Source: Okamejei kenojei (taxonomy: Eukaryota). From it: 64,000 nucleotides of DNA. A model generated the notes under the pieces. It did not search any database. It was not told where the DNA came from and saw only the letters and a program-made list of their open reading frames with translations. The stretch spans positions 34,348,001 to 34,412,000 of the forward strand of contig CM069142.1 of assembly GCA_035221665.1 (NCBI GenBank). Direction: 5' to 3'. A program made the translations under genes and the position numbers. Position 1 is the stretch's first letter. Every line of letters begins with the position of its first letter. This document shows, piece after piece, positions 1 through 64,000 of this stretch.

Positions 1-263
1 ATTTGACGTCTCCCTATTAGTTCCTTCAGTCTCTGAAACACTGGAAACTTGAATCAGTCGATTGTACTGTTGCCACAACAGCTAAATAACCAAGAGTTGG
101 CAGTATCTTGTTGTCTTGCAACACTGAATATTATTTGGCACAAAAGTCTGAATAGTGAAGTCAATGCATGACATAACGTCACAGTTTACAGTGAAGACAC
201 GGGTGCAAGCAAACTCCCCAATTGTCCATTATCTCTCTCTCACACACGTATAATACAATATAA

Positions 264-780
264 GACACAAAATGCTAGAGCAACTCAGCGGGTCAGGCAA
301 CATCTCTGGAGAAGATGGATAGGTAATGTTTCGGTTTGGGGCCCTTCTTCAGACTGTTTGAGGTGCGGCCGGAGAAAGCTGAAGAGAGGAGTGGGCGTGA
401 CAAAGTCTGGCGAGTGATAGGTGGATACAGGGGAGGGTTTGGGGAAGTTTGATTGGCAGATGGGTGGACAAAGGTTAGAGATGAGAAACATAAAGTGTGA
501 GATAAGGAGAGAAGAAATGTAAAATGGATAGCTAGAGGATGGAATATATGTGGAAAAGAGTGGGGGAGGGGAGGGGAGGGGAAAGGGAGGAATGGGTGTG
601 CATTCAATTGCATTTGTCCCACCTCCTCCCCTCTTCCAGCTTTCTTCCTCCTATTATCACATCCCGACCCAAAACATTGTCTATCCATGCTCTCCAGCGA
701 AGCTACCTGACCCACTGAGTTACTCCAGCACTTTGTGTCTTCTCTTATATATCAGCATCTGCGGTTCTTTATATCTCCGA
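264..780. mobile_element. Penelope-terminus-derived inverted-repeat element
   Basis: Arms ~264-340 and ~662-739 are inverted copies. The same architecture occurs at ~6553-7030, 30950-31390, 45745-46000, 52010-52225, 52340-52535, 62665-63220. Confidence 0.75.
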
Positions 781-1744
781 CAATCTGCTCTTTAGAGATG
801 GGAAAATGTTGAACAAGACAATGTTCCTGGTTCTTTTGTAAAATTATGATCCAGATTTGTGAATGTTTCAAATGCCGCTTTTACATTTAGCAATAAAGTG
901 ACTAATTGAATTAATAAACATTTTCAAGTACATTTTTGCATTTTTCAAAGTAATATTTTTCTAAATCCCAATCAAATAACTACAAATCTCACCCAAGCCA
1001 GCTAATAAATGAACACTTTGAAAATGCCATAAATGTCCCTGACTTATTTATGGCATTTAATCTTCATTAAATATGAGAAATTTAATCTTCATACATGAGA
1101 AAACTATTATCCTTGGAAGGATTGTAGCACAGACTGATACGAGGGCTTGAAGATTCAAGGAATGAGAAGAGATTGCAAAAGGAGAGATTTGGTAGATACA
1201 CCCCTGAATTTGGAAGATTGAAGGGTGATCCCATTTTAAAAAATTGATTGAAAGATTCAAGAACATGGCAACAGGCTCTAAGGCCCATCAAGTCCATGCT
1301 GACCGTCGAATACCCGTTCACACAATAGTTCTATGTTATCCCACGTTCTCATAGTCCACAGTCCAAAATATTAGTGACCAGCTAGGGGCAATTTACAGAG
1401 GGCCAGATAACCTACAAACCCGCACGTCTTTGGGAAGTGGGAGTAAACTGGAGCACCTGGAAGGAACTCACGCGGTCACAGGGAGAATGTGCAATCTCCA
1501 CGCACACAGACAGACAGCACCTGAGGTCAGGATCATAGCCAGGTCTATGGCGCTGTGAGGTAGCAGCTCTACCAGCCGCGCCACCATGCTGCCCTTTAAA
1601 TGATTATCTGATTTCATCAGTGATATACAAAGGAACAACATTCTTTGATAATAGAACCCAAGAAAGATTAAATTGGCAGCTCGGTTTCTGAGGTGTGAAA
1701 TCAAAAATCTCTTTAGGGTTTAGGCTTTGATTTATTTACACTTT

Positions 1745-2040
1745 TTAGAGAAACAGAGCGGAAACAAGCCCTTCGGCCCACCGTGTCTGTGCCAACTGTC
1801 GATCATCATGTACACTAGTTCTATCCTACACACTGGCGACAAATTACAATTTTACCAAAACTAATTAACCTACAAACCTGTATGTCTGTGGAGTGTGGGA
1901 GGAAACTGGAGCACCCGGGGAAAACCCAAGTGTTTACAGGAAGAACGTACAAACTCTGTACAAACAGCACCCGTAGTCAAGATCGAACCTGGGACTCTAG
2001 CGCTGTGAGGCAGTTACTCTGACGCTGCACCACCGTGCCG
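1745..2040 (-). mobile_element. HE1-type V-SINE
   Basis: Same structure on the minus strand. Further copies at ~1262-1592(-), 2704-2990(+), 7065-7233(-), 9345-9770(-), 17866-18135(+), 19100-19370(-), 20883-21182(+), 21415-21952(-). Confidence 0.88.
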
Positions 2041-5000
2041 CAGTTTATTATTATCACGGGATAATAACCAAGATACAGTGAAAAACATGCTGTCCAGTCA
2101 GATTAGATAATACCATACCTAAATACACAGTGGCAACCTCCTCATACCTTTAAAATATTCATGGTTGATATCACCAGATGTTTTTAACAAATACTGGAAA
2201 TGCTGAGCTTCAGAAATGAAACAGAACTTGTTGGAAATTCCCAGCAGTTTTGTGGTGAGAGGAAAGAAAATAACAGGGCTAATCTCATTGACATCCAGAT
2301 TCTGCAGATATCTGACAGCTGCCTCAGCTAAAAAATATATATTTATAATATATGACAAAAAAAAATGCAAAGACAATGTTCGGTGTGACTGTGAATACTC
2401 TGGAATACCGAGCAGCCATACTTGCCTTTCTCTCAGTCGTGTTTCTGATATGGCTTTAATATTGCAGTCCCTGAATTAGTTTAGTTTAGTTAAGTTTATT
2501 GTCATGTGTACCGAGGTACAGTGAAAAGCTGTTTGTTGATGCTATCTAGTCCCACACCCTGTCCATTTACTTTCCCTGTATCACCCACCACTGAAGTCAA
2601 TAATGTGTTTAAAAATACATTTGGACAGATGTATGAGCAGAAAGGGTTTTGAGGGATATGGACCAGATGCAGGCGAATGTGCCAAGTGCTGGCAGCCCAA
2701 TAGGGTGACACAGTGGTAAAGTTGCTGCCTTACATCGCCAGAGTCCCGGGTTCAATCCTGAGTACGGGTACTGTCTGTGTGGAGTTTGTACGTTCTCCCT
2801 GTGACCACTTGGGTTGTTTTCGGGTGCTCCTGTTTCCTCCTACACTCCAAAGATGAACAAGATTGTGTGTTAATTGGCTTTGGTAAAAATTGTACACCGT
2901 CCCGTGTGTAGGATAGTGCTAGTGTGTAGGGATCGCCGGTCAGCACTGACTCCGTGGGACGAAGGGCCTGTTTCCGAGCAGTATCTCTGAAGGTTCAAGT
3001 CTAACCTCTTTAAAAATACATTTGGACAGGGATTCGGGTAGGAAGGATTTAGAGGGATATGGGCCAAATGCAGGCAAATGGGATAAATGATGGCAGCCCA
3101 ATATGCCAACTTGGTCGGCAAGGACAAGATGGGCTGAATGGGTTGTGCAGTACAGCTATGAGACTCTATAAATTAGTGATAGGAGTGTTTTCTTCTCTTT
3201 AGCATCATTTATTTTCACTTTTGATTCACTTCACACCACTAAATACTTCTCTTGTTGCTTCTTGTAACTATGGTACTTTTAAATAGGCTTCCGGAAAATG
3301 CATATCCGTAGCCAGTATGACAGGTTTTTATACTTTCCTCAGTTACAAAGACGCATAAAATGTACATAATAAAGTCAAACATAGATTACAACAGGTGGGT
3401 ATCGAAAAGCAATTGCAACATCCAGACATAATATTGTGGGCAAAACACACAGTGCTGGAGGAACTCAGCAGGTAAGGTAGCATTTGTGGAGAGAATGGAC
3501 AGATGACGTTTCAGGTCAGGACCCTTCTTCACTAATATTTTGGACTGTGGACTGTGTATGAGAAAGTGGGATAAGATAGAACTAGTGTGAACGGGTGATC
3601 AATGGTTGGCGCGGATTCAGTGGGCCAAAACTCTCATGCTGGGGTTGAATTACTCAATCTTCCATCTACCTCTTTGCTGTTCTTGCACTTTTTTAATCTG
3701 CATTTTCTCTCTTGCTCTGCAAATTCCCCCTAGTCTGTAGGGAGTGGATGAAAAAGCTGGATAACATAGAACTAGTGTGAATGAGTGAGGATGGTCGGCG
3801 AGGACTCGGTGGACCAAAGGGTCTGTTTCCCTGCTGTATCTCTAATCTAAACCCGGGCTTATGGACGGTCTGTTCAGAAGTCTGTTAACAGAGGGGAGGA
3901 AGCTTTTCATGCATAACATCAAGTGATGAAACAGGCATCAAAATGCCTGCAGCAGATGCTTGTGTGTCTGGATGTTGTGTGTACATTTGTCCATTGGATA
4001 TAAAGAAATACAAATGGCCCAGGTGACTCAAACATTGGCAAGCTTCCACAGATTGGAGTCTGTGTCAGCAGATGTGAAAGGCAATCGTGCTTTATTGTCA
4101 CATGTGCAAAATGCAGTGAAATTCCTTTTCAAGTGACCAGATTTTGCGCTGTTTCAACCCCCGGCTAGGTCTTATGGAGAGGCGCCCATCCAGGGGAGCC
4201 CCAGGCTTCTGCAGGGCCTCCAGCCATCGCCTATGCCTGGATCGTCCAATGAACCATCGTTCCTCTCCTCGCCCTGCCACCTTTGTGCCCTGTGGCCTTG
4301 AGGGTGTGGGAGGTAAGACCCACTGCGGTTCACTTTCCTACCGGCCTCGCTCCTCGTGACCGTCGTCACTGGCTCTCTCCTCTTTGGTTCTCCGGTCTTC
4401 GGGGGATGAGCCGGGGCCGGGCTCAGCTTTCTCCCCTCCCACCCCTCCCCCCCACAGGCCACGGCCTGCCGTATCTTTCCGGGCATGTTCCCGGTTCCGC
4501 GGTGGGCGAGCGAGGCCCGCTGTCGGGTATGCCCATAATCACCGGGATCCTTCTGCCATGTGGCACACAGACCAGTCTTGCCTCGTCCACCGTTCACGGT
4601 TGTTTGCTGACTGTCTCTGTTTAGGGAAATATCACTGTACATCTCAGCAAGTGAACCTCCAAAGGCATAGCTGGAAAGAGTTGTTTGCTGGAAGACCTGT
4701 TTCCAACAGGAATTGCACGTTTCTGGAATGCAGCAAAAGCAAGAGAGATGTGCTCTCCATGTGACTGCCTTAGATTGTTGGGTGACCTTTGGCAAGCTAG
4801 GTTTGATTATTGGTTGCTATCTCTATCCATATCAGGGTGAGTCCGTCATTGTTCATGAGTTCATAAGTCATAGACCCATCCTACCAACACCTAGAGAGCA
4901 GTCCTGACCTACCATCTTCCTCCATGGAGACACTCAAACTATCTTTGGTCAGACTACTGGACTTTATCTTGCACTAAACATTATTCACATTATTCCCTTT

Positions 5001-5128
5001 ATCCTGTATCTGTACACTGTGGATGGCTTGATTGCAGTCATGTATTATCTTTCCGCTGACTAGGTAGTGCCCGACAAAAGATTTTTACTGTACCTCGGTA
5101 CACGGGACAATCAATAAACTCAATTCAG

Positions 5129-5465
5129 AGAAGCAGAAGTAGACTTTTCAGCCCATCGAGTTTACTCCGCCATTCAATCATGGCTGATCTATTTTTCCCC
5201 CTCAACCCCATTCTCCTGCCTTCTCCCCATATCCTTTGACACCCTTCAATCAAGAACCTGTCAATCTCCATCTGAAAAATACCAAATGCCTTGGCCTCAA
5301 AGCCGTCTGTGGCAATGATTCACCACCCTCTGACTAAAGAAATTCCCCTCATTTCCTTTCTAAAGGCATGCCCTTCATTCTGAGGCTGTGTCCTCTGGTC
5401 CGAGACTCTCCCACTAGTGAAAATATACTCTTCACATCCACTTTATCCAAGCCTTTCACTATTCT
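5129..5465 (-). mobile_element. CR1 LINE 3' fragment
   Basis: GLDKVDV..GESRTRGHSLR motif plus CR1 3' UTR. Similar fragments at ~21675-21910, 36345-36710, 49160-49480, 51525-51770, 56910-57250, 63480-63700. Confidence 0.85.
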
Positions 5466-8311
5466 CGATTCTCCAAATGTACCCATTGCGGACGTTGGAC
5501 TTTGTCTCTGGAACTGATGTGCAACAATGCGGAAAACTCTACCCTGCACTCTGTACCTTTCTCTTTGCTCTATTGTACTGGAGTTTGGCGTGATTGTATT
5601 TGTATATACTGTAGTGTTAGCTGATTTAATTGGATAGCTTGCAAACAAAGCTTTTTTACTGTACACGTGACAAAATAAATCTAAACCTAAACCACTCATA
5701 TGCTGGGGATAAATGACCCAATCTTCCAATCTACCTCATTGTGGCCCTAGCACTTATTTTATTTGCACTTTCTCTGTAGCTATAACACTATATTCCGCAC
5801 TCTGTTTATTTCCTCTTTTGATTGATCTGTTGTACTCATGTATGGTATGAACTGCCTGGAATACACACAAAACACAGCTAATTACTGTTCCTGGGAACAC
5901 GTGACAATAATGAACCTAAACCTGAAAAGTGTTCTGAAATGTCCATAATAATTAGCCACAGTTACTATCATCATAGCAGTGTGTTTATGACATCATCCTC
6001 CCTTCATTAAGCAAACCAGCATTGGTTATGGGGAGAAGGCAGGAGAATGAGGTTGAGAATGAAAGATAGATCAACCATGATGGAATAACAGTGCAGACTC
6101 AATGGGTCGAATGGTCTATTTCTGTTCCCATGACATGAACTTAAGAACTTATAACATCAAGGTTTGAAACTTAGCACGAGTGGAACTATTTGTTTAAGAA
6201 GGAACTGCAGATGCTGGAAAATTGAAGGTAGACAAAATTGCTGGAGAAACTCAGCGGGTGAGGCAGCATCTATGGAGTGAAGGAAATAGGTCTAGGCGGT
6301 CCAGTAAACATAATTCCAGTAAGCAGGCAAGAGCTTTGAGGTGTAATTATAATAATGAGTGAATCACTCTAGCAACAAAGTAGCTCAATTAAAAATATAA
6401 CATTACGAGTGTCTGCTGCTTCCTCCAGCTTCACAATTCACAACTCTTCGATCCTTTAGTCTCCCACAGAAGGTCTTTTCAGCTCTGGCTTTTGTCCAAC
6501 CAGCTGACTATCAAAAACACTCCTCACCTGTATCAAACTATTACTTAAGATAGACACAAAGTGCTGGAGTAACTGAGCGGGTCGGGTAGCATCTCTGGAG
6601 AAAACGGATGGGTACCATTTTGGGTTGGGACCCTTCTTCAGACTGAAAATTGGGGGTTGGGCTGGGGGGGGGGGGGGGAGGTGAAAAGCTGGAGGCAAGA
6701 AAAGACTAAGACCAATTAGGACCAGCCACAGATGACCTTAGGCAGGGTGGTGCCTGGTAGGTAGGTTGGGAGGCTGGCCAGGGAGCGTGTGATTTCAAGA
6801 GAAAGAATGTGGAGAATTGTTTTCACTTTTTACTTGCCAGGCTTTGTCCCGCCTCTCCTCTTTCCCAGATTCATTCCCCCTTCCCTCCTCCCATTACAAT
6901 CAGTCTGAAGAAGGGTCCTAACCCGAAACATCACCAATCCATGTTCTCCTGAGATGTTGCCTGGCCCACTGAGTTAACCCAGAACTTTGTGCCTTGTTTT
7001 GCAAACCAGCACCTGCAGTTCCTTGTGTCGCCATTTTTACAATACTTCTTTTAAATTTGAGTTCGGAGATACAGCGTGGAAACAGGGCCTTCGGCCCACC
7101 GAGACCGCGTCGACCAGCGATCACCCAGACACTAGAGAATCTACAAACGGCGTACAGACAGCGCCCGTACTCAGGATCAAACTTGCGTCCTTGGTGCTGT
7201 ACGGCAGCAACTCTACCGCTGCGCCACCGTGCCGCAGTTTATTATTATTAACTGTGCCAAGATACAGTGAAAAACATATTATCCAATCAGTTTAGATAAT
7301 ACTATCCCATAATATGCAGTGGCAACTTCAACGCATTCCCTTAAAATGCTCATGATTGATATCACCAGATGTTTTTAACATAAATACTAGAAATGTCGGG
7401 CTTCTGCAATGAAACAAAACATATAAAACTCTGAACAGACAGTACGCAAGGTCAGAAACAAACCCGGGTTTCTGGCGCTGTGAGGCAGCAATTCTACCGT
7501 TGTGCCGCTGTGCTGCCCCAACTTGTTTATTGTTTCTTATCAAGATAGACTAAAGCAGGACTGTGTTTGTTGAATCTGATGTGTGAAGGTCACTCTAAAC
7601 TACTCTGCACCAAAATAACACACAATCAACATGATTTTCAGCATAACCTTGTACTTGTCTTGTCAGGCACTGTTGAATGGCGTAGCCTCTATCCTCAATG
7701 GAGATCATTTTAGCCCCAGAAATAGGCGCATTAGGGGCAGGTGAGGCTTGCAATTCGTTTATGACAGTGATTGCATGAACATATGTGAACATACGATGAG
7801 CGTTTGACGCAGGGCTGCCAACATTGGGTGAGAGTTGGGAGTGAGAAATTGTGAGAGACCAAGCCCAGGGAACATAGGAACCGAGGGGGGTAGGGAGGGT
7901 GTCGGATGGGGGGGGGGGGGTGTGGGTGATGTATTAAAATCATGTTTTAGTGCATTGGGGAAGTATGATTTCAATGTTTTTTGTTTAAAGTATTTTTAAG
8001 AGGTAACTTTTTAAGGGGTAACTTTTTTCCACACAAAGGGTGGTGGGTGTATGGACAAGCTGCCAGAGGAGGTAGTTGAGGCAGGGACTATCCCAACATT
8101 TAATAAACAGTTAAACTGATACATGGATAGGACAAGTTTGGAGGGATAGGGACCAAAAGCAGGTAGTGTAGCTGGGACACGTTGGCGGGTGTGGGCAAGT
8201 TGCGCCGAAGGGCCTGTTTTCGCACTGTACCACTCTATGACTACATTATACCTCCACCATGCATGAATGCTTCAAAACCAAGTGGTCAAGTTTTATTGCC
8301 ATAAACTCGAG

Positions 8312-8636
8312 CATAGAAACATAGAAAATAGGCCATTCGGCCCTTCAAGCCATTCAATATGATCATGGTTGTTCATCTAAAATCAGTACCTCTTTCCTGT
8401 TTTTTCCCCATATCCCTTGATTTCGCGCTAGCCCCAAGAGCTAAATGTAATTCTCTCTTGAAAACTATCTAGTGAATTGGCCTCCACTGCCTTCTGTGGC
8501 AGAGAATTCCACAGATTCACAACTCTCTGGATGAAGAAAGTTTGTCCTCATCTCAGTCCTAAATGGCCTGCCCCTTATTCTTAAACTGTGACCCCTTGTT
8601 CTGAACTCCCCCAACAGCGGGACCATTTTTCCTGCA
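8312..8636 (-). mobile_element. CR1 LINE 3' fragment fused to the TDP2-like segment
   Basis: GEFRTRGHSLRIRGRPFRTEMR C-terminal motif, CR1 3' UTR and (TTTCTATG)n-type tail; truncated at cctgca (compare 39001-39020). Confidence 0.9.
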
Positions 8637-8741
8637 GTTACAGTAAGTGAAAATGTAGCAGGCAAGCAGGATGCTTTTTCCAACCACCCCCATTTGAAGG
8701 CCACTATCTTCCACTGCTTCTACCCAGTGCTTGGTACTTAC

Positions 8742-8882
8742 TTCCAGCAGCCACTGGTTGTCCTCCAGGAAGCAACGAGCCGCAGCCTGATCCATACCGG
8801 TCACCAGGGCGAATTCGGCGCAGGGACTCTCACGGCAAACACTCGCCAGGCCCGGCTCCCCATCCGCTGCTTCTGCTTCCAT
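8742..8882 (-). pseudogene. TDP2: TDP2-like exon 1 fragment (N-terminal UBA-like domain) with intact donor and intron stub
   Basis: MEAEAADGEPGLASVCRESPCAEFALVTGMDQAAARCFLEDNQWLLE then |GTAAGT (phase 0). Resembles the TDP2 N-terminus (CxEFA..AxCFLxxNxWxxE). No further TDP2 exons recognised in the window. Confidence 0.72.
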
Positions 8883-10271
8883 CCCTCCCTCCGCCCCGGC
8901 TCTCCAACACCCACAACCAGGTTGCTCAAAGCAAACCAGCGCCTCGTCCAAAGACGGAGACATTGAAACATGTCTAGCCAAAGAAGTGGGTTTGAGGGAA
9001 AGATAGTTCAGCCATGATTGAATGGTGAAGTAGACTGAATGGCCCAATTCTGCTCCAAGAACATATGAATTTATGAACATTGCAGATTAGCAGCACTTAT
9101 CTTTTCCCCTTTGAGACAAAGACCTAGCAGTCAAAGTCGAGAAGTGATCTGACTTGAAACATCACCTACCATGTTCTCCAGGGATGTTATCTGACCCCCT
9201 GAGTTACCACAGCACTTTATGTCCTACTTTGTAAATCAGCATCTGCAGTTCCTTGCTACTACAGCCAAATCATGTATTGCATGCAACTGGGCAATCAAAA
9301 GATATTGATGCAATTAATATTTTCAAAATACCAATTGATTTGTTTTATTGATACAGCATGGAAACAGACCCTTAGGCCGACCGACTCCACGCTGATCACC
9401 CATCACCCATTCACATTAGTTCTATGTGATCCCACTTTCACATCCACTCCCTACATACTAGAAGCAATTTTACAGAGGCCAATTAACCTACAAAACCCGC
9501 CTGTCTTTGGAATTAAGTTTAGAGATACAACTTGGAAACAGGCCCATCGGCCCACTGAGTCTGCGCTGACCAACGATCACCCGTACACTTGTTCTATCCT
9601 ACACACAATGGGCAATTTACAGAGGGCCAATTAACCTACAAACCCACACATATTTGGAATGCGGGCGGAAACCGGAGCACCTGGAGGAAAACCACGGGGT
9701 CACAGGGAGAACGTGCAAACTCCACACACAGACATCACCCGAGGTCAGGATCGAACCCGGTTCTACCAGCTGCGTCATTGTTTATTTAAACATAAATGTT
9801 GAGTTGCACAGCTTTGGGAATGATTATGCGTGCATTTAATGCCACCTTAGCAACTCCAGGGTTAAGCAGTCAAGTAACTCAGTTACCAACAAGGTTGCAA
9901 AGACGCCTATACGTACTGGAATAGAAATCGACCTCACACAAAATATTCAAATCAATGGCAACCACACTCCCAGGTCTTTAATCTTCATTATCAGTATGAA
10001 GTGCAACTGTATGTGAGTGACTGTATGTTGTTGAAAGGAACTGCAGATGCTGGTTTAAACTAAAGATAGACACAAAAAGCTGGAATAACTCAGCGGATCA
10101 AACAGCGTCCCTGGAGAAAAGGAATAGGTGATGTTTCAAGTCGAGACTCTTCTTCAGACTGGTTATTCCAGCTTTTTGTGTCTAACTTTAGTGACTGTAT
10201 GGACTTGTTTGTGAGCACAATGAAGAACAATGCAGAAACAAGGAACTGTAGAAACACAGGTAGACAAAAAT

Positions 10272-10500
10272 CAGGCCCGTACGAAGCTTTTCAAAAAGGG
10301 GGGTGGCATGACAGGATTCCAAAAATGTCGTGAAATAATGTGCACGCAGCGCACATCACAAGCGGGAAGCTCCTCACGTCCGGGTTCCAGGGCCCGCTTA
10401 AGGGCCCTGAAAGCTCTGGGGCTTTAGATGCTCTCTGGTGCATTCTGTGCCGTATTTTGGAGCTTTTTGCACCAAATGTATGACCAATATTGCAGAAATA
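10272..10500. mobile_element. Probable DNA-transposon terminal fragment
   Basis: Starts CAGGCCCGTACG with CpG-rich subterminal sequence; interior resembles 23330-23375; no partner TIR found. Confidence 0.4.
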
Positions 10501-11379
10501 ATTTTGGTTGAGCCTGGGTGGAATGGGATGATTGGGATCATTGTTGTATCCTTTTTTTAAAATTAAGAATTGTTGTCCTTGTTTTAATAATCAAGTTGTA
10601 CTGTTGTAAAAAGTTATGTCAAATGTTATAAAGGAGCATGCAAAAACTGCAAAAAAAATACTGTAAGTTCTTGCAGTAAAGAAAACCTTTTTTTTAGAAA
10701 ATGTTTTATGTGTTGATTTGATTGCCTGTTACTGTTAGACTGTATTAGTGTGTGCAGTGCACCTTTAATAGTCTTCCTGACCTAACAACTTCACATCACA
10801 TCAACCTCAACATGAAATAGTTCCGTTTTCTGAGAATGCAACTGTGCAAACCAAGTCATGGACAAAGCCATAGTGAATGTGCATTAAGGCGAGTGCAGAC
10901 AGCCTGTCATTGCTCATGGAAGTCCTGGTCTTTCCTTCTTTGCGGATGTGAAAACGTGTTTGTCCTCGTTGGCTGGATCAAAGTAAGGTGCCGAGCAAGG
11001 TCACGCCTACTGCAAGCATGCCGCCTGGTTTGGGCAGCTCTGCCCCCGAGGAAGGCAGCTGCAGCAGGGCCAGCAGCAGCATGAAGACTTACCTGGCCTC
11101 TGGCAAACCCAGCAGAGCGGGCAGCTGGGGCTCCCATCTGACATTGTGCGTTGCTCCAGCTCCAAGAGGCAGTTTAGGCCAGATTCGCTAGTCATGTACT
11201 AGCAGAAGTGTGAGTTTGTGCTAGGAGCGGCGGCCACCAGCAGCGCCCGCAGTTTCAAGAGCCGTGGCAGCCTGGTCCGTTGGCTGCTGCCCGGCTCTAG
11301 CGGCTGGAATGACAAGCAGCAAGGGCTGGCAACAGGAGCAGCAACGTCTGAAGGGGAAAATTAGCAGAGGGTACAGAGG

Positions 11380-11720
11380 CTGCAGCACCCCAGAGTGCAC
11401 AAGTAACCACACTAGCAGCACTCCTGGGGTCACTAGTAACCACGAGCAGCATTCCAGGGAGAAACAGCAGCCTCGCCAGCAGCACCGCAGGGTGCACAAG
11501 TAACTACACCAGCAGCACCCAAGGGGGCACAAGTTACTTTCAAACCAGCAGCACTCCAGGGTTCACAAGTAACCACGAGCAGCAGTCCAGGGAGAAACAG
11601 CAGCCTCGCCAGCAGCACCCAAGGGTGCACAAGTAACCACTCCAGCAGCACTCCAGGAAGGACCAGTCGCCACGCCAGCAGCATCCCAGGCTGCACAAGT
11701 AACCACGCCAGCTGCGCCAA
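11380..11720 (+). repeat. 33-bp coding-type minisatellite (PAAPKGAQVTT-like units)
   Basis: About 10 units of ccagcagcacccaagggtgcacaagtaaccact with higher-order duplication. Confidence 0.85.
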
Positions 11721-12469
11721 GAGAAGCAGCAGCAGGTCGCCCCAAGGAGCCGCTCAAGCGGCAGGTTGGTGAAGGCAGATTATGGCGCACTCTGACCTCA
11801 GCTGCCGGTTCACCTGAGCCTGCTCGGGCTAGGACAGTTTCTTCGAGCACTGTGGACTCGAGCCCGAGGTGATCGAGAACCTGGCCAGGGAGAAGCTTGC
11901 CGCCGACGCCGCCTTCGAAAGCCTTTCCCTCATGTTTCGCAGCGTGAGAGGCATGTTCCACTTGGGTGACATTTTCCGCAACAGCCTGAAAAAAAGGTTG
12001 TCGAGTCGTGGTCGGGTCGTGACGCGGCCTGATGCGCGGTGATGCATGTGGTGACGCACGGTGACTCCCTGTCACCTCTGGATTTTGGAATGTTCAAAAT
12101 CCAGGGGCGACCTGGGTGTCTCATCTTATCGTGCACCCTGTCATACACTGACGTATGCTGCCCTGCGGGTGACGACTGGTTAGGGTTAGGGTTGGGGTTA
12201 ATGACCACAGATGGGCTGTAAAATATTCTTCCTTCAATGCATGGATTTTAAACATTAATATATTAAAATTAATACAATCAAATCAATTGTGCAAATGAAA
12301 AGATGTCTGTCCAGTTTTATTTACAGATGTATTGGTCCGCTTCCAGATCCAATCACCATCTCTAACTTTTCACACGAATGGATTCAGCGAATGTAGACTG
12401 AACTCCCCTCTCCCCTCCACCCCTCACTTCCCTTATTCTATTATTTCGTTGGGGGGGGGGGGGGGGGGG

Positions 12470-13051
12470 GGGGCTGGATGAATCAGTGCGGGATGGATAG
12501 ATGGCGGGGGGTGTTTGAGAAGGCAATCGGTGCAGAATGGATGGATTGAGGCAGAGGAATTAGTGTGTGTTGGTTGGAGTCGGTAAAATTGTGAGGGGAG
12601 ATCGCAGGAGATGTCAGTGAGGGAATACAGGATGGATGAGGGGGATATCAGTACAAGATGGATGGGGGGAAATCAGCACAGGATGGGGGGGGGGAATCAG
12701 TACAGGATGAATGTGGGGGATCAGTACAGGATGAATGGGATGGGTCAGTACAGTGTGGATCGGGGGAGCTTTGCAGGATGAACGGGTGGTTCAGTACAGG
12801 ATTAAAGGTGGAGAGCAGTGCAGGATGGATAGGAAGGGGGTCAGTACAGGATGAATTGGGGGACGAGTGTAGGATGGATGTGGAGGTGGCAGGAGAATCA
12901 ATGCGAGGTGGATAGAGAGATCAGGATGAAGTGATGGGGGGGTAGATGGGGATGGGAGCACAGGGGATGTCAGTGAGGACTACATAGTGGGGGGAATGGG
13001 AATCAGTGTGGGGTGGGGTCCCAGGACAAGGGGGGGGGTGGAGGGGGGCGT

Positions 13052-13089
<38 letters not shown>

Positions 13090-13090
13090 A
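12470..13090. repeat. Degenerate purine-rich repeat (tcagtacaggatgaatgggg) ending in (GA)n
   Basis: Repeated TCAGTRCAGGATG units; (GA)n at ~13055-13086. Confidence 0.8.
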
Positions 13091-13099
13091 ATGGGCAGA

Positions 13100-13930
13100 T
13101 GAGGTGGTGAGGAAGGAAGGTCAGCGCTCCTCGGACAGGGATGGCCTCATCGCCCCGCAGCCTTGGCCGTCCCTGTCCACTGCCAAGTGCCACCGCCAAA
13201 GGGGGAGGTTGTTGGGAACTCCCGAGTCGCCACCGTCTCCCCTCCTCCGCCAGCCAACAGGAAGGCGCGGGGCCGAGCGGTGCAGGTGCTGCAGACGGCA
13301 GAAGGGGGCCTCCCCCTTCTTTCCTCGCTCCCTCCCTCCTCCCAGCCTCGGCGTGCGGGAGGGGTTGTTGTGAAAGCCGTTGTCGTCGTTGACGGAGCGG
13401 CAAGCAGCGGCCGCTGTGAGGGCTGGCGGGGTGCATGAGGAGGTGGAGCCGCCGCCGCCACTGCTGCTGCTGTGCGGGGCCCGTCATTCACTCCGCCCCG
13501 CCGTCACCCCGCATGGGGGGGGGGGGGGTGCGAGGGCCCGGGGCGTGGGAAAGGCGAGGATGGGGGACGGGAAAGGCGAGGATGGGGGGCGGGAACGGCG
13601 TGGTTGGGGGGCGAGGGCCCGGCGGGGGTGCGAGAGGCGGGGGGGGGGGGGGAAACAAACAGACCCCCCTCCCTGCGATGCAACGCAGTATTTCACGGCC
13701 CCACTCACCCAGACTAGGCCCGCGGCGTCGAGGCGACGCATTGAAAATGGCGGTGATCTGACCCCGCCCACTGCGCATGCGCGGAGAGACGGCGTCATTT
13801 TGCTTCTGCATCTTTGGTCACCAGCTTCCCCCCCACTGCGCAGGCGCGGATGGTCGCAAATATATATATTTTTTCCTCTGAAAAAAAGTGAGGTGCGGTC
13901 GCACCCAACGCACCCCCCCTTTCGGACGGC
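13100..13930 (-). promoter_or_regulatory. CpG-island promoter with probable minus-strand first exon of an unidentified gene
   Basis: NRF1-type TGCGCATGCGCG 13772-13783 and TGCGCAGGCGCG 13837-13848; GC box 13762-13769; YY1-type AAAATGGCGG 13744-13753; minus-strand donor TGG|GTGAGT (exon end 13709). Confidence 0.7.
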
Positions 13931-13934
13931 CATG

Positions 13935-14875
13935 AAAATGCTGGAGAAACTCAGCGGGTGAGGCAGCATCTATGGAGCGAAGGACATAGGCAACGTAAGT
14001 CGAAACCCTTCTTCAGACTGAGGGCGGGAAGAAGAAAGGAAGAGGTGGAGCCAGTGGGCTGAGGGGGAGCTGAGAAGGGGAGGAGAAAGTAGGGACTACC
14101 TGAAATTAGAGAGGTCGATCTTCATACTGCTGGGGTGAAACACATCTGCACAGCTGGTAGAGAACCTACAAACTCTGTGCAGGCAGCACCCGTGTTCAGG
14201 ATCGAACCCAGATCTCTGGCGCTGTAAGGCAGCATCTCTAGCGCTGTGCCACTGTGTCACCCCTAAATTTGCAGTGGGACTCACTCTGGCCATGAAAGAG
14301 GCCCAGGACAGAATGGACGGATTCGGAATGGGAGGGGGATTGAAGTGTTGAGCCACTGGGAGATCAGGTTGATTACATTTACAATGAAAAGATTTCGAGA
14401 ACTGTAAAAGGTATAGTAGCATTATAAAGAAATATCCTTTAGGATTTCCTCATTTACTGTGTCAAAAGTGAATATTGTTGTAGGTTTATTTATGCATCAT
14501 ATCCACAGATGCACTAGTATCAACTAAGAGTCAAGAATGTTTAATTGCAATATGTACCGACAATGGAACACTGAGATGAGGCTCTCTCCAGGGTCTCCTC
14601 GATATCCTGTAGCTCCAATCTCACTCCCCCTTCTCCCCTCTCATAACAAGGAGAGAGTCCCCCTTGTCTTCACCTTCCACCCCATCAGCCATCGTATACA
14701 ACATATAATCCTCCAACACTTTCGCCACCTCCACAGGGATCCCACTACTGGCCCTTTCTTCCCATCTCCACCCCTTTCTGCTTTCAGCAGAGATCGTTCC
14801 CTCCGTAACTCCCTGGTCAACTCGTCCCATCCCACCCAAACCCAATATACTTTCCCTGCAACCACAGGAGGCAGG
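13935..14875. mobile_element. Penelope-like fragments (13935-14370 minus, 14580-14875 plus) with nested SINE piece
   Basis: NQPDLPVAQHFN and KERVPLVFTFHP..IQHIILQHFRHL..AFSRDRSLRNSLV motifs. Confidence 0.8.
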
Positions 14876-15786
14876 TGTGAGGCCAAAAGGATAAAGAGCT
14901 GCAAACTGTGAAGCGGAGGAAGGAAAGTAGGTGGAGGCTGAGGGGGAAGGAAGAAACTGCTGCAACAGCAGCCAGGGTTCAGGGGAGGAGGAGAGGGAAG
15001 TGAAAGGTGAGGGGGAAGAAGGGTGTTTGTGGATAAGTTCCCATAAAATAAAATTAATTACCTAAAATAAAAAGTCAACATTTTTGATTGGTGTGAAACA
15101 AAGAAGTTTAAAGGTCTATTTCACTGCATTTGTGGTCATCAAAGACGGGCCCTGATCCAAAGTGTTTCCTATCCATCTTCTCCAGAGATGCTGCCTGACA
15201 CGCTGAGGTACTCCAACACTTTGCGTCTTCTTTTGTAAACCGGCATCTGCAGTTCCTTGTATCGCAACTTCTACACTCAATTCCCTGACCGATCAAGTCA
15301 CGAATGCCTAAAGTATTCTTTACTTGCAACCTTACTTTCAGGGAACTATGCACTTACACCCTCTGCTCCACAACACTCCCCACGGCTCTACAGTTCATTG
15401 TGAAGATCCTGTCCTGGTTTGGCTTCTCAAAATGCAACATCTCACTCTTATCTGAATTAAGCTCCATTAGCCTTTCCTCAATCTCTATCTATTCCCTTAA
15501 CTCCCTTTGCACCAGGATGTCATTATTCAGCTATTAGAAAAACTCTAGAAATTGTTCCGTCTTTTCTTTGAGGCCAGTTTGGGTCACTCTAATCCTGTTT
15601 ATAGAAGTTAAAATCAGCCTGCAACTTCAACAGTGAGATTCGCAGAACGACATTGCTGGGTTTCCGTGCATAATACAGGCTGACGTTAATTTGTTGTGGC
15701 ATTCCCTATTCTTGCAAATTCTCACAGCTGTCAATGTTTCACTCCTGCTATCTTTACAGCCTGGACTTAAAAAGACATACCATAAC

Positions 15787-16100
15787 GGCATGGTGGCCTA
15801 GCAGTAGCGTTGCTGCTTTAAAAAGCTTACAGCGCCTAGACCGAGGTTCGATCCTGGCTATGGGTGCTCTCTGCATGGGGTTTGTACGTTCTCCCTGTGA
15901 CTGCGTACGCTTGCTCTGTGATCTTTGGTTCCCTCCCACGCTCCAAAGACGTACAGTTTTGTAGGTTAATTGGCTTATATAAATGTAAAATTGTCACTAG
16001 TGTGCGTAGGATAGTGTTAATGTGCGGGGATCGCTGATCGTTGCGGACACGGTGGGCAGAAGGGCCTGTTTCCTCTCTGTATCTTTAAACTAAACTAAAC
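15787..16100 (+). mobile_element. HE1-type V-SINE, full length
   Basis: tRNA-like head (A box tggcctagcagtag, B box ggttcgatcc), V-core (gtttgtacgttctccctgtg..ttccctcccac), LINE-like tail ending (taaac)n; empty site visible at 17737-17742. Confidence 0.9.
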
Positions 16101-19100
16101 TCATGCAACACACAGCTACAGGGAAGTGCTGCTACCGATTGGATGGATACTGAAACTGTTGAGAGTCAAGGGCAGTGTGGTTGCCTAGCGGTAGAGTTGC
16201 TGCCTCTCAGCGCCAGAGGCCCGGTTTGAACCCGGCTATGGGTGCTATCTGTATAGAGTTTGTATATTCTCCCCACACAACTCCAGGAATGTGCTGCTAC
16301 CGAATGAATGGATACACCAACTGTTGCCAGTCAAATGTCTTACAGCGCCAGAGACTCGAGTTCGATCCCGACTACAGGAGCTGTCTGTAAGGAGTTTGCA
16401 CGTTCTCCCCGTGACCGAGTGGATTTCCTACGGGTGCTCCAGTTTCCTCCCGCATCCCAAAGACAGGCGGGTTTGTAGGTTAATTGGCTTCTGTAAAATT
16501 GCCCCAAGTTGGGAGTGGATGAGAAAATGGGATAACATAGAATTAGTGTGAACGGGAGTTCGATGGTCGGCGTGGACTTAATGGACCGATGGGACTGTTT
16601 CCACGTTGTATTTCCAAAACTAAAAACTAATCTAAAACATAAAGTGCACTTAGTTGCCATTGGTACTTATCAACTGAACCATCCCATCAACAACTCGACA
16701 GCAGTCCTTAGCTATTATCTACCTCATTTGAGATCCTCAGACTATCTTTAATCAGACTTTACTGGACTTTATCTTGCACTAAACGTTATTCCCTTTATCC
16801 TGTATCTGTACATTGTGGGTGACTCGATTGGAACCATGTCTAGTCTTTCTGCTGACTGGTTAGCCGGCAATAAAAGCTTTTCACTGTACCTCAGTACATG
16901 TGACAATAAACTAAACTAAACTAATGGAACAATTATATTCTTTCCTATAGCAGGGTGACCAGAACTGAACACAATGCTACAAGTACGACCTCAGCAGCGT
17001 CTCGTACAACGGTCCCATTACTGCAGCATTTCAGGCCTGTAAACACTATACGCAGCGATAGGATAATAAACAAAAAATATCAATAAATGAATAGCCGACT
17101 AGCGCACAATAACTCAAAGTCCTTGGTATTACCAAAGGCGACCATAATTCATAGTTGAGGTTAGTGTGGTAGAGTGTTCAAGAGCTTGATGGTTGCTGGG
17201 AAGGAGCTGCAGTCTGAAGAAGTGCCACGGCCTGAAATTTCACCTATCCATGTTCCCCAGAAATGCTGCCTGACCTGCTGAGTTACTCCAGCACTTTTTG
17301 TCCTTTTGAGTATTGAACGTCATCTGCATTTCTTTGTTTCTGCACTCTGTTCTTGATCCTGGAGGTGACGGTTTTCATACTCCTGTACCTTCTTTTCGAT
17401 GGCATGAGAGCGTGGCCAGGGTGGTGTGTGTCCTTGATGATGCCTTTTTAGAGGGGGTGGGGAGGACAGGACCCGTGATGGACCGGTAATCACCTTCGTT
17501 CCTGGTCATTTGAGTTGCCAAACCGTGATGCACCAAGTCAATCTGGCTGTAGAATTTCAGTCAAGTTATTAGTCAAAGAAATGACCTGCACTGTTTACCA
17601 AGTTAGTTATTGAAATGCAAGAAGTTCTGTGCCAGTGAAAAAGGTACATCGAATACAGTGATTCTTGCAAATTCTCACAGCTGACAACGTTTAACCTCTG
17701 CTATCTTTGCAGGCTGCTCTTAAAGGGACTTACCACAACTCACACAACACACAGCGACAGAGAAGTGTTGCTACTGAATGATTGGATATTGCAACTGTCC
17801 AGAATCAAGTGCATTTAATTGTGGGATGTACCGACAATGGAACAATTCAATTCCTTCCTCTAGCAGCACTGTGGCACAGTGGTAGAGTTGCTGCCATTAC
17901 AGCGCTAGACCCGGGTTCGATCTTGACCACGGGTCCTGTGTGTAGGGAGTTTGTACGCTCTCCCTGTGACCGCGTGGGTTTCTCCGGGTGCTCCGGTTTC
18001 CTCCCACACTCCAAAGACGTGCAGGTTTGTCAGCCAATCGGCTTTGGTACAGGATTGTAAATTGTTTCTCGTGTGTGGGATAGTGCTCGTGAATAGGGAT
18101 CGCTGGTCAACGTGGACTCGGTGGGCTGTATCGCTAAGTTCCTTTGTTCATATCGCAATTCATAACAGAGATAAAGCATTAACTCTGGGGATGGGGGGGG
18201 ATCTTAACATCTATTAATGTCTAGTGTAGGGAGTGGATGTGATGATGGGATAACATAGAACTAGTGTGAACGGGTGATGGATGGTCGGCATGGACTTGGT
18301 GGGCCGAAGGGCCTGTTTCCGTGCTGTATTTCTGAGCTCTAAACAATTTGTACTCTTTATCCTGTGTGTGTACACAGTGGATGGCAAGATTGCAATCACG
18401 TGTAGTCTTTTCGCTGACTGGATAGCACGCTACAAAAAAACTTTTTCCTGTAACTCGGTACACCTGACAACAATAATAAACTAAACTTTTACATTCTAGT
18501 GAAGTCACTTATCTAAAATGGCAGCTCCTGCCTGCAACACAGGTTGTTATAATAATACTCCTCAGTTAGATGAGATAATGCTGGGGAAGTTTGCACTATT
18601 CAACTTTGGAACAAGTGAACACTTTTTGAAGGGAGTAAAAGACACAAGGCAAATGAAAATAAATTAAACTAGAGCAAGGCAAGGAAGCAAGTTCAAACTA
18701 GTGGAAGTCAGGTCCAATATTCAAGCCAGGAAACTATCACTCAGACAATGTGTGAACAATGCTTTGTATAGAGGTCCAGGTAAATCCAGATATAACGACC
18801 CAGGTAAAGGGCTGAGGAGCAGTGAATGTCCTGATTGAGAGCAGACAAAATTTAGCAGAAGCAAGAGTTAAGAAAAACTTAATATAATAAAAAGGATTGA
18901 TGGTTTATACCCTAGAAGCTGGTTTATACCCAGATGCTGGTTTATACTCAAGATAGACACAAAATGCTGAAGTAACTCAGCGGATCAGGCAGTATTGCTC
19001 GCAAAAATGGATAGGTGGTACCCTTCTTCAGATTTATGTTTTGATCAACACAAAATGTTATGACAGACACAGCATTTTGTATCCATAGTTTTTTTTAAGC

Positions 19101-19549
19101 TTAGTTTAGAGAAACAGTGGGGAAACAGGCCTTTCGGTCCTCCGAGTCCGCACCGACCAGCAATCACCCATACACTAGTTCCATCCTACACACTAGGGAC
19201 CATTTACATAAGCCGATAAACTTACAAACCCGCACGTCTTTGGGATGTGGGAGGAAACTGGAGCACCTGGAGAAAACCCACGCGGTCACAGGAAGAACGT
19301 GCAAACTCTGTACGGACAGCACCCAAGGTCAGAATTGAACGTGGGTCTCTGGCGCTGTGAGGCAGCGGCTCTTTAATTTGTTTCAAATTAACTTTATTTC
19401 AAATTGTTTCAAATCAATGACTTGTCCCATCTGGTCATTCCTTCTTCTCCCTGCTCCCACCCAGCAGAAGATACAGAAGCTTGAAAGTACACACCAACAG
19501 ACTTAGGAATAGCTTTTTCCCTTCTGTTATCAGATTTCTGAATGGTCCT

Positions 19550-19850
19550 TCTGCACTCTAACTCTGCATCTTCCCCTCTTCCCCTCTGCACTCTGCACTT
19601 CCCCTCTCTCTGCACTCTGCACTGCATCTTCCCCTCTGCACTCTGCATCTTCCCCTCTGCACTCTGCATCTCCCCTCTGGCATCTTCCCCTCTGCACTCT
19701 GCACTCTGCACTCTGTCTCTGCACTCTGCAACTCTGCATCTTCCCCTCTGCTGCTGCCTCTGCACTCTGCATCTTCCCCTCTGCACTCTGCATCTTCCCC
19801 TCTGCACTCTGTATCTTCCCCTCTGCACTCTGTATCTTCCCCTCTGCACT
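19550..19850. repeat. (CTCTGCA)n / ctctgcatcttcccct minisatellite
   Basis: Directly visible 7- and 21-bp units, embedded in a Rex-type LINE 3' UTR. Confidence 0.9.
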
Positions 19851-22069
19851 ACCTATTGTACTAGAGTTTGGCTAGTTTGTACTTATGTACAGTATTATGT
19901 GATCTGTTTGGATAGCATGCAAACAAAGCTTTTCAGTCTACCTATTAAGATTTTATAGGAACCTGAGGGGTAACTTTATCATTCAAAAGGTGGTAGGTGT
20001 ATGAAAGGAGCTGCCAGAGGAGGTAATTGAGGCACGTATAATTGCAACGTTTAAGAAACATTTAGACAGGTACATGGATAAGTTGGTTTAACCATATAAC
20101 CATATAACAATTACAGCACGGAAACAGGCCCTCTCGGCCCTTCCAGTCCGTGCCGACCATTTGTTTTCCCCTAGTCCCATCTACCTGCACTCAGACCATA
20201 CCCCTCCATTCCCTTCACGTCCATATACCTATCCACTTTACTCTTAAGTTTAGTGGGATACGAGTCAAACGCAGGCAGGTGGGACTAGTGTCAGTGTAGG
20301 CAAGTTGGGCACAAGGGCCTGTTTCCACACTGTATGATTATGACAATTACGACATTTAGATTGACATATAGATAGGGAGGGTTTAGAGGGCTATGAGCCA
20401 AATGCAAGGAAATGGGACTAGCTCTATGTGCCAAATTGGTTGGCATGAACAAGGTGGGCTGAAGGGCCTGTTTCCGCCCTGTACGGCTCCATGACAGATC
20501 ACCTAATTTTGCTGCCTGTTATAGTGCAGGGTCGAGATAAAACTTTTGTCCTTGTACATCTTCCCCTGCATGAGAAAGCAGATAATTTCTCCGCACTTCT
20601 TAAGGTCAAATGGCTGAATCTGTAACAATTCCTCAGTGCAGCTGGCACTTAAAGATAAAGCAGGAACATTTACCAGCATGACCTACCCAAGTCCGAAACC
20701 CGAGAAAGCAAAATTTACAGACAAAAATAGCAAGACCATTGATTGAACAAAATTCAAAACTTAACACTACGAACTCTGACGTACAAACTGTCTTTGTTGC
20801 AAAAAGGACTTTGAGCTTTCTTTTGCTTTGGACTATATATATTTTTATTTATTTAACTTTTTTTTGTTTGTTTAGCTCAATAGCACAGTGGTAGAGTTGC
20901 TGCCTCACAGCCCCAGAGCCCTGGGTTCAACCCTGACTATGGGCGATGTCTGTACGGAGCTTGTACATTTTCCCTGTGGCAATGTGGGTTTTCTGTTTTT
21001 TCTGGACCATGGGTGCTCTGGTTTCCTTCCACACTCTAAAGATGTACAGGTTCATAGGTTAATTGGCTTCAGTAAAAATAGTAAATTGTCCCTAGTGTGT
21101 AGGATGGTGCTGGTGTACAGGGATCGGAGGTCGGCGCGGACTGAAGGGCCCGCTTCTGCGCTGAAAACTAAAAGATAAACTAACGTGTTATCTATGAGTA
21201 CTGTGTTTACAAACTTGCAATGCTGCTGCAAGTAAGGATTTCATTGTTCTATTTAGGTACACAAGACGATAAAACACTTTTGACTCCTGGCCCTCAACGG
21301 TGCTGCCTGACTTCCAGGGAGGAGAGGGAGGGAGAGAGAGTTACTCCAACTCATTCTTTTGTAAACCAGCATTTGCAGTTCCTTGTTTCAACACACTTCA
21401 ACACTTTGTGTGTTTTTAGTTTAGTTTTAGAGATACAGCATGGTAACAGACCGTTCGGCCCAACAAGTCTGCGCCCACCATCGATCTCCCATTCACACTA
21501 GTTCTACATTATCCCACTTTCTCATCCACTCCCTACACACTAAGGAACAATTTACAGAGACCAATTAACGTACAAACCTGCACGTCCAGGATGTGGGAGG
21601 AAACCAGAGTATCCGGAGAAAACCCGCGCGGTCACAGGGAGAATGTGTAAACTCCACACACAGACAGCACCCAAGGAGAAATGTCTTTAGTCCGAGGGTG
21701 GTGAATCTGTGGAATTCATTGCCACATGTGGCTCTGGAGACCAAGTCATTGGGTATTTTTAAAGCGGAGATTGGCATGTTCTCGATTAGCAAGGGCGTCA
21801 AAAGTTACGTGGGGAGAATGGGGTTGAGCAGGAAAGGTAGATCAACCATGGTCGAATGGCAGAGCAGACTCGATGGGCCGAATGGCCAAATTCTCTTCCG
21901 ATGTCTTATGGTCAGGATCGAACCTGGGGTGCTGTGAGGCAGCAACTCTGCCAGTTCTTTTAATACATATCCCACTTTATTACAAATCAAACTGTTGCAG
22001 GGGTGAAGTAACAAAGTAGCACATGTGTAAATTTGTAATAAGAAGCAGCAGTGGAGACCCACAGGGACT

Positions 22070-23100
22070 GAGTGAGGCTGGGAGGGAGGAAACGAGAGGA
22101 GGTAGGTGGGGAGGGGATGTGGGGGAGGAAAGGAAGGAAGGAAAGAAGGAGAGAGTGGGGTGTGTGAGAAGGGGGAGGATGCAGGGGGAGAGGCGAGAGA
22201 GGCGGGAGGGAAGGAGAGAGTGGGAGGAGAGGAGATGAACTAGAGAGAGGCGGGAGGGAAGGAGAGAGAGGTGGAAGGGAAGGAGAAGTGTGGGAGGGGA
22301 GGGGAGAGTGGGAGGGGAGGAGAGGAAAGAGAGAGAGCAAAGATCCCAGCGAGAGGTGGGAGGGAAGGAGAGGAGGCGTGGAGAGGGTGGAGGAGGCGTG
22401 GAGATCCGCCCGCCTTCTGCCCGCTCCCATTACCTGTCGGGCTGGCATCGCAGCGCAGCGCGGAGCGGAGCGGAGCGGAGCAGAGCGGATCCCAGCAAAG
22501 ATCTTTGCTTCCCAGCGCTGTGTGTTCGCTCCCTCCCGGCTTGTTCTCTTGGGGCAGGTTTGCTTCGGGATCAGTGTCCGCAGCGAGCGGCGGAGCGGGA
22601 GACCGCCCCATGGTGCGGGCAGCGACGCCGGGAGCCCGGGCGTGAAGCCGGGGGAGAGGGAGACTGAGACGGGCGAGGCGAGGCGAGGCGAGGCCATCCC
22701 GGCGGGGACATGCGGCGCTCCGCCACGGTCATCCTCCTGCTGCCGGCGCTGCTCTGCGGTGAGTCTGGGGGAGAAAGGGAGGGAGAGATAGAGAAGAGGA
22801 TGGAGGGGAGGGGGACGGGAGAGGGAGGTGGAGAATGGGGAGAGAGGGAAGTAAAGAGTGGGAGAAGGAGGGAGAGGGAAAGGTGAGGGGAGGAGGGAAA
22901 GAAAGAGATGGGGGGGGTGGGGAGAGTGAGAGTGGGCGTGCGGCTGGGGGAGGTGGAGAGACGGCGTTGGCCGGCGGGTCCGGGACGCGGCAGCGGGGCG
23001 ACTCGCCCCCGAGGGAGTTTTACCCATCGAATACACCCGTCATTATCGCCGCACTCTTTCCCTCCCGCCGCCCCTTCGGGCACACGGTGAGGGGGTGGGT
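22070..23100 (+). promoter_or_regulatory. CpG island / promoter and 5' UTR of the PTGFRN-like gene
   Basis: High GC and CpG density 22400-23100, purine-rich G-tracts on both sides, (GCGGA)n at ~22458-22480; contains exon 1. Confidence 0.8.
22710..22758 (+). CDS. PTGFRN: PTGFRN-like coding exon 1 (signal peptide MRRSATVILLLPALLC + G)
   Basis: ATG at 22710 in a CpG island; hydrophobic leader; donor G|GTGAGT at 22759. 49 nt, phase 1, joins in frame to exon 2 (G+GG = Gly, LTLGRVVKVP). Not in the ORF track. Confidence 0.85.
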
Positions 23101-23240
23101 GTCGCTAAACAACAACCAGGGCAGTGTCATTTCATTGTGAATGTGACATCTGTGAAATCTCGGTGTGAAAACCGCTGGTTCAATGGTACTTTAATGCCAC
23201 ATGGACTGAGGTAACAGTGAAATTGCCTCTTGTATATAGT

Positions 23241-25211
23241 CAGGGCTGCCAACATCGGGTGAGAGTTGAGAGTGAGAAATTGCGAGGGAATGTAGTGACC
23301 GAGTGGGGACACCCCCCTCCCACGGTACGGAGCTTTTACATTTTTCAGCTTGAAATTGTGCAATCCTGGTGCATACTGTAGCGAGTCTTTTAACGAACAC
23401 ATGAATGCAACATTTATGCCTTAAATTGGATTAGGTATGAATAACGTTAGGCTAAATTACGTTCCACAATAGAGCCAGGCTCTGACCAACAGGTTCAGCA
23501 CATGAATGACTAAATTCATGTATTGAAATCAGATTCATGCTGTTATGCATATATATATATATGGTGAAAAACAGAAACAAGTCGAGTCTGACTTCCATCA
23601 CTGTTCTGCACAAATAAATCAATCAACCTTACCCTTTGACTATAGAAACAAGACGAAAATAATGCCACATATTCAACCGTATATGGTTCAATGAAATTAA
23701 GATATGTATGTAAAATATATATATATGGAAACAGGCCCTTCGGCCCACCAAGTCCACACCGACCAGCAATCTACCAGTTCCATCCTACACGCCAGGGACA
23801 ATTTACAGAAGCCAATTAACCTACAAACCAGCACTTCTTTCGGATGTGGGAGAAACCGGAATATCCTGAGAAAGCCCATGTGGTCATAGGGAGAATGTAC
23901 AAACACTGTACAGACAGCACCCGTAGTCAGGATCAAATCTGGGTCCGTAGTGCTGTAAGGCAGCAACTCCTCGCTGCGCCAACGTGCCACCCCATTAAAT
24001 TATTTTTTCTGTAATATATTTATTATGGTGTCACGTCAATAAAGATGAACACATGATTCTGATTTCTGCCCTTAGTTGGATAACACACATCTCCAGTCAT
24101 TGTGTTTTACGGCTGGTTTTCAACCTCTTCAGTCTGAAGGTCTCGACCCGGAACATCACCCATTCTTTCTCTCCAGAGATGCTGCATGTCCTGCTGAGTT
24201 TTTCTAGTTTTTAGTGTCTATCTTCAATTTAAACCAGCATCTGCAGTTCCTTCCTACACTCCTTGTGAAGGGAAACAGGTCCTATTCTCATAATATTATT
24301 CACCTCAACTAAGTTTTTTCTTCACCTCTGTTGCTGCAGCGAATGCAATCCCAGTTGTTAAATCTTTCTTCAAAGTGAAAAAATAATTCCAGCCCTGCCA
24401 ACATCTTCATAAATCGCCCCTGGATCCTGTCCAGAGCAATTGCACCCTTTCTACAATGTGTCATAGTCTTGCAGCACGCAAACAGGCCCTTCATCCCAAC
24501 TTGTTCATGCAGATCAAGATGCCCCATCTCAACTAGTCCCATTTATCCGCATTTGGCCCATATCCCTTTAAACCTTGTATGTGCCAGTGTGTGTGAGAGA
24601 GTGTGTAATTGAAGCAGCGACAACATCCGGAGTGAGCGGAGACTTGGCGATGCCCGGGGAGCGTTTCCCTCTCCCCCCTCCCGGGAATGCGGGCAGGCCC
24701 AGGTGCTCTGTGCCCAGCTGGGGTCCGGGGGAGGTGAGAGTCAGTGACCCGGGGGTCGGGCATCGGAGCAGAGCCTTAGCCCGAGATTCATCCCCATGGC
24801 TCCGGAGGCGGCACCGATGCCCCCACTCACCCGGTCCACTCCTGGCTCCGGGCGGGGGGGGGGGGGGGTCGGCGCTGGGACCACCGCCGTGTCTCACCTA
24901 TCACACCATCTGCACGGGAGAAACTATCTTTTTTTCCTCCAAAATCATCCCGTGGGTCGGTAGTTTGACACCCCTGCTTTAAACCAATGCCCTCTAGTTC
25001 TTGAATCACATATCCCGGGAAAAAGACTATGCATTCACCTTATATATTCCCCTCATGGTTTTTACTCACCTCTAAAACAATTTTTGCTTTATTTTGAACT
25101 GCCAGCACCTGCAGATTTTTGAGCGTGGGAAATTTGTGATCAGGGTGAGAGCGTGAGAATTTTGCCAAATGCGCGACCCTCACGCTCAATGCGTGAGAGT
25201 TGGCAGCCCTG
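23241..25211. mobile_element. hAT-like non-autonomous DNA transposon carrying nested insertions
   Basis: Perfect 13-bp TIR CAGGGCTGCCAAC ... GTTGGCAGCCCTG; direct flank atatagt at 23234-23240 and 25212-25218; a second left-end copy starts at 7810. Confidence 0.82.
24580..24976. mobile_element. GC-rich hAT (Charlie-like) fragment, one terminus only
   Basis: Ends gtttgacacccctg (reverse complement CAGGGGTGTCAAAC) followed by ctttaaac. Confidence 0.6.
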
Positions 25212-26899
25212 ATATAGTTCAGTACAAGATAAGCATCTCAGATGCTGAGTCTGAAGGTTTGTCCTTTGCAATCGTCCTGAAGTGATTGTAGCGTTTGCTT
25301 GTTGATGGAGTTGCTGCTGTCAGTTCAGCAACATCGGGATGCTTTTATTGTCTATTGTGCTTATTTATCAGTGTCGTTTTTAACATTGCAGGGCCAGTGT
25401 GTAACTGATTACAGGCCACCCCAACTCTTCTGCTCTCTGTTTTACCAGATTAAGGTGTTTATTTTTAGAATTAATTCTCTCTTCAACCTTAGATGAATAC
25501 AAATAGTTCAGTTTTAGTTTTTTATTGTCAGGTGTACCGAGGTACAGTGAAATGCTTTTTTGTTGCGTGCTATCCAGTCAGCAGAAAGACTAAAGAAGTC
25601 TGAGGATAGGAGGCGGGGAGGATAGGAGGCGGGGAGGGAATAGAGGGATATGGATCATGTACAGGCAGAAGAGATCCGTTTAACTTGATTACTCGTGTTT
25701 AGCACAAACATTGTGGGCTGAATGGCCTCTTCATGTGCTGTACTGCTCTGTTCTAGTGTAATATGAAATGGAAACAGGCCCTTCGGCCCAACTCGTCCAT
25801 GCTCACCAAGATACCCCATCTAAGCTACTCCCATTTGCCCACAAATGGCCCATTCCCCTCTAATCGACCTGTCCAGCTGCCTTTTAAATGTTGATATAGC
25901 CCCTGCCTCAGCTAACTCCTCTAGCAACTTGTTCCATCTACCAACCACCCTCTGAGTGAAAAGGCTGCTCCTCGGGTTCCTATTAAATCTTTCCCCTCTT
26001 ACTTTAAACCCGTGTCCTCTGGTTCTTAACTCCTCTACTCTGTGCATCCACCCTATCTATCCCACCCATGATTTTATGCTCATATTCACTGATTGATAAT
26101 TACACAGCTCTTTAATCATGTAGACAATGGGATTTGTAACAAGGTTCAGAAATGAATGTGTGTATTTCAAGGAGAGGGGCAGTAAATCAATCCCTTCTCA
26201 CTTCTACAGAAGTGTGCTGTCTTCTTCCATGCCTGTATTTGTTATCAATGAATGCCTCTTATTTCGAGTACATAGAATTTCAACACTGCCTTCCAGACAA
26301 AGACTGTGTTTCACAACAGATATGGTCTTCAGTAATGTAATTTAGCTCCGGCTGGGGCACATGACTGGGGCAACCCATGTTCCCAAAAGGAATGTAGGAA
26401 GGAACTGCAGATGCTGGATTAACTCAGTGGATCTGGCAGCATCTCTGGAGAAAAATAATAGGTGGTGTTTCAGGTTGAAGAAGGGTCGCCGAATGAAATG
26501 TCACCTACTCCTTTTCTCCAGAGATGCTGCCTGACCTGCTGAGTTACTCCAGCATTTTGTGACAATCTTCCTGAAAGGAAGGATTTATATCACTTAAACC
26601 CAGGGGTGTTACTGTGGCATGTCTCAAACAGAAATGTTGCTATTGAGTTTGAGACTTTGGCCTTTTCTGGACTTTATCTGGCGTTAAAAGTTATTCCATT
26701 TATCCTGTATCTACACTGTGGATGGCTTGACTAACCTTAAATAGACACAAAATACTGGAGTAACTCAGTTGGACAGGCAGCATCTCTGGATAGAAGGAAT
26801 GGGTGATGTTTCGGGTCGAGACCCTTTTTCAGGGGGTCTTATCGTTACCCAGCCCCGCATGGCCCGGTTTTACCTTCACCATCTTCTGACTGTATCCTT

Positions 26900-27194
26900 C
26901 GTTTAGTTTAAAGATACAGCGTGAAAACATGCCCATTAGTCCACAGAGTGTGCGCCGACCCGCGATCCCCGCACACTAACACTCCTACACACTAGGGACA
27001 ATTTAACAGAAGCCAACTAACCTACAAACCTGTTCATCTTTGGAGTGTGGGAGGAAACGAAAGCTCCCGGAGAAAACCCACATGGTCAGAGGGAGAACAT
27101 ACAAACTCCATGCAGACAGCACCTGTAGTCAGGATCGAAGCAGGGTCTCTGGCGCTGTAAGGCAGCAGCTAAACCGATGCCCCACCGTGCCACC
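26900..27194 (-). mobile_element. HE1-type V-SINE (intron 1)
   Basis: Full head-core-tail. Other intron-1 copies at ~23725-23992(-), 28800-29088(-), 31567-31835(+), 35421-35592(+), 37825-38235(+), 44917-45185(+), 48355-48690(+). Confidence 0.88.
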
Positions 27195-29496
27195 CGACAT
27201 GTAAACGTGCATAGTTTTTCAGCGGACTGGATAGCACGCAACATAAAACTATACCTCGGTGCATGTGACAATAATAAACTAAACTGAAATAATGTCAGCT
27301 TTGACTTTCGAAGCCAGTGCGGTGTGAAAATGCTGTTTGGGTGACTCATCCCGAGGAACAAGAATTCCCCGAGATTGTTGCGTTTCACTTCAACAGTCTC
27401 AATCTCCACTTCAGCAACTCTGAATGTGCTTGCAGTCTGCGTGTTCGGTAACCACGGATGTCGCTGATATAACATTTGCCACAGAAATGTCCCCAAGCTC
27501 GGCCGAATGGAGAAGCTCACACCAAACCTTTTTTGTGCACCTCACCGTTGCCATGGCGCTGCCCTAAAAAAAGTTTTGAGGAAATTGGCAGCTGAGCCGT
27601 ATTGTAGGGAATTTGTATGGAGTCATGGTATGGTGTTACCAGTTGCATTTGTATGGGTTTAAGCTAGTTTTCACTCTTGCCATTGAAGTATGGTTTCACT
27701 GTGCTAATCACTCCCTTTTACCTTGCCCATGTGGTCATTGTTCATTTGTAACCCTACACGACAACAACAACATTCATTTTTATAGAATGGAATAAAAAAT
27801 GAACTGCAGAGGCTGGTTTACATGGTCTCATCTGACTATGACTATTTACATTTGACTATGTGAATTTTGGTCGACCAGGATAAAGTGCCACTGGATTTTG
27901 TCGACACTAAAACAGTGTTATATAAAAATGGACACAAAATACTGGAGTAACTTAGTGGGTCAGGCGGCATCTCTGGAGAACATGGATATGCAACATTTCA
28001 GGTTGGGTCTGACCTGCTGTTACTCCAGCATTTTGTGTCCATTTTAAAATCCAGTGACCCTTCATCATAGTTGGCCAAAAATGATATAAAGCCAAAGGTG
28101 AGAAGACCATCAGAAGCAGACGTGAGGAGATTTAGACTCTAGACTTTAGAGAGATAAAGCGTGGAAAAAGGTCCTTCAGTCCATTAAGTCTGTGCTGACC
28201 AGAGATTCCCAAACACTAGTTCAGACTAAGTCTAAAGAAGGCTCTCGACCCGAAGCATCACCCATTCCGTCTCTCCAGAGATGCTGCCTGAGTTGCTCCA
28301 GCATTTCTGTGTCCAGCTTTGATTTAGGTGAGACTGGTCCTTGATTATGCCAGTGGCCTTGCCAAGACAACATGAAGTGTATAGTGTGAAGTGTTGGCCC
28401 ACATCCCTCTAAATCTCTCCTATCCATGTACCTGTCCAAATATATTTTTAACATTGATCCATATAGCCACTATAACATTTGATGCATTTCTGTGTTTATT
28501 AAATATAGTTGATCTCCTCTGGGTGTCGTTAACTGGCTTTTTACTTTCAGTTTTGGATTTGGTGTCATGTTTTTTTCTGAATAATCTAAGAGTTAACCAT
28601 GACTGCCATTGTGTCAGTCTCTAATAACAAGCACAATCTGCTGGAGACCTGACACGTAGAACAGAAACCTCAAACAGTTATGGCACAAGGTGTTTCAGGC
28701 TGCAGGTTTTGTGCTGGCCTTTTTGAAGCTTGGCAGGGTCTGCATGCTGTTGAGATACAATTTCCATTTGGCTTTTTCATAGGCAAAATAACTTACTTCT
28801 TTAGACTTCAGAGATACAGTGTGGAAACAGGCCCTTCGGCCCACTGTGTCCATGCTGACCAGTGATCACTCCGCAAACTCACACTATCCAACACACTAGG
28901 GACAATTCATAATTTTACTGATCTAACTTTACAACCTTTGGAGTGTGGGAGGAAAATGGAGCTCCTAGAGAAATCCCATGCAGTCACAGGGAGAATGTAC
29001 GACCTCCGTGCAGACAGCACCAATAGTCAGGATCGAACCCGGGTGTCTGGCGCTGTAAGCGGCAACTCTTCTGCTGCGCCACTGTGCCTCCCTTGCTGTT
29101 CCTCAACCCGGTGGTCAGGGTCTTCAGACTCTTGTACCTTCTGCCCGATAGTAGGAGTGAAAAGTGAGAGTGTGGCCAGGGCGGTGTGGGTCTTTTATAA
29201 TGCTGCCTGCCTCCACATTTGTTAAATAACAAGCCGATAATAGACAAACAGATAAGCAATAGAACTGAAGTCAAGAGTGTTGAATTGTCATATGTATCAG
29301 AGAAAACAATGACATTCGTACTTGCTGCAGTTTAACAGGCCTATTAATACAGCAATACACATATAAATATATAATGATCATAATACAATAAATTAATAAT
29401 TACCCAATTCATTAAAGTGTCTTTCTTTAAATGTGAGTGAGTGAGTGAGTGACTTAAAGCGACGATGGCCTTGGAAATTAGTCACTGAAGGTTAAT

Positions 29497-30685
29497 ACAA
29501 CAGTGCATGCTTGACTAATCTTCTGGAATTTTTTGAGGATGTAATTAGGAAAATGGACAAGGGAGAGCCAGTGGATGTAGTGTTCTTGGACTTTAAGAAA
29601 GCATTTGACACGGTCCCACATAGGAGATTAGTGGGCAAAATTAGAGCACATGGTATTGGGGGTAGGGTACTGACATGGATAGAAAATTGGTTGGCAGACA
29701 GGAAACAAAGAGTAGGGATTAACGAGTCCGTTTCAGTGACTAGTGGGGTACCGCAAGGCTCGGTGCTGGGACCGCAGCTATTTACAATATACATTAATGA
29801 TTTAGATGAAGAGATTAAAAGTGACATTAGCAAATTTTCAGATGGGTGGCAGTGTAAACTGTGAGGAGGGTGCCATGAGGATGCAGGGTGACTTGGACTG
29901 GTTGGGTGAGTGGGCAGATGCAGTTTAATGTTGATAAATTTGAGGTTATCCACTTTGGTGGCAAAAACTGGAAGGCAGATTATTATCTGAATAGTGTCAA
30001 GTTAGGAAAAGGGGAAGTACAACGAGATCTGGGGGACCTTGTTCATTAGTCACCGAAAGTAAGTTTGCAGGTACAGCAGGTAATGAAGAAAGCGAATGGC
30101 TTCATAAAAAGAGAAGTTGAGTATAGGATCAGAGGGGTCCTTCTGCAGTTGCACGCAGCTGGAGTCTTGTGTGCAGTTTTGGTCTCCAAATTTGAGGAAG
30201 GACATTCTTGCTATTGAGGGAATGCAGCGTAGGTTCACAAGGGATGGCAGGACTGTCATTAATTGAGAGAATGGAGCGGCTGGGCTTGTATACTCTGGAA
30301 TTTAGAAGGATGAGAGTGATTCTCATTGAAACATATAAGATTATTAATGGATTGTCCACGCTAGAGGAAGGAAACATGTTCCCGATGTTGGGGGAGTCCA
30401 GAACTAGGGGCCACAGTTTAAGAATAAGGGGTAGGCCATTTGAATGGAGATGAAGAAAAACTTTTTCACCCAAAGAGTTATGAGTCTGTGGAATTCTCTG
30501 CCTCAGAAGGCAGCGGAGGCCAATTCTCTGGAAGAGAGAGTTAGATATCTCTTAAAGATGAGTCAGGGGATTTGGCGAGAAGGTAGGAACAGGGTACTGA
30601 TTGGGGATGATCAGCCATGATCACATTGAATGGCGGTGCTGGCTCGAAGGACTGGATGGCCTACTTCTGCACCTATTGTCTATGG
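29497..30685 (+). mobile_element. CR1 LINE fragment with degenerate reverse transcriptase and 3' UTR
   Basis: [49 protein letters not shown]; frameshifts and deletions; ends in CR1 3' UTR. Confidence 0.95.
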
Positions 30686-32089
30686 ACACAAGGAACTGTA
30701 GATGATGGAGTAACTCAGCAGGTCAGACAGTATCTCTAGAGGACGTGGTTAGGTGACATTTTGAGTCAGGAAGCTTCTTCAGAGTCTGACACGTGTAGGT
30801 ACAGCACAATTCAGAAGAACAGGGTCCTTTGCTGGATATCTTGCACAATGTACCTTCCCAAACCTCCTCAACTGAAAGGATGGATTAAAGTTATTTTGTT
30901 CCATTTCCATTGTCAGAATAATAATACTAAACTTTAAAGTCCTTTAGATAGACACAAACTGCTGATCAGGCAGCATCTCTACAGAAAAGGAATAGGTGAT
31001 GTTTCAGGTCGAGACCCTTCTTCAGACTGAGAGTCAGGGCACAGGGTAACTAGAAGGATGAAAAGGTATAAAGAACCAAAAAATGAAATTATGAAAAGAA
31101 CAAACCACTGTTCATACCCCCTTGATTATCATCTCTTCCACAGCCAACAATGAACCATTGTGGGCTCTGCCTTTCCTTGAACATCCTTTCTGGCCTTGAT
31201 TTGTACTTTTCATACCTTTAATTATTTTATTCTTTGTATCTTTTCATACCTTCAGTTTCCCTCTCCCCTCAGCCTGAAGAAGGGTCTCAACCCAAAACAG
31301 CACCTATTCCTTTCCTCCAGAGATGCTGTCGAGTTACTCCAGCATTTGGTGTCTATCTTCCATGCAAACCAGCACCTGCAGTTCCTTCCTACGCATTCAA
31401 AGTATTTTAATTGTGATGTGTGATGTGATAGCAGTATTTGCTCATGACACTCGATACGTATTCCAGTCGATTTATATTTTGGTTTGCGTTTTGGTTTTGT
31501 TTTGATTCATGAATTTGACTTGGATGAATGGAGTGAAATCTTTCTGGGAAATACGTGTAAACATTGGCACGGTGGCCCGGTGACGCATTGGTAGAGTTGC
31601 TGCCTCACAGCGCCACAGAGCCGGGTTTGATCCTGACACAGGTGTTGTCTATGCAGAGTTTGGGTTTCCTGCCACGCTCCAAATATATGTACAGGTTTTT
31701 AGGTCAATAGGGTTTTGGTAAAAAATTGTAAGTTGTCCCTAGTGTGTTGAATAGTAGTAGTGTGCAAGGTGATCACTGGTTGGTGTAGACCCAGTGGGCT
31801 GAAGGGCCTGTTACTGTTTTGGATATCTAAAGTAAACATCAAGAACATGGACCAGTACAGCCCTTTGGCTCATAATGACTGCTGAACATGATGCCAAGAC
31901 CAACTCTTATCTGCCTGCGCAAAATCCATGTCCCTCCTTTCATGTGCAGGGGTGAATACATTTACCACTTTGCATAGATGCTGGAAAAAAAACTGAAAGG
32001 CTAACATGAAACAATTTGCGTTCTGCTTATTAATTTTGCCAATCTTGCCTCCCACATGTGAAGACGAGTTCCTTCACCGATCCATGTTT

Positions 32090-32430
32090 GCCTTCCGCAG
32101 TAAAGTCTGATCAAAGATAGCCTGAGGGTCTCCAATGAGGTAGATAGTAGCTCAGGACCGCTCTCTAGTTGGTGATAGGCTGGTTCAGTCGCCTGATAAC
32201 AGCAGGGAAAGAAACTGTCCCTGACTCTGAGGGTGTGTGTTTTCACACTTCTGTACCTCTTGCCTGAGGATAGGGTAGAAGGCTAGTGGCCGGGGTGAGA
32301 CTGGTCTTTGATTATGCTGGTGGCCTTGTAAAGTGTAAATGGAACCAATGCATGTTTGTGTGATGGTCTGGGCTGCGTCCACAATTCTCTGCAATTTCTT
32401 GTGGTCTTGGATGGAGCTGTTCCCAAACCA
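32090..32430 (-). mobile_element. Rex1/Babar-type LINE 3' fragment
   Basis: QRIVDAAQTITQT..KTHTLRVRDSFFP motif. Related 3' UTR/tail pieces at ~4860-5125, 16660-16925, 29095-29210 (SGRRYKSLKTLTTGLRNS), 57700-58015. Confidence 0.7.
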
Positions 32431-33714
32431 CGTTCTTCCATTTGTGTGTTTTGTGTGCCGTCATTGACAGCAGAATTATTTGACCAAGCATCTTGGCAAT
32501 ACTGTTCCAGTTGGGAGGCTCACCAGCGCATTTCTTTCTACCATGCATGTTGCAATGCCTGCCATTGTCATGGGAGTTCTGTGGAAACAATGCACGAGAA
32601 GAATGGGTTGAGAATGTTGGAATATGAATTCAGCTACTCAATCATAGTTTGCCTTTAATTGTGGAAAGAAAGAACTGCCAATGCTGGCTTACAAAAAAAA
32701 GACAAATTGCTCAATGGGTATGGCAGAATTTCTGGAAAACATGGGTCGATGACCTTTCAAGTTAGACCCTTCATCAGTCTGATGAACAATCCCGACCTAA
32801 AACATCACCTACCCATGTTCTACTGAGATGCTGCCTGAGTTACCACAACATTTGTGCCTTGAATTGTACTCTGATTCGTGTTCCCACCATCTTTGCCATA
32901 ATTCCTTGATTTATTTTACCCAATTTAAAAACATTGTTCAGTTTTCAATTGCCTAATTGGCTCTTAATCTTTCAGTTGAGAAGAAATTCCCATCGTTGTT
33001 CCTTGTTCCAAAGCAGTTAGTCAGACCCCCCATGTTGAATTGCAGCTCCCCTGGTTTAATATGCTCAGTTTGTCTATCTTGTTCTTCTAACCTTCTGATC
33101 CATTAAACATTACCATGTCTCCTAATTCAGCAGCCATTTCAAACCGTTGTGCAACTCTACTATCTGTTTGAGAGCTACATTAAACATTTCTTGCAAACTA
33201 CTTATGATGCTCGCCTGTGAGAGAATAGACCCTTTATCCATGTTGTCTCCGGCTTGTCTATTCATGACTGAAGCACGTCACACAGGCTGCCTGCAATTCT
33301 CTGCACTCTTGCCGTTAGTATGCAAAAGGACATACGGTTTTGAATCAGTAGTAAGGAAGACAAATGCAATGCTAGCATTTATTTCTGGAGGACTTGAATA
33401 TAAAATGTAATGCTGAGGCTTTATATGGCTCTGGTCAGACCGCATTTGAAGCATTGTGAGCAGTTTTGGGCTCCATATCTGAGGAAGGATGTTCTGCCGC
33501 TGGAGAGAGCCCAGAGGAGGTTTACGAGAATGATCCGAGGGATGATTGGTTTAACCTATGATAACCGTTTGACAGTCCTGGGCCTGTACTCGCTGGAGTT
33601 TAGGAGGATGAGGGGGGACCTCATTGCAACATACCGAATAGTGAAAGACCTGGATAGGGTGGATGCGGGGAGGATGTTTCCACCAGTAGGAGAGTCCAGG
33701 ACCTTAGGCTAGCG

Positions 33715-34125
33715 CAGGGGTCGGCAACCTACGGCCCCTGGGCCGAATGCGGCCTGTAACCTGAACGCATCCGGCCTGCAGATTTTTTCCCCCATAATCA
33801 TCCGGCCCGCCGAGCTCTGGCTGTACCGCATCCTGCGCAAAGCCACCAGCACGGCGCGCACCTTCTGTGAACACGTTTAAGAACTGCAGATGCTGGAAAA
33901 ATCTAAGATAGACAAAAATGCTGGAGACACTCAGCGGGTGAGACATGCAAGGATTGCATGAGGCTGCCTCACCCGCTGAGTTTCCTCAGCATTTTTGTCT
34001 ACCTTCTGTGAACACGTGATTGACAGTCGGGGTGGGATCCATGTGTACACGTGATAGATGTGGCCCGCCATCCGCACACAGACATGCGTCCCGGCCCCTA
34101 TGCAGAACAAGGCTGCCGACCCCTG
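33715..34125. mobile_element. hAT (Charlie-like) non-autonomous element
   Basis: 16-bp TIRs CAGGGGTCGGCAACCT ... AGGCTGCCGACCCCTG (1 mismatch); decayed 8-bp flanks ggctagcg/ggttatag. Confidence 0.8.
33877..34000. mobile_element. Penelope-terminus-derived foldback insertion
   Basis: Two inverted copies of the gacaaaaatgctggag..ctcagcgggtgag segment, flanked by a 17-bp direct repeat accttctgtgaacacgt (33860-33876, 34001-34017). Confidence 0.8.
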
Positions 34126-37100
34126 GGTTATAGCTTCAGAATAAAAGGACGCATCTTTAGGAAGAAAATGGGGAATTTTCTTCAATCAGAGGATGGTGAA
34201 TCTGTGGAATTCATTTCCACAGACAGCTGTGGAGGACGTCAATTAATATTTTTAAGGGAGAGATTGACGCGGGTTCTCGATTACGATACGATAAAACTTT
34301 ATTCATCCCCGGAGGGTAATTGGTCTGCCAACAGTCACAACACATAAAGTACATGAAAACTTGAAATTAAACGTGAAAACAAAAAGAAAAAGACAAGCGA
34401 CTGTTGGCCGGTGGCCGTGTGCACAGCGCCTTCACCGGAACAAATGAACAAACAAACTAACACAGACTTATCTGCTGGGCAAAGGATTCCAAACTAGTCG
34501 TCACGGCTGTACCCCCACGCCGGGTCCCCATTGTCACTCCCTCCTCCCCTCGCCCATAAGACAAGAACACAGAACACACCCCCCTCCCCTGTAATATGGG
34601 GGCTACGGATATTCGTAGTGTCATACTGTGTGGAAGCAGGCCCTTCGGCCCAACTTGCCCACACAGACAAACATGCCCAACTACACTAGTCCCATCTGCC
34701 TGTGTTTGGCACATATTCCTCTAAACCTATCCTATCTATGTATCTGTCTGAATGTTTCTTAAACATTGTGAAATGCCTGCCTCATCCACCTCCCCTGGCA
34801 GCTCGTTCCATACACCTACCACCCTCTGTGTAAAAAAAAGTAGCCCAGACGGTTCCTATTAGATCTATCTTCTCTCCTCACCTTAAACTGATCGATCCCC
34901 CCTGCTCTGGGTAAAAGACTGTGCATTCACCCAATCACCCTTCAGCCTCCTTCAACAATACACAGCAAAGCAAATTGTTTTTCTTTCATTCAGAGCTTTA
35001 ATTAAATGCATTTCGGGCACATTTTTTGTAGGAAAGCTCTTTCAGTCACGGAAGAGGAAAATCTCAGAACTTTCCTTGAAACTAAATGTAAATAGGGGGA
35101 TAATTTAATGTGCCTTAATATTGATGACGCTTTTTGACTGGAACCAAAGGATTAGTGGTTCAGCTGCAGCTTTGGGAATTGTGAAAGATGTTGGGAAAGT
35201 CAATGACTATTCCCAGCACTTGGTGGAATAGCAGAATGGGAACATGTGTTTAGGATTATCGCCGGACCATGGATAGGGATAAAGGGGTTATTACGACTTA
35301 GAATTTGCGGTAAAGCAAATGACTGTTGAGAAAAACTTTTGAAAAATTTGCTGACTACTTTAAATTAGAAAATTGAAGAATATTGTTAAAGAAATATACA
35401 GGAATATAGAGATGGAGAGAACAGTAGAGCTGCTGCCTCACAGCGCCGGAGACCCGGGTTCGATTCTGACTTCAGCTGTCTGTGTGTGGAGTTTGCACGT
35501 TCTCCCTGTGACCGCGTGGGTTTCCTCCGGGTGCTCCGGTTTTGTCCCACATCCCAAAGACGTGCAGGTTTGTAGGTTAATTGGCTTCTGTAAACATATC
35601 TATCCAGACAAAAGAAAGACTTCACATGATTAAAATCAAGTCATCCACAGATGCCAAGTTAAACTGATCTTCCCTGCCTGCACATAAACCACAATCCTCC
35701 ATTCCCTACATATCCATCTGCCTATCTAAAAGCCTCTTAAATGCCACTGTCATATCTGCCTCCACCACCACCCCTGGCAGCGTATTCCAGGCCCCCACCA
35801 CTGTCTATAGTAAACAAAACATGTGCACATATCCTTCAGCGTTGCCCGTCTGACAGTAAAACTATGTCCTCTAGTATTTGATATTTCTACCCTGGGGTAA
35901 AAGGTTCCGACTGTCTACCCTATCTATGCCTCATAATTTAAAATATTTAAAAATAAATATCTTGACTGAAGTGACGAGTAACTGAGCTCGATGGATCTAC
36001 ACTTCATCTTCTGCCACCGCCATTGTATGATTTTTTTTTTTACCATTCTTGTGTTAAGCCTGCATTTAGTATTGAGTTTATTATATTCCACCCTGTGCCA
36101 ATGTTCTTGAGTTTTGAAAATAGTATTAATAAATCTTTCTACTTCATGAACTTAACAAGCAAACCACATTCTCCCTGTGACCATGTGGGTTTTCTCTGGG
36201 CACTCTGTTTTCTTTGCACTTTCCAAAGATTTTTCCACAGGTTTGTAGGCTAATTGGCTTCTGGAAATTGTTCCTAGAGTGTAGGATAGAACGAGTGTAC
36301 AGGAAATCAATGGCCGGAGTGGACTCTGGGCCTATTTCCACTAAGCTAATTTGGCCTGGATAGAGTGAATGTGGAGAGGATGTTTCCACTAGTGGGAGAG
36401 TCTAGTACCAGAAGTCATAGCCTCAGAATAAAGGGAAGTTCCGTTAGGAAGGAGATGAGGAGGTATTTCTTTAGTCGGAGGGTGGTGAATCTGTGAAATT
36501 TGTTGTCACAGAAGGCGGAGGAGGTCGTCAATGGATATTTTTAAGGCAGAGATAGATAAATTATTGATTAGTACGGGTGTCGGGGGTTATGGAGAGAAGG
36601 CAGGAGAATGGGGTTAAGAGGGGAAGATAGATCAGCCATGATTGAATGGCGGAGTAGACTTGATAGGCCGAATGGCCTAATTCCACTCCTACCATTTATG
36701 AACTTATTATGAAAAGGTCATAAAGTGCTGGAGTTACTCAGCGGCTCAGACTACATCTCTGGAGAACATAGATGGGTCACGTCTCGTCTGAAGAAGGGTC
36801 CTAACCTGAGATGTGTTCTCCAGAGATGCTGTCTGACCTGCTGAGTTACATCAGCACTTTGTGTGTTTTGTAAATTCACTGCAGGCGGCCTCATTTGTGC
36901 TTATTAGCATTAGGTGGGGCAGTGAAATTGGGAGCGGTTGTTAGGAAGTTGCAGAATCAACAAGATTTATTAAGAAGCTGAAAGAGAAGGCAAGGAATAG
37001 TGGAAGTCCAGAAGAATGGAAACATTTTAGAAGCCGGAAAAAGATGACTTAAGAGAGTGGGGGTAGAGTGTATTAGGAGAAAGTATATTAGCAAGAAATA

Positions 37101-37171
37101 TCAAAACTGCAAATACAATCTTTCACGTGAACCGAAAGATAAAGTTGTTAATGGGAAATGGCAGGGATTTA

Positions 37172-37501
37172 AACCCCTGTCCCATGGTACGAGTTCATTC
37201 AAGAGTTCTCCCGAGTTTGCCCTGATTCGAACTCGGAGATTTACGGTAGTGGCCACTCGTCGGTACTCGGGGCTCTCGTAGACATTTTTCAACATGTTGA
37301 AAAATCTTCACGAGTCTTCCTGTGCTTACCTGCCATTAGCGAGTCTTCCCAAGTACCTGCCGTTAGCGGTATGAGCCGCTAAGAGACGTCCCCAAGCTCC
37401 GACGTACCCGCTACGTTCATACTCCGTGCTTACCACGAGTTTGATTTTTTTTTTAACTCGGGAGAGCTCTTGGAATGAACTTGCACCGTGGGACAGGGCT
37501 A
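37172..37501. mobile_element. PIF/Harbinger-type MITE
   Basis: ~45-bp TIRs (ccctgtcccatggtacgagttcattc..cccgagtt / aactcggg..gtgggacaggg); TTA on both sides (37169-37171, 37502-37504); internal 22-bp palindrome atttttcaacatgttgaaaaat 37284-37305. Confidence 0.85.
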
Positions 37502-38674
37502 TTATTTTGCTTTCACTTTCATCAAGATTTCAATGCTGTTCCTTGCACCTGCAAAAGATATGAGTTTTGGTTCAGGACCCGTCTTTGTGCTTCTTCAGGG
37601 TCTGAAGAAGGTTCCTGACCAGAAACATCACCTGTACACTCCCTGCCCCGATGCTGCCTGACCTCCTGAGTTCCTCCAGCACTTTGTGTTTTTGCACTTG
37701 GCAATGACTGGTCCCTCCCTCTTTGGGCAATTTGCCCCGGTAAAATGCAAATTGCCCCCTGCACATTACAAATGAACCACTTTTTAGACATAATGAAGTT
37801 TACTTTGCTAAAGAAGCACATCTGGTAGAGCTGCTTCCTCACAGTACTGTAGACTCGGGTTCCATCCTGATCGCAGGTGCTGCCTGTGTTAAGTTTGCAC
37901 GTTCTGCCTGTGACCGTGTGGGTTTCCTCCGGTCCTCCGGGTGCTCCAATTTCCTCCCACAGGGCGTCAGGGATTACAGGGGAAAGGCAGGAGAATGGGG
38001 TTGGAAAGATAGATCAGCCATGATTGAATGGCGGAATAGACTTAATGGGCCAAATGGCCTAATTCTGCTCCGATAACTTATGAACTTATGATATGCGGGT
38101 TTGTAGGTTAATTGGCCCTCTGTAAATTGTCCCCTAGTGTGTAGGAAGTGGATGAGAAAGTGGGATAACATAGAATTAGTGTGAACGGGTGATCAATGAT
38201 CGGCATGGACTTGATGGGCCAAAGGGGCTGTTTCCATGATGTATTAATGAAGTCAAAGTAGTTTCTCTCAGTAGGGGCTCCTCTGTGTGGTCTTATTTGG
38301 GAAAGATGATATTGTTATCCTGGCAGTTCTGGGGCTACCAGTTGTCATCAGATTGTTCTGCCCCAGGTGCAGGCTGTCTTTTTCTTCCTGACGCTTAAAG
38401 AAAAAGAAAGTTGGCTGAAAAGACGACTAATAGGTTTTGCCTGTGCATGCAGATGTGCAAGGTGTGTTTTCATGCTGTGGCATGTGTGTGGTTTCCATCT
38501 CACCTGTGGTCTGATGCGGAAATAGTAAAATGGGAACAGGTTGTGGTTAATGGTGCACTTACAGCAGCATGGAGATAGCTTCCCCATGCAGGTCTGATGC
38601 AGCACCTCTCCCTTTCTGAAGCCATCTGCCAATCTATCGAAAATACACAGAATGCTGGATGGAGGTCAGGCAGC

Positions 38675-39047
38675 ATAGAAACATAGAAAATAGGTGCAGG
38701 AGGAGGCCATTCGGCCCTTCGAGCCAGCACTGCCATTCATTGTGATCATGGATGATCGTCCAAATCAATAACCCGTGCCTGCCTTCTCCCCATATCCCTT
38801 GATTCCACTAGCCCCTAGAACTCTATCTAACTCTCTCTTAAATCCATCCAGTGATTTGGCCTCCACTGCCCTCTGTGGCAGGGAATTCCACAAATTCACA
38901 ACTCTCTGGGTAAAAAAGTTTTTTCTCACCTCGGTCTTAAATGGCCTCCCCTTTATTCTAAGACTGTGGCCCCTGGTTCTGGAGTTGCCCAACATTGGGA
39001 TCATTTTTCCTGCATCTAGCTTGTCCAGTCCTTTTATAATTTTATAT
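38675..39047 (-). mobile_element. CR1 LINE 3' fragment
   Basis: TYKIIKGLDKLDAGKM..RTRGHSLRIKG..RKNFFTQRVVNLWNSLP plus 3' UTR and tail. Confidence 0.93.
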
Positions 39048-39059
39048 GTAAATATGTTA

Positions 39060-40240
39060 TCCAGCAAATCTGGAGAAAAGGAATAGATGACTTTTCGGGT
39101 CGAGACCTTCCTTCAGACTGAGAGGGAGCAGGAAAAGTTGAGATATGAAAAGGCATGAAGAACAAATTTCATAAGTCATGGGAGTAGAATTAGGCCATGT
39201 GGCCCATCAAGTCTACGCTGACATTCCATCATGGCTGATCTGTAGTTCCCTCGCAACCCCATTCTCCTGCCTTCTCCCCATAACTCCTGACACTAATCAA
39301 GAACCTATGAATCTCCAACTTAAAAATATCCATAAAAAATGAATGGTGTACAAAAGAGCAAATCAAAGCCAGCAATGATGATCAAGGAAATGTGGAGCCC
39401 ACAATGGTCCATTGTAGGCTGTGGAGAAGGTGATAATGAGTGAAACTAAGCAGGACGACAGTTGTACTAGTCGGAAGACTAGGGTGGGGGAGGGACAGAG
39501 AGCAAGGGTTACTTGAAGTTAGTGAAATCAATTTTCATACTGCTGGGTAGTAAGCTGCCCAAGCGAAATATGAGGTGCTTGTTCCTTCAATTTGTGTGTG
39601 GCCTCTGACAATGGAGGAGGCCCAGGACGGAAAGGTCAGTGTGGGAATGGGAGGGGGAGTTAGAGAGCTTGGTAACCAGGAGGTCGTGTAGGCCAAGGCG
39701 GGCTTGGCGAGGTGTTCAGCGAAGCGCTGGCCCGGTCTGCGCTTGTTCTCGCCGAAATATAGAAGTGCACACTGTGAACAGTGTATACAGTAGTTGAGGT
39801 TGGAGTTTAATAGTTCAGTCGTGCTTTATTTGTCACAAATTAAAGTGCATATATTACACATGCGATATATTACGCTATTTCTGGTTGCATTATTCAAAGT
39901 CCAAAGTCTGGTCGGCCCGCCTGGCCATCTTTGGCTCCCAAGGGCGCCTCCTGCAGCCCAGGTTAAAGGCGTTGGAGGCATAACCCTGGATCACCCGCCT
40001 CCGTGGGGAGGTGCAAGTGAACCTCTGCCTCACCTGAAAGGACTGCCGTGGTCCCTGGGCAGAGTCGAGGGAGGAGGTATAGCGACAGGCGTTGCACCTC
40101 CTGTGGTTGCAGGAGAAAGTACCTGGAGAGGGGGTGGTTTGGGTGGGAAGGGATGTGTTAACCAGGGAGTTGCGGAGGGAAGGGTCTTTGCGGAAAGGGG
40201 TGGAGATGGGAAGATGTGCTGCATGGATCCCTCGAGAGGA
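39060..40240 (-). mobile_element. Penelope-like fragment interrupted by CR1 and other repeats
   Basis: Degenerate homology to 58410-59060 (atatgaggtg..atggaggaggcccaggacgg..; tgttcagcgaagcg). Confidence 0.75.
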
Positions 40241-42628
40241 GAGCGGACTGGGGGCAAACCTCCCATGCCCTGGGCGACGCTCTGGGGCTTCCGAGGTCGG
40301 CTGCGGGAGGCGAGGGGACGGGAATGTCAGTATTATTTTCTTTGGTGGATAATTCTTCTCAGCATTGAGTCCCTTTGCAATTCTATTCTAGCACCTTGTT
40401 ACTCAATGTGCAAGGAACTGCAGGCGCTGGAATCTCAAGCGAAACACAAAGTGCTGGAGAAACTCAGCGGGTCAGGCAGCATCTGTGGAAGGAAATGGAC
40501 AGAACACATCTCCCTCCACACACACACTGCCTGACCTGCTGAGTTCCTCCACCAGTTCGTGCTTCACTCAAGATTTCAGCTTATTCCATACACCCACCAC
40601 CATTTGTGTGAAATGTTACCCCTCAGGTTCTTATTAAATCTTTCCTCCCTCACCTTAAACCTATGTCCTCTGGTTCTCGATTCCCCTACTTGGGCAAAAG
40701 ACTCCCGATCTATTCCACTCGTGATTTTGTACACCTCTATGAGATCATCCCTCATCCCTCTGCATTCCTAGGAATAGTCCTAGCCTGCTTAACCTCTCCC
40801 TGTAGCTCCGGCCCTTGTGTCCTGGCAACACCCTCGTAAATCTTCTCTGTACCCATTCCATCTTATGGCTGAACAAATTCCTTTTTTTTTTTCACATTCA
40901 AAGAACCAGCATGAAATTGAAAATCGTTTGACGTTACCGAATCTTGTGGAGACAAGGAGAACCGCAGATGCTGGGATCTTGCGTAGAGCATAAAGTGCTG
41001 GAGGAACTCGGCGGGTCAGGCAGCATCTGTGGAGGGAATGTATGGGCGACCTTTCAATCTGATGAAGGTGTCCACCAGAAACGTCACCCATCTGTGTCCT
41101 CCACAGATGCTGTCTGACCCAATGAGTTTCTCCAGCACTTTGTGGCTCTTTTTGTAAAGCAGCATCTGCAGTTCATTGTGTCCACATGTGTGGAGTTTGC
41201 ATGAACTGGCTGTGATGGCCTGTGGTTCTCTCAAGTGCTCCGACGCTGGTTGTGAATATAATGGTTGCTGTAAATGCACAACTGGGACAGAAAACTGAGG
41301 AGCGTGGTGGAGTGAGGGGCATGTGAGAAAGAATAAGCTGCAGGAAAATGCAGGGACTGGTGGAAATGCTCTGAAAGCTGGCATTGACTTGATGGGGTGA
41401 ATGGCCTCGAATGTCCCAGGGAAACATGAGAGGTGTAACAAAAGTAGTGGAGAGGAAACGTGAGTGAAATGTATTCTGGAAAAGTGATAAAATGTTCTGT
41501 AGTCCTTCATAAGGTTGTTCACTGAAATAGAAGCTTGTGAAATTGAATGCAAAATTTATTGATCTAGCTAGGAAACTGGCTGAGTAGTATGAGAGGCTGT
41601 AAAGGTAATGGCTGTGTAGGCGTGACAAGTGGCATCCCTCAAGGTTAGGTAATCTAAGTCCAACTATTCACTTTTTATACCCACGTTTCATGACTAACTG
41701 TGTATCCATTCTCGCTAATGATTCAGACGTAAAGGACTTTGACATTATTATAGATAAATTAAGATTCAAAGATTCATTGAATGAGCAATACTGCTGAGAG
41801 ATTTCAGCCTAGACAAGTGTGAAGTCATTCATTTTAGACATTAAAGTGACAATGTACAGTAGATAACACCGAACCAGTGTGAGTGGGTTGCTGAGGACTC
41901 ATTGGGTCTAAGGACCTTTTTTGCAATGCAGTATCACTCAACTAAACTAAAGTTGATCGATTGATTTGAGCAACGCCAAAACAAAATTTCAACCTCGATT
42001 GTAGACATAAAGAATGGATAGAACATAGATAGAACGTAGAACAGTACTGCACAGGAACAGGCCCTAAGGCCACAATGTCTGTGCCGATCATGCTGCCAAG
42101 ACCAAGGCACGTGGTGCTGGAGTAACCCAGCGGGACGAGCAGCATCTCTGGAGAACATGGATGAGTGACATTTTGGGTCAGGAACTTAATTCAGATTGAA
42201 AGTGCCCCACCCAAAACGTTACCTATCCATGTTCTCCAGAGATGATGCCTGATCCGCTGAGTTACTCCAGGACTTAGTGTCTTTTTATGTAAACCAGCAT
42301 CTACAGTTCCTTGTATCTGCATGATGCCAAGGCAGGAGAATGGGGTTGAGAGGGAAAGATAAATCAGCCGAGATTCAATAACATTATGTGCCGACATTAT
42401 GGGCCAATTGGCCTAATTCTGCTCATATGACGTGTGAATTATGAATTTATCACTTCCTGTCCCTAATAATCTGAAGCTATTTGTTTACATAAATATGCTG
42501 CTATGGCGATGAGGAATATCTTTCCATTGTTGAGGCTTAGACAATGTTCGTGTTTACCAGCTGCTGGATTCTGTTTCTGAAAGCAGTGCTGAACAAGACT
42601 GTGGACAGACTGGCAGATTAATGGAGTA

Positions 42629-43010
42629 CAGGTCCACCACCGATTTTCCGTCAACTGGTGGTCCAGCACCTCCTATAATCCGGACAAAATTACGAGAGTG
42701 CACTTAAAATCCGTCCCCCTAAAAATGTGGTGCCTGGGCCAGGTTAGGCAGCCGATCGCGACCGCATCGGGATATCGCGGCCGATCGGCGGGTTGCTGTT
42801 GCAGCTGGTGCTCTGGAACTCCAGCCCGACCGGAGCCGGCAGAACTGTTCCCGTAGCCAACTTTGCGGCCTGTATCTCGGCCCCTCAGCTGCCGAGGTGG
42901 AGGGGCCGACAGAGTTCACAGACTCCAAGAGGAGTTGAACGCTACCGTGACCCCTGTTGGTCCGTCAAAACGGATAATCCGGAAAGATTCTGGAATCAAG
43001 TGTGCTGGAA
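42629..43010. mobile_element. Tc1/mariner (Tigger-like) MITE remnant
   Basis: TA|CAGGTCCACCACCGATTTTCC start; partial inverted match near 42991-43010; GC-rich interior. Confidence 0.45.
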
Positions 43011-43605
43011 GGTCTTGGCATGTCCACACTGTTAATTGTTAATTAATTAGACTATTATTCTAGTTCCTTAAAAAGCACATAAGACATAGGAGCAAAATTA
43101 GGCCATTTGATCCGTCAAGTCTACTTTGCCATTTGATCATGGCTGATCTATCTTTCCCTCTCAACCCCATTCTCCTGCCTTCTCCCCATACTAATCAAGA
43201 GCCTGTCAATTTCTGCTATAGATTCCCGGTGACTCGGTCTCCACAGACGTCTGGACCAGGCACAAATATGACTGATAGTAATCTATTGACTGTGTTACAA
43301 TAGATATGTTGGAATTCAGAAATGGGTGATTTCAGAGCGTGTGATCGATGGCCGGCAGGGACACCGCGGGCTGAAGGGTGTGTTTCCACGCTGTATCTCA
43401 AAACCACACTCCACTCCTTTAGCTATACTGTACATAGATACAATCAGTTCAAACCCAGTTACAATAGCTAGAGCAAAGTTAGCATTGTAGCGCATCACTT
43501 CCTCAGACAAAGCCTACGTTTTGGGGTTTTGAAAAAGCTAGTTCACATATATGGGACTCTTAATGACGTTTATATTTTACAAAGGCAGTATAGTTCATGT
43601 CCGAC

Positions 43606-44225
43606 AGAGGTTCATAGAGACCAAGCGGAGGCATGGCGATCGTTTCGCCGAACACCTCCGCTCGGTCCGCATTAACCAACCCGACCTCCCGGTGGCTCAG
43701 CACTTCAACTCCCCCTCCCATTCTGTATCCGACCTCTCGGTCCTGGGCCTCCTCCACGGCCAGAGTGAGCAACACCGCAAGTTGGAGGAACAGCACCTCA
43801 TATTCCGCTTGGGGAGTCTGCATCCTCTGGGCTTGAACATTGAATTTTCTCAATTCTGTTAACCCTTGCTGCTTCCTCCCCTTCCCACCTCTCCCTCAGC
43901 CCTCGGGCCCTGGCATTCCGCTATCTCTCTATCTCCCTCCCCCACCCTAGTCGCACCAGCTTCTCATTTTCACACCACAAACAGCTTACAATAGCTTGTT
44001 CCCTTTATTATCGATACTTTTTTGCATATCTTTCATTCATTGTTCTTTATCTCTCCACATCACCGTCTATATCTCTCGTTTCCCTGATCCCTGACCAGTC
44101 TGAAGAAGGGTCTCGACCCGAAACGTCGCCTATCTCCTTCGCTCCTTAGATGCTGCTGCACCCGCTGAGTTTCTCCAGCCCTTTGTGTACCCTCGATTCT
44201 CCAGCATCTGCAGTTCCTTCTTTAA
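43606..44225 (+). mobile_element. Penelope-like element 3' fragment
   Basis: IETKRRHGDRFAEHLRSVRINQPDLPVAQHFN..EEQHLIFRLGSLHPLGLNIEF* then terminal repeat. Confidence 0.9.
44097..44130 (+). ncRNA. Minimal type-I hammerhead ribozyme-like motif in a Penelope terminus (best-preserved copy)
   Basis: CTGAAGA (44100-44106), A, stem II GGGT-CTCG-ACCC, GAAA, CGTC. Fits CUGANGA..GAAA..UH with a palindromic ACGU helix III, as known for PLE minimal hammerheads. Confidence 0.65.
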
Positions 44226-44307
44226 CACAATGGTTCATGAGAAATGCTAGTTCCCGAGACAGCATAGTAAGATACATCTGTTTAAAGTTGGGAGAGGGAG
44301 GGTAGCT

Positions 44308-44876
44308 TTATTTTTTTATTTTATTTTTTTATTAGAAGCAAATGTACAAGAGTAGAACAAACGGCATATAAAATTATACAGTTATTGTACAGCTTCAATT
44401 TTGACTTTTTAGCTTTGAATTAGAAGAAAAGAAAAGAGATGGGAGCAAGAAAGAGAAAAAGTAAGAGGTGCAAAGATAGGACCCCTAGACTGCCAAAGTA
44501 GTGTGGTCAAAGAGTGGGTAAAAGAAAGAAAGGAGAGAGGAATAGAAAAAAAAGGACAAAAAGAAAAAGCGAGAGAAAAGTGGTGAAATACCTGCCTCTC
44601 GTCCCTCCCCACCCACCTCACCCAACCCATAGTTAGATTTAAATCCAAAGTTGAGCTGTGCCATACTATCCTTGGAAGAAATCGGTGAAGGGTGTCCGTG
44701 TCCTGGAAAAATGATCTGGTTTTTCTGCCAAGACAAGTCTAATATTTTCAAGATGTAGTGTCTCTGACGTGTTTGTAATCCACATCTTAAGAGTAGGGAC
44801 TGACGTATGTTTCCAAAATGTAAGTATTCGTTTTTTCGCCGTTATCGGGCCATAATTAAGGAAACGTCTTTGGAAT
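44308..44876 (-). mobile_element. 5'-truncated L1-clade LINE with A-rich tail and 15-bp TSD
   Basis: Minus frame ..AKKRILTFWKHTSVPTLKMWITNTSETLHLENIRLV..* (stop 44666-44668) resembles fish L1 ORF2 C-termini; TSD agagggagggtagct at 44293-44307 and 44877-44891. Confidence 0.85.
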
Positions 44877-46924
44877 AGAGGGAGGGTAGCTGAATTAGTT
44901 TGTCACGATCGACCATCGTGGTGCAGCGGTAGAGTTGCTGCCTCACGGCGCCAGAGATCCGCGTTCGATCCTCACTGCAGGTGCAGTCAGTACGGAGTTT
45001 GTACCTTCTCCCTGTGATAGCGTGGGTTTCCTCCGGATGCTCAGGTTTCCTCCCACAAAGACGTGCAGGTTTGTTGCTTCTGTAAACCGTCCCCAGTGTG
45101 TAGGATACAACTACTACACAAGGTGATCGCTGGTCGGCATGGACTTGGTGGGCGGAAGGGCCTATTTCCACTCTGTATCTCTAAAACGTAACTATACCAC
45201 CTGCAGTGGGTATAATGGAAAATTCACACATCCATTTCAGGGACGAATGAGGGAGTTTGCATCTCATCAGATGTCACGGGATATTGGGTTTCTATTTAGC
45301 TTAACATTACGATGTTGGTCCTAACTGGATTTGTCTATCAGAATATTTCCAGATGGAGGACTTCAGCACTCCACTGACACGATATTTCAAGTTCTTCCCC
45401 CCGGTGAAGTTGGGAACTAATTTGATTGGTGCATCTACTACATAAAGATACGCACCTCTGCAAATGATCCACATGCAAAACAGGCTCATGCACGTCAACG
45501 CTATGCTCCCAAGAATGTAATTTAAGGAACTTGGATGCAAATTTCATTCCCCATGTCTTAAAACATAGGAGCAGAATTAGGCCATTCGGCCCATCGAATG
45601 CCATTTGATCATGGCTGGTCTATCTATCCCTCTCAACATAACCTTTGACGTTCTTATAACATGCATCTTAAGTCCAGTGAAGTAGAAGGGACTTGAACTA
45701 TTGACTGCAACAATGCACCAGTATGCTGGTTTATCAAAGAAGGACACAAAGTACTGGAGTAACTCAGAGGGTCAGGCATCATCTTTGGAGGATATGGATT
45801 GGTGACGTCTCGGGTCGTGATCCTTCTTCAGACTGAGGGATGGGGTGGTGCAGGGGAGGGGATTCAGCACTGGGTCTGCCCCTTCTATGACTCCAGACCC
45901 CGCCCCCCCCCCCCCAAAAAGACTGAAGAAGGGTCTCGACCCGAAACGTTGTCTTCCCCTCCCTCCACAAATGCTGCCTGACCTGCTGAGTTCCTCCAGC
46001 ACTGTCTGTTTTCACAAAAGTGGTGCCGCAAACCTGCCTTGCCAGAAACATCCGTGATCCATGAATGAATTAAAAAAAAAACATCTTTGTTAAGGTTGAA
46101 AACAGCAAACGATGGATACACAATATTGTTTTCCAGAGATGCTACCTGACCTGCTGAGTTACTCCAGCACTTCATGTCTTTTTGGCTTGCAAACCAGCAT
46201 CTGCAGTTCCTGTGTCCCTCTGAATTCCAAGATGGCATCCAATCCAGGCGACACTCTGCGTTCTGGCCCCAGAAGCGGATGTGAAATCACACGTTACAAT
46301 TGCTCCACTCTTTTAAACCTTCACTCCCAACAGCAGCATTTCTTACTTTTTTATAATGTATATTTTCCTAACGTTTTTAATTAAAAAAATAAGGAGCATA
46401 TTTTTTCAGATTGACGGGAAAGTATTATTGTCTAACGAGATAAATATTAAATAAGGAAAGGGAACTGCTTTAAGCAGATAAAACCTTGGGTGCTGGATTT
46501 CTGAAGTTATTGCCCAGTCTCCCGCAAGCTCCAAGACTTCTTTGTTCATGTTTCTTTTGTGCTACGCAACCCTACAAAGTAATCTAATCTTGCATAATTT
46601 GGTAACCCTGGACACCAATTCTTAATATGCAATAAAATCTGGCAGTGAGTACTGTACACAGTTCATCAATTGCTTTTATTATCGCCACTTTGTTCTTGGT
46701 TAGAAGGTGAGGAATCTTGCCTACGCTCTCACCTCAACAGACTGAACAGTAGATTTATCTCTAGTCCTAGGGCCTTCACGTTTGTGTTCCTCAATTGTTC
46801 AATACTACCTTTTTGTCACATGTACCCAGATACAGTGACATTATTTGCTTTGTATCGATGACATAATGTTTCCTCATTTCAAGACTGAAGTTGAGGTTCT
46901 AATGTATCTCTTGAAAGTAGATCA

Positions 46925-47375
46925 GAAGACTTTACGAGGATGTTGCCAGGTCTCGAGGGCCTGAGCTATAGGGAGACGTTAAGCAGGCTAGAACTCTGTT
47001 GAGGGGGTGATCTTATTGAGGTGTACAAGATCATGAGGGGAATATATCAGGTAGGTACACAGTCTCTTGCCCAGAGTAAGGGAATCGAGAACCATAGAAT
47101 AGAGGTTTAAGGCGAGGACAGAAAGATTTGATAGGAACCTGCAGGGTCACTTTTTCACAAGGCGTGATGGGTTTCTGGAACTAGCTGCCAGAGGAGGTGT
47201 TGAGGCAGATACTATTCCAATGTTTAAGATCCATTTTGACAGGTACATGGATAGGACAGGTTTAGAGAGATACGGGCCAAACGCAGGCAGGTGGGACTAG
47301 TGTAGATAGAACATGTTGGTCGGTGTGGGCAAGTTGGGTTGAAGGGCCTGTTTCCACACTGTATGACTCTACAAG
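46925..47375 (+). mobile_element. HER1/CR1-like LINE 3' fragment
   Basis: Degenerate CR1 C-terminal coding and a 3' tail (gaagggcctgtttccacactgtatgactct) shared with the SINE tails. Confidence 0.85.
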
Positions 47376-48432
47376 AGTCTGCACCTGTACTATCTGAAGA
47401 GGGATTTCCACCCAATTGTAGTCTATCCATTCCCGCCAGAGATGAGTTCCTTCAGCACTTTGTGCTTTAATCTAGAAGGCATTGTTGTTTAATATTAGAA
47501 ATTAAAAGAACTGAAGCATTTAAAGTATTGTCTGCAGTTCTGGTCGCCCACTTCAGGAACAATGTGTAATGCTTTGTAGAGGGTGCAGAAGAGGTTTGCA
47601 AGGTTGTTGCCGAGATTGGAGGGTATTAGCTATAATGTGAGGTTAAACAGACTTGGGTTGTTTTTTCCCTGGAATATTGGATGTCGAGGGGAGACCTGAT
47701 AGAAGTATATAAAAATATGAGAGGCATAGATGTGGTGGACAGTCAGAACTTTTTTCCCAGGGTGCAATGTCAAATAGCTTTATGGTGAGGGGCAAAGTTT
47801 AAGCGAGATGTGTAGTGGCATTTAAGAAACTTTTTGATCGACACATGGTTATGCAAGTAATTGAAGGATAGGAATCATGTGCAGGCAAAGATGATTATAT
47901 AACTTGGCATCATGTTTCGCACGGACTATGTGGGCCGAAGGGCCTGATCCTGTGCTGTACCTTCTACCTGTTCTATGTTCAAAAACCCAATACGTCTGGA
48001 TTTTATATACTTTTATCTACAATAGTTGCACATTTTAAGAATGCAAAACTTAACATATTAGCTTCTAAGGTTATTCTCCATTCAGATCCTCCCCCTTTCT
48101 CTCTTTCCCTCTTATCCCCTCCATCCGTTCTCTCCCCACCCCCCCCCCCCCCCCCCCCCCCCAACTCTGCTCTGCAAATCCTTATCGGTAATATTTCCTG
48201 TGTTGCTTTGAGAGTCGGCTTCTATGGCGGATCTTGCATTGTAAATGCTGTATTCATTATTCTGCCTGATTAAGAAGATGCCAGCCTCTTTGCCAGTTCA
48301 TTGGGTTTTTTTTAATAACTACTTCCATTTTCAGCAATTTGCACTGCAAATTGGGGGCGGCACAGTGGAGCAGCTGGTAGAGATTCTGCTTCACCGCGTC
48401 AGAGCCCCGGGTTCGATCCTGACCTCACGTGC

Positions 48433-48436
<4 letters not shown>

Positions 48437-48472
<36 letters not shown>
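48437..48472. repeat. (TG)n microsatellite expanded inside a V-SINE
   Basis: Directly visible. Confidence 0.95.
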
Positions 48473-48473
<1 letters not shown>

Positions 48474-49525
48474 AGTTTGCTCATTCTCCCGATGACCACG
48501 TGGGTTTCCTCCGGGTGCTCTGGTTTCCTCTCTCATCCCAAAGAAGTGTGGGTTTGTGGGTCATTTAGCCCTCTGTGAATTGCCTCCCAGTGTGTGGGGA
48601 GTGGATGAGAAAGTGGATCACATAGAACTGTTGTGAACTGGTCTCATGGACACTGAGCCGACGGGCCTGTTACCACACAGTATCTCTAAAGCTACATTTA
48701 AATGAGCTACGATTTCTCACGGAGATTGGTTGATTGAGGAAATGAGCTGCCAGAAGTGGTAGTTGATTTAAACGTCATTTGGGCAGGTACATGGATAGGC
48801 AAGGTTTAGAGGGATATGATGTAGATGGGGCATCTTATCCGGTTTGTGCAAGTTGGGCCCAAGGGCCTGTTTCTATGTTGTATAGCTTTGTGACTACGTT
48901 GCTGAGAACTATATACTGCATTCTATCTTCCCCTTTGTTCTACCTGCTGTACTTGAGATTGACTTGATTAGATTCATGTATGGTATTATCTGAACTGTTT
49001 GCATAACACGAAAAACAAAAGGTTTTATTGTGCCTCAGTACACGTGACAATAATAAACCTAAATAAACAGCAGCAGTTAATTTTCGATCAAGTGTGGGCA
49101 TTATATTTGTTTCCCACTTGCAAGCACTTATAATATTCATGTTAGTTTGGATATGGTGAATTCTTATCTTGTCTACTCTGCCATTCCATCATGGCTGATC
49201 TATCTTTCCCGCTCAACCACATTCTCCTGCCTTCTCCACCTAACCCCTGACACCCTTACTAATCAAGAATCTTTCAATCTCCGCCTTAAAAATACTCACT
49301 GACTTGGCCTCCCCAGTCTTCTGTGGCAATGAATTCCACAGATTCACCACCCTCTGACTGAAGACATTCCTCCTCATCACCTTTCTAAAGGTACCTCCTA
49401 TTATTCTGAGCTGTGCCTTCTGGTCCTAGACTCTCCCACTAGTGGAAACATCCTCTCCACATCCACTCTGTCCTGGCCTAATTAGAAGAGTGTTAATCGT
49501 TTGCTTGTTTTTCTGTTTCTTGCAG

Positions 49526-49891
49526 GGCTGACTTTAGGTCGTGTAGTAAAAGTTCCGACCGGTCCCTTATACCGTGTGGTGAAAACGCCCGTCAGTGTTC
49601 CCTGCAATGTCAGCGCCTACCAAGGGCCCTCTGAGCAAAATTTTGATTGGTTTGTGTCCCACAACGGCAGATTGGTGAAGGTGATCAGTACGTTGGAAGC
49701 CGAGTTTTCCGATGCAGAGTACAAGGACAAAGTTGCGTCCGGTGACATTTGGGTGGAGAGGCTGGGTGACAGCTCGGTTGAGCTGCGCTTCAGAAGTGTA
49801 AAGTTCGAGGATGAGGGGAGCTATCATTGCCAAACACCCAGTACAGACGAAAACAGTAATGGAAATTATGAAGCCCGTGTGAGCTTAAAGG
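49526..49891 (+). CDS. PTGFRN: PTGFRN-like exon 2, Ig-V domain 1
   Basis: Acceptor tttcttgcag|, donor G|GTAAGT, 366 nt. RVVKVPTGPLYRV..PCNVSAYQGPSEQNFDW..DEGSYHCQTPSTD..GNYEARV is the EWI-family D1 signature and resembles the PTGFRN N-terminus. Confidence 0.93.
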
Positions 49892-50104
49892 GTAAGTTCC
49901 ACCCTTTGTGCATTAATTTGCTATTAATTTTGATTGCATCTGTATAAATGTTTCTTAAACATTGTGATAGTACCTTCCTTAACTACCTCCTCCACATACC
50001 CACCACCCTTTGTGTGGGAAAAGTTAGCCTTCAGGTTCCTATTAAATCATTCCCCACTTTTTGTTTAGTTGGTAATCTTGATGCATTCTTTTATCAGTGT
50101 GAAG

Positions 50105-50449
50105 GAGCGTTACAGCGTGGAAACAGGCCTTTTGTGCCACCTTGCCCACACCAACCAACATGTCCCATCTACACTAGTCTAGTATGTCAGCTTTGGGTCC
50201 ACATCCCTCCAAACCTGTCCTATCCGTGTACCTGTCTAATTGTTTCTTAAACGTTGCAATAGTCCCTGCCTCAACTACCTCCTCTGGCTGCTCGTTTCAT
50301 ACACCCACCATGAAAGAGTTACCCCTCTAGATTCCTATTATATCTTTCTCCCTTCACCTTAAACCTTTGTCCTCTGGTTCTCGATCTCGCTACCCTATGC
50401 AAGAGACACTGTGCGTTTACCCGACCTAATCCTCTCATGATTTCATACA
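50105..50449 (-). mobile_element. HER1/CR1-like LINE 3' fragment abutting the exon 3 acceptor
   Basis: Reverse complement aligns by eye to the plus-strand copy at ~47010-47370; RTRGQRFKVKGERYNRNL motif. Confidence 0.88.
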
Positions 50450-50450
50450 G

Positions 50451-50879
50451 TGATTCCTGATAAACTCGCTGTGCTGCCTGCAAAGTCCAGAAGCCTAACC
50501 AACACAAACCACACAGAAGGGACGCCAATGGACATACAGTGTGTTGCATCAACGTCAACATCATCAACCGTTTCCACACATCTCTCCGTCACGTGGCAGT
50601 TGACCAAAAACGGAGGTGGTCCAGAGGACATCCTGTCCTTCACTGCAGATGACCAGTTACTACCCGGGGCCTCGTACACCGATCGATATTGGCAGGGCGA
50701 CGTTAGGATGAGCTTGGAGGGAAACGGTGTCTTCAGACTCGTCGTTGACCACTTGCAGCTGGAGGACAGTGGTGTCTACTCTTGTGTGGCAGCCGAGTGG
50801 GTCAAAGAAGATGGCTTCAACTGGAAGAAGCTCCATGAGAAAGAGGCAACCATCAAAACCATCACAGTTCTGCCACTAG
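50451..50879 (+). CDS. PTGFRN: PTGFRN-like exon 3, Ig-V domain 2 (EWI motif position, here EWV)
   Basis: Acceptor tttcatacag|, donor AG|GTACCT, 429 nt, phase 1-1. VIPDKL..IQC..THLSVTW..DSGVYSCVAAEWVKE. Confidence 0.92.
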
Positions 50880-50939
50880 GTACCTCGTTGCCAGATCCTC
50901 AGTCGGATTTTGGCAGATAGGTGAACCGCCCATTTTAAT

Positions 50940-51205
50940 GGGTGGATCCACAGTTTGGATGGAGCTGGTGGGACAGGTGTGAAGAGGGAGGTGGTGGGAC
51001 GGACATGAAAGGGAGTTGGGAGGAACATGAGGAGAGAGTAAGGACAGCCATGAAGAGGGAGTTGGGACAGACGTGGAGGGAGTTGGTGGGACGAGCTTGG
51101 AGTGAGTTGGTGGGTCAGGAGTTGGGACGGGGAGTGAGGAGGGAGTTGGGATGGGCTTGATGAAGGAGTTGGGACGGGAGTGAGGAGGGAGGTTGGTGGG
51201 ACGAG
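50940..51205. repeat. Degenerate G-rich tandem repeat (gagggagttgg(tg)ggac)
   Basis: Repeated units just downstream of exon 3. Confidence 0.75.
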
Positions 51206-52612
51206 CTATATGCTCAAGATTTGCGTGTGATAATTAGTTCTCTCAAAACTGGGAAGGAATTAAAGGGAGGTGTATTTTGCAAACTTTGCATCATATTTGA
51301 CTGATCTTAGTACAATCAAATTGTGAATACATAGATACATGATTTAAATGTGAGAGTAGACCAAGGAGACACTTTTTCCATAGGATTACGAGACTGTGGA
51401 AGGTGCCTTTATATACATCAAAGATAATAGACACAAAATGCTGGCGTATCTCCCAAAACATCGCTTATTCGTTTTCTCCAGAGATGCTGCCTGACCCACT
51501 GTGTTACTCCAGCATTTTACATAAAAAGATAGAAACATTAGGTGCATGAGTAGGCCATTTGGCCCTTCGAGTCAGCACCGCCATTCAATATGATCATGGC
51601 TGATAATCCAAAATCAGTACCTCGTTTCAGCTTTTCCCCCATATCCCTTGATTCCCTTAACCCTAAGAGCTGAATCTAGCTCTCTTGTAAACATCCAGTG
51701 AATTGGCCTCCACTGCCTTCTGTTGCAGAGAATTCCCCAAATTACCTTCTGTGGCAGAGAATTCCACAGATTTTGTGTCTATCTTCGGTATAAACCAGCA
51801 TCTGTAGTTCCATCGTACGCTAACACAATTGTTGCAGCAATCCCTCTGGGTTGGTCCAAGATAATTCATTGCCAGTATCACCATGTGGAAAAGGTACAAA
51901 AGCTGGGTGAAGGAGATGGGTGGGATGTACAGGTATGCCAGATGCCTGGAATTACTGCTTGAAGGGGGAGTTAATGGCATAGGCATGAAGAGAGGGTTGA
52001 GTATGTTACGAAGTGCTGGACGAACTCAGTGGGTTGGGCAGCATCTGTGGTGAGAATGGAAGGGTGACATTTCGGGTCGGGATCCTTCTTTAGACTGAAT
52101 TCAGACTTTTTGAGACTGAAGAAGGGTCCTAACCCAACATGTTGCCTGTCCATTCCCTGCCTGACTCTGAATTCCTCCAGCACCTTGTGCTTTGCTCAAG
52201 ATTCCAGCATCTGCAGTTCCTTGTGCATATGCTTTGAGTAAATGTACTTAAGTGAGAACTAGCTTCTAATTTTTATTTTGATCATTTGCCATGACGCTTT
52301 TGGGACAGAATAGGGCTATTAATCTGTGATGTAGTAAAAGCAAAGAACTGCAGATGCTGGTTTACAAAAAAAAATACACCGTGCTGGAGTCCGGCAGCAT
52401 CTCTGGAAAACATAGACAGGTGATGTTTCGGGTCAGGACCCATCTTCAGGCTCTGCAGAAGGCTCCCGACCGGAAACATCACCTATCCATGTTCTCCAGG
52501 GATGCTGCCTGACCCACTGTGTTACTCCAGCACTTGATGTATTTCATCGAGCTTGAAATACTCTTTGCAGGGTAGGATGTTTTTACTAAATAATGTGTTT
52601 TCTGTGTTACAG

Positions 52613-52996
52613 CCCAGGCCCTAAAGGTCTCGGCAAGCGGAGGGACCCTCACGTTGAACAAAGGTGACGAGATTGATCTTGTTTGCAGTGTAACTGGTGC
52701 CGATGACTTCAGTGTTGAGGTTGGCTGGTATTTCAGCACATCTCTGCCGACGGATACTCAAAGCAGCAAACTTCTGGTGCACATGAACCTTGCAGCCATC
52801 GTCAACAACTCGGACTTTGTCATGTTAAACAGGATTAGCGGCAGCGGATACAGACTGAGAGTGCAACAAGCCGACGAAGGAGACAGTGGATATTACTACT
52901 GTGCTGCCTCTGTTTGGGTCCCACACACCAATGGGTTAAAGCGCAACGCGGCAGCGAAGACCTCCGATCCTCTCCGCGTCACCGTGACACTTCTAG
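52613..52996 (+). CDS. PTGFRN: PTGFRN-like exon 4, Ig-V domain 3
   Basis: Acceptor tgtgttacag|, donor AG|GTAATC, 384 nt. GDEIDLVCSV..VGWYF..DSGYYYCAASVW. Confidence 0.9.
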
Positions 52997-53009
52997 GTAA
53001 TCTCTTCCT

Positions 53010-53290
53010 TTAGACTCTAGAGATACAGAGCGGAATCGGGCCTGAGTCCGCGCCAACCAGCGACCGCCCCGTACCGTACCCACAAGGGATGTGTGCAATT
53101 CACAGCAGGCAGTTAACCTACAAACCCGCACATCTTTGGCGTGTGGAAGGAAACCAGTGCACCCACAGAACACCCACACGGTCATAGGGAGAACGTACAA
53201 ACTCCGCACAGTCAGCACCCACATTCAGGCTCAAATCCAGCTCTCTGGCGCTGCAGGGCAGCACCTCCACTGCCGCACCACCATGCCACC
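53010..53290 (-). mobile_element. HE1-type V-SINE 13 nt downstream of the exon 4 donor
   Basis: Tail tttagactctagagatacag.. through head. Neighbours at ~53594-53870(+) and 54058-54330(-). Confidence 0.85.
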
Positions 53291-54965
53291 CTGAAAATCG
53301 AGTTTTGGAAAACGTCCTTAAAGATCTTCCTTTGTCGTTTTGGGTGTGCGAGTAATTGTGTATAATTAGCAACATCACATGACGTTTAGCTTGTGTTGAC
53401 TGCAAGTGACTCCTTGACCTTGCGCAGTGCTGAAATAGGATCGATTCTAATGGTTAATTATATGACGATAAATGAATGGTTCTCATTGCAAAGAATGCTG
53501 GTTAGAAGCATGTTTTCCCAATTTACACTTTGTGGTTTAGCAAAGCCATTGGAGAGAAAAGGGCAGTCTAGAATCCTTCTGAAAGGAAGGTCGCGGCACA
53601 GTGGTTTGGCAGTAGAGTTGCTGCCGGTGATCCAGGTTCCATCCTGACTAAGGATGGCGTCCATCTGGGATTTGTATGTTTTCCCTGTGACCGCGTGGGT
53701 TTTCTCCGGGTGCGCCAGTTTCCTCCCATTCTCCAAAGACATGCAGGTTTGTAGGTTAGTTGGCTTTGGTAAAAGATGTCCCTAATGTGTCGGAAAATGC
53801 TAGTGTACGGGTGATCACTGGTTGATGTGGACTAGATGGTTCTGTTTCCACGCTGCATGTCTAAACTACTAAATTAGCCTTTAGACAAGATTCACAAAGT
53901 GCTGGAGTAACTCAGCAGCTCAGGGAGCATATCTGGAGAATATGGATAAGATAGACACAATGCCTTGCCTAGCAAGAGCCTATCAAAGTTGTTATGGTGT
54001 TATTCAGATCCTGGCTATCATCACCCTTAAGTTTCCTGTTGTGCTGCATTCTAAATTTTTAGATTAGAGAGATACAGTGTGGAAACGAGCCCTGCGGCCC
54101 ACCAAGTCCATGCTGACCAATGATCACGCTGTACACTAGCACTATCGTACACACTAGGGACCATTTACCATTTTTACCAAAGTCCAGTAACCTACACACC
54201 TGCTCGCCTTTGGAAGAAGACAGAAGCACCCAGAGAAAACCCACGGAGTCACGGGGAGAACGTACAAACTCCAGACAGAACGCTGGTCTCTGGCCTTAAG
54301 GCAGCAACTCTACCGCTGCACCGCAGTGCCAAATGTGAAAGGTTACTTCTGAAGAAGGGTTCCGACCAGAAATGCCACCGGCCAATGTTCACCAGCATTT
54401 TGTGCACTTTGTTTGTGAACTAGCATCTGCAGTTCCTTGTGTCTCTCTGAAAGATTATTTGCTTGATTGATTGAAAAAGACTGCATGGAGACAGGCCCAG
54501 AGTCACAAAAAGGCACAAACGCTGGATTGTCAGGCAGCGTGTCTGGAGAACATGGATTGCTGACTTTTGGGTTAGGAACCTTCTTCAGGCAATTAATGGT
54601 ATATTGAAAGGTGACCCCCATAGATAATAACGTTGACATCATATTTTCAGTTGCATTTATATTAAAGAGGAATCTGAAGAAGGGTCCTGACCTGAAACGT
54701 AACCTGTCCATGTTCTCCAGAGATGCTGCTGAGTTACTCCAGCACTTTGTGTCCTTTTGTGAGAGGCAAACCTCTGTTTTATAAACGGACATCTGGACAG
54801 GTACATGGATAGGAAAGGTTTTGAGAGATAGGGGCATGAGGGCCTAGTGTAGATGGGGCATATCGGTCAGCGTGGGCAAACTGAGATGAAGGAACTATTT
54901 CTACGCTGTATGGCGATGACTCTGTGTAGTTGCTTATGTCCACCTCTCTGTTCTAATGTTTGCAG

Positions 54966-55388
54966 ATCCCACGTACACTATTCTCTCCAGATCCCTGAAG
55001 ATGCCTAATTCCTCGGGGGACCCAGCGGAACTTGAGTGCGAAGTGTTGGACTTGCTCAACGCTGATGAAGCCAAGTTAACCGTGGCCTGGAACTTCAGGC
55101 CGAACGTGTCCGATGGAGTTGCTGGTGAGAGCGGGCCGATAGCGGAGATGGATCAAGATTGGACTCTGAAACTGAACCCTCACTATAGCGAGCGAGCCCA
55201 ACAGGGAGAGATAACCTTTACCAAACCCAGGCCACATACGTTCAAGTTTCAGATGCAGCATGTATCTGTGTCTGACAGAGGGGAATATTTCTGCAACGTT
55301 TCTGCCTGGATTAAACAACGAGGAAACACGTGGATGAAAAAACAGGAAATACTTTCCCCTGCTATTGTTATGTTCTGGAAAACTGAAG
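54966..55388 (+). CDS. PTGFRN: PTGFRN-like exon 5, Ig-V domain 4
   Basis: Acceptor tgtttgcag|, donor AG|GTAAAA, 423 nt. GDPAELECEV..LTVAWNF..SDRGEYFCNVSAWIKQR. Confidence 0.92.
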
Positions 55389-56407
55389 GTAAAATGCCGC
55401 TCAACTTTCTGTGAGGACATTGTTCCCCTGACCAGGTGCTATGCTGTTATTTTATTTGGGGGTGACACAGTGCACAGTTTTGGAGTTGCTAACTTAGAGC
55501 GCCCCAAGCTGGGGTACTGTCCAATTCATCTCTACCCCATTGCAGACACTGGACTTTGTCCATGGAACTAGTGCACTACAATGCTGAGTGTGTAATATAG
55601 TGGCGCAATTGGTAGAGCACAGCTGGTGGAGGTAGAGAGCCTTACAGCCCGGGTTTGATCCGGACCTCGGCTTCTGTCTGCGACTGTGGGGGTTTCCTCC
55701 AGGTGCTCCGGTTTCCACCCACATCCCAAAGATGTGCGGGTTAGTAGATTAATTGGCCCTCTGTAACTTGCCCCTGGTGTGTCGGGAGTGGATGACAATG
55801 TGGGATAACATAGAAATAGTTTGAACAGGTGATCACTGGTCAGCATGTTCTATGTTGCTGCACTTTCTCATCCCCTCCGTACACAGTAGGGGCAGTGTAC
55901 CTACCAGCCCGCACGACTTTACAACGTGGCAGGAAACCGGGGCACCCAGAGGAAACCCACGTGGTCACAGGAAGAACGTGCAATCTCCACACAGACAACG
56001 CCCGTAGTCAGTATCGAACCCGGGTCTCTGGTGGTGTGAGGCAGTGGCTTTACCAGCTACGCCACTGCCTCCCCTGGGGACGGCGTGAGCTATTTTAAAG
56101 CAGAGACGTCCAGAGGTACCCGGCGTTGGGGAGAGGTGGGGCGTAAAGATCAACGATAGACCCGGAGAAGGGCGTGGGGGTGGGAGAAGAAGGAAGAGGG
56201 ACCAATGGGGCTATATTGATTACTTTTGTAACTTTGTCGGCAGCCGATACGTGGCGACTCTTGGAAATACTTGTGTATTGCATACAAAACAAAGAAGCTC
56301 ACTGTAGCATGTACATGTGACACTCGAGCTGTCCTTTGGTGTATTAACCAGCCTTTGCAGTTCCTTGTGTTCCAGCATGTAATGTTGGTGTCCCCTCTGC
56401 CCCTCAG

Positions 56408-56821
56408 ACCCAGGGCTCACTGTCACGGCAACTGAGGAGAAGCCAGCAGCTGTGATGGGGAACACGTTTGAAATGACGTGCAGCGTTTCGGCAGAGCACG
56501 TGGCGCTCCCCTACTACTCCGTGGTGGTAGCGATGAACGAGCCGGCCTCCATCGACACCAAGGACAGCAAGAGGCTTATCTCTCTGACGCGGGAGTCGGT
56601 GGTGAAACTGGAGCAGTGGGATGTCAAGGACCGGCCGGAAGACATTATCCTGGAGAAGGTCAGCGACCAGGAATTCCGATTCCGGCTGTACAGGACTCAG
56701 TTTTCCGACCAGGGCTCGTATTACTGTCTGGTCCAGGCGTGGATTCAAGATCACAATGGATTGTGGGTCGAGGCTGTCTCCAATTACTCGAACCCCATTG
56801 CCGTTGCCTTTACAACAGCAG
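56408..56821 (+). CDS. PTGFRN: PTGFRN-like exon 6, Ig-V domain 5
   Basis: Acceptor ctgcccctcag|, donor AG|GTGAAT, 414 nt. GNTFEMTCSVS..YSV..LEKVSDQEFRFRLYRTQFSDQGSYYCLVQAW. Confidence 0.93.
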
Positions 56822-58409
56822 GTGAATTCTGAGTCTATCTTGCAGTAACGTTTGCAATAGATTTCATGGAACTTAACACAATACAGCACAGGAATGGCCT
56901 CTTTGCATAAGTTCATAGTCATAGGAGTAGAATTAAGCCATTCGGCCCATCGACTCTACTCTGGCATTCTATCATTCCCTCTCAACCCCATTCTCCTGTC
57001 TTCTCCCTGTAACCCCTGACATCCCTGCTAATCTTGAATCAGTCAATCTCTGCCTTAGAAATACCCAATGACAGCCTCCCCAGCTGTCAGTGGCAATGAA
57101 TTCCGCAGATTCACCACCCTCTGGCTAAAGAAATTCCTCCTCGTCTCCTTTTTAAATATACGTCCTTTTATTCTGAGGCTGTGCACTCTGGTCCTAGGTT
57201 CTCCCACCACACTCTCCCTCTCCACATCCATTCTATCCAGGCCTTTCACTCTTCTGCCCACATTGTCTGCCTAGCACAGTGCAAAGTTAAACTAATCTCA
57301 TCTACCTGCACGTGATGCACATAATTATATTGCCTTTGCTTATTTCTCCTACCAAAATGCATCATCTCACATTTCTCTGCACGAAACACCATCTACAATG
57401 TATCTGCCTACTTCATCAGTTTGCATCCTGCTGTAATGCAATGTTATGGAACAGAGAATAATACAGGAACTAGCCCTGCAATTCCATTCCGAACTTGATG
57501 CCAAGCTAAACTAATCTCTTCTGCCTGCATGTGATCCATATCCCTCCATTCCCTACATATCCATGTGCCTATCTAAAGGCCTCTTAAAAGCCACTATTGT
57601 ATCTGCCTCCACCACCACCCCAAGCAGCAGGTTCCAGGCACCTTTGCACTAGACGATGCACCCTTTATCCTTGCACTGTGGATGGCTTGGTTGTATCCAT
57701 GCGTCGCACACACCACCAGACTCGGGAACCGTTTCTTCACCTCCGTTATCGGCCTTCTGAATGGTCCTTCCATAAGCTAGGGCTCTATCCAATTCACCTC
57801 TATCCCATAGAGGACATTGGACTTTGTCTAAGGAAAGGTGCACTACAATGCTGATATCTATATTCTGCACTCTGTATCTCCCCTTCACTCTAACTATTGT
57901 TCTTGAGTGAGTTTGGCTTGATTGTATTTATGTATAGTATTATCTGATCTGATTGAATCGCACGCAAACCAATGCTTTTCACTGTTTCTGTGACGTGCAC
58001 GTGACAATAATAAACAACCAACCTATCAGTTCCAAATTCTGGATGGTGCAAAGTTGCTGACAACACTAGTTCTTTTAAAAGTCCAGGACATTTGATGGAA
58101 CTGGATTTGATTTTCAAACTTTGTAAAAATCTTCCAAAGTAGCTTCTTGCTATAAAATACTACACGGCTGAATGGAAATAGCATTAATGTTCAGCTATTC
58201 TTCAAAGTAAGGATTATTGAAGAAAATATTTGTGAACGGGCCAATTATATATAATGTTAGAGGCCAACACTGTGGAGTAAGTGTAAATGTTCTGTAAAGG
58301 ATCTCATTTTCAGTGAAGAGATTTTAGTGCCAGATCAATAAAGTAAAGACCAGATTGTGAGAGTGAATTAAAATATTTCAGTGAGACCGATAAAGGCATC
58401 ACTGTGTAT

Positions 58410-59060
58410 AAAAAGGAACTGCAGATGCTGGAAAATCGAAGATAGACTAAAGTGCCTGGAGAAACTCAGCGGGTACAGCAGCATCTATGGAGCGCAGGAA
58501 ATAGGCAACGTTTTGGGCTGAAACCCTTCTTCAGACTGATGTAGGGCGGGAGGAGCCCGAGGGCTGAGGAAGAGCTGAGAAGGGGAGGAGACAGCAAGGG
58601 CTACCGGAAGTTGGTGAATTAAATGTGTATGCCGCTAGGGTGCAGACTGCCCAAGTGGAATATGAGGTGTTGCTCCTCCAATTTCCAGTGGTGCTCACTC
58701 TGGCCATGGAGGAGACCCAGAACAGAAAGGTCGGATTCGGAATGGGAGGGGGAGTTAAAGTGCTGGGCCACCGGGAGATCAGGTTGGTTAATGCGGACCG
58801 AGCAGAGGTGTTCGGCGAAACGATCGCCAAGCCTACGCTTGGTCTCACCGATGTAGATCCGCTGACATCTAGAGCAGCGGATGCAATAGATGAGGTTGGA
58901 GGTGATGCAGGTGAACATCTGTCACACCTGGAACGACTGCTTGGGCCCTTGAATGGAGTCGAGGGGGGAGATAAAGCGACAAGTGTAGCATCTCTTGCGA
59001 TTGCAAGGGAAAGTGCCCGGGGAGGGGGTGGTGCGGGAGGGAAGGGAAGAATTGACCAGG
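58410..59060 (-). mobile_element. Penelope-like element fragment (GIY-YIG endonuclease plus terminal repeat)
   Basis: FTCITSNLIYCIRCSRCQRIYIGETKRRLGDRFAEH..PVAQHFN..EEQHLIFHLG followed by the ctgaagaagggt..ccagcatctgcagttcc terminus. Confidence 0.92.
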
Positions 59061-59765
59061 GACATACACCGCTGTATGTGGGAAGGTTGCACGCTCCATT
59101 TCAAGGCTGTTCCAAGTTTGCCACGGTTGGATTTACCCATTAATGTGTCCATACTTGAATAGTTTACTGATAATCATCAACTATAATTTTCAGTGGAGGA
59201 AAGGTGTTGCTGAAAGAAATATTGGAGGATCGGCAAATGCTGGCAGACCTGTGCCTTTAAGGCCAAGATAAGGCTCTATGTTTTTATGAAATGTGAAACT
59301 TGAAAAATACAAGATGGCGCCAGAAACGTGGCAACTCTTTTTGTACTGCCTCAGTGTGATCTACTATTCTTACACTACAATCATTGCACTCATACTTGGG
59401 TATGAAGGTGCTTATGTGTAGTAAGATTTTACTGAATTGGACGTAAAACAAAAAATGTCACTGTATTTAGTTACATGTGACAATAAAGTATCATCGAACC
59501 ATTGAAGAAGCCAATAGGCTGTGAGATAAGGAGAGAGGCCAGTTCATAAATCACAGGAGCTAAATGAGGCTATTTGGCCCATCGAGTCTACTCTGATGTT
59601 CAATCATGGCTGATCTATCTTTCCCTCTCAACCCCATTCTCATGCCTTCTCCCTGTAACCTTTGATGCCTTTATCTAGAGGAAGGGAAAGGGGAATAGGT
59701 TTGTTTGTATTTAATGATGTGCATTATAAAGCTTATCTATTAACTTGACTCCTTTTGCACTGCAG

Positions 59766-59873
59766 CTCCTCGGTTTAATGTGACATTGGAGTCAGAGAGA
59801 CCTCATGTGCTCCAAGGAGAGACGTTGGAAATGTACTGCAAAGTTGATCTGCTGGAGATACCAAGCACCTCGG
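59766..59873 (+). CDS. PTGFRN: PTGFRN-like exon 7, first half of Ig-V domain 6
   Basis: Acceptor ccttttgcactgcag|, donor G|GTAATT, 108 nt, phase 1-1. APRFNVTLESERPHVLQGETLEMYCKVDLLEIPSTS. Found by reading; too short for the ORF track. Confidence 0.85.
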
Positions 59874-60214
59874 GTAATTTTAGACGTTATGCTCTGGATC
59901 TATTATAGTGTGTGTGACCAAAATAGCTTCATCGGGCTCTGCACCTTCAGACAGCTACGGTGACTTTTCACGGCAGCTGCAGCCACGTCGGAACCTGGTC
60001 TGGCTTTTATTCACACCGTCCCGCTCCTAGAGCTTTACGCAAAATCTATATGTCTTGGGGAATGTTGCATTTGTCAGGGATGCAGTTACATGATGTGCAG
60101 GGTGCAAAAAGGCAATGCAGTTTAGTTTCAGAGATACTGCGCGGAAACAGGCCCTTCAGCCCACTGAGTCTGCACCGACCAGCGATCCCCACACATCCCC
60201 ACAGCGATCCCAAC

Positions 60215-60738
60215 AGGTCATTCTTGCCAGAGAGGGAGTACAGAGAAGGTTCACCAGACTGATTCCTGGGATGGCACGACTTCCATATGAAGAAAGACTG
60301 GATAGACTTGGCTTGTACTCGCTGGAATTTAGAAGATTGAGGAGGGGTGATCTCATAGAGACTTACAAAATTACTTAAGGGGTTGGACAGGCTAGATGCA
60401 GGAAGATTGTTCCCGATGTTGGGGAAGTCCAGGACAAGGGGTCACAGTTTAAGGATAAGTGGTAAATCTTTTAGGACCGAGATGAGAAAATCGTTTTTCA
60501 CACAGAGAGTGGTGAATCTGTGGAATTCTCTGCCACAGAAGGTAGTTGAGGCCAGTTCGTTGGCCATATTTAAGAGGGAGTTGGATGTGGCCCTTGTGGC
60601 TGAAGGGATCAGGGGGTATGGAGAGAAGGCAGGTACAGGATACTGAGTTGGATGATCAGCCATGATCATATTGAATGGCGGTGCAGGCTCGAAGGGCCGA
60701 ATGGCCTGATCCTGCACCTAATTTCTATGTTTCTATGA
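60215..60738 (+). mobile_element. CR1 LINE 3' fragment nested in a minus-strand V-SINE (60120-60945)
   Basis: [39 protein letters not shown]; tail tttctatgtttctatg; SINE sequence on both sides. Confidence 0.92.
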
Positions 60739-61623
60739 TTATATTACACTACCCTACACACACTAGCGACAATTTACACTTGTACCAAGCCAATTAACCT
60801 ACAAACCTGTACGGAGAAAACCTACACGGTCACGGCGAGAACGTACAAAATCCATACAGACAGCTCCTGTAGGCAGGATCAAACCTGGGTCTCCGGCACT
60901 GTAAGGCAGCAGCTGTACCGCTGCACCACCATACCGTGCTGCCCTATGCCTCTTTAGATAGACACAAAATGCTGGACTAAATCAACAGGTCAGGCAGCAT
61001 CTCTGGAGAAAAGGAATAGGTGACATTTTGGGTTGGAAGCCCTTCTTTGGACCTATGTAGTTTAGAGATACAGCATAGAAACTGGACCTTCAGCCCACCG
61101 AGAGCGCGGCAACTATCAATCACCCGTTCACACTAGTTACACACTGGGGACAATTTAAAGCCACCATTTAAAAGACACTTGGACAGTTACAGCTCGGAAA
61201 TGGGTATGGGCCAAATGCAGGCAAATGGGACGTTTAGATGGGGTATCTTTCTAAGCATGGACAGGTTGAGCCGAAAGGCCTGTTTCTGTGCTGCATGACT
61301 CTAATAGACCTACGGATGCACTCATCTTTGGGATGTGGGAGGAAACCAGAGCACCTGGATGAAACCCACACAGTCACAGGGAGAACATGCAAGCTCCACG
61401 CACAGACAGCACCCCGAGGTCAGGATCGAACCCGGGTCTCTGTGATGTCTTTCATTCATGTGTGTTTGAGTTGCTGAACCAGGCTGTGATGCAACCCTCT
61501 GGAATGTTATTGTCTTGGTTGCATTGTTACGTCCCAGTTGTATTAATGTGATGCAAATGGAGTGACATTTCTCAAATCCTGACATTATGTAGTTTTTAGT
61601 TATTGTGCATCTAGTATCATGGA

Positions 61624-62220
61624 GCGGCGCAGTGGTAGAGTTGCTGCTTCACAGCGCCAGAGACTTGGGTTCAATCCTGACTACGGGTGCTGTCTGTACG
61701 GAGTTTGAACATTCTCCCCGTGACCATGTGGGTTTTATCTGGGTGCTCCAGTTTATTCCCACACTCCAAACTCGCACAGGTTTGTAGGTTAATTGGCTGC
61801 TGTAAATTGTAAATTGCTACTAATGTGTAGGATAGTCCTAGTATACAGGGTGATCGCTGGTTGGCACAGACTTGGTCGGCCGAAGGGTCTGTTTCTGCGC
61901 TGCATCTCTAAAGTCTAAAGCAAAGTGGAGTTATATAGTTTTAGGTTAAGTTTAAGAAACAGGCCCCTCGGCCCACCGAGTCTGTGCCGACCAGCGATGC
62001 CCCCGTACACTAGCACTATCCTACACTCTAGAGGAAATTTGCAATTTACGGAAGCCAATTAACCTACAGCCTGCATGTCTTTGTAGAAGGAAACCGGAGA
62101 AAACCCACACGGTCACAGAGCGAATGCACAAACTGTGTAGAAACAGCACCTGTGGTCAAGATCGACCCCGTGCCTACGGTGCTGTAAGGCAGCAAGTCTA
62201 CCGCTGCGCCATTGTGCTGC
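61624..62220. mobile_element. Tail-to-tail pair of HE1-type V-SINEs (61624-61920 plus, 61945-62220 minus)
   Basis: Two near-full-length copies in opposite orientation about 25 bp apart. Confidence 0.88.
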
Positions 62221-62317
62221 CCATTGTATTGTGGATATAAATGGGATTGAATTGAATTGAATTTAGAATGTCCTGGGCCATTGATTAATCCAAATGATTT
62301 ATCACCTTTCCTCATAG

Positions 62318-62617
62318 ATGTTTTATATGAAGTGGAATGGTACTTCCAAGGAATTCATTTTAATGCCACTCTGAGTCCTTTGGTGTTGGTGGATCGGGGA
62401 TCAGTAGTCACCTACCAGGAAGACTTTGGCACTCGTGGGATCAGCGTTGAACGAGTTAGCACGCACAGCTTCCGACTGCGAGCCCACTGTGTGGACCGTG
62501 GCTTCACTGGAGATTATTTTTGTAAAGTGACGCCCTGGATAAAATATGAGACCGTAAAATGGGCCCAAATCCCTCCACAGGAATCCGCTCAGCTTTCCAC
62601 GCGCATCGATATTTCAG
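62318..62617 (+). CDS. PTGFRN: PTGFRN-like exon 8, second half of Ig-V domain 6; TM/cytoplasmic exon expected beyond window
   Basis: Acceptor ctttcctcatag|, donor AG|GTTAGT, 300 nt. DVLYEVEWYF..FRLRAH..GDYFCKVTPWIK. Confidence 0.9.
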
Positions 62618-64000
62618 GTTAGTGGAGATTTGCTTGGAGATACCAGAGAAAAAATGTGTAGGGACGAACTGTAGGTGCTGGTTTACACCAAATATGGACA
62701 AAAAATGCTGCAGTCACTCTGCAGGTCAGACAGCTTCTCTGGAGAAAAGGAATAGGTGACTTTTCGGGTTGACTCCTCTCTTTAGACTGAGTGTCAGGTG
62801 AGAGGGAAACCAGAGGAATGAAAAGGTACAAAGAACAAATGAATTGTGCTTGGGCAGCTTATAACCCAGCAGTATGAATCGTGATTTCTCTCATTTCAAG
62901 TAACCCTTGCATTCCCTCTCTCTCCATCCTTCCCCCGACTAGTTGTCCTACCAGTTTCCACTGTCATCCTGCTTAGTTTCACTGTTTGTTTCACCTCTAT
63001 CGCCTTTTCCCACAGCCCACAATGGACCATTGTGGGCTCCACCTTTCTTGATCACCTGACTTTGATTTGTTCCTTTCGCACCTTTTATTCACTTGCTTTT
63101 TGTACCTTTTCATACCTCTAGTATCTCTCTCCCCTGACCCAGAAGATGGGTCTTGACCTGAAATTTCATCTATTCCTTTTCTCCAGAGATGCTGCCCTGA
63201 CCCGCTGAGTTACTCCAACAATTTATCTTATCTACCAGAGAACTAAACTCCAGTGCTTTCGTTCACCTGTGTGAAAATATATCAGCTGAAAAAGGGTCCC
63301 TACCTGAAACCATCAGCCTATCAACTTCCCACCCCCCCCCCCCCCATATCCACCTATCACTCCCTGCCTGAGGTCATCTGTTGCCAGTCCTTTGTCCTGG
63401 CCTCTTCTTCCTTCCCCTTTCCTTCAATCAGTCTGAAGAAAGTCCTGACTCATAACGTCACCTATCCATGTTCTCCAGAGATAGACAATAGACAACAATA
63501 GGTGCAGGAGTAGGCCATTCAGCCCTTCGAACCAGCACCGTCATTCAATGTGATCATGGCTGATCATCCCCAATCAGTACCCCGATCCTGCCTTCTCCCC
63601 GTATCGCCTGACTCCGCTATCTTTAAGAGCCCTATCTAGCTCTCTCTTGAATGTATCCAGAGAACCCGCCTCCACCACCCTCTGAGGCAGAGAATTCCAC
63701 AGATGCTGTCTGACCCGCTGAGTTACTCCAGCACTTTGTGTTTTGTTTTGATTTTTCACCTTTAATTAAAACTCCTGAACGTTAGATTTTAAGTAAAGTG
63801 TTCAAATGTTATCGGGGAGGAATTTCAATCTTTGTTTCTTTCTTGAACATTGTTAGGAACCAAAAGAATGAGAGTTTAATTGAGCAGATGAGTGCATTAA
63901 AAAAAACCTGAATAATAAGGTCAAAATGCAAAGTGCTGGAGGAACTCAACGGGTCAGGCAGCATCTGTGGAGGGAATGAACAGGAAATGTTGCTGGCCGG

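Follow-up and report, generated by a model that had tools for sequence, protein, structure and literature searches.

We analysed a window of 64,000 nucleotides of Okamejei kenojei (GenBank assembly GCA_035221665.1, contig CM069142.1, forward-strand positions 34,348,001 to 34,412,000; positions below are those of the window) that contains the Ig-domain exons of a PTGFRN-like gene. Thirteen of 15 homologs are named PTGFRN-like, two being without a name, and the closest named one, a skate protein (88%), maps to seven exons within the window. Six exons are of Ig type, and a Pfam Ig domain was found in five of the six tested. The names of the best homologs and the Ig-exon make-up together point to PTGFRN (EWI-F); a PDB search added nothing to the naming of the gene. 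The features discussed here are collected in Table 1. A few hundred bases precede the first Ig exon in spliced contigs, and the numbering as coding exon 3 is therefore likely. In all 15 homologs, sharks among them, a valine spans the junction of exons 2 and 3 and the spacing is the same; the start of exon 3 is thus ancestral and the protein free of LINE sequence. Exon 3 ends at a weak-looking donor, GTACCT (50880-50885), where the contig pieces stop at 50879, and a purine-rich simple repeat lies downstream of this donor at ~50980-51200. The genome holds a single copy of exon 3 above 34% identity. EWI-like Ig exons at 28-34% identity lie 75-280 kb downstream (G000:C12:34473677-34481519 and 34666514-34674867) and on another contig (G000:C24:44563785), and these are likely paralogs. 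Elsewhere in the window, an open frame on the reverse strand (8559-9086) includes a stretch that we take to resemble the TDP2 N-terminus.

Table 1. Features of PTGFRN-like intron 2 and its flanking exons (window positions)
Feature	Position	Strand	Details
PTGFRN-like Ig-domain exon 1 (likely coding exon 2)	49526..49891	+	366 nt; Pfam V-set; donor GTAAGT at 49892
Second antisense piece of this LINE family, more diverged, 3' tail missing	49935..50055	-	nhmmer E 2e-25, model positions 129-261
Unique non-repeat island, candidate ancestral acceptor (AG 50096-50097)	50056..50099	+	TTGAT at -17, T-rich tract, CAG/TG
5'-truncated LINE 3' fragment, antisense to gene (end of ORF2, 3' region, tail)	50100..50449	-	Alignment and profile
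Candidate branch motif CTAAT, A50429 at -22	50426..50430	+	Made by derived T>A
LINE-derived, interrupted pyrimidine tract	50430..50447	+	6/10 pyrimidines at -14..-5
Used acceptor CAG/TG	50448..50452	+	CA common to LINE and host; G and TG host; joint 49891>50451
PTGFRN-like Ig-domain exon 2 (likely coding exon 3)	50451..50879	+	429 nt; Pfam V-set

LINE sequence makes up ~470 of the 559 bases of intron 2 (49892-50450, GT..AG), in two antisense fragments. The longer one enters the intron tail first and forms its final 350 nt. Searching the genome with the intron end yielded 6777 candidates; 40 were scored, 29 sister copies were fetched, and a profile was built from 22. The last 40 intron nt agree with the majority of the 29 sisters at 35 positions. 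A previous sequence-only reading had traced LINE homology right up to the acceptor, and this is borne out: homology runs to 50449, and the sisters quoted from within the window, at 40705-40735 and ~47020-47050, read as described. Homology stops at a CA, and the host G that follows at 50450 is C in 24 of the 29 sisters, so that only the G of the acceptor AG comes from the host. To judge from the alignment, the CA common to LINE and host is likely a 5' microhomology. Over the whole fragment, the PTGFRN copy departs from the sister majority at 51 of 349 sites, and its divergence from the family majority is 11-15% of sites; an unusually dissimilar patch at 50176-50192 creates a donor-like GTATGT at 50182.

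The shorter fragment, which the sequence-only reading had overlooked, begins 43 nt after the donor. Its mean identity to the sisters is 0.828, versus 0.876 when the corresponding stretch of the adjoining copy is compared, and on this basis it is likely the older of the two. As it is without the 3' tail, deletions do occur in this intron.

The family can be assigned from its longer sisters, which carry a reverse transcriptase domain (RVT_1 in three of four sister frames tested, best E 4.5e-26); the element is therefore a LINE, a non-LTR retrotransposon. Consistent with this, the sisters have a fixed 3' end with a common TCATAG-type tail and variable 5' truncation, with ends at ~340-1650 nt. It likely belongs to the CR1 group, a label based on the C-terminal motifs of ORF2, which we take to be CR1-type, and on the abundance of the group in elasmobranchs. 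CR1-group elements are reported to occupy 22-34% of elasmobranch genomes (PMC13343379). Two loci of the family, L047 and L048, have an identical truncation junction, and four copies reading ..CATACAG are clustered at G000:C7:1051692-1109203; both are likely secondary duplications of composite repeats. Genome-wide, 269 family copies read ..TACAG at the position equivalent to the acceptor. Recurrent exaptation at this position was considered and rejected on viewing 30 of the 269, plus four others with CTAAT..AG: most of the viewed ..TACAG copies have a C>G within an element that carries on past it. In two of the 30, an open frame of at least 99 aa lies downstream, and neither looks like a host exon by eye.

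The acceptor next to the LINE is in use. We compared 8 of 24 sequencing runs, whose kinds were guessed, runs of 37-178 million letters with exon-joined contigs of 2-3 kb being classed as transcriptome-like. In all six transcriptome-like runs, from five studies, the joint 49891>50451 was present in one unbroken contig each; it was absent from the two genome-sized runs. The spliced contigs skip all 559 intron nt. There is thus no LINE sequence in the mRNA, which distinguishes this case from TE exonisation of the Alu-exon type. In DNA of a related organism, B, a contig spanning 50345-50900 (run X6) has the LINE end contiguous with exon 3; it differs from the window at 8 positions, 7 of which are listed in the exon, with at most one different site in 50345-50450. 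A spliced contig of the same organism (X14) carries the junction, and the exon-3 variants listed for it agree with those of X6. Runs X9 and X12, which bear the label of the best-matching organism, depart from the window at ~1% of exon sites, and several of these differences also occur in organisms B and C. Their source is close kin of the window's genotype and not the same genotype, so that the spliced RNA seen comes from genotypes other than the window's. What the junctions of organisms C and D show is the conserved exon boundary only.

The nearest AG upstream of the used acceptor is 43 nt away, and all sequence back to 50100 is LINE; under AG scanning, a conventional branch point must therefore be LINE sequence, which suggests that the LINE likely supplies both the branch point and the pyrimidine tract of the exon 3 acceptor. 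The earlier interpretation is upheld in part: the branch window and tract of an ancient exon's used acceptor are, as the alignment supports, LINE-derived.

The pyrimidine count of this tract is the lowest among the gene's seven used acceptors (the others having 7-9 by the same crude measure), and a good branch motif would therefore be useful. The motif CTAAT at -22, 21 nt before the G of the AG as earlier stated, is such a motif, and strong binding to U2 has been described for CUAAU (PMC4315302). We regard A50429, by its motif and position, as the likely main branch point; the alternatives are TTTAC at -32 and CTCAT at -14. The family consensus is without CTAAT: exact copies genome-wide number 6216 for the family form TCTATT and 92 for CTAAT, which indicates that the T>A at 50429 is derived and sporadic. 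Of the two substitutions put forward as creating the branch site, this T>A does make the CTRAY consensus, while the T>C at 50425, which gives CCTAAT, falls outside the motif; three of the 92 CTAAT copies, the window's included, read CCTAAT, and the two others each share 1 of 24 of the window's other variant sites. We also considered a CTAAT subfamily and rejected it: 20 of the 92 CTAAT copies share 62 of 462 other variant sites, versus 39 of 421 among the 17 controls used (a CTAAT row that aligned poorly was left out).

The substitution itself occurred at the background rate, with the control transversion T>G (CTAGT) found in 78 copies against the 92, and it is weak evidence of selection. This is so because decay of a CpG five bases upstream, which gives CTGAT in 1705 copies, already provides many copies with CTRAY. 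Altogether 1797 of 8013 exact-flank copies counted (~22%) have CTRAY at -22 or -27, mostly through CpG decay, as do 16 of 59 fetched sisters in the branch window, in samples selected for likeness to the window or for the AG. The earlier contrast with sisters lacking a branch consensus accordingly stands for the family form TCTATT and fails for the sister at ~47030, which has CTRAY (CTGAT) 5 nt upstream.

Upstream of the longer LINE fragment lies an island (50056-50097) that matches only itself genome-wide. An acceptor-like AG at 50096-50097, taken as unused and lying 353 nt upstream of the used one, and CAGTG at both ends of the insertion (50095-50099 and 50448-50452) had been noted before, and these coordinates proved correct. 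With 8 of 10 pyrimidines at -14..-5, inside the host range of 7-9, the island resembles the gene's other acceptors, and an acceptor-like left flank was found in only 3 of 38 sisters. The island is 42 nt long, similar to the repeat-free gap of 37-90 nt before the gene's other six acceptors, as measured with a repeat library limited to the window and the fetched loci. That the older fragment ends 42 nt before the old AG would be expected if this AG was once the protected one. The possibility that the island continues the older LINE fragment was rejected, since 703-1000 of 1000 shuffles reached an equally high score. The old acceptor has a GTAAT at -23 (50071-50076), one base off the branch consensus, which may, speculatively, be a decayed ancestral branch point. 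A search for an insertion-free ortholog gave none: the 24 runs listed include no genomic DNA from a distant relative, pieces retaining the intron were absent from the listings for organisms C and D and for the run without a label, and a metagenome scan brought up no relative.

The CAGTG repeat is only modestly above chance. Under a loose rule, 5-nt end repeats occur in 7 of 38 real sister pairs and in 14% of mismatched flank pairs; under a tight rule, in 1 of 38 and 62 of 1406, respectively. CAGTG is found near the left end in 3 of 38 sisters, and the tail region of the element has AG-containing repeats, so that the left CAGTG may be partly LINE-derived.

Insertions into acceptors usually lead to exon skipping and are purged. 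We propose, as a probable account, that an antisense LINE, now at the acceptor of an ancient exon and likely supplying its branch point and tract, inserted into that acceptor and duplicated CAGTG. Insertion would have produced a 5-nt target duplication, with the 5' end of the element joined through the shared CA and the exon keeping its AG, while the old branch and pyrimidine island would have been shifted 353 nt upstream. The antisense end of ORF2 would have offered 43 nt of AG-free, pyrimidine-rich sequence with a weak CTCAT at -14, on which splicing could have survived. A later T>A, by drift or selection, would then have created CTAAT at -22 as the likely main branch point, and any use of the old AG would meet an immediate stop and be removed by NMD.

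That the LINE displaced the old acceptor is, on this comparison of sequences, likewise probable. It is favoured because the island is unique and acceptor-like, its 42 nt gap is typical, and five bases falls within the 3-5 bp at which target duplications of L2/CR1 elements reportedly peak (PMC4245944). It is tempered because end repeats are not enriched in the 38 sisters, the tail has AG repeats and the intron has undergone deletions. These same three observations would fit an alternative in which the LINE inserted further upstream, or with loss of its target site, and the old branch point and tract were lost in a deletion running through the shared CA: the older fragment itself shows a deletion, and AG-bearing tail repeats often form the left ends of sisters. 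The island would then be ordinary intron and CAGTG a product of chance or of the LINE tail, although the present signals would still be LINE. We consider this unlikely, because it must account for a left flank that is acceptor-like, as in 3 of 38 sisters, and at once repeats the exact five bases of the used junction, for an island whose size fits the repeat-free gap at the other acceptors, and for a repeat of just the expected duplication length (PMC4245944, as above).

The role of CTAAT may be questioned separately. Splicing could instead branch at CTCAT (-14), at TTTAC (-32) or at more than one adenosine, with the T>A being neutral decay; this would leave the insertion, the displacement and the survival of splicing on the ORF2 end unchanged, and CTCAT is already in the family consensus. 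The background rate of the substitution, the frequency of CTRAY among copies and the general divergence of this copy all agree with such a view. However, CTAAT at -22 has the best sequence and placement on offer, and it corresponds to the strong U2-binding motif of PMC4315302, which makes an incidental CTAAT somewhat unlikely. The near identity of organism B in 50345-50450 points the same way, yet A and B are too close to show constraint. It is very unlikely that both acceptors are used, with the old AG giving a stop-containing isoform, either as a 353-nt extension or as an 84-nt cassette ending at GTATGT 50182, that tunes PTGFRN levels through NMD. The old tract is better than the new one (8 versus 6 of 10 pyrimidines), a TGA directly follows the old AG and the donor-like GTATGT lies 84 nt in, but the branch candidates of the old site are poorer (TTGAT at -17; GTAAT at -23 fails yUnAy). 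Use of the old AG had been expected to add 353 nt and shift the frame; the distance is right, and beyond the frameshift there would be an immediate in-frame stop: one valine, then TGA (50100-50102), ahead of at least five more introns. The joint 49891>50098 was absent among the 15 joints listed per comparison (of which there were 487 and 36 more), and runs X12, X14, X18 and X19 showed no cover in the bin 50069-50109; contigs lose rare forms and say nothing on absence, so neither result weighs for or against use of the old AG.

Parts of the preferred reading, a LINE inserted into an old acceptor, have precedents. In NF1 (Wimmer et al. 2011, PMC3219598), c.1642-1_1642insAluY, which duplicates c.1642-11 to -1, is likewise a retroelement inserted at a splice acceptor whose target duplication copies the AG. 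In contrast, that Alu is in sense orientation, de novo and pathogenic and causes exon skipping, whereas the PTGFRN element is an antisense LINE fragment common to two organisms and compatible with correct splicing. Exonised inverted Alus contain branch points (Mercer et al. 2015, PMC4315302), and there too an antisense retroelement gives a CUAAU branch motif and a pyrimidine tract. These serve new Alu-derived exons, however, and CUAAU is in the Alu consensus; at PTGFRN the exon is ancient, the mRNA is LINE-free, and a derived motif marks what is a candidate branch point from sequence. In OGDH intron 4a, TEs introduce or remove branch-point competitors (PMC7969005), so that TE sequence can be the branch point for an existing exon; those insertions are engineered and impair splicing, unlike the natural, tolerated replacement at PTGFRN.

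Zhang et al. (2011, PMC3088655) and Attig et al. (2018, PMC6108849) describe zones close to acceptors where TEs are under-represented, with tolerated full-length copies near acceptors within 20 bp of exons numbering 3 of 30 for Alu and 2 of 7 for L1 (PMC3088655; PMC6108849). This work defines the zone that the PTGFRN copy has breached; it consists of mammalian statistics, and in the parts seen how such copies supply splice signals is not traced. Antisense retroelement branch points, acceptor-duplicating insertions and rare tolerated TEs beside acceptors are thus already known from these sources; what has been described less is that an ancient coding exon tolerates such a replacement. In the literature covered, mostly as abstracts, we found no paper on a fixed LINE that took over as branch point and tract for a long-established constitutive exon.

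This is a single case, with no sign of altered protein or regulation. The locus keeps a likely before and after together, namely a candidate old acceptor and the new one, with thousands of sisters as a neutral baseline. It is therefore a good natural test of how the 3' splice signals of an old exon may be swapped and of whether a branch point can be selected from a LINE. A general extension seems to us rather unlikely, though it would have consequences for repeat-dense skates and sharks: acceptor LINE insertions with short duplications would be survivable there and would drive turnover of the branch points and tracts of ancient constitutive exons, with the duplication restoring the AG, selection fixing a branch mutation and the old acceptor left as a fossil or an NMD valve. 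If this is true, the antisense end of ORF2 would be a ready stretch of pyrimidines, free of AG, that a single mutation could bring to a branch consensus.
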